64,000 nucleotides of DNA, from contig JBBAWM010000003.1 of NCBI GenBank assembly GCA_040397175.1, positions 1 through 64,000 of the forward strand, written 5' to 3'. The position numbers and the translations under genes were made by a program. How positions within the stretch are numbered: position 1 is the first letter of the stretch; every line of letters starts with the position of its first letter. Positions 1 through 64,000 of the stretch are shown here, one piece after another. This DNA is from Candidatus Limnocylindrus sp. Lineage in GTDB: Bacteria > Chloroflexota > Limnocylindria > Limnocylindrales > Limnocylindraceae. The notes under the pieces were generated by a model that had not been told where the DNA came from, made no database searches, and saw nothing but the letters and a program-made list of their open reading frames with translations.

Positions 1-67
1 TCCACGAGGCGATCCAGGTCGCTGGAACCGTGATCTTGACGCCGCGTGCGGCGTTGCGTGTTGCCAT
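1..67 (-). CDS. 5' end of a gene running off the window (MATRNAARGVKITVPATWIASW...), product unknown
   Basis: ATG at 67 preceded by a strong SD (GGGGAGGAacaacATG); frame is open to the window edge. Confidence 0.6.
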   Translation of the reverse strand, partial: MATRNAARGVKITVPATWIASW

Positions 68-213
68 GTTGTTCCTCCCCCTTTTCCGAGAGTACGGCGC
101 GAGCACGCCGTCACTTCGGTCAGCGAACAGGATGAGGGGTAACGGGGAGTTATGCCCTCCTTGGCGCGCTTGGTGCGTCGTGACGTGCCGTGGCAGGGGG
201 CTACGATGCAGGC

Positions 214-951
214 ATGCCACCAGCACGAAAACGGCCAGTTTCCGCACGAATCAGCCCGGCGCAGGCCTGGGTGAAGCAGCTCAAGCGGCGTCGCCCTGGG
301 GTGGTCGAGGACGCCCTATCAGGCCTCGCCACCCTCTACGGCACCCCAGCCTGGAAGCCGCGCATGGACCCGATCAGCGAGCTCGTCACCACGATCCTGA
401 GCCAGAACACCAGCGATACGAATGCCGAACGCGCCTTTACGGCACTCCGCACGCGCTATCCAGATTGGGCGGCAGTTGAGGCGGCACCGGTGCGCTCGCT
501 TGCCGCAGTCATCAAAAGTGGCGGGCTTGCCGCGCAGAAGGCGCCGCGCATCAAGGCGGCACTCCGCGCTACGCGCGAACAGAGCGGCTCGTATGACCTG
601 ACATTTCTTACGGCGATGGAGCCGCTGGCCGCACGAGACTGGCTCACCGCCATCCCAGGGATCGGCCCAAAGACCGCGTCGATCGTGATGCTCTTCTGTT
701 TTGGCGTGCCGCTGATGCCGGTCGACACGCACGTGGAGCGCGTCTCCAAGCGGATCGGCCTTCTACCGCCAAAGGCCAGCCTGCAGTTCGCGCATGACGC
801 TTGGCTTGATCTGGTGGAACCGTCGCGCATGTACGAGGCGCACGTCGCCCTCATTCGTCATGGTCGAGGGCACTGCGATGCGCTCCGTCCAGATTGCGAG
901 CGCTGTCCGATTCGCGCGCGCTGTCGCTACGTTGAAAAGCGCGCGCCGTAG
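214..951 (+). CDS. nth: Endonuclease III / HhH-GPD DNA glycosylase with 4Fe-4S cluster
   Basis: ILSQNTSD, HhH motif IPGIGPKTA, PVDTHV, C-terminal CDALRPDCERCPIRARC; TACGAT-6nt-ATG supports the start at 214. Confidence 0.9.
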   Translation: MPPARKRPVSARISPAQAWVKQLKRRRPGVVEDALSGLATLYGTPAWKPRMDPISELVTTILSQNTSDTNAERAFTALRTRYPDWAAVEAAPVRSLAAVIKSGGLAAQKAPRIKAALRATREQSGSYDLTFLTAMEPLAARDWLTAIPGIGPKTASIVMLFCFGVPLMPVDTHVERVSKRIGLLPPKASLQFAHDAWLDLVEPSRMYEAHVALIRHGRGHCDALRPDCERCPIRARCRYVEKRAP

Positions 952-964
952 CGCGTTACGAGTT

Positions 965-1606
965 CTAGCGCGCGTCGCTGCGGTGTGCGCTCACTTGTGA
1001 CCAGGGTGCGCTTCTAAAGTCGAGACCACCAGGCTCGCCCGACATACGTGTGCCAAGGCCGAGCACTTCGACTGCAGCTCCGGTTGGTAGCGCCAGCCGT
1101 GGACCACCGTTCGGTAGCGCTGCATCGGCAAGGTCAGCGAGTCGCTCATCGTTGCCACCAGTTGCGTGCGCCAGAATGCTCCACGCGCCGAGTGCACCGA
1201 TTCCGTTGATGACGCGAATCGGGTGACCACCACAGGTGCACGAAGCGGCGCGCCGACCGAGCGCCATCGCCGACGCAGAGTCGGCAATGATCGTGAGATG
1301 CGACAGCGTGATGGCCTTCGTCAGTTCGCGAACCCGCTCTGGTTGATCAAGGAGACCTGTGGCGTCGCCGCCGCAGAGGAAGAGCGTTGCGGGTTCCGCC
1401 GGCTCCTGCGGCAGATGGCTGATGAGGGTTGCCTCACGGCCAACCGCAGCGAGGAGCTGCTGGAGGGAGCGGGCCTGCCGATCGTCGTCGGAGGCGATCG
1501 AGGCGAGCAGCAGGGGGCCAGGCTGTGCGGCGAGCCAGTGCAGCGCCTCGGGCCATGCGTGGGCCGAGCGTCCGAGTCCGCCGCCAGAGAGGTAAAGAGT
1601 TGCCAT
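965..1606 (-). CDS. Peptidase S51/cyanophycinase-like class I glutamine amidotransferase-fold protein
   Basis: LFLCGGD and ADSASAMALG (GxSAGA-like elbow), ILAH; TAGGAT-6nt-ATG start. Confidence 0.55.
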   Translation of the reverse strand: MATLYLSGGGLGRSAHAWPEALHWLAAQPGPLLLASIASDDDRQARSLQQLLAAVGREATLISHLPQEPAEPATLFLCGGDATGLLDQPERVRELTKAITLSHLTIIADSASAMALGRRAASCTCGGHPIRVINGIGALGAWSILAHATGGNDERLADLADAALPNGGPRLALPTGAAVEVLGLGTRMSGEPGGLDFRSAPWSQVSAHRSDAR

Positions 1607-1643
1607 GCAGTGATCCTACTGGGGGCTGCGCCATACTTACGGC

Positions 1644-2711
1644 ATGACGGCAGAAACGGCTCCAGGAAGAATCGTCCTTATTGGTTCGGGCGAGATCGGC
1701 CCATCCATGGCCCCACTGCACCGCAGCCTGGTCGCCTCACTGCCGAAGCGCAGCACCCCATCGTCGCTCGTTGCCCTCGACGGCAGCTATGACTTTCAAA
1801 CGAACCGCGCCGAGATGGGCGAGAAGATCGCCGTCTTCTTCCGCTCCAAGGTTGGAATCCCAACCACCGTTATTGGCCTCCCAGAGACCGATCGGGCCGG
1901 CGCCGATCTTGCCCCGACAGCGCTTGCGCCGACAACCGCTGGTCTGAACGCGGCAGACCTGATCTTCTTGGGGCCAGGTTCCCCGTCGCGCGCGCTCCGG
2001 CGCTGGGGCGGAACGCCCATCGTTGAGCAGCTCGTTGCGCACATCCAGAACGGTGCCACGCTGATTGCATCGTCGGCGGCTGCGGCGGCATCGGGGCGAT
2101 TCACTATTCCGGTCTATGAGATCTACAAGGCGGGCACAAACCCGGTTTGGCTCGATGGCCTCGACATCGTGGGTGCACTCACCGGCCTCGCAGTTGCGAT
2201 CGTTCCCCATTGGAACAACAACGAGGGGGCGACGCACGACACATCGCGCTGCTTCATTGGCGAAGGCCGTCTGCAGCAGCTCGAGCGAACCCTGCCGGAC
2301 GGCGCCGCCATCCTCGGCATCGACGAACACTCTGCCCTCATCATTGATCTTGGAGCGAGCAGCGTCACGGTTGGCGGCAAGGGGGCCGTCACCATTCGCA
2401 TTCCAGGGATTGGCGAAACGGCGATGCACAGCGGCGCAACGGAATCACTGACCACCTTCGCCGCACGGTTCGGCGCCGCAGCCGGCTCGCCACGCACCGC
2501 CCTTCCAGCAATCGAAGCACCTCTTCCTGTGCCGACAACAGGCGCTGGATTAGATGTAAGTGGTGCCGTGGAGCAGATGATTGCGCTGCGGGCAACCGCC
2601 CGCGCCGAGCGCCGATTCAGCGATGCTGACGCGCTCCGCGCAGCGATCGAAGCACTTGGCGTTGACCTTGTCGATGAACCGACCGGCGCGCGCTGGAGTC
2701 TTCGCCCCTAG
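1644..2711 (+). CDS. Cyanophycinase/peptidase S51-like protein with C-terminal CysRS-like anticodon-binding domain
   Basis: LIGSGE, IFLGPGSP, IASSAAA, VPHWNN, LGIDEHSA; C-terminal RATARAERRFSDADALRAAIEALGVDLVDEPTGARW resembles the CysRS C-terminus. Confidence 0.7.
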   Translation: MTAETAPGRIVLIGSGEIGPSMAPLHRSLVASLPKRSTPSSLVALDGSYDFQTNRAEMGEKIAVFFRSKVGIPTTVIGLPETDRAGADLAPTALAPTTAGLNAADLIFLGPGSPSRALRRWGGTPIVEQLVAHIQNGATLIASSAAAAASGRFTIPVYEIYKAGTNPVWLDGLDIVGALTGLAVAIVPHWNNNEGATHDTSRCFIGEGRLQQLERTLPDGAAILGIDEHSALIIDLGASSVTVGGKGAVTIRIPGIGETAMHSGATESLTTFAARFGAAAGSPRTALPAIEAPLPVPTTGAGLDVSGAVEQMIALRATARAERRFSDADALRAAIEALGVDLVDEPTGARWSLRP

Positions 2712-2720
2712 CGAAAGCAA

Positions 2721-3503
2721 TCAATGGGGGAAGCGGGAACCAATCGCGCCAATTCGGCGCTGCAGCCCACTCGGCATCAGGCCGAGGAAGCGTGCTGAGA
2801 GCGCATTCATCCATCCTGGGACCACGAGGGCTCGGCCATCACGCAGTGCTTCAAGCGCGACGCGCGCAACCATGTCTGCAGAGGTCAGCATGAAGCTCGG
2901 CACACCAGAACTCTGGCTGAGGCCACCACGCTCTTGGAATCCTGTTGGCGTAAACCCGGGCGCCACACAGGTCACCTTCACGCCAAGCGGTTTGGCCTCT
3001 TCGTGGAGCGCCAACGTGAAGCTGCGCACATAGGCCTTGGTCGCGGCGTATGTAGAGAATCCCGGGAATGGCAGGAATGAGGCGAGCGACGCCACGTTCA
3101 GAATTCCGCCGCGCTTCCGTGGTGCCATGACAACGAGTGCGGCGCGCGAAAGCAGTGTCAGCGCGGTGATATTTACGGCGATCTCATTCGCTTCGCCTGC
3201 GCCATCTAGTTCGGTGAGCTTGCCGAACCGTCCGTAACCGGCGTTGTTCACCAGGATCTCAATCGGTCGATCGGTGTCCAAGATGCGGGCCTCGACCTTC
3301 GCCACATCGGCTCCCTGGGAGAGGTCGGCGACGATCGTTTCGCTTGCCGCGCCAGCGGCGGCGGCGAGGGCGGCGACCCGCGCCAGCTCATCGCCGCGGC
3401 GTGCCACGAGCACAAGGTCATGGCCGCTTGCTGCCAAGTGCAGGGCAATGCGCTCGCCGATGCCCGACGAGGCTCCCGTAATCAATGCGATTGGTCGTGC
3501 CAT
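2721..3503 (-). CDS. Short-chain dehydrogenase/reductase (SDR)
   Basis: TGASSGIG, NNAG, YAATK; start chosen at 3503 (CATACT-6nt-ATG). Confidence 0.9.
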   Translation of the reverse strand: MARPIALITGASSGIGERIALHLAASGHDLVLVARRGDELARVAALAAAAGAASETIVADLSQGADVAKVEARILDTDRPIEILVNNAGYGRFGKLTELDGAGEANEIAVNITALTLLSRAALVVMAPRKRGGILNVASLASFLPFPGFSTYAATKAYVRSFTLALHEEAKPLGVKVTCVAPGFTPTGFQERGGLSQSSGVPSFMLTSADMVARVALEALRDGRALVVPGWMNALSARFLGLMPSGLQRRIGAIGSRFPH

Positions 3504-3523
3504 TAGGGGAGTATGCTCTGCCC

Positions 3524-4036
3524 ATGGAACTTTTGCTTGACATCGTGGTCCGCACCATCGCGGTCTACCTCTTCCTCCTTGTCGGCCTCCGCCTTCTTGG
3601 TCGCGGCGAGGCGGCACAGCTCCGCACGATTGATCTGGTGCTGTTACTCGTGTTGGCAAATTCGCTGCAAAACGCCATGGTCGGCGCCGACACCAGTCTG
3701 GTAGGCGGCATCGTGGCGGCTGCCACACTCCTCATCCTTGCGCGACTCTTGCACATCATCGAGATGCGCTTCCCTCGACTTCGCCGCGGCATCGAAGGTG
3801 AACCGATCCTGTTGGCACGCAACGGGCGCACCCTTCGGCGGGGTCTCGCCCTGGCAAACATGACCACCGGAGACCTAGCGCTCGCGGCGCGACGCGTTGG
3901 CATCGGTGAGCTGACGCACATCAAGTTGGCGATCCTGGAGGCTGATGGCGAGGTCAGCGTGATTGGACGAACGACCGAGAAAACGCCCGCACGTCGTACG
4001 AGTCGAACGCGCACCGCAAAGCGCGCACGTAACTAA
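3524..4036 (+). CDS. DUF421/YetF family membrane protein
   Basis: Three N-terminal TM segments, EGEPILL, AILEADGEVSVI; TATGCT-6nt-ATG. Confidence 0.8.
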   Translation: MELLLDIVVRTIAVYLFLLVGLRLLGRGEAAQLRTIDLVLLLVLANSLQNAMVGADTSLVGGIVAAATLLILARLLHIIEMRFPRLRRGIEGEPILLARNGRTLRRGLALANMTTGDLALAARRVGIGELTHIKLAILEADGEVSVIGRTTEKTPARRTSRTRTAKRARN

Positions 4037-4051
4037 GCGCTGAACTGGGTT

Positions 4052-4128
4052 TGGTAGGGGGGCCTGGAATCGAACCAGGGACCGCCGAGATATAAGCTCG
4101 GAGCTCTAACCAACTGAGCTACCCCCCC
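4052..4128 (-). tRNA. tRNA-Ile with UAU anticodon
   Basis: Full cloverleaf: GGGGGGG TA GCTC AGTTGGTTA GAGC T CCGAG CTTATAT CTCGG CGGTC CCTGG TTCGATT CCAGG CCCCCCT A CCA; anticodon loop CT-TAT-AT; encoded CCA. Confidence 0.93.
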
Positions 4129-4190
4129 TTGGAGGACGTACCGCGATCGCGCCGTACTGCGCCAGTATGGGGTCAGATGGGCGGGTCGCG

Positions 4191-4838
4191 CTACCGCACC
4201 ACCAGGAGGATCTCAAGCGCCTCACGCTGGTCCCCGAGCGTGCAGACCACGGTGACCACCGTACTCGCAGCCTTCGCGCCGGCGAGCCAGGAGAGCGTCA
4301 CAGTGCCACGTTCAGGCATCTCCACCGGCTGTGGCGCATCACCTGTGCGCCCAATCAGTGGCACGCCGACCTCACACGCCGAGCCGTAGGCGGCACTGAT
4401 CTCAAGGTGAACGTCGGCGCCGCGCTTGACCACTGCGAGCGGCGCAACGGCGAGCGCCAGCGGCACACCGGTGTCGGGCGTTGGCGAGGCAATAAGGGTC
4501 GGCTCGGTTGATGGATCAGTCGATTGTCGCCAACCACCGCTACTTGGTGAGCACTGCTGAACGGCCAAGATGACGGCCAGAAGTATGAAGAGGCTGGTAA
4601 CGCACCCAATACCTCCGCCACCCTGCTCCTGGCTCCCCGTCGCGACATCATCGCCGCCGCCTGACGTCTCGGTGTAGGAGACGCCGCTCCCTGGAAGGCC
4701 GACGGTGCGGCGGACACCGCGTCGACCAACGGTGATGCGAGCACCGCGTACGCCACCGGAGAGTGAGAGCCCACCTTTACTAAGGTTGACGCTCAGCCCA
4801 GGGGCAATGCGGATGCGGCGAAAGAGGCGGAATCCCAT
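4191..4838 (-). CDS. DUF4236 domain-containing membrane protein
   Basis: N-terminal MGFRLFRRIRIAPGLSVNLSKGGLSLSGGVRGARITVG...GLPGSGVSY signature, followed by one TM segment. Confidence 0.8.
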   Translation of the reverse strand: MGFRLFRRIRIAPGLSVNLSKGGLSLSGGVRGARITVGRRGVRRTVGLPGSGVSYTETSGGGDDVATGSQEQGGGGIGCVTSLFILLAVILAVQQCSPSSGGWRQSTDPSTEPTLIASPTPDTGVPLALAVAPLAVVKRGADVHLEISAAYGSACEVGVPLIGRTGDAPQPVEMPERGTVTLSWLAGAKAASTVVTVVCTLGDQREALEILLVVR

Positions 4839-4881
4839 ACGCGCATCCTGACACGGGGCTCACTAAAAGGTGAGCCACCCT

Positions 4882-5688
4882 TCACTTTGGCGATAGGGCG
4901 AGTCCGAATGCACAACAGGCAAGTCCAACCGCGCTGATCTCCCAACCGCGTCGTCGGGTTTGCACCGATGGCCTCCAGCCGAGGCCAAGGCCAGTAACGA
5001 GGAGTGCCCCACCGATGAGCTGGGCGGGAACGTTCGCCGCACCGCTCAGGGCAATGATCAGCCATGCAGCACCATGCAAGGCCACCGCGGCGGCTCGTGC
5101 AGATCGCTCACCAATTCGTATAACAACACTGCGCATCCCGGCTGCAGCATCGAGGCTAAAGTCTGCAAGCGCATTCTGGAGTGCCAACGCACTCCCACCA
5201 GGGATCGCCGCGGCACTGAGCAGAAGGATGTGCAGCGAGGGTTCGCGGCTGGCCGCACTCCATGCAAAGAGTGGGATGAGTGCCACGCCAAGCGCAAATG
5301 GGAGGAACGATGCCCAGGTTCGTTTGATGCCCACGTCGTAGAGATAGCCCAACGTTGCACCCAGTGCCGCGATCTGCAGGCTGAGCGCCCCCAGCATGCT
5401 CGCCGCTCCGAGACCAAGCGCCGCACCTGTTGCGATCACGGTACGGGCCACACGCTCACTCACCTCGCCCGTCGCAAGCGGCTTCTCCGCTCGACCGTGA
5501 TCGGTACCGCGATCGAGCAGGTCGTTGAGTGCCCCGATTGAGGTGTGCACGCCGAGCATGGTGATCGCTGCCAGCGCCGCCTGGTCCCCCCTGCCACCAG
5601 CGACAAGGGTGAGTCCTGCCGCAACAGCTGCGTTCAGCGCCGTTGGGAGCGGGTGCGCGAGGCGAATCAATGCCGGGAGACTGCTCAT
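4882..5688 (-). CDS. UbiA family prenyltransferase
   Basis: NDLLDRGTD...EKPL Asp-rich motif, NALADFSLD, multiple TM helices. Confidence 0.85.
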   Translation of the reverse strand: MSSLPALIRLAHPLPTALNAAVAAGLTLVAGGRGDQAALAAITMLGVHTSIGALNDLLDRGTDHGRAEKPLATGEVSERVARTVIATGAALGLGAASMLGALSLQIAALGATLGYLYDVGIKRTWASFLPFALGVALIPLFAWSAASREPSLHILLLSAAAIPGGSALALQNALADFSLDAAAGMRSVVIRIGERSARAAAVALHGAAWLIIALSGAANVPAQLIGGALLVTGLGLGWRPSVQTRRRGWEISAVGLACCAFGLALSPK

Positions 5689-5725
5689 GCTGCGAGCCTA
5701 CCCCGAGAGCGGTAGGATTGCGAAC

Positions 5726-6730
5726 ATGGCACCCTCCCCTGCAATCGTCGTAACCGATCTCGTCAAGCGCTACAAGGGCGCGGACCGTAACGCCGTCGAT
5801 GGCGTCTCCTTCTCTGTGGAGCAAGGGTCCCTCTTCGCCCTTCTCGGGCCAAACGGCGCGGGGAAGACCACCACGATCAGCATCCTGACCACCACCCTCG
5901 CCGCAACGTCGGGGAGCGTGCAGATCGCCGGCGCCGACCTGGCGCAGGACCAGTCAGAGGTTCGCCGCCGCGTCGGCATCATCTTCCAGAAACCGTCCCT
6001 CGATCGCGCCCTGACCGGCGAGGAGAATTGCCGCTTCCACGCCGCCCTCTACGGCGCATACGCATATCGCCCATCGTTCTCGCTCATGCCTCAGGAGTAC
6101 CGTGACCGCGTCGTGGAGCTCGGCGCGCTCGTTGGGCTCGACCGCGATGACCTCTTCAAGAAGATCTCCAAGTATTCCGGTGGCATGCGCCGCAAGCTCG
6201 AGATCGCGCGCTCGCTTCTTCATAAGCCACAGGTGCTCTTCCTCGACGAGCCGACGGTGGGCCTTGACCCAGAGTCGCGCCGCTCGGTCGCCGGCTACCT
6301 CGACGCCATTCGTCGCAGCGAAGGCACCACGATGGTGCTCACCACGCACTACCTCGATGAGGTGGAGATCGCCGATCGGGTCTGCATCATTGACCGCGGC
6401 AAGATCGTGGCGAACGGCACACCCGCAGAACTTCGTGTCGGTACTGGCGTGACGCGCGTCGAACTGGAAGCCGCGGATCGTGTGGCCCTCGGCGCCGAGA
6501 TCGAGCGACTCGGCCACACCCCACAGGTAATCTCCGCCGGGTTCGCCGTCGAGGTGAAGGGTGCTGAGTCAGCTCACGCACTGCTCCGCGACCTGCAGAT
6601 GCCACTCACCCGATTCGAAGTGCGCAGTCCGAGCCTCGAAGATGCCTACCTCAAGATCGTTGCTGCGACCGCCGATGATCGCGAAGAGTCGCCGCTCGAC
6701 GACGCACCACGACGGGGGTTCCGCCGATGA
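5726..6730 (+). CDS. ABC-2 type exporter ATP-binding protein (DrrA-like)
   Basis: GPNGAGKT, YSGGM, LDEPT; TAGGAT-6nt-ATG at 5726. Confidence 0.9.
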   Translation: MAPSPAIVVTDLVKRYKGADRNAVDGVSFSVEQGSLFALLGPNGAGKTTTISILTTTLAATSGSVQIAGADLAQDQSEVRRRVGIIFQKPSLDRALTGEENCRFHAALYGAYAYRPSFSLMPQEYRDRVVELGALVGLDRDDLFKKISKYSGGMRRKLEIARSLLHKPQVLFLDEPTVGLDPESRRSVAGYLDAIRRSEGTTMVLTTHYLDEVEIADRVCIIDRGKIVANGTPAELRVGTGVTRVELEAADRVALGAEIERLGHTPQVISAGFAVEVKGAESAHALLRDLQMPLTRFEVRSPSLEDAYLKIVAATADDREESPLDDAPRRGFRR

Positions 6731-7539
6731 GCGCGCCAACAACCTACAGCGCCACTTCGCGATTCAGCCTTCGACGTGAGGCCGCCGCTGCTGCGGCGAT
6801 TGCCGCACGCGACGTCACCAAGCTGCTGCGTGATCCAATTCGCCTTGTTGGTGGGCTCGTCTTCCCTGCCCTCTTCATCGGTGTGCTGGGTGGGGCCTTC
6901 GCCTCGAACTTCAAGTCCCCGGGCATCGACCTGCTTCCGTTCATCTTTGCGGGGCAGCTCGCGCAGGGGGTGTGGCAGTCTTCGGCACTCGGTCTCGTCT
7001 CCATCCTTGAGGATCGCGAGAACGACTTCAGCCAGGAGATCTTCGTGGCGCCAATCGGCCGTCGGACCATCCTCGCCGGCAAGATCCTTGGCGAGTCGCT
7101 CGTCGCCTTCCCGCAGGCCTTCACCGTCATGGCCTTCGGCATCGTGCTTGGCATTCCGCTCACCCTGGCGCAGGTCTTCGCCATCATTCCGGCGCTCATC
7201 CTGGTCGCCCTCTTCGGTGCCTCGTTCGGCGCACTGATCGTGAGCCTGCTGCCAAACCAGCGCTCCGCAAACCTGCTCTTCCCGTTCATCTTCCTGCCGC
7301 AGTTCTTCCTCGCTGGCGCATTCAACCCAATCCGCAACCTGCCGTGGTACCTCGACATCGTTAGCCACATTGCGCCGCTTCGCTACGCCGTTGATCTCAT
7401 CCGTGGTGCCTACTACGGCTACCCAAACCCGGCGGTGCTTGGTGATCCATCGTGGACGGTTGGGGTCATCCTTGTTGCAACGGTCGTGATGCTCTCCGTG
7501 GGCACCTTCCTGTTTGTCCGCAGCGAGCGCAACCGCTAA
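6727..7539 (+). CDS. ABC-2 type exporter permease
   Basis: About 6 TM helices, ATGA overlap with the ATPase gene, PLRYAVDLIR. Confidence 0.88.
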   Translation: MSAPTTYSATSRFSLRREAAAAAAIAARDVTKLLRDPIRLVGGLVFPALFIGVLGGAFASNFKSPGIDLLPFIFAGQLAQGVWQSSALGLVSILEDRENDFSQEIFVAPIGRRTILAGKILGESLVAFPQAFTVMAFGIVLGIPLTLAQVFAIIPALILVALFGASFGALIVSLLPNQRSANLLFPFIFLPQFFLAGAFNPIRNLPWYLDIVSHIAPLRYAVDLIRGAYYGYPNPAVLGDPSWTVGVILVATVVMLSVGTFLFVRSERNR

Positions 7540-7685
7540 CCAATCCTTACCGCGCCGCTATGGCTCAGCGCGCCCCTTTGGATTACCTATTTCCATCGAA
7601 TAAGAACAGACTCGCCACAGCGGCACGAATCGCTTCGATTCGTTTGCGGATCGACGATCTAGGCCGAGAGCTGGAGGCAGTGCAT

Positions 7686-8240
7686 ATGCGCACAACTGCA
7701 TCACCTACCTGGTATCCGAAGGCGGTCGCCGTTGGCCGAATCCTGGTCGGAATCATCTTCCTGTGGGCGGGCCTAGAGAAGTTCATCGGTGGGGCTGGCG
7801 CCTTTACCGCCAAGGGTTTCTTGGCGTTTGGCACGAACGGCACACTCGGCTGGCCATTCGTGACCGGCGCCGTGGTTGAGGGAACGATCTACAACCCAAC
7901 GCATCAGTTCTGGCTTGACCTGTCAAAGAACGACGGGCTCATGAACATCGTAAACACGCTGGTACAGGTTGGACAGATTTCGATCGGCCTCGCGCTGATC
8001 CTTGGGATCGCAACGCGCTTCGCTTCAGTAATGGGGTCGCTGATGATGCTCTTCTTCTTCTTTGCCGCATGGGACTTCGCCTACGGCGTCGTGAACCAAC
8101 ACCTCACGTACGCCGTAGTGACGCTCGGGCTGGGCGTTATTGGGGCGGGGAACTACTACGGTCTTGACGCGGGCCTCGGTGGAAGCCTTCCAGCCGGCAT
8201 CCGCCGCTGGTTCGCCTCTGGGGACACCGTCGCCGCATAG
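7686..8240 (+). CDS. DoxX family membrane protein
   Basis: RILVGIIFLWAGLEK, IGLALILGIATRFA, GAGNYYGLD; SD GGAGG before the ATG at 7686. Confidence 0.8.
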   Translation: MRTTASPTWYPKAVAVGRILVGIIFLWAGLEKFIGGAGAFTAKGFLAFGTNGTLGWPFVTGAVVEGTIYNPTHQFWLDLSKNDGLMNIVNTLVQVGQISIGLALILGIATRFASVMGSLMMLFFFFAAWDFAYGVVNQHLTYAVVTLGLGVIGAGNYYGLDAGLGGSLPAGIRRWFASGDTVAA

Positions 8241-8263
8241 CGACCTGGTGTCCGTAAAGGCCG

Positions 8264-8305
8264 CGAGGGTCTGGTCGGCGAAAGCTGGCCAGGCCCTCGT
8301 TGTTT
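8264..8305 (+). terminator. Intrinsic terminator-like hairpin between convergent doxX and oppF
   Basis: CGAGGGTCTGGTCGGC-GAAA-GCTGGCCAGGCCCTCG followed by TTGTTT. Confidence 0.65.
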
Positions 8306-8328
8306 CGGGGACCTCGTTGTTGTTGGGC

Positions 8329-9326
8329 CTACGCCTTGTCGGGGAAGTGGCAGGCGACCTGATGGCCAGTCGACACCTGCACGAGCGCTGGTGACTCGGT
8401 GCTGCAGCGCTCCGGGTTGCTAAGCTTCTCCTTGAGCCAGCAGCGGGTCTGGAAGGCGCAGCCACTCGGCGGATTCGTTGGTGACGGCACATCGCCCTTC
8501 AAGATGATGCGCTTGCGCCTCTTCTCAATCGCCGGATCGGGAATCGGTACCGCAGAGAGGAGTGCGATCGAATACGGATGCACCGGCGCGCTGTTCAGCT
8601 CTGCGGAAGGTGCCACCTCCACAATCTTGCCGAGATACATCACCGCTGTGCGATCGCTGATGTGGCGCACCACCGAAAGGTCGTGTGCAATAAAGAGATA
8701 GGCAAGGCCCAGGCGCTGGCGCAGCTCACCGAGCAGGTTCAGGATCTGCGCCTGCACACTCACGTCAAGCGCACTCACCGGTTCGTCAGCTACCACCAGG
8801 TCGGGGTTTAGGGCAAGCGCACGTGCCACGCCAATGCGCTGGCGCTGACCGCCAGAGAACTCATGCGGGTAGCGCTCCGCAAAGCGCGGGTCAAGGCCGA
8901 CAAGCTCCAACAGTTCCGAAACTCGTTCTCGCCGCTCGCTGCTGGTACCAACGTTGTAGATGTCGGCCGGCTCACGCAGGATTGCACCTACCGTCATGCG
9001 CGGATTCAGCGAAGCGTATGGATCCTGGAAGATCATCTGCACACGGCGGCGAAGGTCGTGCAACTCTTTCCCCTCGGCGGTTGCAAGGTTGTGCCCGTCA
9101 AAATCAATGGTGCCGGCGCTCGGCTTCACCACGCGGGTGATTGCGCGCGCGACGGTGCTCTTGCCGCAGCCCGACTCACCAACAAGGCCAAGGATCTCCC
9201 CCTTCGCCACCTCAAACGAGACGCCATCAACGGCGCGTACCTCGGCCACGGTGCGCTCACGAATCAAGCCCTCACGAATGGGGAATCGCACCGCAAGATC
9301 TTTCACCGTCAACAGCGGCTCGCGGC

Positions 9327-9330
<4 letters not shown>
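8329..9330 (-). CDS. oppF: Oligo/dipeptide ABC transporter ATP-binding protein
   Basis: [32 protein letters not shown]-terminal oligo_HPY region. Confidence 0.92.
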
Positions 9331-10390
<1,060 letters not shown>

Positions 10391-10394
<4 letters not shown>

Positions 10395-11278
10395 CGCTTC
10401 AACTTCGGGTCAAGCGACTCGCGCAGCCCGTCTCCGAGAAGGTTGAATCCGATCGCCGAGATGACGATCGCGCCGCCAATAAAGACCACGATGTGTGGGG
10501 CGGTCTGCATGAAGCGACGTGCGTCGACCAGCATCGTCCCCCACTCTGGCGTTCGTGGATCGTCCGGCCCAAGGCCGAGGAAGCCGAAGCCAGCGATATC
10601 GATGATTGCCGTGGCGAGCACCAGCGTCGCCTGAACAATGAGTGGTGTCAGTGCGTTCGGCAGCATGTGCCGCACCAGAATGCGCATACGTGAGGCACCA
10701 ATGGTGCGCGCCGCCACAACATAGTCCGCCTCGCGAAGTGCCAGCAGTGAACCGCGTAGCAGGCGTGCAAAGGTCGGCGCATAACTCACCGCAATGGCGA
10801 ACATCAGCTGCGCCATGCCGCGCCCGAGGGCGGTGACGATGCCGATCGCCAGCAAGATGCTCGGGATCGAGAGGAAGACGTCAGTGGCACGCATGATCAC
10901 GCCGTCGATACGTCCACCGAACCCGCCAGCGATTGCCCCCAGAACGCCACCAATGACCAGCGCCAGAACCACGGCGCCAACGCCGACAAAGAGGCTGATC
11001 TGCGCCCCGTAGAGAACGCGCGAGAAGATATCGCGCCCAAGCAGGTCCGTGCCGAAGAGGTGTGTGAGCGACGGAGCGTCGAGGCTGCTGCCGTTCATGG
11101 CATACGGATCAAACGGCGAGATAAACGGCGCGAGGATTGCCGCCAGCGCGAAGAGCACGATACAGAAGAGCCCGACGAGCGCCGGTCGATTCCTTCGCAG
11201 GCGACGTGCGGCGTCACCCCAGAGCCCCCGCGACGCCCGCGCGATCTGTGGGTCAACAAGTGCGGTGCGGAACATCAT
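10391..11278 (-). CDS. dppC: Peptide ABC transporter permease (DppC/OppC)
   Basis: HLFGTDLLGRDIFSR, EAA-like loop, FNLLGDGLRESLDP. Confidence 0.9.
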
Positions 11279-12279
11279 TGGTAGCGAATCTTTGGATTCA
11301 GCAGGGCGTAACCTACGTCAACGATCAGGTTGACCACCAGGAAGATCACCGCGAAGACGAGGATCGTCGACTGGACAATCGGGTAGTCATGGTTTTCGAT
11401 CGCATCAACAACCCAGCGGCCGACACCGTTCCAGACGAACACCGTTTCGGTGAGCACTGCGCCGCCGAGCAGCCCACCCACCTGGAGGCCGACGACGGTG
11501 GTTACCGGGAGCCAAGCGTTGCGCATGATATGTCGGTTATCCACCGTCTTCTCCTTCAGGCCCTTCGATCTGGCGGTGCGCACATAGTCTTCGTTGGCAA
11601 CCTCGATCACCGAGGCGCGGGTAATGCGCGCAATGATCGCAAGTGGGATCGACCCCAGGGCGATCGACGGAAGGATCAGGTGGCGGACCACATCAACAAA
11701 GAGATCGAGTCGCCCGGCAAAGAGCGTGTCGATCAGCAAGATGCCTGAGGTGGCATCAAACCGTGCCCGAGCATCGATGCGGCCTTGGGTGGGAAGCCAG
11801 CCCAGGATCACGCCAAAGATCACAACGAGTGCAAGCCCAAGCACGAAGACCGGGATGCTCACGCCGAAGAGGCTGACCCCAGTGATGAGCCCGTCGACCC
11901 AGCCGCCGACCTTGCGGGCGGCGAGGCGACCAAGCGGAATCCCAACGCCAATCGAAAAGATGAGCGCGCCAATCGTGAGCTCGACCGTGCCCGGGAACCG
12001 AGTCAGGAACTCACCCAAGAACGGCTGCGAATTCACAACGCTAGAGCCGAGATCGCCAGAGAGCGTCTTGAGCAGATACGAGATGTACTGCTGCCAGAGC
12101 GGCAGGTCGAGGCCGAGGTGCTCGCGCAACGCAGCGCATGCCTCGGGGGTGCGGTGCTGCCCGAGGATGGCAACACACGGATCTCCTGGAAGGATGCGGA
12201 TGTAGGCGAAGAGCAGCATGGAGAGCCCAATCAGGACGGGAATCGCGGCGATCAAGCGGCGAACGATGTATCTCCCCAT
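11275..12279 (-). CDS. dppB: Peptide ABC transporter permease (DppB/OppB)
   Basis: PGDP, LGLDLPLWQQY, EDYVRTARSKGL, LLNPKIRY. Confidence 0.9.
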   Translation of the reverse strand: MGRYIVRRLIAAIPVLIGLSMLLFAYIRILPGDPCVAILGQHRTPEACAALREHLGLDLPLWQQYISYLLKTLSGDLGSSVVNSQPFLGEFLTRFPGTVELTIGALIFSIGVGIPLGRLAARKVGGWVDGLITGVSLFGVSIPVFVLGLALVVIFGVILGWLPTQGRIDARARFDATSGILLIDTLFAGRLDLFVDVVRHLILPSIALGSIPLAIIARITRASVIEVANEDYVRTARSKGLKEKTVDNRHIMRNAWLPVTTVVGLQVGGLLGGAVLTETVFVWNGVGRWVVDAIENHDYPIVQSTILVFAVIFLVVNLIVDVGYALLNPKIRYQ

Positions 12280-12397
12280 CGGGGCATTCTAGGGGCGAAA
12301 CGCCGTCGCCGCCCCCTCAGCCTCACGGCCAAGGGAGCGGCGACAGATGCTCTTCTTAGAGCGAGTTGGCGTCACCCGAAGGCGGCGCCGTACTCAG

Positions 12398-14032
12398 TTA
12401 CGGCCGATTGAGCCAAACCAGGTTGAGCGGCTCGTTCAACCCTGCAGAGCCGATGAAGCCCTTCAGGTCGATTGAGGCTGCTGCCTGCGGCTTCGAGTTG
12501 GCGACTGGCACCGTTGGCATGTCAGCGCGGATCAGATCCTGCGCCTTCTCCCACTGTGTCTTCGCCTCTGCCTCGGTGCCCGCTGCAAGCGCAGCGTTCA
12601 TCGCGGCCTCGAGTGCATCGTTCTTGTAGGCGAACTCGGTGGACGGAGCTCCGTTGACGTACCCAAAGAAGGCCGTCTTCAAGAAGTTGTCCGGCCCAGC
12701 CCAGTCGCCGGTCCATCCGAGCAGCCACATCTCGTACTTACCGGCGTACTCATCATCAAGGTACCCACCGCGCCACGGGGCGTTGTGAGGAACGATGGTG
12801 AAGCCAACAGCCTCGAGATTCGCCCTGATCGCTTCAAAGATGTGCGTTGGATCAGGCATGTACGGGCGGCTCACGTCGTTTGGATACCAGAAGTCGATCG
12901 TGAGGTCGGTTTCACCCGACTCTGCGATCAGGGCCTTTGCCTTTGCAACGTCGTACGTTGGGAGGCCAAGGTCCTTGGCGTACTGCACGCCAGATGGCAT
13001 CCAGTTCGTTGCCTTTGTCGCCGCGCCGGCGTAGAAGGTCTTGATCAAGTAGTCGTAATTGATCGCATAGGCGATCGCTTCACGAATTTTTGGATTGCTC
13101 ACTGGAGCGTAGTTATGGTTCATGGAAATCTGGAACGTATTGAACGACGAACCACGGTCGATCAGCTGCAGCTTTGCGTTGGCCTTAATGGTCGCGGCAT
13201 CAACTGGAGCAATCGTCTGGGCAAGGTCGATTTCGCCCGCGGCGAGACCGTTCAAGCGCTGTGCCTCTTCGGGTACGGCCTTGAAGACGATCGCGTCAAC
13301 GTGCGCAATGTGCTTGGTATCCCAGTAGGTTGCGTTCTTCTCAATCTCAACCCTGTCGCCAACCGTCCACTTCACAAACTTGAAGGGGCCGGTGCCGATC
13401 ATTGCACCAACGCCGCCCTGGGCGCCGGTGATCTTGGTCACGTCGGACTCGGTGTTGTCACCCTTGCCCAGCTTTAGCGCTGCTGGCGACTGGATCCCGA
13501 AGACCGGAAGGGTCTGGGTCAGGATGAAGTTCGAGCTTGGCTTCTTCAACTTCAATGCAACGGTTGAGGCGTCCACCGCAGTGGCGGACTCAAGGTTGCT
13601 GCTTGCACCGTAACCACCAAAGACTGCACCAATGTAATAGGTGTAGTCCTGGAGGGCGGTTGGGATGTTGATGAAGCGGTTGTAGTTGTACACGACTGCA
13701 TCGGCATTGAAGTCGGTGCCGTCGTGGAACTTGACGCCGCTGCGCAGCTTGAACGTATAGGTGAGTGCATCGGCGCTCACCGTATAGCTCTCTGCGAGCA
13801 CTGGAACAACCTTTGAGGTCGATCCTGGCTCAAGGCCGACGAGGGTTTCGACAACCTGCTGAATCACGTACGACGAGTTGCTGTCGTCCGTTAGTGCGGT
13901 GTCGGTTCGCACGATGTCGCCTGGCAGGGCGACGATGAGGGTTCCACCCTCTTTCGCTGCCGGGGTGCTCGAGCACGCCGCAGCGACCATAAGAAGGGCG
14001 CCAAGAATGGCACCAATCCGTAGGTTCTTCAT
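12398..14032 (-). CDS. dppA: Peptide ABC transporter substrate-binding lipoprotein (family 5)
   Basis: Lipobox VAAAC, YTFKLRSGVKFHDGTDFNADAV, IGTGPFK, RPYMPDP, GWTGD. Confidence 0.9.
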   Translation of the reverse strand: MKNLRIGAILGALLMVAAACSSTPAAKEGGTLIVALPGDIVRTDTALTDDSNSSYVIQQVVETLVGLEPGSTSKVVPVLAESYTVSADALTYTFKLRSGVKFHDGTDFNADAVVYNYNRFINIPTALQDYTYYIGAVFGGYGASSNLESATAVDASTVALKLKKPSSNFILTQTLPVFGIQSPAALKLGKGDNTESDVTKITGAQGGVGAMIGTGPFKFVKWTVGDRVEIEKNATYWDTKHIAHVDAIVFKAVPEEAQRLNGLAAGEIDLAQTIAPVDAATIKANAKLQLIDRGSSFNTFQISMNHNYAPVSNPKIREAIAYAINYDYLIKTFYAGAATKATNWMPSGVQYAKDLGLPTYDVAKAKALIAESGETDLTIDFWYPNDVSRPYMPDPTHIFEAIRANLEAVGFTIVPHNAPWRGGYLDDEYAGKYEMWLLGWTGDWAGPDNFLKTAFFGYVNGAPSTEFAYKNDALEAAMNAALAAGTEAEAKTQWEKAQDLIRADMPTVPVANSKPQAAASIDLKGFIGSAGLNEPLNLVWLNRP

Positions 14033-14253
14033 GTGTTCTCCTTCGATGGCGGGTTTGGCCCTGGCCCGAAGCCTGGCCGTCGCGGGGTTTCCGCGATCGC
14101 CTCATCCTACCGCAGCCCACGCACGAATTAGGTTCAGATAGCGCAACCTTGAGCTGATTTCACGCACGATTTGAGTAAATCCCATGTGCGCCGCTACCCT
14201 CAACGGCACCAGGCTGAAGTCCAGCTTGCAGAATTGAACAGGGAGGAACCTTC

Positions 14254-15144
14254 ATGGCGACAGCCAAGAAGTCCGCGCCAAAGCGCGCGGCCGCCGCAAG
14301 CACCGGGGTTGCAACATCGTTTGCCGCCATTCCGGTCGCTCGCGCGAAGCAGCTCTTTAGATGGAACCGCGCGCTCGTCTTGCTGCACGGTATCCAGGCG
14401 ATCATCATCGTGGTGATCAGCCCTACAGCAGCGGCGGTCCGCTTCATTGGGCACTACCCAGTACAAGGCCCAATCGTCAATGGCATGCCGACGCTGAGCT
14501 CTGAGTCGCAGTTGCTCTTTAGCTTCCCGCTCGCCTACCTGGTTGCGGCGTTCTTCGGCCTCTCGGCCCTGGCGCACTTCCTTGTGGCCTACCCACTGCG
14601 CAAGCGTTATGAGGGCTGGCTCGCTCGCGAGTTCAACCCAATGCGTTGGGCTGAGTACGCGCTGAGCTCGACGCTCATGATCGTGGGTATCGCCTCACTC
14701 AGCTTCATCACCGATGCAGGCGCCCTTATCGCACTCGCGGTGGCGAATGCCTCCATGAACCTCTTCGGCTGGTCAATGGAAGAGGCGAACATCGGCCGCA
14801 AGAACGTGCAGTGGAGCCACTACATCTTTGGCTGCATCGCCGGCATTGCGCCGTGGATCGTCATCTTCATCTCGTTTGGCCTCTCGCTCGCGCACTGGCC
14901 AACGGGCACCACGGCAAACGGCGTGGACTTTGCAGCCTTCAAAACTGTTCTGATCGTGATCTATGTAAGCCTCTTCGTGAGCTTCAACATCTTCGCGATC
15001 AACATGGTCTTGCAGCGCTTGAAGATTGGTAAGTGGGCTGACTACCTTCACGGTGAGCGCAGCTACATGATCCTTTCACTGGTGGCAAAGACCCTGCTCG
15101 CGTGGCAGGTCTGGACAGGAGTTTTCCAGCCAGGCTCGAACTAA
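14254..15144 (+). CDS. heR: Heliorhodopsin
   Basis: WN...LH..QA, SALAH, NPMRWAEYALSS, MNLFG, retinal-binding SLVAK motif (ERSYMILSLVAKTLLAW). Confidence 0.95.
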   Translation: MATAKKSAPKRAAAASTGVATSFAAIPVARAKQLFRWNRALVLLHGIQAIIIVVISPTAAAVRFIGHYPVQGPIVNGMPTLSSESQLLFSFPLAYLVAAFFGLSALAHFLVAYPLRKRYEGWLAREFNPMRWAEYALSSTLMIVGIASLSFITDAGALIALAVANASMNLFGWSMEEANIGRKNVQWSHYIFGCIAGIAPWIVIFISFGLSLAHWPTGTTANGVDFAAFKTVLIVIYVSLFVSFNIFAINMVLQRLKIGKWADYLHGERSYMILSLVAKTLLAWQVWTGVFQPGSN

Positions 15145-15162
15145 CCCCGTTACGAGGTACTC

Positions 15163-15199
15163 GGAGACCCTCGCCCATCTGGGCGGGGGTCTCCTTTTT
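15163..15199 (+). terminator. Rho-independent terminator of heliorhodopsin
   Basis: GGAGACCCTCGCCCA-TC-TGGGCGGGGGTCTCC followed by TTTTT. Confidence 0.85.
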
Positions 15200-15225
15200 G
15201 TAGCGGTGGGGCGTACTATGCAGCC

Positions 15226-16029
15226 ATGAGTAATGAACGGGTCCCTGGTGATACAGAAGGGCTGACGTACGCGAGTTACTTGGCACTCGATGAACTTCTC
15301 GGCCTCCAGCGACCCCGCTCTGACGAACATGACGAGCTGCTCTTCATCACGATTCACCAAACCTATGAGCTCTGGTTCAAGCAGATTCTGCATGAGGTCC
15401 GAGGTGCCATGAGCGCTCTCGCTGCGAACGAGAGCTGGCGTGCCTCCCACAGGCTTAGCCGAGTACGACACATTCTGAAGATTGCCGTTGCGCAGGTAGA
15501 CATCCTGGAGACGCTCACCCCACTCGAATTTGCCGCGTTCCGCAGCCGGCTCGCAACCTCTAGTGGATTTGAATCAGCGCAGTTCCGCGAGATTGAGGCG
15601 CTCTTCGGGATCCGCAACGCGCGTCTCGCCGACCTACTCCCAGATGAGCAGGCCCGAGAGGTTGTGCGCGCCACCCTACGGGCGCCGAGCCTTTGGGACG
15701 CAACGATCCGCTGGTTGGCGGTCCGTGGATGCGCCGTCCCATCTCGACTCCTTACCCGCGACATGTCGGAGTCCTATGAAGGAGATGAGGAACTTCAAGA
15801 GGTGTTGCTTGGGGTCTATCGTGCTGGTGGTGAAGCGGCGAGCATTCTCGAACAGCTCGTTGATATCGATGAGGGGGTTCAGGAGTGGCGATATCGCCAC
15901 GTCAAGATGGTAGAGCGAACCATTGGCCGAAAGTCGGGCACAGGTGGTTCGACTGGAGTGGAATATCTCGCCGCAAGCCTGCGTCGTTCGCTCTTCCCAG
16001 ACCTTTGGGCTATTCGCGACCGTATGTAG
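15226..16029 (+). CDS. kynA: Tryptophan 2,3-dioxygenase
   Basis: YASYLALDELL, HDELLFITIHQTYELWFK, SGFESAQFR, WRYRHVKMVERTIG...GTGGS. Confidence 0.95.
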   Translation: MSNERVPGDTEGLTYASYLALDELLGLQRPRSDEHDELLFITIHQTYELWFKQILHEVRGAMSALAANESWRASHRLSRVRHILKIAVAQVDILETLTPLEFAAFRSRLATSSGFESAQFREIEALFGIRNARLADLLPDEQAREVVRATLRAPSLWDATIRWLAVRGCAVPSRLLTRDMSESYEGDEELQEVLLGVYRAGGEAASILEQLVDIDEGVQEWRYRHVKMVERTIGRKSGTGGSTGVEYLAASLRRSLFPDLWAIRDRM

Positions 16030-16038
16030 TTGGAGCGG

Positions 16039-17274
16039 TCAGGTCACCGTTTGCTTTGAGGCGAACTCTGGGGCACGCCAGGCGTCAGTGCGAAGAATCT
16101 CGGCGAGCGTCGCGGCCGCACGATCGATGTCGGTAAAGCTCACATAGAGTGGCGAGAAGCCGAAGCGCAGAATGTTCGGCGCACGGAAGTCTCCGATGAC
16201 GCCGCGACTGATCAGCGCCTGCATAATCGGATAGCCACTCTCATGCGCAAAGGAAACCTGTCCGCCTCGTAGTTGGTCCACTCGTGGCGAGATCAGGGTG
16301 AGACCGTGGCCCTCGCACTCCGCCTCAACTCGCTCAACGAAGCGAGAGGTTTGCGCCATCGACTTGCGGCGAATCTCGGACATTGAGATCCCTTCCCACA
16401 ACTTCAGCGCCTCATCAAGTGCCGCCAGGCTGAGTACTTGCTGTGTGCCTGTGATGAAGCGCCGAATGCCAGGGGCCGGCTCATAGTCGGGCACGAATGC
16501 GAACGGGCTCTTGTGGCCGAGCCAGCCTTCTAGCGGCTGCCGCACCTGCTCAATCAGCGCCGGTGCCACCCAGGTGTATGAGGGGGCGCCTGGCCCACCA
16601 TTCAGGTATTTGTACCCACAGCCGATCGCAAAGTCGGCGCCGTCGCGAGCGATATCAAGCTCGAGGACTCCGGTGGAGTGCGAGAGATCCCACACCGTTA
16701 ACGCGCCAGCAGCATGGGCTGCTGCGCTCAGTTCGCGCATGTCACGAATCCGTCCAGTTCGATAATCCACATGCGTCAACATCAGAACCCCTGCACCATC
16801 AAGCACCGCCGCCGGGCTCTCTGACTCATCCCAGAAGCGCACCTCCACGTTGGGAAGGAGCTGGCGTAGGCCATCCAAAATGTAGAGATCGGTTGGGAAG
16901 TTCTCGCGCTCGGTGACCACAATCTGACGCTCTCCACGAAGCCGAAGCGCGGCGGCCAGAACGCGAAAGAGCGAGACCGACGTGGATTCCCCAACCACGA
17001 CCTCGCCCTTTCCAACCCCAAGGAGCGGGGCGATCCGATCACCGACGCGCAGTGGGAGGTCGTACCAATCGGACTCGTTCCAACTACGGATGAGCCGCTC
17101 GCCCCACTGTTGATCAATCACGTTGGCGACGCGCTCATGCACCCCAATGGGCAACGCCCCCAAAGAGTTTCCGTCGAGGTAGACAACCCCTGCCGGTAGG
17201 GTAAATCGCTCTCGCAGCGCAGCAAGTGGGTCTTGCGCGTCGAGCTCCGCTGCTGAAGTGGTTACGTTCGTCAT
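16039..17274 (-). CDS. kynU: Kynureninase
   Basis: YLDGNSLG, NFPTD, WDLSHS, GCGYKYLNGGPG, LRFGFSPLY. Confidence 0.95.
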   Translation of the reverse strand: MTNVTTSAAELDAQDPLAALRERFTLPAGVVYLDGNSLGALPIGVHERVANVIDQQWGERLIRSWNESDWYDLPLRVGDRIAPLLGVGKGEVVVGESTSVSLFRVLAAALRLRGERQIVVTERENFPTDLYILDGLRQLLPNVEVRFWDESESPAAVLDGAGVLMLTHVDYRTGRIRDMRELSAAAHAAGALTVWDLSHSTGVLELDIARDGADFAIGCGYKYLNGGPGAPSYTWVAPALIEQVRQPLEGWLGHKSPFAFVPDYEPAPGIRRFITGTQQVLSLAALDEALKLWEGISMSEIRRKSMAQTSRFVERVEAECEGHGLTLISPRVDQLRGGQVSFAHESGYPIMQALISRGVIGDFRAPNILRFGFSPLYVSFTDIDRAAATLAEILRTDAWRAPEFASKQTVT

Positions 17275-17286
17275 GAGCCTATCGTC

Positions 17287-18153
17287 TCACGCGCCAGAGA
17301 TCTGCAACAACGCACGCGCATCTCGTAGCAGCGAGCCGCCCGGCGTATCAAGCTCCTCCAGCACATCGAAGTGATCACGGTCAGGAACGGTCGCGAGCGA
17401 AATGGCGGCGTGGCTCGCCCACTTCTCGCGGAGGAGCTCCGACTGTCGATGGAACTCCGACGGCTCATGCTCACCAACTCGCAGAAGGACCGGAATGTTG
17501 CGCTGTGGCACGTAGTTGACAGGTGAGAGATGTTTCGCTTCGTCGGCACTCATGCCGACCAGGTTGTTGACGTAGCTCTCAGCAATCGGCTCGAGGTCAA
17601 ACGCACCTCCGATAAGTAGCAGCCCTGAAATCGCACTCCGCACGTGGGGCGGCGCCAGTTCCGTCACCAGTGTTGCGGCAAGGTGCGCTCCTGCAGAGTG
17701 CCCAGCCGCAACAATCCTGCTCACGTCACAGCCGAGCGTCGCCGCGTGCTCGATCAGATATGCCACGGCTGCCGAGGCTTCCGCAACGATCGCTGGGAGG
17801 GTGGCGGCTGGCGCCAGGGAGTAGCCGACGGCAACATGGGTTGCACCGAGCGGAGCGAGCGTTGCCGCGTATCGACCGCCGTCATCAATCGCGCCCTCCT
17901 GCCACCACCCACCATGAAACATCAGTAGCGTGGGGTGGGCTCCTTCGCGATCCGCAAAGATCTCGAGACGGTTGGCCTCACTCGGTCCATATGCGACGCG
18001 GTGATAGACGCCACTCGCCTGTGCGGTACTTCGTACGAGTACGGTGCGCTCGCGGCCGGCTGACATGGAACCAGCGGCGTCTCGCGCGGTTCGGCTTGGC
18101 GAGTACTCCGCATCAAGCCAGGCTCGACGCTGCGCGTTAGGGAACGAGGTCAA
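17287..18153 (-). CDS. Alpha/beta hydrolase, probable kynurenine formamidase (AFMID-type)
   Basis: EYSPS, FHGGWWQ, GHSAGAHLA, DHFD; lies directly upstream of kynU. Confidence 0.8.
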   Translation of the reverse strand: MTSFPNAQRRAWLDAEYSPSRTARDAAGSMSAGRERTVLVRSTAQASGVYHRVAYGPSEANRLEIFADREGAHPTLLMFHGGWWQEGAIDDGGRYAATLAPLGATHVAVGYSLAPAATLPAIVAEASAAVAYLIEHAATLGCDVSRIVAAGHSAGAHLAATLVTELAPPHVRSAISGLLLIGGAFDLEPIAESYVNNLVGMSADEAKHLSPVNYVPQRNIPVLLRVGEHEPSEFHRQSELLREKWASHAAISLATVPDRDHFDVLEELDTPGGSLLRDARALLQISGA

Positions 18154-18982
18154 TGTTCCCCTTCATGTTCGGATGCACTTCGCACCTAAAGGTGTAGATC
18201 TTGTTCGCATCGAAGGCGGGGAGCGTGTACTCCTTCGTTGCCACACCAGCGAACTGCTCGCCAGAAAAGACGGTCGTGCCGCTCTCCACAATCGCAAAAT
18301 TGTGGGGGATGCCACTGTCTTTATTGGTAAATGTGAGCGTGACTTCCGTGCCAGCCTTGACAACGAGCTTGTCGAGATTGAACTTCACGCCCGAGGCAAC
18401 AATCTCGGGAGCCGCTGGGTCTGCACCTGTTGGCCCTGGATCGGCCTTTGCGCCGCCAGCAAAGATGGCCGACTGACCGATTAGCAGACTGAAGAAGGCA
18501 ATGAGAACGACGTCAACGATGCGGCGTGATGGGCGCAGTGGTGTTGGATTCTTGATCGCACCACTGCCTGCTGTGACGACAGCCTTCCACTCTCGACGAG
18601 AGTCGATCAGCCAGCCGATCATGGCGATGCCAAGCAACACCGTGCCGAGGGTGAAGAACGGCAAGTTGACCGCGAGGCCAAAGAACATCACCGCAGCACC
18701 GGCGCAGATCGCAATCGGCATGAACGATGACGAAGGCAGATGCACGCCAGCTGGCGCGCTCTTCGCGGCTGGTGAGTGCTTTCCAGGGAACTTCTTCCAT
18801 GCTGGAATGGCGGCATGGCTCTCGGCTGTGCCCTGCGCATAGAGCAGAATGTAGGTCATGAGGCCCATGGCAAGGCCAGTGATCGCCAGCATGAAAGCCA
18901 TGTGTGGGTCGTCGGCCACGATGAAGAAGACAAGTGCCGCCGCCTCAAAGATTGCGCCGATTACGAGTGCGAGACCAAACAT
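18137..18982 (-). CDS. Cytochrome oxidase subunit IV (CtaF-like) fused to a C-terminal cupredoxin
   Basis: TM region with VHLPSSSFMP; C-terminal HNF...FRCEVHPNMKG type-1 Cu motif; SD GGGAGG before ATG 18982. Confidence 0.75.
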   Translation of the reverse strand: MFGLALVIGAIFEAAALVFFIVADDPHMAFMLAITGLAMGLMTYILLYAQGTAESHAAIPAWKKFPGKHSPAAKSAPAGVHLPSSSFMPIAICAGAAVMFFGLAVNLPFFTLGTVLLGIAMIGWLIDSRREWKAVVTAGSGAIKNPTPLRPSRRIVDVVLIAFFSLLIGQSAIFAGGAKADPGPTGADPAAPEIVASGVKFNLDKLVVKAGTEVTLTFTNKDSGIPHNFAIVESGTTVFSGEQFAGVATKEYTLPAFDANKIYTFRCEVHPNMKGNIDLVP

Positions 18983-19007
18983 GGTGTGCCCTCCCGAACC
19001 AGACGAC

Positions 19008-19613
19008 TCAGGCGATATAGAGCAGGGCGAAGAGGAGTAGCCAGACGACGTCAACGAAGTGCCAGTAGATCGAGGTTGCTTCGACCATGTCGTGGTGCTC
19101 TGCCGAGAACTGGCCAAGTCCACCGCGATATAGGCAGACGGTGAGCATCAACACCCCGCCAAGGACGTGTGCGCCGTGGAAGCCGGTCAGCACATAGAAG
19201 GTGCTGCCGAATACCCCGTCGGCGATGCCGAAGCCTAGCTGGGTGTAGTCGTACGCCTGGCCGAGCAAGAAGGTCACGCCAAGCAACACGGTCATGAGGA
19301 GTGCCCGGTTCATTCCTTGTCGATCACCCTTGCGAATGCGCCACACGGCGACCTGGCAGGTGACTGAGCTGAGCACGAGCAGGCTGGTCATGATTGCGGG
19401 GAATAGGATCTCGCCGTGAAGCTCAAACGCTCCATTTCCCGCAGGTGGCCACGTGCCCGTTGCGGTACGAAGGTTGAAGTAGGCGGCGAAGAGCCCTGCG
19501 AAGAACATGATCTCGGAGACGATGAAAAGGAGCATCCCAAGTACAGGGTTGCCGAGCCCCTTCTTGCCGCGACCGGCACTGTGGCCGCTCGTCATGACTG
19601 CGCCGTCACTCAT
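19008..19613 (-). CDS. ctaE: Heme-copper oxidase subunit III
   Basis: LFIVSEIMFFAGLF, TGFHGAHV, YWHFVDVVW. Confidence 0.95.
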   Translation of the reverse strand: MSDGAVMTSGHSAGRGKKGLGNPVLGMLLFIVSEIMFFAGLFAAYFNLRTATGTWPPAGNGAFELHGEILFPAIMTSLLVLSSVTCQVAVWRIRKGDRQGMNRALLMTVLLGVTFLLGQAYDYTQLGFGIADGVFGSTFYVLTGFHGAHVLGGVLMLTVCLYRGGLGQFSAEHHDMVEATSIYWHFVDVVWLLLFALLYIA

Positions 19614-21238
19614 TATTCGTGCTCTGCCCCCGTGCGTGCGTGTCGGGCGTCAAAGAGTGGTCGCTCGGAGGTGATAGCTGGTAGTCGGTCGAAGTTCCAC
19701 GCTGGTGGCGGCGACGAGGTCGCCCACTCTAGGGTGTTCGCCTCCCAAGGGTCATCGCCCGCCTCTTCACCGCTGCGCAGCGAGATAAAGACGTTCCAGA
19801 AGAATGGAATAAAACTCGCACCGATCATGAATCCGCCGATCGTTGCCGCCAAGTTCAGGTCGTTCCAGCCAGCGGTTGGCGAATAGTCAGCGATGCGTCG
19901 GGGCATCCCCGCGAGGCCAAGAAGGTGCATCGGTAGGAAGGTCAGGTTCAACCCGACATACATCAGCGCGAAGTGGATCTTGCCGAGACGTTCGTCGAGC
20001 ATCTTTCCCGACATCTTCGGGAAGTAGAAATAGATGCCGGCCATGATGCTGAGGAACGATCCGCCGAAGAGCACGTAGTGAATGTGCGCGACGATCCAGT
20101 AGGTGGCGTGGATGGCGTAATCGACTGGCACAGACGCACTAAAGACGCCGTTGATGCCCCCGATTAGGAACATGCTCAGGAATCCGACAGAGAAGAGCAT
20201 CGGCGTCGTGAACGTGATCTGGCCGCGCCACATTGTGGCGATCCAGTTGAAGAATTTCACCCCTGTTGGCACCGCAATGAGGAAGGTCATCACCGAGAAG
20301 AAGGGCAAGAAGACACTGCCGGTCGTGAACATGTGGTGGGCCCACACGCTGAAGCCAAGGGCGCCGATACCAGCGGTGGCGAAGACGAACGCCTTGTAGC
20401 CGAAGAGTGGCTTGCGGCTAAACACTGGAAGGATTTCGGAGATCACACCCATTCCAGGCAACACCATAATGTAAACGGCGGGGTGGCTATAGAACCAGAA
20501 AATGTTCTGCCACAGAATGGCCGAGCCACCAAGCGCTGGATCAAAGAACGCGCCACCGAAGTTTCGGTCAATGAAGAGCATTACGAGCGCGCTGGTCAAC
20601 ACGGGCGTGCCCATCAGCACCAGCACGCTGGTGACGAGCACCGTCCAGGTAAGGATCGGCATGCGGAAGAGGGTCATGCCCGGTGCGCGCATGCGGAAGA
20701 TCGTCACCATGAAGTTCACGGCGCCAAGGATCGAGCTGGTGCCAACGAGCATCACGGCCACGATCCACAGGTTCATCCCTGGGCCGGGGCTGAACTTAAT
20801 GCTGCTGACTGGCGGGTACGCCGTCCAGCCCGCATCGGCGGCACCGCCGAGCAAGAAGCCCGATACGGCGACCAAGCCCGAGAAGGGGACCATCCAGAAG
20901 CTGAGTGCGTTGATGCGCGGGAAGGCCATGTCGGGAGCGCCGATCATGAGCGGCACCACGTAGTTACCGATCGCCGCGAGGAACGGAATGATGACCCAAA
21001 AGATCATCACCGAGGCGTGCATCGTAAACATTTGGTTGTAGGTGGACTCGGTGAGGAACTGCAGGCCAGGCTGAGCAAGCTCCGCGCGGACGAAGAGGGC
21101 TAGGGAGCCACCGACGCCGAGGAAGATAAACGATGAGATCGTATAGAGGATGCCGATCTTCTTATGGTCGGTGGTGGTCAGCCACTCATAGAGGCTGGTG
21201 CGCGGTCGAGCCGCCGATCGAACTGCGGTGGTTGCCAT
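19613..21238 (-). CDS. ctaD: Heme-copper oxidase subunit I (A2 type)
   Basis: TTDHKKIG, DMAFPR, WFYSHPAVY (YS motif), WAHHM, AHIHY, GMPRR. Confidence 0.97.
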   Translation of the reverse strand: MATTAVRSAARPRTSLYEWLTTTDHKKIGILYTISSFIFLGVGGSLALFVRAELAQPGLQFLTESTYNQMFTMHASVMIFWVIIPFLAAIGNYVVPLMIGAPDMAFPRINALSFWMVPFSGLVAVSGFLLGGAADAGWTAYPPVSSIKFSPGPGMNLWIVAVMLVGTSSILGAVNFMVTIFRMRAPGMTLFRMPILTWTVLVTSVLVLMGTPVLTSALVMLFIDRNFGGAFFDPALGGSAILWQNIFWFYSHPAVYIMVLPGMGVISEILPVFSRKPLFGYKAFVFATAGIGALGFSVWAHHMFTTGSVFLPFFSVMTFLIAVPTGVKFFNWIATMWRGQITFTTPMLFSVGFLSMFLIGGINGVFSASVPVDYAIHATYWIVAHIHYVLFGGSFLSIMAGIYFYFPKMSGKMLDERLGKIHFALMYVGLNLTFLPMHLLGLAGMPRRIADYSPTAGWNDLNLAATIGGFMIGASFIPFFWNVFISLRSGEEAGDDPWEANTLEWATSSPPPAWNFDRLPAITSERPLFDARHARTGAEHE

Positions 21239-21256
21239 GACTGACTCCTCCCCTAC

Positions 21257-22033
21257 CTAAAAGGCTGCGCTCGTTGTGAGCCGAATAGCAGATGGTGACG
21301 GTGATGGCGACGGCTTCGGTTTGGCGTTCGCAAGCCAGGTGGTGTACTCCTCAGGTGTCACCACACGCACCGTGAAGCGCATGGCATGGTGCATCAGTCC
21401 GCAGAAGGCGGAGCACTGGCCGGTGAACGTGCCGAGCTTGTTCGGCGTGAACTGGAACACGTTCACATGCCCAGGCACAAGGTCGCGCTGGAAGAGGAAT
21501 TGCGGAATGTAGAAGCCGTGGTTCACGTCTTGCGAGACCAGCGTGACTTGAACGACTTTACCCATTGGAACGACAAGCTCTGCATTCTGCTCGGGGGTTC
21601 CGAAGACTTCGATCCCATCATCTGGATAGGCGAACTTCCACTGCCACTGATAGCCAACGACTTCGACCTTTACCTCGGCCTTTGAAGCGTCGCGGGCGTC
21701 GACAACGTTGAGCACGTTCCAAGAGGCAATGAAGAGCAAGAAGACGGTGATCATCGGAATCGCGGTCCACACCACCTCCAACACCAGGTTGCCGTGGGTC
21801 TGCACTGGGAGATTGGTGTCGGTTGGCTTGCGGCGGTAGCGAATGACCGACCAGACAATGAGCCCCTCGACGAGGACGAAGACCACGGCGGCAACAATAA
21901 AGATGAGGTTGTAGAGGTCACGGACCAGCAGGGCCTGCTCGGTGACTGGGTCACGCAGGCTGACCGCCTGGCAGCCGCCCGCAATCAAGGCGACGGCGGC
22001 AATCAGGAGTGGGACGGCAAAACGGCGGTTCAT
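21257..22033 (-). CDS. ctaC: Heme-copper oxidase subunit II (CuA), lipoprotein
   Basis: Lipobox IAGGC, LEVVWTAIP, GYQWQW, DVNHGF, CSAFCGLMHHAM. Confidence 0.93.
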   Translation of the reverse strand: MNRRFAVPLLIAAVALIAGGCQAVSLRDPVTEQALLVRDLYNLIFIVAAVVFVLVEGLIVWSVIRYRRKPTDTNLPVQTHGNLVLEVVWTAIPMITVFLLFIASWNVLNVVDARDASKAEVKVEVVGYQWQWKFAYPDDGIEVFGTPEQNAELVVPMGKVVQVTLVSQDVNHGFYIPQFLFQRDLVPGHVNVFQFTPNKLGTFTGQCSAFCGLMHHAMRFTVRVVTPEEYTTWLANAKPKPSPSPSPSAIRLTTSAAF

Positions 22034-22228
22034 CTGGTCGATGCTCCCTCTCTCTCCCTAGGGCGTCTGCCCCGATCGACGGAATCATAGCCGACCCTGC
22101 GCTCTCAACCCCGTGGCCGACGCTGATTTGCGGCCGAACTGCAACCTCCATGAATCCTGAGCCGATATGTCGGATAATCACGTCACTAGTCGCCATCCTG
22201 GCGGCAACAGGCGAGGAGGCCAGAGGTT

Positions 22229-23503
22229 ATGGCTGGACGAGCAGCGAAAAGCGCTCCAAAGCGGGCAGCTGGCACCTCGAAGGCGAAGGGCACGTTGGCA
22301 AAGGCCGGCCTCGCCCCCGGTCGCACCGCCACGATTGTCTTGGGCCTCGCCGCCGCCATCGGCATCGGCATTGCCATCTGGTCCCAGATCCCAACCCAGG
22401 GAGCCATCGCTGCCAAAGAGGGTGAGTGGAAGATCGTGATCTCCGCCGGTCGCCATACCGCCGGCGACGTCACCTTCGATCTGAACAATCGCGGCACCGT
22501 GCCGCATGAGTTCCTCGTCGTGGCCACCGAAAAGACCGCCGCGCAGCTCCTTGAAAGCGTCGACGCCACGACCAACCGCATCGACGAGGCCAACCTTGAC
22601 GTTGTGGATGAGCAACCAGAGTACGACCCCGGCACGACCGCCACGCTGACCGTCAAACTTCCGAAGGGCCACTACGTGGTGATGTGCAACATCGAGGGCC
22701 ACTACAAGAACGGCATGTACGCCGATCTCACCATCACCGACTCCCCGGACGGATCTGTGGTCGAACGCACTCCTGCACCTGAGCCGGTTGCCGACATTGG
22801 GCCAGTCTCTGGTACCGAGAAGGAGTGGGCCATTGAAATTTCGTCCAGCCTGCATGAGGCTGGGACGACCACCTTCAACTTGCAGAACCTTGGCACCATC
22901 GCCCACGAGTTCCTCGTGGTGCGCAGCGACAAGACATCATCGCAGCTGCTTGCGAGCGTTGATGCCGCGACGAATCGAATCGACGAAGCGCAACTCAACG
23001 TTGTGAATGAGCAGCCGGAATACAAGCCGGGTGTACCAGGCATGGTGACCGTGAACCTTGAGCCGGGCCACTACGTGGTGATGTGCAACATTGCCGGCCA
23101 CTACAAGGCGGGCATGTACGCCGACCTTGAAGTTGTAGCGGCGAAGCCGGCAACGGGTGCCGTAAAGGGCACCGAGAAGGAGTGGAACATCTCGCTCGAC
23201 TCGTACTCGCACACTGCAGGCTCGATTACGTTTGACCTTACGAATGCGGGCACGATTGCCCACGAATTCCTCGTGGTACGCACCGATATCACCTCAACCG
23301 ACCTGCTTGCCAGCGTCGACGCCACGACCCATCGCATCGACGAGGCCCTCCTGGATGTGGTGAATGAGCAGCCAGAGTACCTACCAGGCGTGCCAGGCAC
23401 CGTCACCGTTGACCTGCCGCCAGGGCACTACGTAGTGATGTGCAATATCGAGGGCCATTACAAGGCCGGCATGTACGCCGACTTTGACGTTCTCGCCCCG
23501 TAA
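22229..23503 (+). CDS. Membrane-anchored protein with three tandem cupredoxin (auracyanin/sulfocyanin-like) domains
   Basis: One TM helix followed by three repeats of EW...HEFLVV...YVVMCNIxGHYKxGMY. Confidence 0.88.
   Translation: MAGRAAKSAPKRAAGTSKAKGTLAKAGLAPGRTATIVLGLAAAIGIGIAIWSQIPTQGAIAAKEGEWKIVISAGRHTAGDVTFDLNNRGTVPHEFLVVATEKTAAQLLESVDATTNRIDEANLDVVDEQPEYDPGTTATLTVKLPKGHYVVMCNIEGHYKNGMYADLTITDSPDGSVVERTPAPEPVADIGPVSGTEKEWAIEISSSLHEAGTTTFNLQNLGTIAHEFLVVRSDKTSSQLLASVDAATNRIDEAQLNVVNEQPEYKPGVPGMVTVNLEPGHYVVMCNIAGHYKAGMYADLEVVAAKPATGAVKGTEKEWNISLDSYSHTAGSITFDLTNAGTIAHEFLVVRTDITSTDLLASVDATTHRIDEALLDVVNEQPEYLPGVPGTVTVDLPPGHYVVMCNIEGHYKAGMYADFDVLAP
22414..23500 (+). repeat. Three intragenic repeats of about 330-390 bp (cupredoxin domains); boundaries approximate
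   Basis: Recurrent GGGCACTACGT(G/A)GTGATGTGCAA-like segments near 22667, 23066 and 23422, and GAGTTCCTCGT-like segments in each unit. Confidence 0.85.
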
Positions 23504-23568
23504 GGGGGAGCGGCTCCGAGCGAACCAGGTTACGCACAGCGCGGCGCCGCCGCGCGTATGATCTGCGC

Positions 23569-24573
23569 ATGCCAGCTGTGACCGTTCCCGACATTACGCT
23601 CCTCGCGCGAACGCCTGTCGCCGACCTGCTCACCGCACGGCCACGACCGGTGATTTCGCTCAGCACCGCGCCGAGCGGATTCGAGGGCGAGGGCTTTCCG
23701 GTGCGCCGCGCCTTCATGGGCGCACCGCTGGCGGCGATTGATCCATTCATCATGCTCGACCAGATGGGCGAGGTTGAGTACGCCCCCGGCGAACCGAAGG
23801 GGACGCCATGGCATCCGCATCGCGGATTTGAGACCGTCACCTACATGCTCGACGGCATCCTTGATCACCGCGACAGCAATGGTGGCGGTGGACGAATTAG
23901 TGATGGCGACACGCAGTGGATGACTGCCGGTGGCGGCATCCTGCACATTGAGACGCCACCTGAATTCTTGGTCGCGAGTGGCGGCCTCTTTCACGGCTTT
24001 CAGCTCTGGGTGAATCTGCCGCGCGCCAAGAAGTGGTCACCGCCCGCCTATCAAGACATTCGCTCGAGTGAGGTAAAGCTCCTTGCCTCGCCTGACGGCG
24101 GAACACTCCTTCGACTGATTGCTGGCGACGTTGGTGGGCATAGCGGACCAGGCTCCACACAAACGCCGATCGCACTGGTGCATGCAACGCTGCAGCCAGG
24201 CGCAGAGCTCGACCTTCCGTGGCGCCCCGACTTCAATGCGCTCGTCTACGCCCTCTCTGGTCGCGGCGCAGTTGGCGCGGAGCGCGTCGGCATTCAGGCG
24301 GGGCAGCTCGCCGTCTACGGCGCCGGTGATCGCATCGTCGTGAAGGCCTCCGAGCATCAGGACCAGCGCACCCCCGCGCTCGACGTGCTGATCCTTGGCG
24401 GGCTCCCAATCAAGGAGCCGGTGGCTTGGCTCGGGCCGTTCGTCATGAACACGCGCGACGAGGTGGTGCAGGCATTCGAGGACTACCAGGCTGGGAAGCT
24501 TGGCGTAATTCCGGCGGCCCAAAGCAATCCTCACAACACACCGACCAGCGTCATCGAATCGGGGAACGAGTAG
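23569..24573 (+). CDS. Pirin family protein
   Basis: DPFIMLD, HPHRGFETVTY, WMTAGGGILHIE, QLWVNLP, GPFVMN. Confidence 0.93.
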   Translation: MPAVTVPDITLLARTPVADLLTARPRPVISLSTAPSGFEGEGFPVRRAFMGAPLAAIDPFIMLDQMGEVEYAPGEPKGTPWHPHRGFETVTYMLDGILDHRDSNGGGGRISDGDTQWMTAGGGILHIETPPEFLVASGGLFHGFQLWVNLPRAKKWSPPAYQDIRSSEVKLLASPDGGTLLRLIAGDVGGHSGPGSTQTPIALVHATLQPGAELDLPWRPDFNALVYALSGRGAVGAERVGIQAGQLAVYGAGDRIVVKASEHQDQRTPALDVLILGGLPIKEPVAWLGPFVMNTRDEVVQAFEDYQAGKLGVIPAAQSNPHNTPTSVIESGNE

Positions 24574-24575
24574 CG

Positions 24576-25217
24576 GTGGAGATCTTCCTTCTCGGCGCTG
24601 CCCTCGCCTTCTCCATCAACATTGAACTCGGTGTCGTCAACGTCATGATCGTGCGTACCGCCATTGATCGCGGTGCATGGCCCGCACTCCTGATCGGGCT
24701 TGGCTCTTGCATCGGCGATGTGATCTGGGCATGCGCTGGCGCCCTCGGTGTCAGCGCCCTTCTCCAGTGGCCACCGGCCGCCTGGGTGCTCTGGATCGGC
24801 GGGAGCGCGATCCTCTGCTGGTTCGCCGCAGCCGCACTGCGCGATGCAGTGCGCGGCGGCTCGATTGATGACTCATCGCCACTCCGTCGCGCCACTGGAC
24901 TGCGTGCCGTTGGCCTCGGACTCGGCGTCGCACTCAGCTCCCCAACGCTAATCCTCTGGACCGCAACCGTTGGCGGGAGCGTCGTTGCCGCGCAGGCAAC
25001 GAGCATCGCCGGATTTGTACCGTTTATCTCTGGATTCGCAGCGGCGGCAGTGCTGCACTCTGCGGTGCTTGCAGGCGTGGTCGGCGCCACGCGCCGCTTC
25101 ACTGGGCCGCGCACCGTTCGTGCCGTCTCACTCATCTCTGCCTTGATGTTTGCGGCGTTCGCCGTGGGGATCTTTGTTGACGGTGCACGTCGGCTCCTCC
25201 TCCCACTTCTCGGCTAA
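24576..25217 (+). CDS. LysE family translocator
   Basis: LGVVNV...GLGSCIGD, LSSP, about 6 TM helices; GTG start 2 nt after the pirin stop. Confidence 0.75.
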   Translation: MEIFLLGAALAFSINIELGVVNVMIVRTAIDRGAWPALLIGLGSCIGDVIWACAGALGVSALLQWPPAAWVLWIGGSAILCWFAAAALRDAVRGGSIDDSSPLRRATGLRAVGLGLGVALSSPTLILWTATVGGSVVAAQATSIAGFVPFISGFAAAAVLHSAVLAGVVGATRRFTGPRTVRAVSLISALMFAAFAVGIFVDGARRLLLPLLG

Positions 25218-25250
25218 CGAGTCAGAGGCGGCTTCTGGTATCGTGTGCGC

Positions 25251-25301
25251 ATGACTAGCATGCAGCTCCGCGCACTTGAGGGTGAACCGTCGATCTGTTG
25301 A
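25251..25301 (+). CDS. Putative leaderless leader peptide MTSMQLRALEGEPSIC upstream of sseA
   Basis: TGgTATCGT-6nt-ATG; 16 codons; shares GEPSIC with the cysK leader. Confidence 0.75.
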   Translation: MTSMQLRALEGEPSIC

Positions 25302-25361
25302 CGCTCGCATCGCGCCAACGCTGATTGAACACATAACCCATCAATGATTGAGGAGAGAAAA

Positions 25362-26249
25362 ATGAGCAACGTACCTCTTGATCCAACAGAAAAGTTCCAG
25401 GAGTACGCCACTCCGGGCGCACTCGTCTCAACCGAGTGGCTCGCCGCCAACCTCAACACACCAGGGCTGGTTGTGGTGGAGTCAGACGAAGACACGCTCC
25501 TCTACGAGACTGGGCACATCCCAGGAAGCGTCAAGGTGGACTGGCACACCGACCTGAACGACCCCGTGTCTCGCGACTATGTCGGACCTGAAGACTTTGC
25601 GGCGCTGATGTCACGCAAGGGGATCGACCGCGACACCACCGTGGTCTTCTACGGCGACAAGTCAAACTGGTGGGCCGCCTACGCCCTCTGGGTCTTTCGC
25701 CTCTTCGGCCACACCGAGGTGCGCCTCCTTGATGGCGGTCGCCAGAAGTGGGAGGCAGAGGGTCGCGAGATGTCCAAGGCTGTGCCGACGCGCGCGGCCA
25801 CAAGCTACCCGCTCTCTCCGCGAAACGACAGTGATCTTCGTGCCTACCGCGAACAGGTGATCGAGCACGTCGGCGCCAAGGGCTGCATGGTGGACGTCCG
25901 TTCACCACAAGAGTTCAGTGGCGAGCTGACGCACATGCCCGACTACCCACAGGAGGGGACGCTCCGTGGTGGCCACATCCCAGGAGCGAAGTCTGTCCCG
26001 TGGAAGCGAGCCGCCAATGACGACGGCACATTCAAGGGGGTCGCCGACCTTCGCGCCATTTATGAGGGTGAAAAGGGCCTAGCGGCCGACGACGATGTGA
26101 TTGCCTACTGCCGAATTGGTGAGCGGTCGAGCCACACCTGGTTTGTGCTCACCTACCTGCTCGGCTTCAAGAACGTCCGCAACTACGACGGGTCGTGGTC
26201 AGAGTGGGGCAACGCCGTTCGACTTCCGATCGCCGTCGGCGCCGAATAG
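25362..26249 (+). CDS. sseA: Thiosulfate/3-mercaptopyruvate sulfurtransferase (tandem rhodanese)
   Basis: LVSTEWL, GHIPG twice, active-site [17 protein letters not shown]; SD GAGGAG. Confidence 0.92.
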
Positions 26250-26264
26250 GCGCCGCGCACACAC

Positions 26265-26711
26265 ATGTCGGACGCGGCCGCAGCACAGCTTCCACCCGGA
26301 CTCGCTGCGGTCGCTGCCGACTTTGCCGACACGCCTCGCGAGATGCGCCTCGAGCTGCTGCTCGAATATGCAGATCGGTTGAAGCCACTTCCAGAACCGT
26401 ACGCGTCGCAAACCAACCTGATGGAACGCGTTGAAGAGTGCCAGTCGCCGCTCTTTGCGATCGCGGAGGTGGTCGGTGACAGCGTGCGGATCCATGCGAC
26501 GGCACCGCAAGAGTCGCCAACTACCCGGGCGTTTGCATGCATCATGCAGCTCGGCCTTAGCGGCCTTACACCAGAAGAGATTCTCGCCGTGCCGGCCGCT
26601 GCTCCACTCCAGCTGGGCCTGACGGAGTTAGTCTCGCCACTTCGCATGCGCGGCGCAACGGGGCTGCTCGCACGGATCCAGCGCCAGGTGCGCGCCGCAA
26701 TCAGCGCCTGA
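26265..26711 (+). CDS. sufE: SufE family sulfur acceptor
   Basis: LLEYADRL, VEECQSP, ESPTTRAFA, VSPLRMRG. Confidence 0.85.
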   Translation: MSDAAAAQLPPGLAAVAADFADTPREMRLELLLEYADRLKPLPEPYASQTNLMERVEECQSPLFAIAEVVGDSVRIHATAPQESPTTRAFACIMQLGLSGLTPEEILAVPAAAPLQLGLTELVSPLRMRGATGLLARIQRQVRAAISA

Positions 26712-26724
26712 TCAAGAGATCTCG

Positions 26725-27258
26725 CTAGGTCGCGTCGCGCGTGCGATCGCTGTTCTTTTCGGCAATCTTTAGTAGGTCGCGCGTTAGTCGCTCCATCTCA
26801 CTCGCCGGCAGCGCGCCGCCAAAGCGCTCGGCGACGGCGGCGAGGTGCGCGGGCGCAACGGCCTTGAACGTTCGCACGCCGAGCGGCGTAAGGGTCGCCC
26901 AATGCACCCGACCATCTTCGGTGCAGCGGCGTCGTGTCACCCAGCCATTCACGGCGAGTCGGTCAATACGTCGTGTGAGTCCGCTCTTTGAAATCAGCAC
27001 GGCGTCTGCCAGTTCGCTCATACGGAGCCGATAGTCCTCGGATCGCACGAGCTGCGCCAGCACATCAAAGTCGGCGAGGCTCATGCCTGACGAGTCCATC
27101 AGTTCTGAGGAGAGGGCGCGCGTCACTCGGCCATAGGCGGTGAGAAGGGCGATCCAGGCGCGGGCGACCTTTGGGTCAAGTAGTTTCGACGCGTCGGTAC
27201 CGAGCACTGCAGAGAGTGCGGTAATTTCGTTGCTGACCGGATCGCTTGTTGTTGCCAT
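26725..27258 (-). CDS. MarR family transcriptional regulator
   Basis: LRMSELAD...SKSGLTRRIDRL...EDGR...LTPLG winged helix. Confidence 0.9.
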   Translation of the reverse strand: MATTSDPVSNEITALSAVLGTDASKLLDPKVARAWIALLTAYGRVTRALSSELMDSSGMSLADFDVLAQLVRSEDYRLRMSELADAVLISKSGLTRRIDRLAVNGWVTRRRCTEDGRVHWATLTPLGVRTFKAVAPAHLAAVAERFGGALPASEMERLTRDLLKIAEKNSDRTRDAT

Positions 27259-27267
27259 TGCTTGCAA

Positions 27268-27319
27268 TAGTTGCACTTGCAATCATTTCAGTCAAGTAGT
27301 ATATTTGCGTCTGCAACTA
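27268..27319. promoter_or_regulatory. Two imperfect 18-bp palindromes (consensus TAGTTGCA-NN-TGCAACTA), probable MarR operators
   Basis: TAGTTGCACTTGCAATCA at 27268-27285 and TATTTGCGTCTGCAACTA at 27302-27319, between divergent marR and LUD genes. Confidence 0.65.
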
Positions 27320-27360
27320 CCTGAGCGTTCGCTCAGGAGTAGATATGAAGGGGGTCCACG

Positions 27361-27972
27361 ATGTCAGCAGCACGTTTTAAGCAGGTGGCCGACGCCGCCA
27401 ATATCGATCGCGCCGTAGCGGCGCTCAACAAGCACGGCTTCTCCGCCACAGTGGTCGCCGACGGCGCTGCTGCCAAAGCTGCCGTCCTCGCCTTGATCCC
27501 AGCAGGGTCTGAGGTCTTCACCTTCACCTCGGCAACGCTCGACGCGACCGGTCTTACCGAAGCGCTGAATTCCGCTCCATACAAGAGCCTGCGCGACAAG
27601 ATGTACAGGCTTGATCGAAACACCCAGAGCGCTGAGATGCGCGCTATTGGTTCGGCTCCAGCGTTCGCCGTTGGCAGCGTGCACGCCGTCACCGAAACGG
27701 GCGAACTGATGATTGCCTCGGCGACCGGCTCGCAGCTCCCCTCGTACGCCTACGGCGCAGGCCACGTGGTCTTCGTGGTTGGTGCACAGAAGATCGTGAA
27801 GGATCTTGCTGAGGCGACGGAGCGCATCGCAACGTATACCCTGCCACTCGAAGATACGCGCGCACAGGCGGCCTACGGTGTGAACAGCGCGATCAACAAG
27901 ACGCTCATCCTCCACGGCGAGATGCCAGGTCGTATCGACGTGGTGATCGTTGCAGAGGAACTCGGTTTCTAA
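27361..27972 (+). CDS. LUD (lactate utilization B/C) domain protein
   Basis: GSVHAVTETGELMIASATGSQL, VVGAQKIV, EELGF. Confidence 0.8.
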   Translation: MSAARFKQVADAANIDRAVAALNKHGFSATVVADGAAAKAAVLALIPAGSEVFTFTSATLDATGLTEALNSAPYKSLRDKMYRLDRNTQSAEMRAIGSAPAFAVGSVHAVTETGELMIASATGSQLPSYAYGAGHVVFVVGAQKIVKDLAEATERIATYTLPLEDTRAQAAYGVNSAINKTLILHGEMPGRIDVVIVAEELGF

Positions 27973-28382
27973 TGCGCGCAGCGATCGTTCGCGGCGCAGT
28001 ACTCGCCGCAGTCGTTAACCTCGCCATCTGGTTTGTAGCCGCCGTACAGGGCGTTGTTCCGCCACTCGCCGAATCTGTACCGACAGTTGTTGGCGTTGCG
28101 TTTGCGTCTGCCGGCGGCGTTGCCGCAGCAGGGCTCGTCGCAAATCGATTCATTGGGACGGGTGCACGCCGTCGGTGGGATCGCGTCGCGTGGGTGGTCT
28201 TAATTCTCTCGATTGGGTCGCCGATTGGGCTTACACTGGGACTGATTCCCGTTTCGCCCATTGACCCAACGAATGCACTCTTGATCTCGTTCAAGGGTGG
28301 GATTGCGGCAGTCTACGCGGTGATGCACGTCACCACGTTCGCAGCTGTGCAACGAACGGTTGCTCGGGCGATCAAGGGTTGA
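27972..28382 (+). CDS. Hypothetical 4-TM membrane protein
   Basis: Hydrophobic ORF coupled to the LUD gene (TAATG overlap). Confidence 0.65.
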   Translation: MRAAIVRGAVLAAVVNLAIWFVAAVQGVVPPLAESVPTVVGVAFASAGGVAAAGLVANRFIGTGARRRWDRVAWVVLILSIGSPIGLTLGLIPVSPIDPTNALLISFKGGIAAVYAVMHVTTFAAVQRTVARAIKG

Positions 28383-28422
28383 GCGCGCCCGCTGGGGGTG
28401 AACCCAGCAGGCGCTCAGCGCG

Positions 28423-30058
28423 TTACGGAAGAGTGACAGGCGCTGACGAAACCAGAGCGCCCGTGTCTTTTCGGGTAACCACCACGATGTAACGCGTCCC
28501 ACGTTGCACCTTCCCCGACGCACTCCCTGTCGTTTTCTTCGTTACGGTGAAGTAGAGGTTCACGTTGCCCCCCTTCGCCGAAGTCTTCGTGCCGATGAAG
28601 GTGAGGGCACTCGACACTTTTGAGGTAGCGGCCTTGAAGAGCTTCACGGTGCATCCATATTTCTTGCAGATGCCATTGGCAGTACTCGTTGAAGTGCTCG
28701 TGCTGCCGCTGGCGACCGTGATCTTGTAGGTACTTCCCGAGAGCTTGGCCGACGGTGCCTTCAGCGCACCCGACTTAGGCGCGACCTTAAACTTCGGGGC
28801 TGAGAAGGTCATTCCCACGATGTCGACCAGCACGCCATTTGTGCCCTGGACGCCGCTCGTCCACTCGGTAAACGTCGTGTCGCCGTCTGAGCAGCCGGTA
28901 CCACAGCTTCCTTCGCGCACCGTTGTGAACAGCGCCGCTGGAGTCGCAGCCGCAGGCACGGCGGTGCCATCAGTGAATGATGGTACGCCGAGCTGCTGCA
29001 CGAGTGCGCTTGCCGGAATCACAGCGTGCATCTTTCCGTACCGCACGTCACTGGGCGTGGTTCCAGTGTGCAAATAGTGGCTCGACGCCGCCGCATACTT
29101 CAAGATCGGCAGGTTCGTTGTTGGGTCATTAGCAACTTCAACCGACCCCATGATTGCTCCTTCGGTGGCAAAGAGTGCTCCGGTCATCGCCTCCGACATC
29201 GTCGTGTCAAGACTGAGGACCATGTTGAATGCCAGCCAATCGCTATTGGATCGCGTCACATCGCACGTACTGATCGGCACCGTGGTACACAGATGCGTGT
29301 CGTAGGTTTCGTTGCTGTCAATGATTGGCTTTGATGCCAGCTTTGCATGAACTTCAATAAAGACCGAGGCCGAGGTCGGTGGTTTGCCAATATGACGGGA
29401 TCCCGTTCATCCAGGTCCAGCGCAGTGATTTGCCAAGGGAATTGAGGTTAATCTTTAGATTCACTTCGGTATCAGCGTCAATGGTAAGTGGATTCCCCTC
29501 ATTATCTGTTAGCGTCACATCGTTGTGCGGAGGTAGCCCATCGTTTGGGCTGGTGAAGTTGTACCCTACCTGCCCTGAACCCTTCCGATAGACCAGCGTG
29601 ACACCGATGCGATTCGGCGTGGCGTAGCAGTTAGTTGTTTGGGGCGATGGAAGCCGATCTTTATCGCACAGGTTAAACGGGGCGAGGACGACTCCAATCT
29701 TGCCCGCGCCGCTGCCTAGCGTGGTCGTTGTGTCACCAGAAGAGATGATTGATGTTGTGGTTGCACCATTTTGAATGGTGAGACTCTCAACAAACGGCCG
29801 GAGCGTGAGCGCGCCATCGAGGTCATACCAGTTGCCTGGCATATTTTGATTTCCCGTCTCAACATTTGCTTTATCCATCTCCCGCTGATCAGGCATGCCG
29901 TCGCAGTTGTAGTAGCCGTACGTCGTCGAGCATGAGCCCCACGGGCTCGCATCATCAACATAGTTGGGGTTCTCAACCGCTGTCACGGGCGAGGCGGAGG
30001 GCAGCAGAAGTGCGACAGACAGAACGACAGTCACGATTCGCGGGACGTGGCGCGCCAT
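28423..30058 (-). pseudogene. Large secreted Cys/Thr/Ser-rich protein split by a frameshift near 29354-29400
   Basis: Signal-peptide ORF 30058-29354 (SD GGAGG) ends at ...TTDLGLGLY*; an adjacent frame is open from about 29407 through 28423 and lacks a convincing start of its own. Confidence 0.65.
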
Positions 30059-30196
30059 GGCTTTACCTCCCGTGACCGGAGGTGGCGCACGCCGCCTCTC
30101 TAGTCCAGTCACGCTTAACCAGAGTACACTCACAACTCTGTGGTTTGTGAAGGGGTTTCGTAGAGCAAATGCCGCATCTCCGCTACGCTGCGAGGC

Positions 30197-31042
30197 ATGA
30201 GCTTTGATCCACTCGGTCCACTGCACGCACAGCCGCGACTGGTCACCTTCACGACCGACTTCGGGCTGCGTGACCCCTCTGCCGGGGTCCTTTCGGGCGT
30301 GGTGCTGGGAATCGCCCCAGAGGCCCGCACCCTCGACCTCACCCACGCGATTCCCCCGTATGACGTTGAGGCGGGGGCCGAGGCGCTCGTTGAGTCGCTC
30401 GTACACCTGCCGATCGGTGCCCACGTGGCGGTGGTTGACCCAGGGGTCGGCACCCAGCGCCGACCGATCGCCATTCGCTGCGGGCGTGGCGACGCCCTGA
30501 TCGGCCCAGATAACGGGCTCCTGCTGCCGGCCGCAGCGGCGCTTGGCGGCGCCGTGGCGGTGGTCATCCTGGATGACGAGCGCTGGTGGGGCTCGAGCCG
30601 CTCACACACCTTCCACGGCCGCGACCTCTTTGCCCCAGTGGCCGCGCATCTTGCCGCGGGGGTCCCATTCGGCGACCTCGGCACGCCGATCTCCCCGAGC
30701 GACCTCGTTCCAGCGACCAAGCTCCCGATCGAAATCGGCGCCGGTGTCTTGAACACCTCCGTTCGCATCGTGGACGGCTTCGGAACGCTGGTGCTGACGG
30801 GTGATCGCCAGGCGATTGAGGCGTCGATCGGCGCCCTGACCTCCGGGGATCCGCTGAAGATCAGCGTGGGCGATAAGCAGCTGGCGACCGTCTGGGCGAA
30901 CCGATTCGGGGATGTGCCTGAGCAGGAGCCGCTCTGCTACATCGATTCGGCAGGGCGGCTCGCCCTGGCGATCAACCGTGGCAGCGCCGCCGAGCGATAT
31001 GGTGCAGTTCGCCGAACACTGGTGGTCATTACCCGCGCATAA
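30197..31042 (+). CDS. SAM hydroxide adenosyltransferase / chlorinase-fluorinase family (DUF62)
   Basis: FTTDFG, DLTH, VVDPGVGTQRR, GPDNG, SHTFHGRDLFAP, VDGFG, LAINRGSA. Confidence 0.92.
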   Translation: MSFDPLGPLHAQPRLVTFTTDFGLRDPSAGVLSGVVLGIAPEARTLDLTHAIPPYDVEAGAEALVESLVHLPIGAHVAVVDPGVGTQRRPIAIRCGRGDALIGPDNGLLLPAAAALGGAVAVVILDDERWWGSSRSHTFHGRDLFAPVAAHLAAGVPFGDLGTPISPSDLVPATKLPIEIGAGVLNTSVRIVDGFGTLVLTGDRQAIEASIGALTSGDPLKISVGDKQLATVWANRFGDVPEQEPLCYIDSAGRLALAINRGSAAERYGAVRRTLVVITRA

Positions 31043-31082
31043 GCCGGCTGCGGCCGCATACCCCCCTGCTATCCTTCTGCTC

Positions 31083-31166
31083 GTGGGGACACAACGTCGA
31101 CGGCGCGCCGCGCGCCGATCACCGCTCCACCGTCGCACTGACACTGTGTCGGAGCGTCGCCAATAG
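31083..31166 (+). CDS. Putative leaderless Arg-rich leader peptide MGTQRRRRAARRSPLHRRTDTVSERRQ
   Basis: TGcTATCCT-7nt-GTG; 10 of 27 codons are Arg, including the run CGT CGA CGG CGC; ends 22 nt before the ABC substrate-binding gene. Confidence 0.55.
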   Translation: MGTQRRRRAARRSPLHRRTDTVSERRQ

Positions 31167-31188
31167 CGGCTGTACAGGAGGTACGGAT

Positions 31189-32109
31189 ATGAGCACAGCA
31201 CGCTCTCGCATCGCAATCGGCCAGACCACACGGATGGCGGTCGTCGTGATGGCGATCTCAATGCTCCTTGCCGCCTGCACCAGCTCGACGGCAAGCCCAA
31301 CAGCATCCGTTGGCGCATCGTGCGTGAAGGAGAACCTCGCCGTAAAGAAGGCCGGAAAGCTCACCCTCTCTACCGACAACCCGGCCTATAGCCCGTGGTT
31401 CCAGGGTGGCAACGAGGGCTCTACGGTGTGGACCGGCGAGTTCAATAATGAGCCCTCCAAGGGTCAGGGCTTTGAAGGCGCCGTGGCGTACGCCGTTGCC
31501 GCCAAGCTCGGATTCGCTGCAGACAAGGTTGTGTGGATTCACACCACCTTCGACGCCTCCTTCGCACCTGGCGCGAAGGATTTTGATCTCTTCTTGAATC
31601 AGGTCTCGATCAACACAGCTCGTGCTGAGGCCATTGATTTCAGTAGCGGCTACTACGACGTCACCCAGGCTGTGGTAACGCGCGAGGGTTTGCCAATGGC
31701 CGGGGCGGCCAGCATTGCCGATCTAAAGACGGCGAAGCTCGGCGCACAGATCGGCACGACGAGCCTCGATGCAATCAACAACGTCATCAAGCCGGACACC
31801 GCGGCGGCGGTGTTCAACAGCAACGACGAGGCGGTCGCAGCGCTCGAGGGGGGCATCATTGACGCCATCGTCACCGACCTGCCAACGGCGCAATACATGA
31901 GCAGTGTGCAACTCACAGGGGGCATCATCGTTGGACAGCTGCCTTCGGCCGGCGGGGCACAGGAGCAGTTCGGCATCGTGATGGAGAAGGGTTCATCCCT
32001 TGCCGCATGTGTCTCTTCTGCAGTTGAAGCGCTCAAGGCGGACGGAACGCTCGCCGCACTGCTGAAGCAGTGGATTCCAGACATCGCTAACGCACCAGTC
32101 CTGAAGTAG
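31189..32109 (+). CDS. Polar amino acid ABC transporter substrate-binding lipoprotein
   Basis: Lipobox LLAAC, TDNPAYSPWF, DFSSGYY, GAQIGTT, DGTLAALLKQW; SD AGGAGG. Confidence 0.88.
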   Translation: MSTARSRIAIGQTTRMAVVVMAISMLLAACTSSTASPTASVGASCVKENLAVKKAGKLTLSTDNPAYSPWFQGGNEGSTVWTGEFNNEPSKGQGFEGAVAYAVAAKLGFAADKVVWIHTTFDASFAPGAKDFDLFLNQVSINTARAEAIDFSSGYYDVTQAVVTREGLPMAGAASIADLKTAKLGAQIGTTSLDAINNVIKPDTAAAVFNSNDEAVAALEGGIIDAIVTDLPTAQYMSSVQLTGGIIVGQLPSAGGAQEQFGIVMEKGSSLAACVSSAVEALKADGTLAALLKQWIPDIANAPVLK

Positions 32110-32121
32110 GCGAATCGCACG

Positions 32122-32928
32122 ATGACGGCGGCGAGGTCGGCCCGAAAGGGAACCTTCGTCGCCGTCATCAGCACCCTCGTCGTCGCGACCATCGTCGCGA
32201 TCTCCATCGGATCATCACCGAGCTGGCCGCTCGTGCAGAAGGCCTTCTTCGACGGAACCTATTTCTCTACCTCGCTCCCCAGCGTGCTCGGGGCGTTTGC
32301 CATCAACATCCAACTCTTCGTGTTGGCAGAGATCCTGATCCTGCCACTCGGACTTCTCATCGCCCTCGCGCGATCCATCACGAGTCCCGCGCTCGCGCCG
32401 CTGCGCATCTTCGCCACGATCTACACCGACTTCTTCCGTGGCGTGCCGAGCATCCTGGTGATCTACGTGCTCGGCTTCGGCGTGCCCGCGCTGCGCCTCC
32501 CTGGCGTGCCGAAGGAGCCCTTCTTCTGGGCGCTCGTCACCCTGGTGCTGATCTACAGCGCCTACGTGAGCGAGGTCTACCGCGCTGGCATTGAATCGAT
32601 TCACCCGTCGCAAGAGCGCGCTGCGCGTGCCCTTGGGCTGACCCGCCTCCAGGCGCTGCGCTACGTCGTCCTGCCGCAGGCACTCCGACGCGTGGTGCCA
32701 CCACTCTTGAACGACTTCATCGGGCTGCAGAAAGATACGGCGCTCGTCTCGATTCTCGGTGTCGTGGAGGCCTTCAAGCAGGCACAGATCTTGAAGTCGG
32801 CGAACTTCAACTTCACGCCGCTGATGACTACGGCGCTGATCTTCTTGGTCATCACGATTCCGATGACTCGCCTCGTTGACCGACTCGCGGCGAAGGATCG
32901 TGCGACGCAACAGGGAGGCACACGCTAA
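32122..32928 (+). CDS. Polar amino acid ABC transporter permease
   Basis: YTDFFRGVP, SAYVSEVYRAGI, LPQALR, KDTALV. Confidence 0.9.
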   Translation: MTAARSARKGTFVAVISTLVVATIVAISIGSSPSWPLVQKAFFDGTYFSTSLPSVLGAFAINIQLFVLAEILILPLGLLIALARSITSPALAPLRIFATIYTDFFRGVPSILVIYVLGFGVPALRLPGVPKEPFFWALVTLVLIYSAYVSEVYRAGIESIHPSQERAARALGLTRLQALRYVVLPQALRRVVPPLLNDFIGLQKDTALVSILGVVEAFKQAQILKSANFNFTPLMTTALIFLVITIPMTRLVDRLAAKDRATQQGGTR

Positions 32929-33710
32929 TGGCCCGTGCCGCAGCTCGACGAGACGTAGCGCCAGTATTGGAGTTGCGTGGTCTCTCGAAGCGCTATGGGC
33001 GTGCGCTCGTGCTCGACAAGATTGACCTCACGCTCGCCGAGCATGAGGTGGTCTGCCTGATCGGCGCATCAGGCTCTGGCAAATCCACCTTGTTGCGCTG
33101 CGCCGACCTGCTTGAGCCGATCGACGCCGGAAGTATCACGCTCGACGGGCGTGCCGTGCAAGCCGACGATCGTGACGCCGATGCAACGCGCCGACAGCTG
33201 GGGATCGTCTTTCAGGGGTTCAGCCTCTTCCCGCATCTCACCGCGCTCGAGAATGTGGCACTTGCGCCGCGTGTCGCGCTTGGCCTCAGCGCCGCTGCGG
33301 CTGAGAAGCGTGCCCGCACGCTCCTGAAGCAGCTCGGACTTGCCGCCAAAGCAAGCGCCTATCCCGACAGCCTCTCGGGCGGTCAGCAGCAGCGCGTGGC
33401 AATCGCCCGAGCCTTGGCAACGGAGCCGAAGGTGCTCTTGCTCGACGAGATCACGAGCGCCCTTGATCCGGTGTTGGTTGCCGATGTGCTCGAAGCCCTA
33501 CGCGCGCTGGCGAAGGGCGGCATGACGATGTTGATTGCTACGCACGAGATGGCCTTTGCCGCCGATGTTGCTGACCGCATCTGTTATCTCGAGGGAGGCC
33601 GAATCGTGGAGGAGGGCACTCCCGAGAAGATCTTTCGTGCGCCGCGGGATCCGCGCACACGAGCGTTCTTAAAGCGCGTGCGATCGGTTGGAGCCAGCGC
33701 GCTGCGCTAG
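32928..33710 (+). CDS. Polar amino acid ABC transporter ATP-binding protein
   Basis: GASGSGKS, LSGGQQQRVAIARAL, DEITSALDP, THEMAFA. Confidence 0.92.
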   Translation: MARAAARRDVAPVLELRGLSKRYGRALVLDKIDLTLAEHEVVCLIGASGSGKSTLLRCADLLEPIDAGSITLDGRAVQADDRDADATRRQLGIVFQGFSLFPHLTALENVALAPRVALGLSAAAAEKRARTLLKQLGLAAKASAYPDSLSGGQQQRVAIARALATEPKVLLLDEITSALDPVLVADVLEALRALAKGGMTMLIATHEMAFAADVADRICYLEGGRIVEEGTPEKIFRAPRDPRTRAFLKRVRSVGASALR

Positions 33711-33757
33711 AGCCTCGAAATACGGGCCGCATACGTAATCACAGATAGGGTTACCCA

Positions 33758-34294
33758 ATGAGCCGCATGTATCGCGTCAAGATTGCCGGGCGTTGGACCG
33801 AGGCGCCCAAGTGGGCGCTCGATCTCCCCTTTGAGGTTCGCCCCATGCGCGGCTTCACCGTTGCCGCTTGGCCGCAGTGGCGCCCCACCCTCGAGTTGCT
33901 CGCGCGTGCGACGGCGCGTGCCAAGCGCAAACTTGAGTGGGTACGCATTCACGACCACACGGGAACGCGCCGTGAACCAGCGCATCCGTTCGGCTGGGTC
34001 GTTACCGAAACAGGCGAAATGTTCCTCTGCTCCTACGACAAGGGGACGGCGCTCCACGAGCTTGCACACCTCATCAGTGGTGATTCGCATGGTGATGCGT
34101 GGGCGCGCGCCTGCTTTGAACTCCATCGAACCTGGCTGCGGGGTGCGGCGATCAAGGCGGCTGACCTCGAGGTTACGCGCTATCTCTCGGGGCGGCGTGA
34201 GTGGAAGCGACGATTTGGCGAGAGGCCTCCGAAGCAGCCGGTTCCAGTTAGCTCTTGGATCGCCCCGCGACGAAGAGCCGCTCGAGCAGCGTAA
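33758..34294 (+). CDS. Hypothetical protein with HEXXH zincin (SprT/YgjP-like) motif
   Basis: ALHELAHLISGDSHGDAW; TAGGGT-6nt-ATG start. Confidence 0.65.
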   Translation: MSRMYRVKIAGRWTEAPKWALDLPFEVRPMRGFTVAAWPQWRPTLELLARATARAKRKLEWVRIHDHTGTRREPAHPFGWVVTETGEMFLCSYDKGTALHELAHLISGDSHGDAWARACFELHRTWLRGAAIKAADLEVTRYLSGRREWKRRFGERPPKQPVPVSSWIAPRRRAARAA

Positions 34295-35480
34295 GGTAGG
34301 CAGCGCTCTCGCTCTCCCAATTTGCGCCGCCCGCGATCACCTCGCGTGCTGCATCAATCGTTGTTCGTCGTAGGTCGGCATTTCCATGTAGCCGCTGAAT
34401 CGCATCCGCAAGTGAGGCGGGGTTGCCGCTCTCGTAACGGATCACCGCGGGTTCTGGAATAAGATCATCCAACGTTGCGAGGCGCGATGCAACGACGACA
34501 CGCTCGATCGCCATCCCCTCATACACCTTATTGGAGATGGTCAGGTCCGTAAACGCATCGCGCCGTGTTGGGGCGAGTGCGATATCGCTCTCTGCAATCA
34601 ACCGTGGTACCTCGTCCATCGGCACCCTGCCAGCGAAGTGCACCGCAGACGCCACACCGAGTGTGGCGGCAAGCTCCTGAAGTAGGGGCTCACTCTCACC
34701 CCTACCAGCAATGGTGAGCGTCGCGTTGATCGGTGGGGTGGCTGATCGCATGAGGGCGAGGCCGCGAATCACAACATCAAGCTCATAGGTGGGCGTGAGC
34801 GCTCCGGCATAGACGAGGCGCAGCTCACCATCCTCAGCCCAGGCCCGTGTCCTAAATGCTCCGCTACGGAAGCGCTTGACCTCGGGAACGTTGAGCAGGG
34901 TGCTCATTGAGGATGCGCGCGACGGAACCTCGCGCTTGAGGCGGGCGAGCATTCTTGGAGTCGTTACGAGGGTCCAGTCAGCGGCACGCACCGAGGCGCG
35001 TTCAGCCCACGCAACAACCCCGCCAGCGAGGCGAGCGAGGGCTCGGGTCGCACGAGGCCGATCGTGTGCCGCGAATCGCATCTTGAAGAATTCGGGCGAT
35101 GCCTCATGGAGATCCAGAAGAATCGGCACCGCCGCCTGTCGCCGAAGTGAAGTCGCGGCGAAGATGAGCCAGTCGGGGACGCTATTGACGTGCACCACGG
35201 AGACCGGTGATGCGGCGTGGATCTGGTGCAGCGCCGATCGCGCGGCGAGGGCGAAGCGTGCGTATTCCACAAGGTACGAGAAGAGGCCAGCCCCCTGCCG
35301 TCGCTGGATCGGCAGACGGTGGACCTGCGCACCGTCCACTACGTCGATCGGCGCGTCGTCCGTTCGCTGCAAGGCGATAACGTCGACCTTCCAGCCGGCA
35401 CCGGTGGCTGCGGAGACGGCGCGACGAACGCGTGGATCTTCGTCGTAGTAGGAGTGCACGATCGCGACGAAGTGTGACAT
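34248..35480 (-). CDS. Glycosyltransferase family 4
   Basis: DPRVRR, LDLHE, YAGAL, SNKVYEGMA. Confidence 0.88.
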   Translation of the reverse strand: MSHFVAIVHSYYDEDPRVRRAVSAATGAGWKVDVIALQRTDDAPIDVVDGAQVHRLPIQRRQGAGLFSYLVEYARFALAARSALHQIHAASPVSVVHVNSVPDWLIFAATSLRRQAAVPILLDLHEASPEFFKMRFAAHDRPRATRALARLAGGVVAWAERASVRAADWTLVTTPRMLARLKREVPSRASSMSTLLNVPEVKRFRSGAFRTRAWAEDGELRLVYAGALTPTYELDVVIRGLALMRSATPPINATLTIAGRGESEPLLQELAATLGVASAVHFAGRVPMDEVPRLIAESDIALAPTRRDAFTDLTISNKVYEGMAIERVVVASRLATLDDLIPEPAVIRYESGNPASLADAIQRLHGNADLRRTTIDAAREVIAGGANWESESAAYLTLLERLFVAGRSKS

Positions 35481-35492
35481 CGTCGTGGCCGC

Positions 35493-36584
35493 CTAGGCGC
35501 GGTAGCGGTCGTTGATCATCGCGGCAATACGCACGCCCGCCTTGCCATCCCAGAGCGGTGGCGCCTCCGACGGCAGTGCGAAGGCTCCGGCAAGCACCCC
35601 TGCAGCCGCGTCGGCCAGTTGCGCAGGTGAGATCAGTCGGTTTGTTCCGTGGGTGATGGTGATGGGGCGTTCGGTGTTTTCGCGCATGGTCAGGCACGGC
35701 ACCTTGAGGATGGTCGTCTCCTCCTGCACGCCGCCCGAGTCCGTCACGACCAGTGATGCGCCGCGAACCAGCGAGGCGAACTCGATGTAGCCGAGTGGTG
35801 GAAGGATCTTGATCTGCCGTGATGCTGTTGCCGCATCCACGAGCCCAAGTGCGCCAAGCCGCTCTGCGCCACGCGGATGCAGTGGGATGACGAGGGGGAT
35901 GGTCGCCGACAGCTGCAGCAGTTGTTCGACAATCTCACCCCCGAGCGTTGGGTCGTCGACATTCGATGGTCGGTGCAGGGTTACGACCGCGTAGCGATCT
36001 GGCCAGCCATGGAGCGAGCGTACCGATTCAGGATCCATGCGGTCGAGATTCTTGAGGAGGGTGTCGATCATTGGGTTGCCCACCAGGGCGATGCGCTCTG
36101 TGGATACACCTTCGCGTACCAGGTGATCGACGCCCTCGGGGCTCGTGACCAGGAGGAGATCGGCGAGCGCATCGACAACGACACGATTGACCTCTTCAGG
36201 CATAGCCCGATCGAACGAGCGCAGCCCCGCCTCAACATGCACGACCGGAATCCCGAGCTTTGCCGCAACGAGCGTTGCAGCGAGGGTGGAGTTCACATCG
36301 CCGTACACGATCACGGCACGCGGCGGATTGGCGATGAACTCTGCCTCAAGGGCAAGCAGGAGTGCAGCGGTTTGCCCGGCGTGACTTCCAGAGCCAACAC
36401 CAAGGTTCACATCGGGCTCTGGGATCCCAAGTTGTTCGAAAAACACATCGCTCATGGCTCGGTCGTAGTGCTGCCCCGTGTGCACAAGTCGTTGGGGTAG
36501 GTGATGTGCGGCGACCGCCGCAATCACGGGGGCGGCCTTCATGAAATTGGGCCGTGCCCCGACGATGTGGGTGACTGGCTTCAT
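35493..36584 (-). CDS. wecB: UDP-N-acetylglucosamine 2-epimerase (non-hydrolysing)
   Basis: GARPNFMK, HTGQHYD, GDVNST, HVEAGLRS, TDSGGVQEE, RENTERP. Confidence 0.95.
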   Translation of the reverse strand: MKPVTHIVGARPNFMKAAPVIAAVAAHHLPQRLVHTGQHYDRAMSDVFFEQLGIPEPDVNLGVGSGSHAGQTAALLLALEAEFIANPPRAVIVYGDVNSTLAATLVAAKLGIPVVHVEAGLRSFDRAMPEEVNRVVVDALADLLLVTSPEGVDHLVREGVSTERIALVGNPMIDTLLKNLDRMDPESVRSLHGWPDRYAVVTLHRPSNVDDPTLGGEIVEQLLQLSATIPLVIPLHPRGAERLGALGLVDAATASRQIKILPPLGYIEFASLVRGASLVVTDSGGVQEETTILKVPCLTMRENTERPITITHGTNRLISPAQLADAAAGVLAGAFALPSEAPPLWDGKAGVRIAAMINDRYRA

Positions 36585-36600
36585 GGTCGTATGATACTCC

Positions 36601-38469
36601 GTGATGCCGCTCCGATTTCTCATCATGAGCCTCCTGCGCCCGCGAGAAGCCCTTCGGATCGCCCGTTCCGTGCTTGCCGCTGGTGGTGTCGTAGCGGCTC
36701 GGGCCATTGCCGAACGAAGCGCGAAACGGCGCAACCTTGTCTACGGCCTCATGCGGGCAATCGGCGCACTCTTGACGCGAACGGGCTCTTCGGGCGGCCT
36801 GGTCTACACCACTGTTGCGACCGCTGGAATAGGAAAACGGGGTGAGGCGCTCACCCACCTGCAGCAGCTCATTGGGCTGCCCTCCATTGAGCGCCGTGCC
36901 GCTGGAGCCGCTGCTGCCGCACTTCTAGGGGAGCGCACGCTCTGGAGCGAGCTGACCAGCAGCGCAGGCTTCTCGCAGCCAGCGCTCGATCAGGAAATTT
37001 CTGCGAGCGCGAACCAAACGCTCGAACATGTCGCCACAGCATCGATCTATGCCGGCGAGCTCTCAGAGGGGATTCGCCTCCTTGATGCGCTGCTCCTTCG
37101 CCCCCGCCTCTCGCGCAATTCGCGGTCGGTCCTGAGCCGTCGACGCTCCGATGCCGTTGGGAAGTTGCGGCAATACGATGCGGACTGGCGGCCGAAGATG
37201 CCAGAACCGCCTGCGACCGCTACTTCTGTGGTGCACGACCTGGTGACAACGCTCTGGGTCAACGCCCTTCCAGAAGTTCAGTCGGGCTATACGCTGCGCA
37301 GTCGCTCGGTTGCGCTCGGGCTGCGTGGGGCTGGGCTGGGCGTTCAGGCGGTGACAGCGGCGGGATTCCCTCAAGGCTCCCGCAGGTTGGATCGGCCCGA
37401 GCTCCGACACCTCGACGGACTCGACGTGTGGCGGATCGGCGGCACGGGCACAGATCTCTCCCCCGACGAACTCGGCTGCGCGACCGAAACTGGACTGGCT
37501 CGTGTCATGGACGAGAGTGGATCGGGGGTACTGATCTCCACCACCCCGTACCTCACTGCAGCAACGGCGCTCGCGGTGGCGCGCTCTCGTAAGCGGAAGA
37601 TGATCTACGAGGTTCGTGGCTTCTTGGAGGAGACGTGGGTCTCACGGGCGGGCGCTGGTGCCGATACATCGGAGCTCTACCTGCGTTGGCGCGATGCCGA
37701 GACGCGCACGATGCGCAATGCAGATGCGGTGGTCACCCTCTCTGATGGAATGCGCGACGAGATCGTAGCCCGTGGCGTTCCCGCCGATCGTGTCTTCGTC
37801 GTTCCCAACGGCGTCAACGTCGCTAACTTCACGCCGCAGGCGCCCGACAGCGCACTTCGCGCGCAGCTCGGCATTCCTGCAGGGCTCCCTGTGATTGGGT
37901 ACATCGGCTCCCTCGTTCAATATGAGGGGATCCCCGACCTCGTTCGCGCGGCAGCGCTCCTTCGAGATCAGGGGGTCGATTTCCGGCTCCTGATCGTAGG
38001 CTCGGGCGCCGATGCGGGGCGCATCTCCTCTGCCATCCAAGAGGCCGACCTTGGGGGGCTCGTCGTGATGCCAGGTCGCGTTCCGCACGCTGAGGTTCGT
38101 CGCTACCACTCCCTGATAGACCTCTTCGTCGTACCAAGAACGGCAGACCGTGTCTGTCAGCTGGTCACCCCCTTGAAGCCGTACGAGGCAATGGCGATGG
38201 GGCGTTGTGTTGTGGCATCCGATGTTGCCGCCATCCGCCAGGTGGTTCGAGAGGGTGAGACGGGTCGACTCGCAACTCCGGAGAGCCCGGCCGACCTTGC
38301 TCGCGTGCTCCGAGAACTCATCGAGGCGCCAGAGGTGCGAATGACGCTCGGTCAGACGGCACAGGAGTGGGTCCGCCGTGAGCGAAGCTGGGAGGCAATC
38401 GGCGAAATCTACGCCGACGTCGTGCGCCGCGTGAACTCAGGAGCGTTGGGGGCTTACTCCGAACGCTAA
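36601..38469 (+). CDS. Glycosyltransferase family 4 with N-terminal helical extension
   Basis: SGYTLRS, YEVRGFLEETW, YIGSLVQYEG, LVTPLKPYEAMA. Confidence 0.88.
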   Translation: MMPLRFLIMSLLRPREALRIARSVLAAGGVVAARAIAERSAKRRNLVYGLMRAIGALLTRTGSSGGLVYTTVATAGIGKRGEALTHLQQLIGLPSIERRAAGAAAAALLGERTLWSELTSSAGFSQPALDQEISASANQTLEHVATASIYAGELSEGIRLLDALLLRPRLSRNSRSVLSRRRSDAVGKLRQYDADWRPKMPEPPATATSVVHDLVTTLWVNALPEVQSGYTLRSRSVALGLRGAGLGVQAVTAAGFPQGSRRLDRPELRHLDGLDVWRIGGTGTDLSPDELGCATETGLARVMDESGSGVLISTTPYLTAATALAVARSRKRKMIYEVRGFLEETWVSRAGAGADTSELYLRWRDAETRTMRNADAVVTLSDGMRDEIVARGVPADRVFVVPNGVNVANFTPQAPDSALRAQLGIPAGLPVIGYIGSLVQYEGIPDLVRAAALLRDQGVDFRLLIVGSGADAGRISSAIQEADLGGLVVMPGRVPHAEVRRYHSLIDLFVVPRTADRVCQLVTPLKPYEAMAMGRCVVASDVAAIRQVVREGETGRLATPESPADLARVLRELIEAPEVRMTLGQTAQEWVRRERSWEAIGEIYADVVRRVNSGALGAYSER

Positions 38470-38477
38470 GACGGACG

Positions 38478-39806
38478 CTACGACTGCGGCCGCGCGCTCC
38501 CATCGCCGAGGCGAAGCACGAGCGAGCGATCGTGCGGGAAGCGCGACGAGGCGTTGACGGTATCTACCACCAGCCGCTTACTGGCGAAGAGCTCGCCAAG
38601 TTCCAGTGCTTTGTGCGGAGTTACGACAACGGCGAGATCGGCCCACGCGATTGCCGCAGTGAGCGTGTCGATGCGCTCAACGGCGACGCCCTTGGCGTCG
38701 GTGAACTTCATGACGTGCGGGTCAACGAATCGCACCTCGGCCCCCTCGCCGCGAAGCAGGTGCACAACGTCGGCGGCGGGCGAGTTCCTTGCATCGCGTA
38801 CGTCTGGCTTAAACGAGACACCAACTACGATGATCTTGCTTCCGTTCACAGAGCGCTTCGCCTCGTTGAGGAGTCGCCCACAGAGCTCAAGAACGTGGCG
38901 CGGCATGGCGAGGTTGATATCGGCGGCAAGTTCGACGAAACGGTCGACGAAGTCGAACTGTCGAGCGCGCCACGACAGGTAATACGGGTCAACCGGAATG
39001 CAGTGGCCGCCAACGCCAGGGCCTGGCGTGAACTTCATATAGCCGAAGGGTTTGGTCGCGGCGGCATCGATCACTTGCCAGACATCGAGCCCCATGCGCT
39101 CGCAGAGCAGCGCGAGCTGATTCACGAGCGCAATGTTCACGTTGCGGAAGGTGTTCTCTAGGAGCTTTGCAAGTTCGGCGTGGTCTGGGCTTGGGAGTGA
39201 GACCACGTGATCATTGATGCGCCCGAGCAGCGCTGCTGCGCGAGCCGTACCGCCCTCGGTTGTTGCCCCAACAAGTCGTGGGGTGGTGCGGGCGGCGCTC
39301 TCTGGATCGCCCGGGTTAACACGCTCTGGCGCGAAGGCGAGATCAAAGTCGACCCCGGCAGTAAGGCCACTCTTCTCGAGCGCCTCGCGGAACGGGCCCG
39401 TGGTAGTTCCTGGAAAGGTCGTGCTCTGCAAGATGATGAGCTGGCCCTTCTTGAGCCCCTGCGCCACCGTGCCAGCGGCCGAAAGAACTGGCCCAAGATC
39501 TGGATCCTTGCTTGCGGTGACGGGGGTGGGCACGCAGACAAACACGGCGTCGGCCTCGCCGATCTCTGGCCCGCCCGGGGCCACGACGGTGAACCCTGCG
39601 GCGAGCGCGCTCTTGAGGCGCGCGTCGGAGATGTCGTCGATTGGGCTTGTGCCAGCATTGAGCTCGGCAACCCGGCCGGCAAACGCGTCAATGCCCGAAA
39701 CCTTCAGCCCTGCATCGTGGAACGAGAGTGCGAGGGGGAGGCCGACATAGCCGAGGCCAACGATCACGACGCGCATATCAGCCTGAGATCCAACTGCATT
39801 GCTCAT
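38478..39806 (-). CDS. Nucleotide sugar dehydrogenase (UDP-GlcNAc/ManNAc 6-dehydrogenase, WbpA/WecC-like)
   Basis: GLGYVGLP, CVPTP, PERVNPG, KLLENTFRNVNIA, GVGGHCIPVDP. Confidence 0.92.
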   Translation of the reverse strand: MSNAVGSQADMRVVIVGLGYVGLPLALSFHDAGLKVSGIDAFAGRVAELNAGTSPIDDISDARLKSALAAGFTVVAPGGPEIGEADAVFVCVPTPVTASKDPDLGPVLSAAGTVAQGLKKGQLIILQSTTFPGTTTGPFREALEKSGLTAGVDFDLAFAPERVNPGDPESAARTTPRLVGATTEGGTARAAALLGRINDHVVSLPSPDHAELAKLLENTFRNVNIALVNQLALLCERMGLDVWQVIDAAATKPFGYMKFTPGPGVGGHCIPVDPYYLSWRARQFDFVDRFVELAADINLAMPRHVLELCGRLLNEAKRSVNGSKIIVVGVSFKPDVRDARNSPAADVVHLLRGEGAEVRFVDPHVMKFTDAKGVAVERIDTLTAAIAWADLAVVVTPHKALELGELFASKRLVVDTVNASSRFPHDRSLVLRLGDGSARPQS

Positions 39807-39845
39807 GCCGAAAATATAACAGGGTCGTCCTATACAATCCTGGTC

Positions 39846-41867
39846 ATGACCAAACAACGGTCTCTCGGACTCGATGGGCTGAGAGGAATTGCAGTCGCGT
39901 CTGTCGTCGTCGGGCATGCCTGGCCACAGCTACTCCCTGGCGGATTTACGGGTGTCGATATGTTCTTTGTCCTCTCTGGATTCCTCATCACCACCCAACT
40001 CTTCGCTGAGCATCACCAGTTTGGAACCATCGACATTGGAAGGTTCTATGCGCGAAGAATCAAGCGAATATTCCCCGCCTCGCTGCTGGTGATCTCAATC
40101 GCTGGAATCGCATGGGCGCTGCTGTATGGGCCTGGCCTCTCTCAGGAGGTCCGCACCGGCCTCTCTGCAGCGGCGGCCTCTCTCTCAAACATCTATTTTC
40201 GGGCTGCCTCGCTCGACTACTTCAACACCAGTTCAGGCTCGTCACCAATATTGCATTACTGGTCCCTTGGTGTTGAGGAGCAGTTCTATCTACTCTTCCC
40301 CATTATCCTGCTGCTCTTACAGAGAGTTGCGCAGAGGCGAGCGGGCTCTCCCTCGCTCCTCAAGCTCACCGGCGCAACCCTTGCGGCAGTGACCGTGGTC
40401 TCATTTGTCGCCATGGCCCTCTCGACCCCAACATCGGCCTTCTACCTCCCATGGTTCAGGGCGTGGGAGTTTGGCGCTGGGGGGCTGCTTGCCTACTATT
40501 TCGCTTCACGGCTACGGGCAGCGCCGTGGCTGCGACCATCGATCCGCATCATTCTGATGCTCGTTGGCTCGGCGGGTTTGGTGGTCGGATTCTTCTACGC
40601 AGGCAGGCTGATCCGCTGGCCAGGTGTTGAAACAGCGATTCCCGTCATCTCAACATGCCTTTTGATCTTCGCCCTCTCGCACGCGGAATCCGCGCGAACC
40701 ATCTTCTCGAACGCACTCCTGCGATTCTTAGGGAGGATCTCCTTCGCCCTCTACTTGTGGCATTGGCTCCTGCTCGGAATCGCCGACAGCATCTCGATGC
40801 CAAATAGCCGAAGCGACGCGGCGACCGCCCTTGCAGTTGGAGCAGCGCTCATACTCGCGACCATCAGCACCATCTCTCTCGAAGAACCGATTCGAAACAT
40901 TCGGATCGATACCTTGCACCGGACCCGCTGGGTGCTCATCAGTGGCATTGCCGCGGCGGTACTTGTTGTTGTGGGAGCTAGCATCGGGCTACCGATATTG
41001 GCCAGCGTAGCGGGTGGCAATAGCTCGTTGGCATCTTCGCTTTCGCACGTGCGCAAAGACTTCGTCAAGCTTCGACATGAACCTGGGTACTTTACTAAGA
41101 CAGCACCATTCCGAAGTGATTATGTGCCGTGTGAATACGGTGCGGCGGCAGTTGGCGCAGGTGAGCGCGGTTCATGCACCGCCCCCGATTTACCCAAGGT
41201 CGTCTTACTGGGAGATAGTCACGCTCTAGCGTGGTTCCCACCAGTGAATCAGTGGGCCAGGGAGCACGGTTACGCACTAATCGTACTTGGGCGATCATCA
41301 TGTAGCCCCTTCAATATTGCACCAACGCCGGTGAACGGCTCTGCGGTGTGCACGAGGTGGGCGAACGAGGTGTGGGAGCGCATTGCCACGATAAGACCAG
41401 CGCTCCTCATCGTGGCATCGTCAAATGGTTCAAAGATCGCCGTCGGTGAAACCTACTCGTTGCCAGTGACAGGGGCGCGGGATTGGATGAGTGGCGCCAT
41501 AGAGACGTTGGTGCAGGCAAGGTCGCACGCAGGGCGCGTTGTGTTGCTCAGTGATGTGCCGCGAGCACGATTTGACATTCCAGATTGCATCGCACTACAT
41601 CGATTCGATACCAGTGCGTGTACGGTGCCCATTGGCGACACCCTGCCAGCACTTTATATCGCGAATCTCGAGGAGGTAGCCGCCGCTGCCGGTGTATCTT
41701 CCTGGGATCCTTCCGAGTACATCTGCCCAGATGGGCTCTGCACCTGGTTGCAGGGGAGCACCATTATGTACATAGATAACAACCATCTCTCGGCAACATT
41801 CGCCGCTACCCTAGGGACGCCACTCGGGAAGGTGCTCGACGAGATCTTGTCGCCGCCCTCGCCGTAG
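39846..41867 (+). CDS. O-acyltransferase, AT3 + SGNH domains (OafA/OatA-like)
   Basis: LDGLRGIA, GVDMFFVLSGF, HYWSLGVEEQFY, GDSHA, DNNH. Confidence 0.9.
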   Translation: MTKQRSLGLDGLRGIAVASVVVGHAWPQLLPGGFTGVDMFFVLSGFLITTQLFAEHHQFGTIDIGRFYARRIKRIFPASLLVISIAGIAWALLYGPGLSQEVRTGLSAAAASLSNIYFRAASLDYFNTSSGSSPILHYWSLGVEEQFYLLFPIILLLLQRVAQRRAGSPSLLKLTGATLAAVTVVSFVAMALSTPTSAFYLPWFRAWEFGAGGLLAYYFASRLRAAPWLRPSIRIILMLVGSAGLVVGFFYAGRLIRWPGVETAIPVISTCLLIFALSHAESARTIFSNALLRFLGRISFALYLWHWLLLGIADSISMPNSRSDAATALAVGAALILATISTISLEEPIRNIRIDTLHRTRWVLISGIAAAVLVVVGASIGLPILASVAGGNSSLASSLSHVRKDFVKLRHEPGYFTKTAPFRSDYVPCEYGAAAVGAGERGSCTAPDLPKVVLLGDSHALAWFPPVNQWAREHGYALIVLGRSSCSPFNIAPTPVNGSAVCTRWANEVWERIATIRPALLIVASSNGSKIAVGETYSLPVTGARDWMSGAIETLVQARSHAGRVVLLSDVPRARFDIPDCIALHRFDTSACTVPIGDTLPALYIANLEEVAAAAGVSSWDPSEYICPDGLCTWLQGSTIMYIDNNHLSATFAATLGTPLGKVLDEILSPPSP

Positions 41868-41894
41868 CGGTATCCCATCCCGTACACTCCCCCA

Positions 41895-42875
41895 ATGGAC
41901 CGCCGCAAGATCTTGCTCGACGCCGACGTGGGGATCGATGACGCGATCGCCATGCTCCACCTTGCTGGGCGCAGCGACGTTGAGTTGATTGCCGTCGGGA
42001 GCGTGCACGGCAACGTTCCTTCAGATCTCGGTGCCGCAAATGCCCGCCGTCTCCTTGAGCTCTGCGGCCTCGACGACGTACCGGTTGCCATCGGCGCTCG
42101 TCGGCCGATGGCCCAGCCACTCGCCACCGCCGAATGGGTGCATGGTGAAGACGGCCTCGGCAAAACCAACCAGCCCGCACCAAAGCGCGGGCCCGTTGCT
42201 GAAGATGCGGTCTCGCAGATCTTGCGCCTCACGCGCGAGATGCCCGGAGAGATTGATCTGCTCGCCGTTGGCCCACTCACCAACCTCGGCCTCGCCCTCT
42301 GCCTTGAGCCAGAGCTCGCTGGGCGCGTGCGCTCCGTTGTGGTGATGGGTGGCGCAATCGCCCACGAGGGGAACGCCTCGGCTACCGCTGAGGCCAACAT
42401 TTGGCACGATCCCGAGGCGGCAAACCTTGTCTTCGGCGCGGAGTGGCCAGTCACCATGGTCGGCCTCGATGTGACGCAGGTCACGCGACTCCGAACCAAG
42501 GAGCTTGCCGACATCGAGGCCCTCGGATCGGTGCGCTCGAAGTTCGCCCTCAAGGTGTTGAGCCACTACCTCGACGTCTATCAGCGAACGTTCGGCACGC
42601 GCGAGTGCCCACTGCATGACCCGTTGGCCGCCGGCATCGTGGCTGATCCAACCTATATGACCGAGTGGCTTGATCGTGCTGTTGAGGTGAACACCACCGG
42701 CCCAACGCGCGGCGCAACAATCATTGACCGACGTGCCTGGATGGCCCCAGCGGCCGACGCTCGCGAGACACGAGAGCGCAACGGCGGCAAAGATGCCACG
42801 CCGCCCCTGGTACGAGTACCAATGAAAGTTGATGGTCCGCGCTTTGTCGCCGACCTCATTGCCTCGCTGAAGTGA
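41895..42875 (+). CDS. Inosine/uridine-preferring nucleoside hydrolase
   Basis: DADVGIDDA, HGEDGLG, GPLTN, AEANIWHDPEAA, LHDP. Confidence 0.93.
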   Translation: MDRRKILLDADVGIDDAIAMLHLAGRSDVELIAVGSVHGNVPSDLGAANARRLLELCGLDDVPVAIGARRPMAQPLATAEWVHGEDGLGKTNQPAPKRGPVAEDAVSQILRLTREMPGEIDLLAVGPLTNLGLALCLEPELAGRVRSVVVMGGAIAHEGNASATAEANIWHDPEAANLVFGAEWPVTMVGLDVTQVTRLRTKELADIEALGSVRSKFALKVLSHYLDVYQRTFGTRECPLHDPLAAGIVADPTYMTEWLDRAVEVNTTGPTRGATIIDRRAWMAPAADARETRERNGGKDATPPLVRVPMKVDGPRFVADLIASLK

Positions 42876-44386
42876 CAGTGAGCGCGCCGATGGTCGCGGC
42901 AGCGGTGCCGCGCCCAGCACGGACGCTAGTTCTCGGTTGTGGCTCCATCGGCCAGGCGATTGTGCCGCTGATGATCCGCGACCTTGGGTTTGATCCGCAC
43001 TCCATCCGTGTCGTAGAGATGGCCGATACACGACACCGCATCGCCGACTCCATTACGGCAGGAGTGACCTATGAGCAGGCTGCCATCACCCGCGAAAACC
43101 TCGCCAGCTTCCTGGCTGAGAGATTGTCTAGTGGAGACCTGCTACTTGACCTGGCGTGGAATATTGATGCAAACACCATCATTGGTTGGTGTCGTGCCGC
43201 TGGCGTGCGCTACTTGAACACCAGCGTTGAGGTGTGGGAGCCGTACACCGACATTGCAGAGCAGGAGCCAACCTCGCGGACGCTCTACGCCCGTCACATG
43301 GCGATGCGCGAGATGATCCGAAAATGGGGTGACAACGGCGGCCCGAGCGCGATCGTGGAGCACGGTGCGAATCCAGGCTGGGTCAGTCATGAGGTGAAAT
43401 TTGCACTTGAGGAGCTTGGTGCGGAACTCCTCAAGCGTGGCCTCGTTTCAGGCTCCACGCGCGATGCCCTTACCCAGGCGTTGACCGCGGGTGACCATGC
43501 GCGCATAGCAGAAGCTGCTGGTGTCAAGGTGATTCAGATTGCAGAGCGGGATACGCAGCACACCGATCGACCAAAAGAGGTCGGTGAGTTTGTGAACACC
43601 TGGTCGGGTGAAGGGTTCTACGAAGAGGGGGTCGCGCCAGCGGAGATCGGGTGGGGAACGCACGAGAAGACACTTCCACCGCGCGGCCTTGCCCATGCCG
43701 ACGGTGGGCCACGTAACCAGATTCTGATTCAGCGTGCTGGCATGGAAACACTGGTGCGCACCTGGGTCCCCGGAGCAGATCCGGCTCGTGCTGCCGAACA
43801 GGGGCTACCCACAATCGGCATGCTGATTCGTCACGGTGAGGCGTTCACCATGAGTGACTGGTTGACGGTTCGCGGTGCAGATGGAAGTGCGCAGTATCGA
43901 CCCACGGTGTACTACGCCTATTGCCCATCAGACTCTGCCATCGCCTCTGTGCACGAGCTGCGTGGCAACAATTGGAAGCACCCAGAGCGATTCCGCCTTC
44001 TGAACAACGAGATCATTCGTGGCGAAGATCGCCTTGGCGTTCTACTGCTCGGCCACCCACTCAAAGCGTGGTGGAGCGGTTCTCTCTTAGGGATTGATGA
44101 GGCGCGCTTGAACTTGGCAGGGCATTCTGCCACCACCCTGCAGGTTGCAGGTTCGGTAGCTGCTGCTGTTGCATGGCTCCTGCGACATCCGAACGAGGGG
44201 CTACGAGTCCCTGACGAACTGCCGCATAACGAGCTTTTGGCAGACATTCGTCGCTACATAGGCACCCGCTGGTCAGGCCCAGTGGACTGGACGCCGCTCC
44301 AGGACCGCCTTGAGCTCTTCCCAGACCCTGCGAAGCCGCTCTCGACTGATCCGTGGCAGTTCGAGGCGTTCCTCGTCGCCGACTAA
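42872..44386 (+). CDS. hss: Homospermidine synthase
   Basis: GCGSIG, YLNTSVEVW, HGANPG, ERDTQ, NTWS.EG, HGEA, YRPTVYYAY, ATTLQV, DPWQF. Confidence 0.88.
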   Translation: MTVSAPMVAAAVPRPARTLVLGCGSIGQAIVPLMIRDLGFDPHSIRVVEMADTRHRIADSITAGVTYEQAAITRENLASFLAERLSSGDLLLDLAWNIDANTIIGWCRAAGVRYLNTSVEVWEPYTDIAEQEPTSRTLYARHMAMREMIRKWGDNGGPSAIVEHGANPGWVSHEVKFALEELGAELLKRGLVSGSTRDALTQALTAGDHARIAEAAGVKVIQIAERDTQHTDRPKEVGEFVNTWSGEGFYEEGVAPAEIGWGTHEKTLPPRGLAHADGGPRNQILIQRAGMETLVRTWVPGADPARAAEQGLPTIGMLIRHGEAFTMSDWLTVRGADGSAQYRPTVYYAYCPSDSAIASVHELRGNNWKHPERFRLLNNEIIRGEDRLGVLLLGHPLKAWWSGSLLGIDEARLNLAGHSATTLQVAGSVAAAVAWLLRHPNEGLRVPDELPHNELLADIRRYIGTRWSGPVDWTPLQDRLELFPDPAKPLSTDPWQFEAFLVAD

Positions 44387-44438
44387 GGGTCCCGCACGTG
44401 CCACGCTGCTGGCACGCCAACCTGCCACACTGAAGAAC

Positions 44439-45383
44439 ATGAAGAAACCTCAGCGCACACCCTGGCTCGCGGCTGCAGCACTGGTCGCCCTGATCGCTGG
44501 CTCCGCTGCCGCACCGCGAACGTTTGGCTGGGGCACTGGCCCGGTCGCCGCAGCTGACGAAGACCCGATCGAAGGGGATCGGATCGCTGACGAGAGCACC
44601 GATCCCGGCGAGAGCCTGGCGCCAGATGAGAGTGTCGATCCTGACGCCTCCGCTCCTATTGAGGGAGAGCCAGAGCCTGACCCAGGGCAAGACCCGGGCG
44701 ACGGGACAACTCCAGATGTATCCGTAGATCCTGACGCCACCGATGGCGAAGGTGGCGATATCGAGGTATCTCCAAGCGATGAGCCAGCAGCACCAACGCC
44801 ACCCGTACTCACACTCGGCGATCTGCTCGCTGCTGCGACCACGAGCACACCCTTTGATGCCGAGCTTGCGCTGCAGATCCTGCAGGGCTATGCGCCAACG
44901 GGTGCGCGGGCGATCGAAGTCGCAGATCGACAAACGTTCCGGAACGTACGCACCTACACGCTCCGGGAGGTGCGCAGCTGGTCACGCCTTCCGCAACTGG
45001 GCACGTCAAGCACAACGGTCTGGATGCGCTTCGTTGGTGGGTCAGAGCGAACGCCGTTCGCCGTTGCCGCCGGTCGTGACCGTAGCGATCCACGGATCAG
45101 CAGCGTCCGAGTACGCAAAGGTTGGGCATCGCATGGAAACCCACCGCCATATCTCTTATCAATTATTGGAAGCGATACGGGCACCGGCACCGTTGCTATC
45201 GAGGTGCGCGTTGGTTATGAGAAGCCACTCAGGTTTGCAGCTGGTGATGGGATTGAGATCGGCCCTTTCATGAAAACCACAAGTGGGAAGGTTGTCTTGT
45301 TGATGCGTGGTGTCACCGTTGAGGTGCGCCTGATTGATGCGGCTGGGAATGAGAGTTCCTGGCGCAGAGTGCGCCTCCCCTAG
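44439..45383 (+). CDS. Secreted hypothetical protein with acidic D/E/P-rich linker
   Basis: Signal peptide, low-complexity acidic region, C-terminal IDAAGNES (Ig-like); CACACT-7nt-ATG. Confidence 0.65.
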   Translation: MKKPQRTPWLAAAALVALIAGSAAAPRTFGWGTGPVAAADEDPIEGDRIADESTDPGESLAPDESVDPDASAPIEGEPEPDPGQDPGDGTTPDVSVDPDATDGEGGDIEVSPSDEPAAPTPPVLTLGDLLAAATTSTPFDAELALQILQGYAPTGARAIEVADRQTFRNVRTYTLREVRSWSRLPQLGTSSTTVWMRFVGGSERTPFAVAAGRDRSDPRISSVRVRKGWASHGNPPPYLLSIIGSDTGTGTVAIEVRVGYEKPLRFAAGDGIEIGPFMKTTSGKVVLLMRGVTVEVRLIDAAGNESSWRRVRLP

Positions 45384-46643
45384 CTAGAGAATCGCCCGCC
45401 ACCGCGCTGCTGCGTACGCGGTGGCGATGAGTGCCAACCCGCCCGCCACGATTAGAGCGCCTGTTGCGCCAATGAGTGACACCACCGCGCCTGTGCCGAG
45501 GCCGCCGATCGGCGTGGAGCCCGCGAAGACTGTGGTGTAGACGCTCATCACCCGGCCGCGCAGCGCGGGGGGCGTCGAGGTTTGAATGGAAGCGTTCGCG
45601 GTGGCGGCCATGGCGATGGCACCGAACCCGGCTCCAAAGAGGGCGACACCGGTCGCGGCTGCTGCCCATGCTGCGCCGCTGCCGCTTGTGAAACCCGCAG
45701 CAGCGGAGAGGATTCCGAGCGCTGCCGCTCCACCAATGATCACCACGGTGCGGGGTTTGCGGAGAGCGGCAACCGCGAGCGCCCCGCTCAGTGAGCCGAG
45801 CCCAATTGCGGCCATCAGCAGGCCAAGGCCAGGCGCCCCAATCTGCAGCACGCTGCGGGCGAGCGTTGGGATGATCACGTTGAAATTCATCGCCACGCCA
45901 GAGACCACGCCGATCACAAAAATACACAGCGCGATCAGTGGCGTGCGCGCAACGAATCGAACTCCTTCTGCAAGGCTGATCAGTACGTCGGCAACGGTGC
46001 GCGGACGCGGAGACCGCGGCGCGGGGCGCAGTTCATCGGCACGCATGAAGAGCAGTGCCAGCAGCACGGCAAGGAAACTAGCGCCGTTCACCGCGAAGCA
46101 ACCGGCAACACCGATGACGCCGATCAGTACACCGCCAATCGCTGGCCCAATCACGCGCGCCCCATTGAACATTGCCGAGTTCATCGCTACGGCGCGACCG
46201 ACCTCATCCTCGGGAACCATCTCGCTAAAGAACGATTGCCGAACCGGCATGTCAACGGCGTTGACCACGCCGAGGAGAACGGCCATGAGGATCAGGAGTG
46301 GCAGTGTCATGAGTCCTGTTGCGACCAGCGCTGCCTGGATAATCGCGAGGGCCATCAGGCTGAGTTGTGTTCCCATCAGTGCGCGATGCTTGGGGAGCGC
46401 ATCAGCAAGGACGCCACCAAAGAGTCCGAGGATCATCACGGGGGTGAACTGCGCCGCGGCGATGATGCCGAGCCACGCCGGTTCGTGCGTCAACTCGGTG
46501 ATGTACCAGGCTTGCGCAATGGACTGCATCCAGGTGCCCGCCAGTGAGACAAGTTGCCCGAACCAGAAGAGACGGTAGTTTCGATGCCGAAAGGGGCCGC
46601 GCCACGCAGGAGCAACACGAGACGACCGGCGAGTTGATGGCAT
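45384..46643 (-). CDS. MFS transporter (MFS_3/DUF894)
   Basis: HRNYRLFWFGQLVSLAGTWMQ, GGVLAD, DMPVRQS, LRGRVMS. Confidence 0.9.
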   Translation of the reverse strand: MPSTRRSSRVAPAWRGPFRHRNYRLFWFGQLVSLAGTWMQSIAQAWYITELTHEPAWLGIIAAAQFTPVMILGLFGGVLADALPKHRALMGTQLSLMALAIIQAALVATGLMTLPLLILMAVLLGVVNAVDMPVRQSFFSEMVPEDEVGRAVAMNSAMFNGARVIGPAIGGVLIGVIGVAGCFAVNGASFLAVLLALLFMRADELRPAPRSPRPRTVADVLISLAEGVRFVARTPLIALCIFVIGVVSGVAMNFNVIIPTLARSVLQIGAPGLGLLMAAIGLGSLSGALAVAALRKPRTVVIIGGAAALGILSAAAGFTSGSGAAWAAAATGVALFGAGFGAIAMAATANASIQTSTPPALRGRVMSVYTTVFAGSTPIGGLGTGAVVSLIGATGALIVAGGLALIATAYAAARWRAIL

Positions 46644-46697
46644 ACCGAGAGGCTACACCCGCGCTGCGTTACCCCTCGCTGGGGTCCAGGAGAGGAG

Positions 46698-47813
46698 CTA
46701 GCGGCGCTTGCGGGTTGCCGCTCGCTTGGCCGCTGTGGCGCGCTTCTCTTGGGGCGTGTCGCGGCGAATCGCGGCAACGGCGGCGACGACCGGCAAGGCG
46801 AAGATCGCCCCAAGCACGCCACCCACGAGCCCACCCGCGCTGCCAGCGATGAAGACGGTGGTCCCAGAAAGGCGCAGTACGCCGTTCATCAGTCGCGGAG
46901 CAAGTTGTGTGGCGCACACGAGCCAGCCCACAATGATCACCACGGAGCCCGGAAGTACGTAGGGACCAGCGGCCAAGATCGAGAGTGCGAGTGGCGGCAG
47001 TACTGCGGCGCCCTGACCGATCGACGGAATGGCCATGACAATCCCACCAAGTACAGCTGACAACAGCCCGTCGGCGCCGGCAATGGTTGCACCAACGAAG
47101 ACGATCACCCCGTAGGCAAACCCGAGCGCAACATGGCGGCCAATGAATCGGGCAACGATCGTTTCAAGGATCTTTCGTGAGCGCCCTGCGCGGCGCACTC
47201 GCCCTCGCGTCGCAAGTCGATCAACGGAGTCCAGGTGAGCGGGATTGGCAGAGAGGATGACGCCAATGCCGATGGCCAAAATCAGCGGGCCAAGCGCGCC
47301 AATCGCTCCTGCCGCGACCGCCGCAATATTTGATTGCACCGCGGTCGCAACATCGCGAATGGCCAAGATGACGGTCGTTGCGATCGGAACAAGATCAACG
47401 GTGAGTCCAACCGACGCGAGAAGGGCGCTCAGTCGCTCAACTATGACCCCAACATCTGCCGGGGTTGGCTCGGGCCCAGCGATGATGCCGCCGAGCGAAC
47501 GTGCAAACGCAATCGCAAGCTCAATGGTGATGACGATGACGGGGATGGCGCCAGCGATCCACACGAGGAGCGCCGCGCGCGTGCGCGGCCAGCCACGCGC
47601 GACCAGTCGATCGATCGGCGCGTCGGCAAGTGTTGCGAGGAGCCATCCGCCAGCAATTGCATAGAAGAGCGGTCCCTGGGCTGAGATGACGCTCATCAAC
47701 ACGTCCAGTCCCGCCACGATTGCCACCAGCGCCGCGCTGGCGAGCGCCGCCCAGGCGATGAGGCGAACGGGCTGTGACCACGCGGTGCTCTGAAGGGGAT
47801 TCGGCAGATTCAT
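46698..47813 (-). CDS. AI-2E family transporter
   Basis: TM pattern, IPSIG, LAPRLM, GGVLGAIFALP. Confidence 0.7.
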   Translation of the reverse strand: MNLPNPLQSTAWSQPVRLIAWAALASAALVAIVAGLDVLMSVISAQGPLFYAIAGGWLLATLADAPIDRLVARGWPRTRAALLVWIAGAIPVIVITIELAIAFARSLGGIIAGPEPTPADVGVIVERLSALLASVGLTVDLVPIATTVILAIRDVATAVQSNIAAVAAGAIGALGPLILAIGIGVILSANPAHLDSVDRLATRGRVRRAGRSRKILETIVARFIGRHVALGFAYGVIVFVGATIAGADGLLSAVLGGIVMAIPSIGQGAAVLPPLALSILAAGPYVLPGSVVIIVGWLVCATQLAPRLMNGVLRLSGTTVFIAGSAGGLVGGVLGAIFALPVVAAVAAIRRDTPQEKRATAAKRAATRKRR

Positions 47814-47822
47814 GGCCTGATC

Positions 47823-48977
47823 TTAGTCCACGGCCGCGCGCACGATATCAAGCGGAAGCGCAATAGCCGTGGCGCCTCCGGCGCCGGTCATGGTCTCAGC
47901 GGCAAGGAGTGCGTCAAGAATGGCGGATTCTGTCGCATCGGCTGTCGCCTCGAAGAGTGCGGAGAGGTGCGCATTGACCACCATCGTGACGGTCGCCTCA
48001 ATCGGCTCCTTCGGTTCCAGGTCCTCTGGGGGGAGATGGCCATTGGCCGTACTGAAGCTGAGTACAAGATCACCCGACGAGTGCTCGCCGACGCCACCAA
48101 CGCGCCCAATCCCTATCACGGCGCGCTGCGCTAGACGATCAAGTTGCATGGGGAGAAGCGGGGCATCGGTTGCCACGATCACGATGATGGACCCGGCACC
48201 ACCACGGGGGTCATCGGGCTTCGGCCCGGCGCTAACTTTTGTCTCCCATGGAAGTGGATAGTGCTCGGTGGAGAGTGGACCACCGGGAGCGGCGAGCATC
48301 TTCCCTTGCAGTGTGAATCGGTGACGCCGACCGTGGTTAGCCTGAACGAAAACGCCGATGGTGTAGCCGCCAAGCTCTTTCGGGAGTCGGCGGCTCGAGG
48401 TTCCGTTGCCACCCTTGAAGCCGTGGCAGATCATGCCGGTGCCGCCACCCTGGTTGCCACGTGGCACCGGTGCGCCGCTCGGAAGTGCCGCCGCGGCATC
48501 GAGCGCGAGCTGCGCATGCGCAGCGGTTACGTGGAAACCGTTGACGTCGTTCAGCACACCGTCCCACGTTTCGCCAGCGACGGGGAGGCTCCACGGTGGT
48601 GTGTTTGGCACATGATCGAGTGACCACGCAATCATGGCGTCGTGCACCACACCTACGGAGTGCGTGTTCGTGAGACAGATCGGCGAGGTGAGGAGGCCAG
48701 ACTCACGAATCCATTCCAGCCCAGTGAGTTCTCCGTTGCCATTCAGCCGATGGGTGCCGGCAAAAAGCGGGTGCCCCATTTCAGTGATCGGGCGGGGCAA
48801 GATCGCTGTCACACCGGTGCGGATTGGCCCAACGCCACGCCCGACTGCGCCGTCGCCTGCGATGATGGTGGTCGCAGCAACCCGCACTCCTGCCACGTCG
48901 GTGATGCCGTCAGTTGGGCCAGGGGTGAACCGCCCGATGCGGATCCCGAGGTCGATGGCGCGGAGCGGTCGAGGCAT
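47823..48977 (-). CDS. dmpA: DmpA/P1 family aminopeptidase (peptidase S58)
   Basis: ITDVAGVRV, RTGVT, NGNGELTG, TNTHSVG, GGGTGM, GSIIVIVATDAP, SGD. Confidence 0.9.
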   Translation of the reverse strand: MPRPLRAIDLGIRIGRFTPGPTDGITDVAGVRVAATTIIAGDGAVGRGVGPIRTGVTAILPRPITEMGHPLFAGTHRLNGNGELTGLEWIRESGLLTSPICLTNTHSVGVVHDAMIAWSLDHVPNTPPWSLPVAGETWDGVLNDVNGFHVTAAHAQLALDAAAALPSGAPVPRGNQGGGTGMICHGFKGGNGTSSRRLPKELGGYTIGVFVQANHGRRHRFTLQGKMLAAPGGPLSTEHYPLPWETKVSAGPKPDDPRGGAGSIIVIVATDAPLLPMQLDRLAQRAVIGIGRVGGVGEHSSGDLVLSFSTANGHLPPEDLEPKEPIEATVTMVVNAHLSALFEATADATESAILDALLAAETMTGAGGATAIALPLDIVRAAVD

Positions 48978-49012
48978 AGGGGTAGTGTGCCATCCCCCAC
49001 TACACTCTCCCT

Positions 49013-49807
49013 ATGTTGCCGCCGATTGAGCCAAAGCGTCGCACCGCACCCCAGCGCATGCCCTTCCGCCATATTGGCTCCACGATCTTGCTTGCGACGT
49101 CGTTCATCCTCGCCGCTGGCGCGCTTGTCACCTGGGGCATTGATCAGCAGATCGGTCCGTGGGCCCCCAACGGCGTCGTCGTTATTACAGAAGACCCGTC
49201 CCCTGACGGCTCGAGCGGTTCCCCCACTCCGGTAGCTGATCCATCCGACCCATCTGCACGATCGCACGATACGCCGCCACCCCTCCAACCAGTAGATCCG
49301 AGCCTGCTCGTGCCATCGGTGGTCGGAGATCCAGTCCGCATTCTGGTGAGTGGCGTATGGATCAACCTTCCGGTGGTGCGTCCGCCGATTGCTACCGACG
49401 GATCGCCACGATTCCCCTGGTGCCGCGTGGCGGAGTGGATGCCGAGCAAGGGGAAGGCCGACGGAAAGACCGGCATCCTCTTTATCTACGCGCATGGTCG
49501 CTACTGGGAGTTCGGCGGACTCCTCGACAAGACGCCAAAGCAGATGCTCGGCCAGATCATTGAGGTCGACACCCTGCCAAAGGTTGCTGGCCAGAAGCCG
49601 CTGCGCCTAAACTTCCGCGTGATTGAGGTTCGGCAGCACATCTCGACATGGGCCGACCTGAGCGATGTGCCAGACGGTCGCATCATCCTACAAACGTCTG
49701 AGACGATCCACCATGATGGGACGAAGCTCGCCATCATCGGGAGGTATATCAACACCGACCTGTCCCCACGACCGGTACCGGTAGCAAAGCCACAGATCTG
49801 CGAATAG
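49013..49807 (+). CDS. Membrane-anchored sortase-like protein (LQTS in place of LxTC)
   Basis: TM helix, Pro-rich linker, RILVSGVWINLPVV, FIYAH, IILQTS...KLAIIGR matches the sortase layout. Confidence 0.55.
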   Translation: MLPPIEPKRRTAPQRMPFRHIGSTILLATSFILAAGALVTWGIDQQIGPWAPNGVVVITEDPSPDGSSGSPTPVADPSDPSARSHDTPPPLQPVDPSLLVPSVVGDPVRILVSGVWINLPVVRPPIATDGSPRFPWCRVAEWMPSKGKADGKTGILFIYAHGRYWEFGGLLDKTPKQMLGQIIEVDTLPKVAGQKPLRLNFRVIEVRQHISTWADLSDVPDGRIILQTSETIHHDGTKLAIIGRYINTDLSPRPVPVAKPQICE

Positions 49808-49811
49808 CCTG

Positions 49812-51797
49812 ATGCGGGCTCCATCAACCAGCGCGGAATTCCGTCCTGACATTGAAGGGTTGCGGGGCATCGCAATTCTCTTCGTCTTGCTCTTTCATGC
49901 TGGGCTTCCGTGGACGCCTGGTGGATTTATTGGCGTTGACGTCTTCTTTGTCATTAGCGGCTTCTTGATCACGGGGAAGCTCTGGCGCGAGTCAGCGCAG
50001 CCGGGCGGGCTGAGCATCGCCAAGTTCTATGCCTGGCGGATCCGTCGACTACTCCCCGCAGCGCTCGTCGCCGTGGCAATCGTCTCACTCGTTGGGCTGC
50101 TCATTGCTGCGCCGCTCAATCGCAGCGAGCTGGCGGCAGATGGGGCATCGTCAGCACTCTCGCTCGCCAACATGCGATTCATCGGTTCGGTTGACTACTT
50201 CGCGCCAACCTCCAGCCCGTCACCCTTCTTGCACTTCTGGTCGCTCAGCGTCGAGGAGCAGTTCTATCTCGTCTGGCCCGCCCTGATCGCGCTGCTCACC
50301 TGGCGTGGCGGGAGCGCACGGCGACTGATCGCCGTGCTCCTCATTGGCGTGTGCGCCTCCTTCGCGCTCAGCGTGTGGCTGACCGATGCCTCACCAGCAC
50401 GCGCCTTCTACCTGCTCCCGACGCGCGTCTGGCAACTCGGAGCTGGGGGCCTCCTCGCCCTGATTGGCATCGCGGGCGGCTCGCGACGCGCGGGGGTTGT
50501 TGCGTGGCTGGGGCTCGCGGCGATCGCGCTTGCGGGCGTGGCGCTCAACGCCGACATGCCGTATCCCGGGTTCGCCGCCCTGATCCCCACTGCGGGAGCC
50601 GTGGCGCTGCTCTATGGCGGGGCTGCGCCAGCTGGGCCCCTTCGCCTCCTCACTGCCGCACCGCTGCGACTCCTCGGCAAGATCAGCTACTCGCTCTATC
50701 TATGGCACTGGCCACTCCTTGTGCTTCCCGCCATGCTCCTTGAGCGCCCACTCTCGGAGATCGAAGTGGTAGCGGCGGTTGCTGTGGCAATCGGTGTCTC
50801 GTGGTTGAGCTGGCGATTCGTTGAGCAGCCCTTTCGCTACGGAGATCGATCACGTCGTGCCACCTCATGGAGCGCGATTCGCCTTGGCGTTGCTGGGATT
50901 CTTGTCGTCACCCTCTTCACACAGGGACTTGCCGCTGGACTGGCAGCACCCGCAGTTGCCGTTCAGCCATCACCGAGCCCCTCGGGTTCACCGCTCGCGA
51001 GCGATGGGCCGATCGCGCTGCCGGCTGATCTCGCACCGTCGCTTGCAGTAGCACGCAGCGATGAGGAGCGACTCCGCGCCGATGGCTGTCTCGCGTTTGA
51101 GCGCGTCACCACTCCGCCAGACTGTGAGTATGGCGTCAAGGGATCAGCGATTACGATCGCCCTCGTTGGTGACTCACACGCCGCGCACTGGTTCCCCGCA
51201 ATTGAGGCGATCGCCCTAGACCGCGGCTGGCGGCTGCTGACATTCGTCAAGGTGTCGTGCTCGTTCACCACACTCGCGCAGCGAAACTTGGCCCTGAAGC
51301 GAGAGTACCGAGAGTGCACCACGTTCAACGAGGCAACCGTGGCGCGCATCAACGAGGTCAAACCGGCGCTGACTATCATCGTCAATCGCCGCACCTTCCG
51401 GCCAATCAGCGGCGGTGAAACGCCAGAACTAGCTGGGGCCGCGTTCGGCGCAATGGTCGCTCGACTCCCCGGTGCCACTGCCATCATCGTTGATACGCCA
51501 GACCCTGGCCGCGATGTGCCCGCCTGTCTCTCAAAGCATACGAACGACATTCGTGCCTGCCTCTTCACCAAAGACGATGCTGACAACAGCGATATTGGTG
51601 TGGCGGAACGGGTGGCGGCCGAGGCTGCAGGTGCGCAGCTGATTGATCTGACGAGTGAGATTTGTGCTGAGTGGCCCTGCTCGCCAATTCGCGGGAGCCT
51701 ATTGGTCTATCGCGATGAAGATCACATGACGGAGACGTTCTCGAGAGGCCTTGCTCTTCCCCTTGGAGAGGCGCTGACGAAGATTTTGCCGCGCTAG
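49812..51797 (+). CDS. O-acyltransferase, AT3 + SGNH domains
   Basis: FRPDIEGLRGIA, GVDVFFVISGF, HFWSLSVEEQFY, GDSHA, YRDEDH. Confidence 0.92.
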   Translation: MRAPSTSAEFRPDIEGLRGIAILFVLLFHAGLPWTPGGFIGVDVFFVISGFLITGKLWRESAQPGGLSIAKFYAWRIRRLLPAALVAVAIVSLVGLLIAAPLNRSELAADGASSALSLANMRFIGSVDYFAPTSSPSPFLHFWSLSVEEQFYLVWPALIALLTWRGGSARRLIAVLLIGVCASFALSVWLTDASPARAFYLLPTRVWQLGAGGLLALIGIAGGSRRAGVVAWLGLAAIALAGVALNADMPYPGFAALIPTAGAVALLYGGAAPAGPLRLLTAAPLRLLGKISYSLYLWHWPLLVLPAMLLERPLSEIEVVAAVAVAIGVSWLSWRFVEQPFRYGDRSRRATSWSAIRLGVAGILVVTLFTQGLAAGLAAPAVAVQPSPSPSGSPLASDGPIALPADLAPSLAVARSDEERLRADGCLAFERVTTPPDCEYGVKGSAITIALVGDSHAAHWFPAIEAIALDRGWRLLTFVKVSCSFTTLAQRNLALKREYRECTTFNEATVARINEVKPALTIIVNRRTFRPISGGETPELAGAAFGAMVARLPGATAIIVDTPDPGRDVPACLSKHTNDIRACLFTKDDADNSDIGVAERVAAEAAGAQLIDLTSEICAEWPCSPIRGSLLVYRDEDHMTETFSRGLALPLGEALTKILPR

Positions 51798-52585
51798 CGC
51801 TGTGCCCGCTCTGCCGCGTAGAGCATGATTGCGGAGGCCACCGCAAGGTTGAGGCTCTCCGCGGTTCCCAGCATGGGAATGAGAGCTGCGCTGGCACAGG
51901 CGCTGCGCAGGTTTGCGCTTAGGCCATCCGCCTCCGTGCCGATTACGATCATCGTTGGTGTCGCATATGGCAACGCGCTGTAGTCGGAGGCGCCATCCAG
52001 TGCGGTGGCGACCGTGCTCCCTGGCCAGCCCTTGAGCAGGGTGACCGCCTCCTCGTGTGTCGCGCGATAGATCGGCACGGTGAAGATCGACCCCATCGTG
52101 GCGCGGACCGTTTCAATGGAGTACGGGTCGCAGGTGTTGCCAACCAGAATCACGCCACCAGCGGCGCACGCATCGGCGCTGCGAATGGCGCTGCCGAGAT
52201 TGCCAGGGTCGCGCGGCGCTTCCAGCATGAGCCAGCGCGCCGCACACGTCGGGTCGATGCCCATCACCGATTGAACATCGGGGGCCGGATCGGCATAGAC
52301 GGCGAGCTGCTCCTGCGGATTGTCACGCCCGGTGATCTTCGCCAGCACCTCGGTCGTGACCGAAAACGATTCGCGTGCACGGCTCGCTCCACCATCGATG
52401 GGGGCGCGCAAGGGCCCCGCGGTCAGCAGCATCTCGGGGATCCAGCCCGCAGCGGTGGCGGTAGCAATCGTGCGCTCGCCCTCCGCCAAGAAGAGGCGCT
52501 GCTCGTCACGCCCCTTCGGCGTGCGTAGGGCGCGCAGACCCTTCACGACCGGGTTGGAGAGACTCTCGATGCGCAACGGCTGCAT
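51794..52585 (-). CDS. TrmH/SpoU family RNA 2'-O-methyltransferase
   Basis: DPGNLGSAIRSA, RATMGS, IGTEADGL, IPMLG.AESLNLA. Confidence 0.92.
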   Translation of the reverse strand: MQPLRIESLSNPVVKGLRALRTPKGRDEQRLFLAEGERTIATATAAGWIPEMLLTAGPLRAPIDGGASRARESFSVTTEVLAKITGRDNPQEQLAVYADPAPDVQSVMGIDPTCAARWLMLEAPRDPGNLGSAIRSADACAAGGVILVGNTCDPYSIETVRATMGSIFTVPIYRATHEEAVTLLKGWPGSTVATALDGASDYSALPYATPTMIVIGTEADGLSANLRSACASAALIPMLGTAESLNLAVASAIMLYAAERAQR

Positions 52586-52600
52586 GTGGTGAGGATACCC

Positions 52601-53575
52601 TTAGGGGGCTGCGACAGTTGCGCCAATGACGCGTAAGAGGGAGTCGTTGCCACGCGCATCCTGCGACAGCTCCCAGATCATGATGCCCCCGACCAGCCGC
52701 ATCGCAAGCTCGGTCTTTCGCTGAATCGTTGCTGGACCGTTGTAGTTCTGTTCCACACCCTGGTAGAGCACCCGGTCCCCACTCGCGGTCGCTGGGTCGT
52801 TCTCCAGCAGCGTGCGGTAGGTGGCGTTCCCCGGCCGAGCGTAGAACGGCACGCCAATCACAAGCTTCTCGGGCTGAATGCCGCGCGAGATCCAGCTCGC
52901 GATGGAGCGCTCCGCCATTGCGTACGAAGCGTGCTCCTCTCTTGGTCCGTCGTACGCCATCAGGTTGATGTAGTCGAGGTGCGCAACCGCTTCGGTCGAG
53001 ATCCCTTCGGCATCTGGTGCATTCGCCAGCACAGCCGCGGTCACGATTGCTCCAGTTGGCAGCGCCGCACGCAGCGCAAGGACGAGTGCGGTGAAGTGTG
53101 CCGCCGAAACCCCCGCATTCGGATACTCCCAATCAATGTCAACACCATCGAGTTGATAGGTGTCACAGAAGGCTGCCACGCGCCGTGCAAGGTTTGCCCG
53201 GATTGCCGGGTCGGCAGCAAGCGCCTCAAACTCGCGATCCCAACCCCAGCCGCCGAGGGCGATCAGCACCTTGACACCATACCTCTTCGCCTGCGTGACA
53301 ACCTTGCGCAAATGATTCGGCGCACTAAATGGTCGAACCGTGCCGTTCGAGCGCGGGATGAGAAAGGCGTAATTGATGTGCGTCAGTAGCGAAAAGTCGA
53401 TCTCGTTGATGTTGGCGGCAGGCGAGACATAGCCAACAACCTTGAACGGTTGAGTTCGCTGGATCTGCGTTGGGCTCGCCGACTCGTTGGGGGCGACCAC
53501 GACAGAGCAGCCAGCGAGTGTCAGCACGAGGGACAGCACCGCGAAACGCCGTGCGATTCGCGCAGCGAACATCAT
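52601..53575 (-). CDS. Glycoside hydrolase family 18 (chitinase-like) lipoprotein
   Basis: Lipobox LAGC, LTHINYAF, LGGW, DGVDIDWEYP, MAYD, GIMIWELSQD. Confidence 0.9.
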   Translation of the reverse strand: MMFAARIARRFAVLSLVLTLAGCSVVVAPNESASPTQIQRTQPFKVVGYVSPAANINEIDFSLLTHINYAFLIPRSNGTVRPFSAPNHLRKVVTQAKRYGVKVLIALGGWGWDREFEALAADPAIRANLARRVAAFCDTYQLDGVDIDWEYPNAGVSAAHFTALVLALRAALPTGAIVTAAVLANAPDAEGISTEAVAHLDYINLMAYDGPREEHASYAMAERSIASWISRGIQPEKLVIGVPFYARPGNATYRTLLENDPATASGDRVLYQGVEQNYNGPATIQRKTELAMRLVGGIMIWELSQDARGNDSLLRVIGATVAAP

Positions 53576-56280
53576 CAGCGACGCGTCTTGATGGCGCCGA
53601 GTTCAACGCGAGGTGATGGTCCAGCTGGTGCTGACCAGGCGATCAGCGTCACCTTGTAGGTGACCCCCTTCACGAGATTCGTGATCCTGCAGTGGGCGGC
53701 GGCTCCTGCAACTTGGGTAACCGTTGAGCCGGCTACGGAACAGCTACGAGTCGTTCGGCCCCGCGCGGTAGCGGTCGCAATCCAGCCCGCCGCCACGGTG
53801 GAATCTGCCGGAAGTGTCCAGTCGACGCGGATGGTGCCTCGACCCGCCGTGAGTGTTGTGCCAACAGGTGCACCGGGCACCTGCGTCGCCCAGGCACCGA
53901 TGCAGCGGCCGCCGCTACCGCCAGGAGTCGCACTGCGCACCCGTGTCGCGGCATACATCCCGCCGAACGCACTCCCCGCGAGGGCATCGGGCTCAACGGC
54001 GAGCCCCGTGCCGATAGTGGAGTAGCGCTGGGTGATCGGATCCCACACGGCAAGGTTCGGCGCAAGGAGGGCACCGGCACGTGCAAAGTAGCCGCCAACG
54101 GCAATCGTGCCGTCGCCGAGGGTCGCCATCGCCGTCACCCACGACGTCCGTCGCGGATAACTCACGCCACCACCCAAGGGGATCCAGCCGCCAGGTGCGG
54201 CAGGCTCAATCATTTGTACCGCTTCGCCATACCATCCGACACCGCGCCCAATTAGCGGATGGCCGAGCGAGTCAACGACCATGCTCGTCGGAAGATCGGA
54301 GAAGAGCCGAGCGTCACCGATCACGCTCCACTGCTTTGTCGTCGGGCTCCACGCAGAGACAAGCCCGTCCACGAACCTGCCGGCGGCGTAGACCGTGCCG
54401 TCGCTGGAGAGTGCCGCCGTGGCGACATCGGATTGCAGCCCAGCACCGAGGCGCAGCCATCTCTGTCTCACTGGGCTCCAAAGTGCAATGTTTGCCGAGG
54501 CGGCACCGCCCGCCTTCGTAAAGTGACCAGCAACCAAAAGGGTGCCGCTCGCCTCATTGAGCGAGAGGGCTCGGACCGAGATCGCCTCTCCAGTCAGCCC
54601 AGTGCCAACCCCTGACCAGACACCGGTGCGCAGATTCAGCTGGGCGATTCCGACCGCCGCAACACGGCGGGCGCCTCGCGTCACGCTGCTGAAGTTGCCG
54701 GCGACATACAGGATGTTTCTGGTCGCATCGACGGCGAGGCTATACACCGAGGCAACGCGGCCCTTTGAACCGTTCAGCATCGCAAGTGCCTTCCAGGAGC
54801 CGGTCCGCGGGTCGCGCACGGCGAGGCCCGCCACCGACACGCCGGCAGCTTTTGTCAGCCCGACGCCCCCAACAACAAGGCGGCCGTCGGGAAGCTCCGC
54901 CATCGTGGTGGAACTTCCAACCCAGCCATCGGTTGAGCCGAGGGCGATCCATCGAGCCGCCAGCGCATCACTGCTGCTGCTCGGTGTGGGATCGCCGCAG
55001 AAGTCCACGGGTAGGGCCACAGGTGGATCTGGTGGCTCCGGGTCCCCACTCTCCGCGGCGGTTGGACGTGCAACGCCACTCGCATCCGCGGAGGGCCGAT
55101 CAACCACCTTGAAGAGATCCTGCACGAGGTCGTCAGCGAAGGAGTTTGTCGACGGTGTGCCATTCGCGACCGCCGCAATGGTGATGCCAAGTGCGGGAAT
55201 TCGGTGAAGTGAGCTCGTGACCCCAGAGAATCCACCGTTGTGGCCGTAGCTGCGCAGCGCTCCAAGCCAGGTGCGATCCACTTGTGTTCCGTAGTTATAG
55301 AGCCACGACGACCAGGTTTGATGTCCGATGCCATTCATCGCTAATGTCTCAGGGCCCTCCGTGAGGCGGTTCCCCCAGAAGAGTTCTCCGAATCGTGCCA
55401 GGTCCCGCGGCGTTGACATGATGTCGCCGGCGCCTCGCAAGATCGTGGCAACCGACTTGCTGGGACCCCATCCAGCGAATCCGTAGGGTTTCCCTCCCAT
55501 ATGCGGTCGAGCGGCACCAGCCTTCGGCCCCCACCCGGTCTCCGACATGCCCATCGGGTCGAGCACGAGCGTCTGAACCAGCCTCTTCCAGTCGACACCG
55601 GTCGCACGCTCCGCGGCGATCGTCACGAGGGTGAATCCAGAGTTTGAATATGCGAACTCACCAACGGTGGTTGGTGGCAGCAGGTTTCGTACCGCGGTGA
55701 GTGGGGCAACCTTCGCATTCTGATGTCTGCTGAGCCACCCCATTCTCGAGTCGTTGTCAGTGAGCCAATCACTCATGCCCGATCGATGCAAGAGCAGCTG
55801 GGCAATCGTTACCTCGGAGGCCACGTCGGCTTCGGGCACCAGTGATGCGGCACGGGTGTCAAGCGGCAAGATTCCGCAGTGGTCAAGCAGCAGTGCTACC
55901 GCAGAGGTGATCGCCTTGCTCGTGCTCGCGATTGCGAACGGCATCGATGGGGTAACCACGCGCCTACTCGTGGTGTCACCCACTCCCGCAGTAGCGGTGA
56001 GGCTCCGGCCGTCATCCCAGCGAATGGCAACGGAGACACCTGGGAGGCGTGATCGACGCCCCTTCTGCCAGGCCACGACCTTTGCGGTGATGGCACGGGC
56101 GAGAGCGGGGTCGACCGCCCGTGCCGCCGGAAGCGGTACAGGACGCGCCGCGCACGCCTGCCAATTGACGGGATCAGACGCAGCAACCGCTGCCACCGTT
56201 TGACCAGAGAGGTTGATCGCGACGGCGAGCAGGGCGACGCACAGGTGAGCGGCGCGACGCGGTCGAGCGGTGAATCGCAT
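53575..56280 (-). CDS. Secreted beta-lactamase-family serine hydrolase with beta-propeller repeats and C-terminal FN3-like domain
   Basis: Signal peptide, SxxK (STSK), LLLHRSG, YSN, GHNGG; repeated VAGxF...W.xLG blades; C-terminal GVTYKVTL. Confidence 0.8.
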   Translation of the reverse strand: MRFTARPRRAAHLCVALLAVAINLSGQTVAAVAASDPVNWQACAARPVPLPAARAVDPALARAITAKVVAWQKGRRSRLPGVSVAIRWDDGRSLTATAGVGDTTSRRVVTPSMPFAIASTSKAITSAVALLLDHCGILPLDTRAASLVPEADVASEVTIAQLLLHRSGMSDWLTDNDSRMGWLSRHQNAKVAPLTAVRNLLPPTTVGEFAYSNSGFTLVTIAAERATGVDWKRLVQTLVLDPMGMSETGWGPKAGAARPHMGGKPYGFAGWGPSKSVATILRGAGDIMSTPRDLARFGELFWGNRLTEGPETLAMNGIGHQTWSSWLYNYGTQVDRTWLGALRSYGHNGGFSGVTSSLHRIPALGITIAAVANGTPSTNSFADDLVQDLFKVVDRPSADASGVARPTAAESGDPEPPDPPVALPVDFCGDPTPSSSSDALAARWIALGSTDGWVGSSTTMAELPDGRLVVGGVGLTKAAGVSVAGLAVRDPRTGSWKALAMLNGSKGRVASVYSLAVDATRNILYVAGNFSSVTRGARRVAAVGIAQLNLRTGVWSGVGTGLTGEAISVRALSLNEASGTLLVAGHFTKAGGAASANIALWSPVRQRWLRLGAGLQSDVATAALSSDGTVYAAGRFVDGLVSAWSPTTKQWSVIGDARLFSDLPTSMVVDSLGHPLIGRGVGWYGEAVQMIEPAAPGGWIPLGGGVSYPRRTSWVTAMATLGDGTIAVGGYFARAGALLAPNLAVWDPITQRYSTIGTGLAVEPDALAGSAFGGMYAATRVRSATPGGSGGRCIGAWATQVPGAPVGTTLTAGRGTIRVDWTLPADSTVAAGWIATATARGRTTRSCSVAGSTVTQVAGAAAHCRITNLVKGVTYKVTLIAWSAPAGPSPRVELGAIKTRR

Positions 56281-56366
56281 GGGAAGAGTCTAGCGCCGTA
56301 CCCTCAGGGCAGCACGATAGAATGGCGCAAGCAAGCTAAGCGGCTTGCAGCAGATGGAGAGTAGAA

Positions 56367-56777
56367 ATGCCTGAAGTGAATGCACTTGCGATCATCGCCG
56401 GAACCGCCGTTAGTTTTGTCAGCGGCTTCCTCTGGTTTGGACCAGCAACGTTCTATCCGACCTGGTGGCGCTTGATGGGGAAGGGGCCAAAGGATGTGCC
56501 GGGTGGCGGCCTCAATATGAGGATCGCCTTCGGCTCTGTGCTCGTGGGTCAGATCTTGCAGGTCACGGTGCTTGCACTCATCGTCAGCGCCATTAAACTC
56601 ACCGCGCCAATCGACGGTGCGCTCGTTGGCCTGTTGATCGGCGTCGGCATTGTTGGGGGTAGCAGCCTCAGCCATCGGATCTTTGCGGGACACGGCTTTG
56701 GCGTCCTGCTCATTGAGGCAGGGAACGACATCGTGAATCTTGGGCTCGTTGGTGCGCTCCTGGTGGCGCTGCGCTAG
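56367..56777 (+). CDS. DUF1761 family membrane protein
   Basis: VNALAII...GFLWFGP..F...W, LLIEAG; SD GGAGAG. Confidence 0.75.
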   Translation: MPEVNALAIIAGTAVSFVSGFLWFGPATFYPTWWRLMGKGPKDVPGGGLNMRIAFGSVLVGQILQVTVLALIVSAIKLTAPIDGALVGLLIGVGIVGGSSLSHRIFAGHGFGVLLIEAGNDIVNLGLVGALLVALR

Positions 56778-56839
56778 GCCCACGGGCCGTACCTGCAGTC
56801 GGCGCGACTGGCCCGTGCAGTCGGGTAGTGCGCGGCGGG

Positions 56840-58450
56840 TTACGGCTGGCTGACCCCTGGGTCAACCACGGAGAGAAGGACCGAGGTACGGCCCCACCCT
56901 CGGCCTGAGGTAGCGCCGTCGCGGCCATCACCGTACGCCAGTACGGTCAGACCATTGGCGGTACATGCTGCGGAGTCGGCAAGGCCGATCCCGTTGTGAT
57001 TGCGTCCGAGCACCCGCGCGTTCCAAGAGGCGCGTGCGGTGACGAGTGGCGGCGCCCAGGTTGCTCCCGCATCACGCGACACAAAGGCGTAACCGCCAAT
57101 CACGACTGGGGGTCGACGGGTCGCGCGGAGCTCTTTCGCCATGAGTGCCGTAGCGGTGCGCAGGCCTACGACGACACGGCCGTCACCGCAGGCGGTGACA
57201 ACGGGTCGGAAGGATCCCGACGCCCCTCCGCCGGTACTTCTTGCCCCGGCAACGCGAATCGAGGGTAGATCTTGCCAGCTCCATGTCAGGCCGCCGTCGA
57301 GGCTAGTGCCAAGTCGGACGAGTGCCGCAGGCGGCTGTGACCGAACGGTCCGAACGTCACCGACCGCCAGGTAGATTGCACCGCTCGTGGGGTCAACGCT
57401 CAGTCCGTAGGCCCACGTGGGATCGGCAATGAGGGCGTTGGTTCCTGGGTAAAAGATGCCCGCGAGGGTCTGCGGGCTCCGCGAAACCTCGGTAGCAACG
57501 ACCGTTGGGCCGACGTTGATCGTGCCGCCAACCCTGTCAACCGTAACCGCCGCGGTCGTGAACGCCTGTCGGCACACATTGGCACTATCCCCTTTGGCAA
57601 ATGGGCTTGTTGGGCTCCAGCGGCGAAGGTCTGACTGATATCCAACGACATGCAAGATGCCGTCGGCGCCCACAGCGCCACGATACGAGATGCGCCACGT
57701 GTAGCGGCAGCCCTCCGGAAGAGGTGCCGGTGGCACCTCGGCGCCGAGCGACCAGGTACCACCGTAATCTGTTGAAGCGAGCACGCGCATCCCCGATCCC
57801 CCGCTCTCACCAAGCGCGTGGTTGTAGATCACGAACACGTTGCCGAAGCCTGGGCTCACGGAATTCCTATCGACGGTGATCGCCGGGAGTCCACCGATCC
57901 AGGGTGCGGTGCTCGAGTTTATGACGGGCTTCGACCAGGTGACTCCCTCATCGTCACTTCACGCCATGGTCACGGAGTGCTTCTTGTAATTGCAGCCCGG
58001 CACGGTGGTGTTTACCCAATAGAGGCGCGCACTCCCTTCGGTCGGGCCTGGGCCCCAGGCAATGGTTGCGTGGTAGCTCTGACCTCGACCGCCGCCGAGT
58101 CCAGGCCCCACCTTGGTACTTCTCCACGTTGCCCCACCATCGTGCGAGATGCGGACGACGGAGCCGGACCCGCAGTGCATCCAGCTCTCGTACCCCTGAT
58201 AGACGACAGCAAGGGTATTGGGATCCGTTGGGTGGGTGGTGACGGTTGGCTCGTATGCGCTGTTTCGTGGCCACGCCCGCCCATTGAAACTTGGACTGAC
58301 GCGGTACTCCACCGATGTTGGGTCGGCACCCACCTCGAACGGCAGGACGCCGGAGACGGCCGACTCAGAACGCATGCGAGCGGCAACGGGCGCTGGGCCG
58401 GCGACGCCGATAAGAAGGGCCGCGGCCAACAGGAGTGGGCTCCAGATCAT
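56840..58450 (-). pseudogene. Secreted sialidase/BNR-repeat protein interrupted by one in-frame TGA (57959-57961)
   Basis: Asp-boxes SHDGGATW, *SDDEGVTW, STDYGGTW, SLDGGLTW, SRDAGATW all in one frame across the stop. Confidence 0.75.
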
Positions 58451-58457
58451 GCGCACA

Positions 58458-60320
58458 TTATGCCTGGAGCCCGAACTGCATCGCCGCAAGTTCTGCGTAG
58501 AGTCCGCCCTTGGCGCGCAACTCTTCGTGTCGTCCGCGCTCCACGATTACACCGTGATCCAAGACGATGATCTGATCTGCGGAAGACACGGTGCTGAGCC
58601 GATGTGCAACCGCAATGGTGGTGCGACCTGCCATCGCGCGCTCCAACGCCTGCTGCACATGGCGTTCCGACACCGAGTCGAGCGCAGAGGTTGCCTCGTC
58701 GAGCAAGAGGATTGGCGGATCTTTCAAGAGAACGCGAGCGATCGCGAGGCGCTGACGCTCCCCTCCAGAGAGCTTGTAGCCGCGCTCACCCACCACCGTG
58801 TCGAGACCCTGTGGCAGCTCGTTCATGCGTTCGGCCAGCGAGGCCCCCTCGAGCGCCACAAGGATTTGCGCGTCCGACGCCTCTGGTCGCGCATAGAGCA
58901 GATTGTCGCGAATGCTGGCGTGCAGGAGGTGGGTCTCTTGCGTAACGACGCCAATCATTTCGCCCAGTGATCGCAGCTTGATCTGCCGCACATCGACACC
59001 GTCGAGCAGTACCGAGCCGTCACTTGCATCCCAGAATCGCGGGATGAGGCTGAGGATCGTGCTCTTCCCCGAACCCGATGGGCCAACCAGTGCGGTGAGG
59101 CTCCCCGGCTCGGCGGTGAACGAGATGCCCGTGAGGCCGAAGGAGTCGCGCCGATGCCGGCCGTGCCCCTCGGGTGGCTGCGGATAGCGGAAACTGACAT
59201 CACGCAGCAGTAGGTGCCCGCGAACACCGTCACGCGTCAGCGTGATCGCATTTGGCGCATCGACGATTTCAGGGACAAGGTCGAGGTAGGCGAAGATGCG
59301 TTCGAAGAGCGCCAGGCTGCCGCCGATCTCTACCTGGAGCCCAAGCAGCGAGGCGAGCGGGAAGAAGAGTCGGCTCTGCAGCGTGGTGAACGCCACGATG
59401 TCGCCGATCGTTGGCGCGTCAGCGGCACCAGCGACCGAGAGTGATCCGGCAACGAAGTAGACCAGCGCAGGAATGCCGCTGAAGACCACCTGCACCACCA
59501 CACCGACCCAACGACCGGTGAGTGCCTGTCGCAACTGCAGCGTGGCGAGCTCTGCCGATCGCTTGGTGAATCGCTCTGCGCCAGCCTCCGAGCGACCGAA
59601 TGATTTAGCCAGGAGCGCGCCACCCACCGAGAGGTGCTCTTCAGCGATGGAGGTGAGGTCGGCGAGCGCCGTCTGCACCTCACCGCTCGCCTTACGACGT
59701 GCCGCAGATGCCTGGGATGTGAGGAAGAGGAAGATCGGCGCCACCGCGATGCTCACAACCGTGAGGCGCCAGTCGATGATCGTCATCGCTACCAACGTTG
59801 AAGCCACAATGGCGATGCTCGACGCGAGGTTCGCCGCCGCATCGCTCACGACCGACTGCACCCCAGAAACGTCGTTGGTCAGGCGGCTCTGGATCTCGCC
59901 GGTTCGCGTCTCCGAGAAGAAGCGGATCGGCATGGACTGCACGTGTACGAACAGCGCGTTGCGCAGGTCGCGCATCACGAACTGGCCCACGGAGGCGGTG
60001 AGCCACGCCTGCGCGAGACCGATCGCACCGTTGATGATCGGCACGATAACCATCAAGCCGGCGTAGAGCGCCAGTAACCCAAGGTCTCGTTGTGGAATGG
60101 CTTCGTCGATCAGCAGTTTCAGGAGATACGGGTTGGCAAGCCCCAAGACGCTTGATCCGAGGATTGCCACGCCGATAATGCCGAGCCGCCCGCGATATGG
60201 TCCAAAGAATCTCGCTGCTCGGCGCAAGAGCGGCAGTGCCGCTCCGGCCGGCTTGGTCGGGCCTTGGCCCTCACCACCAAACATGTGGCCGCCGCGCCCT
60301 GGACCCATGCCACCGCTCAT
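58458..60320 (-). CDS. ABC transporter, fused permease/ATPase (MsbA-like multidrug exporter type)
   Basis: TM domain with RTGEIQSRLTNDV, GPSGSGKS, LSGGERQR, LDEATSALD, AHRLST. Confidence 0.93.
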   Translation of the reverse strand: MSGGMGPGRGGHMFGGEGQGPTKPAGAALPLLRRAARFFGPYRGRLGIIGVAILGSSVLGLANPYLLKLLIDEAIPQRDLGLLALYAGLMVIVPIINGAIGLAQAWLTASVGQFVMRDLRNALFVHVQSMPIRFFSETRTGEIQSRLTNDVSGVQSVVSDAAANLASSIAIVASTLVAMTIIDWRLTVVSIAVAPIFLFLTSQASAARRKASGEVQTALADLTSIAEEHLSVGGALLAKSFGRSEAGAERFTKRSAELATLQLRQALTGRWVGVVVQVVFSGIPALVYFVAGSLSVAGAADAPTIGDIVAFTTLQSRLFFPLASLLGLQVEIGGSLALFERIFAYLDLVPEIVDAPNAITLTRDGVRGHLLLRDVSFRYPQPPEGHGRHRRDSFGLTGISFTAEPGSLTALVGPSGSGKSTILSLIPRFWDASDGSVLLDGVDVRQIKLRSLGEMIGVVTQETHLLHASIRDNLLYARPEASDAQILVALEGASLAERMNELPQGLDTVVGERGYKLSGGERQRLAIARVLLKDPPILLLDEATSALDSVSERHVQQALERAMAGRTTIAVAHRLSTVSSADQIIVLDHGVIVERGRHEELRAKGGLYAELAAMQFGLQA

Positions 60321-60364
60321 CGACGTAGACGCGCTGAGGTGAGTACGAGTGCTTCAGGTGTCAT
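60317..60364 (-). CDS. Putative leaderless leader peptide MTPEALVLTSARLRR coupled to the ABC exporter
   Basis: TACAAT-7nt-ATG; its TGA overlaps the exporter ATG (ATGA); the exporter has no evident SD or -10 of its own. Confidence 0.55.
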   Translation of the reverse strand: MTPEALVLTSARLRR

Positions 60365-60406
60365 CAAGCGGATTGTAGACGTGTGGCGCAACACAGCCCG
60401 AGGGAC

Positions 60407-60835
60407 CTAGTTTCCTGTCACCTCAAGATCAACGAACATGCCCTGCTGGTAATGGTCTGCGATGTTGCACATGAGCACATAGTGGCCGGCTGGCAGGTCG
60501 ATGGTAAAGGTGCCAGTGACCCCCGTCTGAAGGTCCCCGTACTCCCCGGGCGACGTGAGCTTCTCCTCGTCGAGGCGCATGGTGACAGGATCAACCTGGG
60601 CGACGAGGTCACGCCCCGGTACATCGGTTTGGATGATCACGAACTCATGGTCAATGTTGCCCTGGCTATCAATGTAGAAGGTGATCGGTCCTGCCACGTG
60701 GCTCGGTGTGTTTGTCGCGATCTTCCACTCCTTGACCGCCGCGATGATTGCGGTGGTCTTGACGATTTGTGCGCTCGCAATCGGTGCGCCAATCAAGACC
60801 AAGAGCAGTGCCCCAACTCCAACAAATCGCTTCAT
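60407..60835 (-). CDS. Secreted single-domain cupredoxin, paralog of the triple-domain protein
   Basis: Signal peptide, KEWKI, HEFVII, YVLMCNIADHYQQGM. Confidence 0.85.
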   Translation of the reverse strand: MKRFVGVGALLLVLIGAPIASAQIVKTTAIIAAVKEWKIATNTPSHVAGPITFYIDSQGNIDHEFVIIQTDVPGRDLVAQVDPVTMRLDEEKLTSPGEYGDLQTGVTGTFTIDLPAGHYVLMCNIADHYQQGMFVDLEVTGN

Positions 60836-60897
60836 GCTCTCAGTGTGCATCCGCCCTGGAGGAGCCGGTAAACCCACGTGTGCCGATCGGGATTCTC

Positions 60898-61788
60898 CTA
60901 GATTCCCGAACCCTCGCCCGCCACCTCATCGGTGCGCACACGCGCCTGAGAAAGCTGACTCCCAGCAGGAACGCTCTTCGTAAGCCATACGTTGCCGCCA
61001 ATCGTCGAACCACGCCCAACCGTGATTCGGCCAAGGATCGTTGCCCCCGAGTAGATCACCACGTCGTCTTCAATGATCGGGTGGCGAGGCTGACCCTTCA
61101 CCAGGTTGCCATCGTCACCCTTCGGGAAGCTCTTGGAGCCGAGGGTAACTCCCTGGTAGAGGCGCACGCCACTGCCAATGATTGCCGTCTCGCCAATGAC
61201 CACGCCGGTTCCATGGTCAATGAAGAAGCGCTCGCCAATCGTGGCGCCAGGGTGGATATCAATCCCCGTGGCTGAGTGCGCCGCCTCCGACGCAATGCGT
61301 GGAAGCAGCGGCACATTCAACGTGTACAAGAGGTGCGCCATGCGGTGATCGATCATGGCGCGAACGCCTGGGTAGCCATGCAAGATCTCGGAACGGCTGC
61401 GTGCCGCGGGGTCGCCGGCAAACGCTGTGGCGATATCACCCTCTACGAGCGTGCGGATTGCAGGGAGCTCCGCTGCAAACGCGGCAACCGCCCGATCAAC
61501 GTGATCGAGAGTGAGCCCCTCACCAGGTCGCTCCGCCGCGAACAAGACCGTGCATCGCCGAACGTGCTCGCGTAGACCGGCGAGCGCCGCCGCAAGGTGT
61601 GCGGCTACCGCTGCCTCACCATCGGCTGCAACGCCAAGCTCACGCGGGAAAAGTGCGGCACGAAGCTCAGCCAGCACGCGGGTAATCTCACCGCGCGATG
61701 GGCGGTCGCCTGCCGCCACCGCACCACCCGCGAGGGCGGCGTCGGCGGCGATCAGCGCGCGACTGAGTGCAGCAGCATCAACGCTCAC
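60898..61788 (-). CDS. cysE: Serine O-acetyltransferase (EpsC-type)
   Basis: [43 protein letters not shown]; GTG overlaps the cysK stop. Confidence 0.92.
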
Positions 61789-62774
61789 AGCGTGATGCCG
61801 TTCGCATCGAAGAGGCCCTCGTAGAGCGCGGTGCTCAGGTAGCGCTCGCCCGAATCTGGCAGCACCACCACGATGGTCTTCCCCGCGTTCTCCGGCAGGT
61901 GTGCCAACTTCAGCGCAACATGCGCTGCTGCACCGCATGAGATACCAACGAGAATCCCCTCTTCGCGAGCAATGCGACGCGCCATCGCGATCGCCTCCTC
62001 GTTCGTTACCAACTCCACCTGATCGATTAGCGTGAGGTCAAGAATGTCTGGCACGAAGCCGGCGCCGATCCCCTGGATCTTGTGCGGGGCCGGCTGATTC
62101 GGCTCGCCTGCGAGTCGTTGGGTAATGACCGGACTTGCCGCAGGCTCCACTGCTACAACACGCACCGAAGCGCCACGTCCCTTCTTGAAGTGACGTGCAA
62201 CGCCGGTGATCGTTCCACCGGTGCCGACGCCCGAAACAAAGATGTCGACCTTTCCTGCGGTGTCTTCCCAGATCTCTGGGCCTGTGGTGGACTCGTGAAT
62301 CGCTGGTCCCGCCTCGTTCTTGAACTGCTGCAGCAACACGTACCGCGCAGGATCCGATGCGGCGATCTCTTCGGCGCGCGCAATGGCACCCGACATACCC
62401 TTCGCACCTTCGGTGAGCACCAGTGTGGCGCCGTAAGCAACGATGAGCTTGCGTCGCTCGATGCTGACGGTGTCGGGCATGGTCAGCGTGACCTTGTAGC
62501 CGCGCGCGGCGCCCACCATCGCAAGTGCGATGCCAGTGTTGCCGCTTGTTGGCTCAACGATCTCCATTCCTGGCTTCAGCGCGCCGCGCTTCTCGGCGTC
62601 GAGCACCATGGCGGTGCCGAGGCGGCACTTTACGGAGTATGCGGGGTTGCGCCCTTCGATCTTGGCCAGCACGGTGGCGGCGGCGCCATCAGTCACGCGA
62701 TTCAATCGCACGAGTGGAGTTCGGCCAATAGTGAGAGCGTTGTCGGTAAAGATCTCTGGATTCTGAACAGTCAT
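61785..62774 (-). CDS. cysK: Cysteine synthase A
   Basis: [49 protein letters not shown]. Confidence 0.96.
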
Positions 62775-62856
62775 CTTGGGTACCTCAGGCTACGTGGTGG
62801 GGTGGTGGAGTTCATCCGCCGCCCCCTCTGCCGTTTGGTCCCTGGTTGCGTGTGCC

Positions 62857-62949
62857 TCAGCGCGCGCAGGACGGCCCGAAGAAGAGCGACGGGCATCGAC
62901 AGATGCTCGGCTCGCCAGCGGCTTGGGCAATAAGGTCGGCTGCGGTCAT
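62857..62949 (-). CDS. Putative leaderless Cys-containing leader peptide MTAADLIAQAAGEPSICRCPSLFFGPSCAR upstream of cysK
   Basis: TACACT-6nt-ATG; 3 Cys codons; shares GEPSIC with the sseA leader. Confidence 0.78.
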   Translation of the reverse strand: MTAADLIAQAAGEPSICRCPSLFFGPSCAR

Positions 62950-63003
62950 GGGGGGAGTGTATCGCCTACGCGCGGAGGTCGTTACTGCAACGTCTCGCAA
63001 CCG

Positions 63004-63588
63004 CTAGATGCGGCGCATGACCCCATCAATGAAGCTAAGGAGGCTGCCCTTGCGAAGGGTGGGGGTGGTCCAGAGGCGCCAAAGCGCGGCAACAACCTTC
63101 AGTGCGAGGTAGATCGCAAGTGCCCCGGCCGCTCGCGCCATGACGTCGTGCACGTCAATCCGATAGGGCGGCACTGGGCTCGAGAAGTAGTTCGAGAACG
63201 CCTGGCTGATCTCAAGGCCCACCGCCATGATGCCGATCACGGCAAAGGCCGCCCGCCTGGCGTCTCCGTAGAGCGCAAGGGTTGCCAAAAAGAACGTTGA
63301 TGCGCCCATGCTGACCTGCACCAACAACCACTGCGTTTGCAGAAGAGCAGGATCAAAGTTCACGAATGGAATCAACCGGATCACATCGCTACCGAGCGGC
63401 GCACGCGACCAATCAGAGTTGGGGAATCCAAACGGTGCCCAAACGTAGGCGACGAGAGCGGCAAATGCGATAGTGCTCACCGTCGTTCCGCGGGATCGAT
63501 AGATGCGCTGCGACCGCTGCACGAACAGCACGACGAGGAAGCTAATGAGCCCCCCGATGATCCCCGTCCAGTCCCATTGCGCCAGCAT
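63004..63588 (-). CDS. VanZ-like membrane protein
   Basis: TM helices, LIPF, LEISQ...RIDVHDV. Confidence 0.6.
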   Translation of the reverse strand: MLAQWDWTGIIGGLISFLVVLFVQRSQRIYRSRGTTVSTIAFAALVAYVWAPFGFPNSDWSRAPLGSDVIRLIPFVNFDPALLQTQWLLVQVSMGASTFFLATLALYGDARRAAFAVIGIMAVGLEISQAFSNYFSSPVPPYRIDVHDVMARAAGALAIYLALKVVAALWRLWTTPTLRKGSLLSFIDGVMRRI

Positions 63589-63653
63589 TAGAGAATTTTA
63601 CTGAATACGGCCGACCTCCGCCAACCCCCCCCCGCAGGCGATACGATGCACGC

Positions 63654-64000
63654 ATGAACACCCGAGAGCGCATGCAGCTCTTTCTTCGCAGCGAGACCGT
63701 AGGTGGCGCGCTGCTGATTGGTGCGGCCCTCATCGGCATCCTCCTGGCCAACAGCCCCCTCTCAGAAGTACTGCGCGCCGTTGCCACGGCGCAGATCGGT
63801 AGCGACGCGCTCCACCTGAACTTGACCGCGCAGGAGTGGGCCGCCAATGGCCTGCTCGCCATCTTCTTCTTTGTCATTGGCTGCGAGCTAAAGCATGAGC
63901 TGGTCGTGGGCACACTCTCAAAGCCACGCCAGGCGGCCCTGCCGGTGGCGGCGGCACTCGGCGGGATGATCGTTCCAGCGCTCCTCTACATCGCAATCAA
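63654..64000 (+). CDS. nhaA: Na+/H+ antiporter NhaA, 5' part (runs off the window)
   Basis: ETVGGALL...LANSP, WAANGLLAIFFFVIGCELKHE, ALPVAAALGGMIVPALLY; TACGAT-6nt-ATG. Confidence 0.9.
   Translation, partial: MNTRERMQLFLRSETVGGALLIGAALIGILLANSPLSEVLRAVATAQIGSDALHLNLTAQEWAANGLLAIFFFVIGCELKHELVVGTLSKPRQAALPVAAALGGMIVPALLYIAI

Follow-up and report, generated by a model that had tools for sequence, protein, structure and literature searches.

A conserved leader peptide with the motif GEPSIC upstream of cysK-cysE, sseA-sufE and DUF4395 genes in Candidatus Limnocylindrus: a putative cysteine attenuator

The window, a stretch of 64,000 nucleotides from Candidatus Limnocylindrus sp. (Chloroflexota; contig JBBAWM010000003.1, positions 1 to 64,000), contains on the minus strand the genes for cysteine synthase A (cysK, 61785..62774; TIGR01139, 443 bits, above cut-off) and serine O-acetyltransferase (cysE, 60898..61788; NF041874 above cut-off, TIGR01172 with E 1e-48), the GTG start codon of cysE overlapping the stop codon of cysK (GTGA). 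Upstream of cysK on the same strand lies a short open reading frame (uORF, 62857..62949) for the 30-aa peptide MTAADLIAQAAGEPSICRCPSLFFGPSCAR*, whose end at 62857 is followed after 82 nt by the cysK ATG (62774) with its Shine-Dalgarno (SD) sequence GAGGU (62782..62786, minus strand). A −10 hexamer, TACACT (62956..62961, minus strand), is found 6 nt before the ATG of the uORF at 62949; translation probably starts leaderless. The uORF contains a conserved window of 13 codons, DLIAQAAGEPSIC (62899..62937, minus strand), which aligns to DLLxRLEGEP[SC]xC of sister-family leaders (see below) and the final codon of which, UGU at 62901-62899, encodes the anchor cysteine, Cys17. The motif GEPSIC comprises residues 12-17. 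The peptide has a CRC sequence and one further cysteine downstream, no two Cys codons being consecutive.

A second copy is located on the plus strand of the window. The −10 hexamer TATCGT (25239..25244) stands 6 nt before the ATG of the uORF MTSMQLRALEGEPSIC* (25251..25301), in which GEPSIC comprises residues 11-16 and the single Cys codon (UGU) is directly followed by UGA. Downstream, also on the plus strand, are the genes for an sseA-like rhodanese sulfurtransferase (25362..26249; NF008557 with E 4e-32, below cut-off; start set by ortholog alignment) and for a SufE-family protein (26265..26711; PF02657 above cut-off). The first-pass annotation of this DNA had placed TACACT (62961-62956), the 6-nt spacer, the ATG, the 82-nt gap and the GEPSIC residues in both peptides, all of which coordinates are correct, and had assigned both downstream operons to sulfur and cysteine metabolism, with which the family matches to cysK, cysE, SseA-type rhodanese and SufE agree. 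Near each sulfur locus lies a sulfocyanin-like copper-protein gene (22229-23503, plus strand; 60407-60877, minus strand), recognized by PF06525 with three stretches and by a weak TIGR03094 match. The window genome (G000, 91.5% complete) yielded no PAPS reductase or sulfite reductase family, and its metB-like and Rrf2 genes have no GEPSIC-type leader. Upstream of G000:C1 226135 (minus strand; L393), in the interval from a tRNA gene to the leaderless metB-like gene, there are three copies of a repeat of about 28 nt, CAGCCCCGCCGCAG....

The back-translated GEPSIC pattern has two matches in the window and none in 100 shuffles, and in the six frames of the genome (1.38 Mb, ~63% GC) GEPSIC occurs exactly twice, both times inside the cysK and sseA leaders. 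For the lineage, a median genome size of 1.307 Mb, 63.15% GC and a median intergenic length of 12 bp are reported (PMC13212565). Pattern matches were present in 39 of 41 same-genus genomes and in 12 of 109 sister-family genomes, the reversed pattern having none in the genus. Short ORFs before cysK (20), sseA (20) or a DUF4395 gene (28) account for 68 of the 72 genus matches; the remaining four are in unrelated frames, all ending in TGC. Since the pattern itself fixes the motif, the association was retested starting from the genes, and among the genes with DNA upstream a leader was found before 20/20 cysK orthologs (from 22 matches, of which 2 adjoin contig edges), 21/21 sseA orthologs (23 matches, 2 at edges; two leaders read GEPAIC) and 26/26 DUF4395 genes (28 matches, 2 at edges), all these counts coming from related genomes and not from independent samples. 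The set of sulfur-linked leader peptides that had been proposed from the two copies in the window is thus conserved, the motif being neither absent from orthologous leaders nor random with respect to sulfur genes, and DUF4395 is added as a third target. The window genome itself has no DUF4395 match. One sseA match (G045; L455, G045:C6:12708-13625) spans one TGA stop.

The cysK ortholog (21 genomes) and a CysM-type synthase 40-44% identical to it (17 genomes) never occur together in one genome. At two annotated CysM-type loci the DUF4395 leader heads a DUF4395-moeZ-cysO-cysM-mec-like operon, the genes presumably belonging to the pathway for which these names are used in mycobacteria. Other DUF4395 copies stand alone or precede genes of nucleoside metabolism. 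The CysM-type match in G009 spans one TAA. Judged by their equal length and the common ending AR*, the cysK and DUF4395 leaders are clearly related by descent. The sseA leaders and all DUF4395 leaders but one are the single-Cys leaders of the genus, and across the family the length ranges from 16 to about 40 aa. Among CysK relatives from metagenomes, of which 77 of 80 loci could be scanned upstream, a leader was present only in two that are 90-92% identical.

In pairwise comparisons of codons 2-15/16, pN/pS was 0.25 for the cysK leaders (codons 2-16), 0.13 for the DUF4395 leaders and 0.15 for the sseA leaders versus 1.7-3.7 in the other frames (pairs not independent). The codons before the Cys are under purifying selection at the peptide level, and the synonymous-biased conservation in related genomes that had been set beforehand as a check is what was found. 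In the region after the Cys, pN/pS was 1.0 in DUF4395 leaders, and cysK leaders showed only non-synonymous changes. The 32 sister-family leaders also share residues outside the search pattern, namely D at −12 (29 leaders), L at −11 (29), L or I at −10 (32) and R at −8 (31), the Arg being encoded by four different codons, and their codons −18 to −13 are neutral (pN/pS 1.02). The common ancestry of the cysK and DUF4395 leaders is what one would expect of a non-functional remnant of a duplicated promoter region; that the motif is such a remnant, or a chance match, deserves almost no credence in view of the shuffles, of the two genomic matches both falling in leaders and of the missing reversed matches, and was rejected because of the frame-specific selection and the fixed gene association. 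Selection at the amino-acid level could likewise mean that the uORF makes a small thiol peptide acting in trans, the RNA features being secondary. This is very improbable, since the length of the peptide varies so widely, its post-Cys part is neutral or RNA-constrained, and the invariant anchor codon described next and the fixed 5′ position at three operons are cis features.

The anchor Cys is encoded by UGU in 67/67 genus leaders though the pattern allowed UGC, and genome-wide (G000) UGU makes up 19% of the Cys codons; a further 25/25 leaders that were read also have UGU. The sole tRNA-Cys found carries the anticodon GCA, so that UGU is read by wobble. The codon of Cys19 is UGC in 19/19 cysK leaders. 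As an outside control 29 actinobacterial DUF4395 leader loci were used (L407-L436; one unpublished genome left out), of which 23 could be parsed: in these NF042934-type leaders the anchor Cys is UGU in 23/23, the upstream Cys is UGC in 22/23, and DUF4395 is the next gene in 21/23. A paper on a UGU anchor rule was not found in the literature search.

In arrest peptides the distance between a conserved window and the stall site is fixed, and the N-terminus is free. The leader family has a conserved 13-residue window at a constant distance from the Cys behind a variable N-terminus, and the stop codon adjoins the sole Cys in 20/20 sseA leaders and in the two GEPAIC variants, as might be expected if, in the manner of TnaC, free cysteine or a sulfane/sulfide species bound in the tunnel and stalled the ribosome at the Cys or the stop codon. 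We consider such an arrest quite unlikely, since the UGU rule points to decoding, since related leaders without EGEP carry CxC in 16/16 cases, as a charged-tRNA sensor predicts, and since a stall, as modelled, would switch a biosynthetic operon on, which fits shortage, not excess.

A TAnnnT word is located 6-7 nt before the start codon in 66/67 genus leaders (a −10 hexamer was found in 20/20 sseA leaders) and an SD-like word in none; genome-wide the commonest TAnnnT spacing is 6 nt, seen in 67 of 675 ATG genes of a crude set. Five metatranscriptome runs contained 5-7% of the words, from sparse contigs only. In the cysK leader RNA the Cys17 codon lies in the loop of a predicted hairpin, GCAUC-UGUC-GAUGC (62893..62906, minus strand), which is similar to the 1:2 hairpin of classical attenuators and possibly a pause hairpin. 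It is unchanged in 20/20 cysK leaders and more stable than 99% of its synonymous recodings. At least 97% of such recodings were outdone by the Cys-codon hairpin in 11 of the 12 distinct cysK and DUF4395 windows of the genus; for sseA this held in just 1 of 6 windows, and it was rare among sister families. Two-sided changes are seen in 2 of 23 DUF4395 leaders and probably go back to one event. The synonymous codon differences between the two copies, including an AGC/TCG switch of the Ser codon, had been taken in the first-pass annotation as selection on the peptide rather than on a DNA or RNA motif. The pN/pS values of 0.13-0.25 bear out the first half of this statement, but not the second: each Ser codon rides with a different downstream codon that restores the Cys-loop hairpin, so that peptide and RNA are both constrained and the switch, being tied to the hairpin arm, is no evidence against an RNA motif.

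Two mutually exclusive pairings further along the leader and a C-rich tract had also been put forward, and all lie where they had been placed. The pairing CAUCUGUCG:CGGCGGAUG over the Ile-Cys codons is disfavored: of the 20 cysK leaders 14 can form it perfectly, 4 have uncompensated breaks in it, and the 2 most divergent no longer have it. The second pairing persists among cysK leaders. In it segment A, CCGUCGCUCUUC (62881..62892, minus strand), which begins 9 nt past the first nucleotide of codon Cys17, is predicted to pair with segment B, AGAGGGGGCGGCGG (62816..62829, minus strand); the pairing can form in all 20 cysK leaders, with 11/12 pairs in 18 of them and, with changed pairs, 10/12 in the divergent leader L054 and 12/12 in L062. 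Alternatively B may pair weakly with the C-rich tract CCACCACCCCACCAC (62794..62808, minus strand) within a predicted SD-closing fold, in which AGGGACC (62837..62843, minus strand) would be the OFF-fold partner of the SD region GGUACCC, a weak prediction from the centroid fold and from folding in which the ORF was unavailable. The cysK leader of the window is less stably folded than its own shuffles (z +1.3), and Rfam gave nothing at gathering level besides a tRNA and otherwise chance-level matches.

An intrinsic terminator with a U tract was not found between 62700 and 63100, in agreement with the first-pass annotation. Its absence, the C-rich tract ahead of the SD sequence and the presence of rho (TIGR00767 above cut-off) suggest that the same codon sensor might act on termination by Rho, whose loading site would be hidden by the paused ribosome or by the A:B helix, the C-rich tract being a candidate for such a site; that the sseA leader is without an SD-closing helix would fit, and Rho has been proposed for actinobacterial cys leaders, a prediction that is termed weak there (PMC1262725). 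An output via Rho is nevertheless unlikely, since the post-stop spacers have no C>G bias (29 C and 25 G in the window copy), the C-rich tract is missing in L062, sister-family leaders retain an anti-SD complementary to the SD sequence, and the mycobacterial leader Ms5788A works on translation (10.1101/834739).

In 27 sister-family leaders a segment beginning 8 nt after the first base of the Cys codon pairs with a CUCCUCG block, which is the alternative partner of the SD sequence. A:B was paired in 87% and B:SD in 80% of cells versus 42-60% in slid controls; covariation of these helices was not above shuffles, with no two-sided change in A:B and 25-266 of 500 for B:SD. A ribosome with the Cys codon in its A site would end about at the start of segment A. 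Once the ribosome passes the Cys, the modelled cost of opening the SD in sister-family leaders goes up from 8.2 to 12.8 kcal/mol. When the ribosome was represented by a mask, the SD opened more easily with the ribosome at the Cys than with the ORF unavailable in 16/17 cysK, 8/11 and 12/16 DUF4395 and 22/27 sister-family leaders, and a shuffled-ORF control separated the DUF4395 groups (8/11, 11/16) and the sister families (18/27). Shuffling the post-Cys ORF barely altered SD opening for cysK (7.1 vs 7.6; 5 for and 2 against, of 17), and since the values are nearly the same, no specific A:B effect is established for cysK. With a longer footprint mask 16 of 19 cysK leaders were for, and of 27 genus DUF4395 leaders 10 were for and 14 against, the SD of these 14 being more open with the ribosome at the stop than at the Cys.

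Folding with the long mask gave 1/19 for sseA, and a conserved switch was not found there; neither an SD-closing helix nor a C-rich Rho site, both of which were sought before sseA, is conserved, and the motif is absent before ten sister-family sseA homologs. With its one Cys, an adjoining stop and no switch to be seen, the sseA leader is the copy least well explained. Directly before the sseA homologs at three sister-family loci (L461, L462, L465) there are short GRCxC ORFs inside the operon, overlapping the end of the upstream gene, which are possible coupled internal Cys sensors.

For cysK-cysE we regard it as probable that the uORF is a leaderless translational attenuator that senses charged tRNA-Cys at UGU and acts by release of the SD sequence. 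The uORF would be translated leaderless from its AUG. When charged tRNA-Cys is scarce, the ribosome would wait at the UGU of Cys17, the pause possibly being aided by the nascent [DE]L[LI]xx[LVA][EA]GEP[SC]x chain; segment A, just past the leading edge of the ribosome, would then capture B and leave the cysK SD free. When cysteine is plentiful, the ribosome would run across A, and B or its neighbor would close the SD, possibly followed by polarity through Rho. The output on cysE would come from translational coupling to cysK. As modelled, SD release fits most DUF4395 leaders and is partly supported for cysK; a precedent for it is Ms5788A, which attenuates translation ahead of a DUF4395-type gene and cysA2 (10.1101/834739). 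The same sensor would thus head the cysK-cysE, sseA-sufE and DUF4395 operons as a ribosome-run regulon.

In the sister families DLLxRLEGEP[SC]xC is found upstream of DUF4395. From the 115 matching class genomes, 29 lower-scoring DUF4395 upstream regions were fetched. A contig end truncates 2 of them and another 4 are without a Cys ORF; among the 23 that contain one, 7 have LEGEP and the 16 with CxC lack it. Some related sister-family leaders have CC. A GTDB-wide pattern scan gave at least 100 stretches, of which 32 were judged true members on the basis of xLLxRLEGEP[SC]xC in a short ORF with DUF4395 downstream where the DNA allowed; by record title 31 are Chloroflexota-type and 1 is Methylomirabilota. 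A single Cys among the last five codons is seen in 16 of these 32 leaders, and a single Cys from −14 to the stop in only 3. In a phylum-wide profile search of 401 genomes the 12 matches at E 2.4e-8 or better were all previously found members, the next 22, which were the last to be inspected, were no leaders, and among the inspected matches no member was found outside the class. A promoter-plus-motif pattern run on 301 class genomes matched 9 times outside the genus, twice in true leaders and 7 times by chance; three cyanophycinase-like gene starts are among the chance matches and were rejected. In 1.84 billion proteins there were 14 matches; of the 13 that were read, 10 have the motif, either within a short protein or at a C-terminus; four that were looked up are all named only 'hypothetical'. 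The ESM Atlas gave no usable match to the leader peptide.

Before the 30 best-scoring DUF4395 genes of the class, which are mostly from another clade, EGEP was found in 0/30 and other Cys uORFs in 4. At L097, L105 and L111 (family f3) a different Cys-containing uORF family, RDWPRGxVTPRL..LC.R...GGL..C, precedes DUF4395. At many DUF4395 genes of the other clade (L083, L084, L088, L095, L099, L101, L103, L104, L106 and others) a palindrome like ATTCCGA-N5-TCGGAAT replaces the leader, and a similar palindrome word stands before the Rrf2 gene of G000 (C1, about 17340-17370); an Rrf2-type repressor may take the place of the leader at the palindrome-bearing genes. The unpublished genomes G195, G214, G221, G225, G232, G251, G256, G503, G653, G716 and G750 enter only some of the tallies and the remark on the palindrome, and no conclusion depends on them.

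The closest known systems are those of mycobacteria. In M. smegmatis polycysteine leaderless sORFs, for which two consecutive Cys are the criterion, attenuate translation, Rv2334A lies before cysK1-cysE, and conserved non-Cys residues in these sORFs have been noted without a test (10.1101/834739). As in the 'Cys ribulon' of mycobacteria (10.1101/834739; PMC4633059; NF042933), a short ORF, here putatively leaderless, heads sulfur operons at several loci per genome; the targets cysK-cysE, rhodanese sulfurtransferase and DUF4395-type membrane protein are shared, there is no intrinsic terminator, and SD sequestration is the proposed output, here by prediction. In contrast to the mycobacterial class, GEPSIC leaders have no consecutive Cys codons in the genus, and three operons share one motif. 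By prediction, the switch of the GEPSIC leaders has three parts, a post-Cys segment, an anti-SD and the SD, whereas in the mycobacterial leaders the Cys codons pair with the SD; such direct pairing was not found in GEPSIC leaders, where a local hairpin has the Cys codon in its loop and the SD partner is a separate downstream segment.

The GEPSIC family is also from a different phylum and without an HMM match: at E 10 no family, NF042933 (Ms5788A) and NF042934 (cis_reg_atten) included, matched any of 17 leader peptides and 4 sister-family peptides, two 16-aa sseA peptides being too short for the scan and two actinobacterial controls matching both models. With NF042934 (LTxRRAVDLCRVxSSLC type) it has in common a conserved window ending in a UGU-encoded anchor Cys and a similar (V)DL..R word upstream; the distance from D to Cys is 9 in NF042934 but 12 in the GEPSIC family, and the GEP of the latter is absent from NF042934. 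Homology between the two is unsupported, with a profile-profile probability of 0.6% and no hmmscan match, the peptides being very short. That no family with this motif was known, as the first-pass annotation had stated, stands inasmuch as both models are unmatched and no description was found in titles and abstracts, in a search that covered few subscription papers; the kind of leader, on the other hand, has been described, as the mycobacterial polycysteine attenuators (10.1101/834739).

The trp, his and phe attenuators and the translational attenuators of ermC and cat are the classical leader-peptide systems. Like these, the leaders have, by prediction, the sensor codon in a 1:2-like hairpin and alternative 2:3- and 3:4-like helices, and unlike these they have no run of sensor codons, no U-tailed terminator and an apparently leaderless start. 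With the metabolite-sensing arrest peptides TnaC and SpeFL they share a conserved window whose distance from the proposed stall site does not vary and, in sseA leaders, a stop adjoining the key residue, but the codon bias points to tRNA supply and not to a free ligand. Outside the window but in its genome, at G000:C4:12164-12199 (L399), a leaderless-type ORF, MANRFYFRYPA, stands ahead of a GC hairpin that has a U-rich tail and of the gene for DAHP synthase (NF006421 above cut-off); the arrangement resembles a transcription attenuator of the classical type for Phe/Tyr.

New are the single-Cys members with an arrest-peptide-like window; the kind itself is known from the leaderless polycysteine attenuators of mycobacteria. 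Tentatively, and going further than the attenuator proposed for cysK-cysE, we suggest that DLLxRLEGEPSx / ELIAxxAGEPSI may be a nascent-chain pausing motif that makes one wobble-read UGU a cysteine gauge in place of codon runs, that a streamlined lineage may have copied the module before every route that makes cysteine or moves sulfur, and that the rule of conserved window plus UGU, shared with actinobacterial leaders, may reflect an undescribed cross-phylum single-codon sensing.

Cysteine attenuation in mycobacteria was shown by experiment with runs of Cys codons; this genus keeps a 16-residue peptide with one Cys codon, which offers a minimal construct to ask whether one codon and a nascent peptide can sense an amino acid, and that UGU is invariant in two phyla makes a sharp prediction. 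For the biology of the lineage, the leader connects DUF4395 with the supply of cysteine and marks two cysteine pathways that exclude each other.
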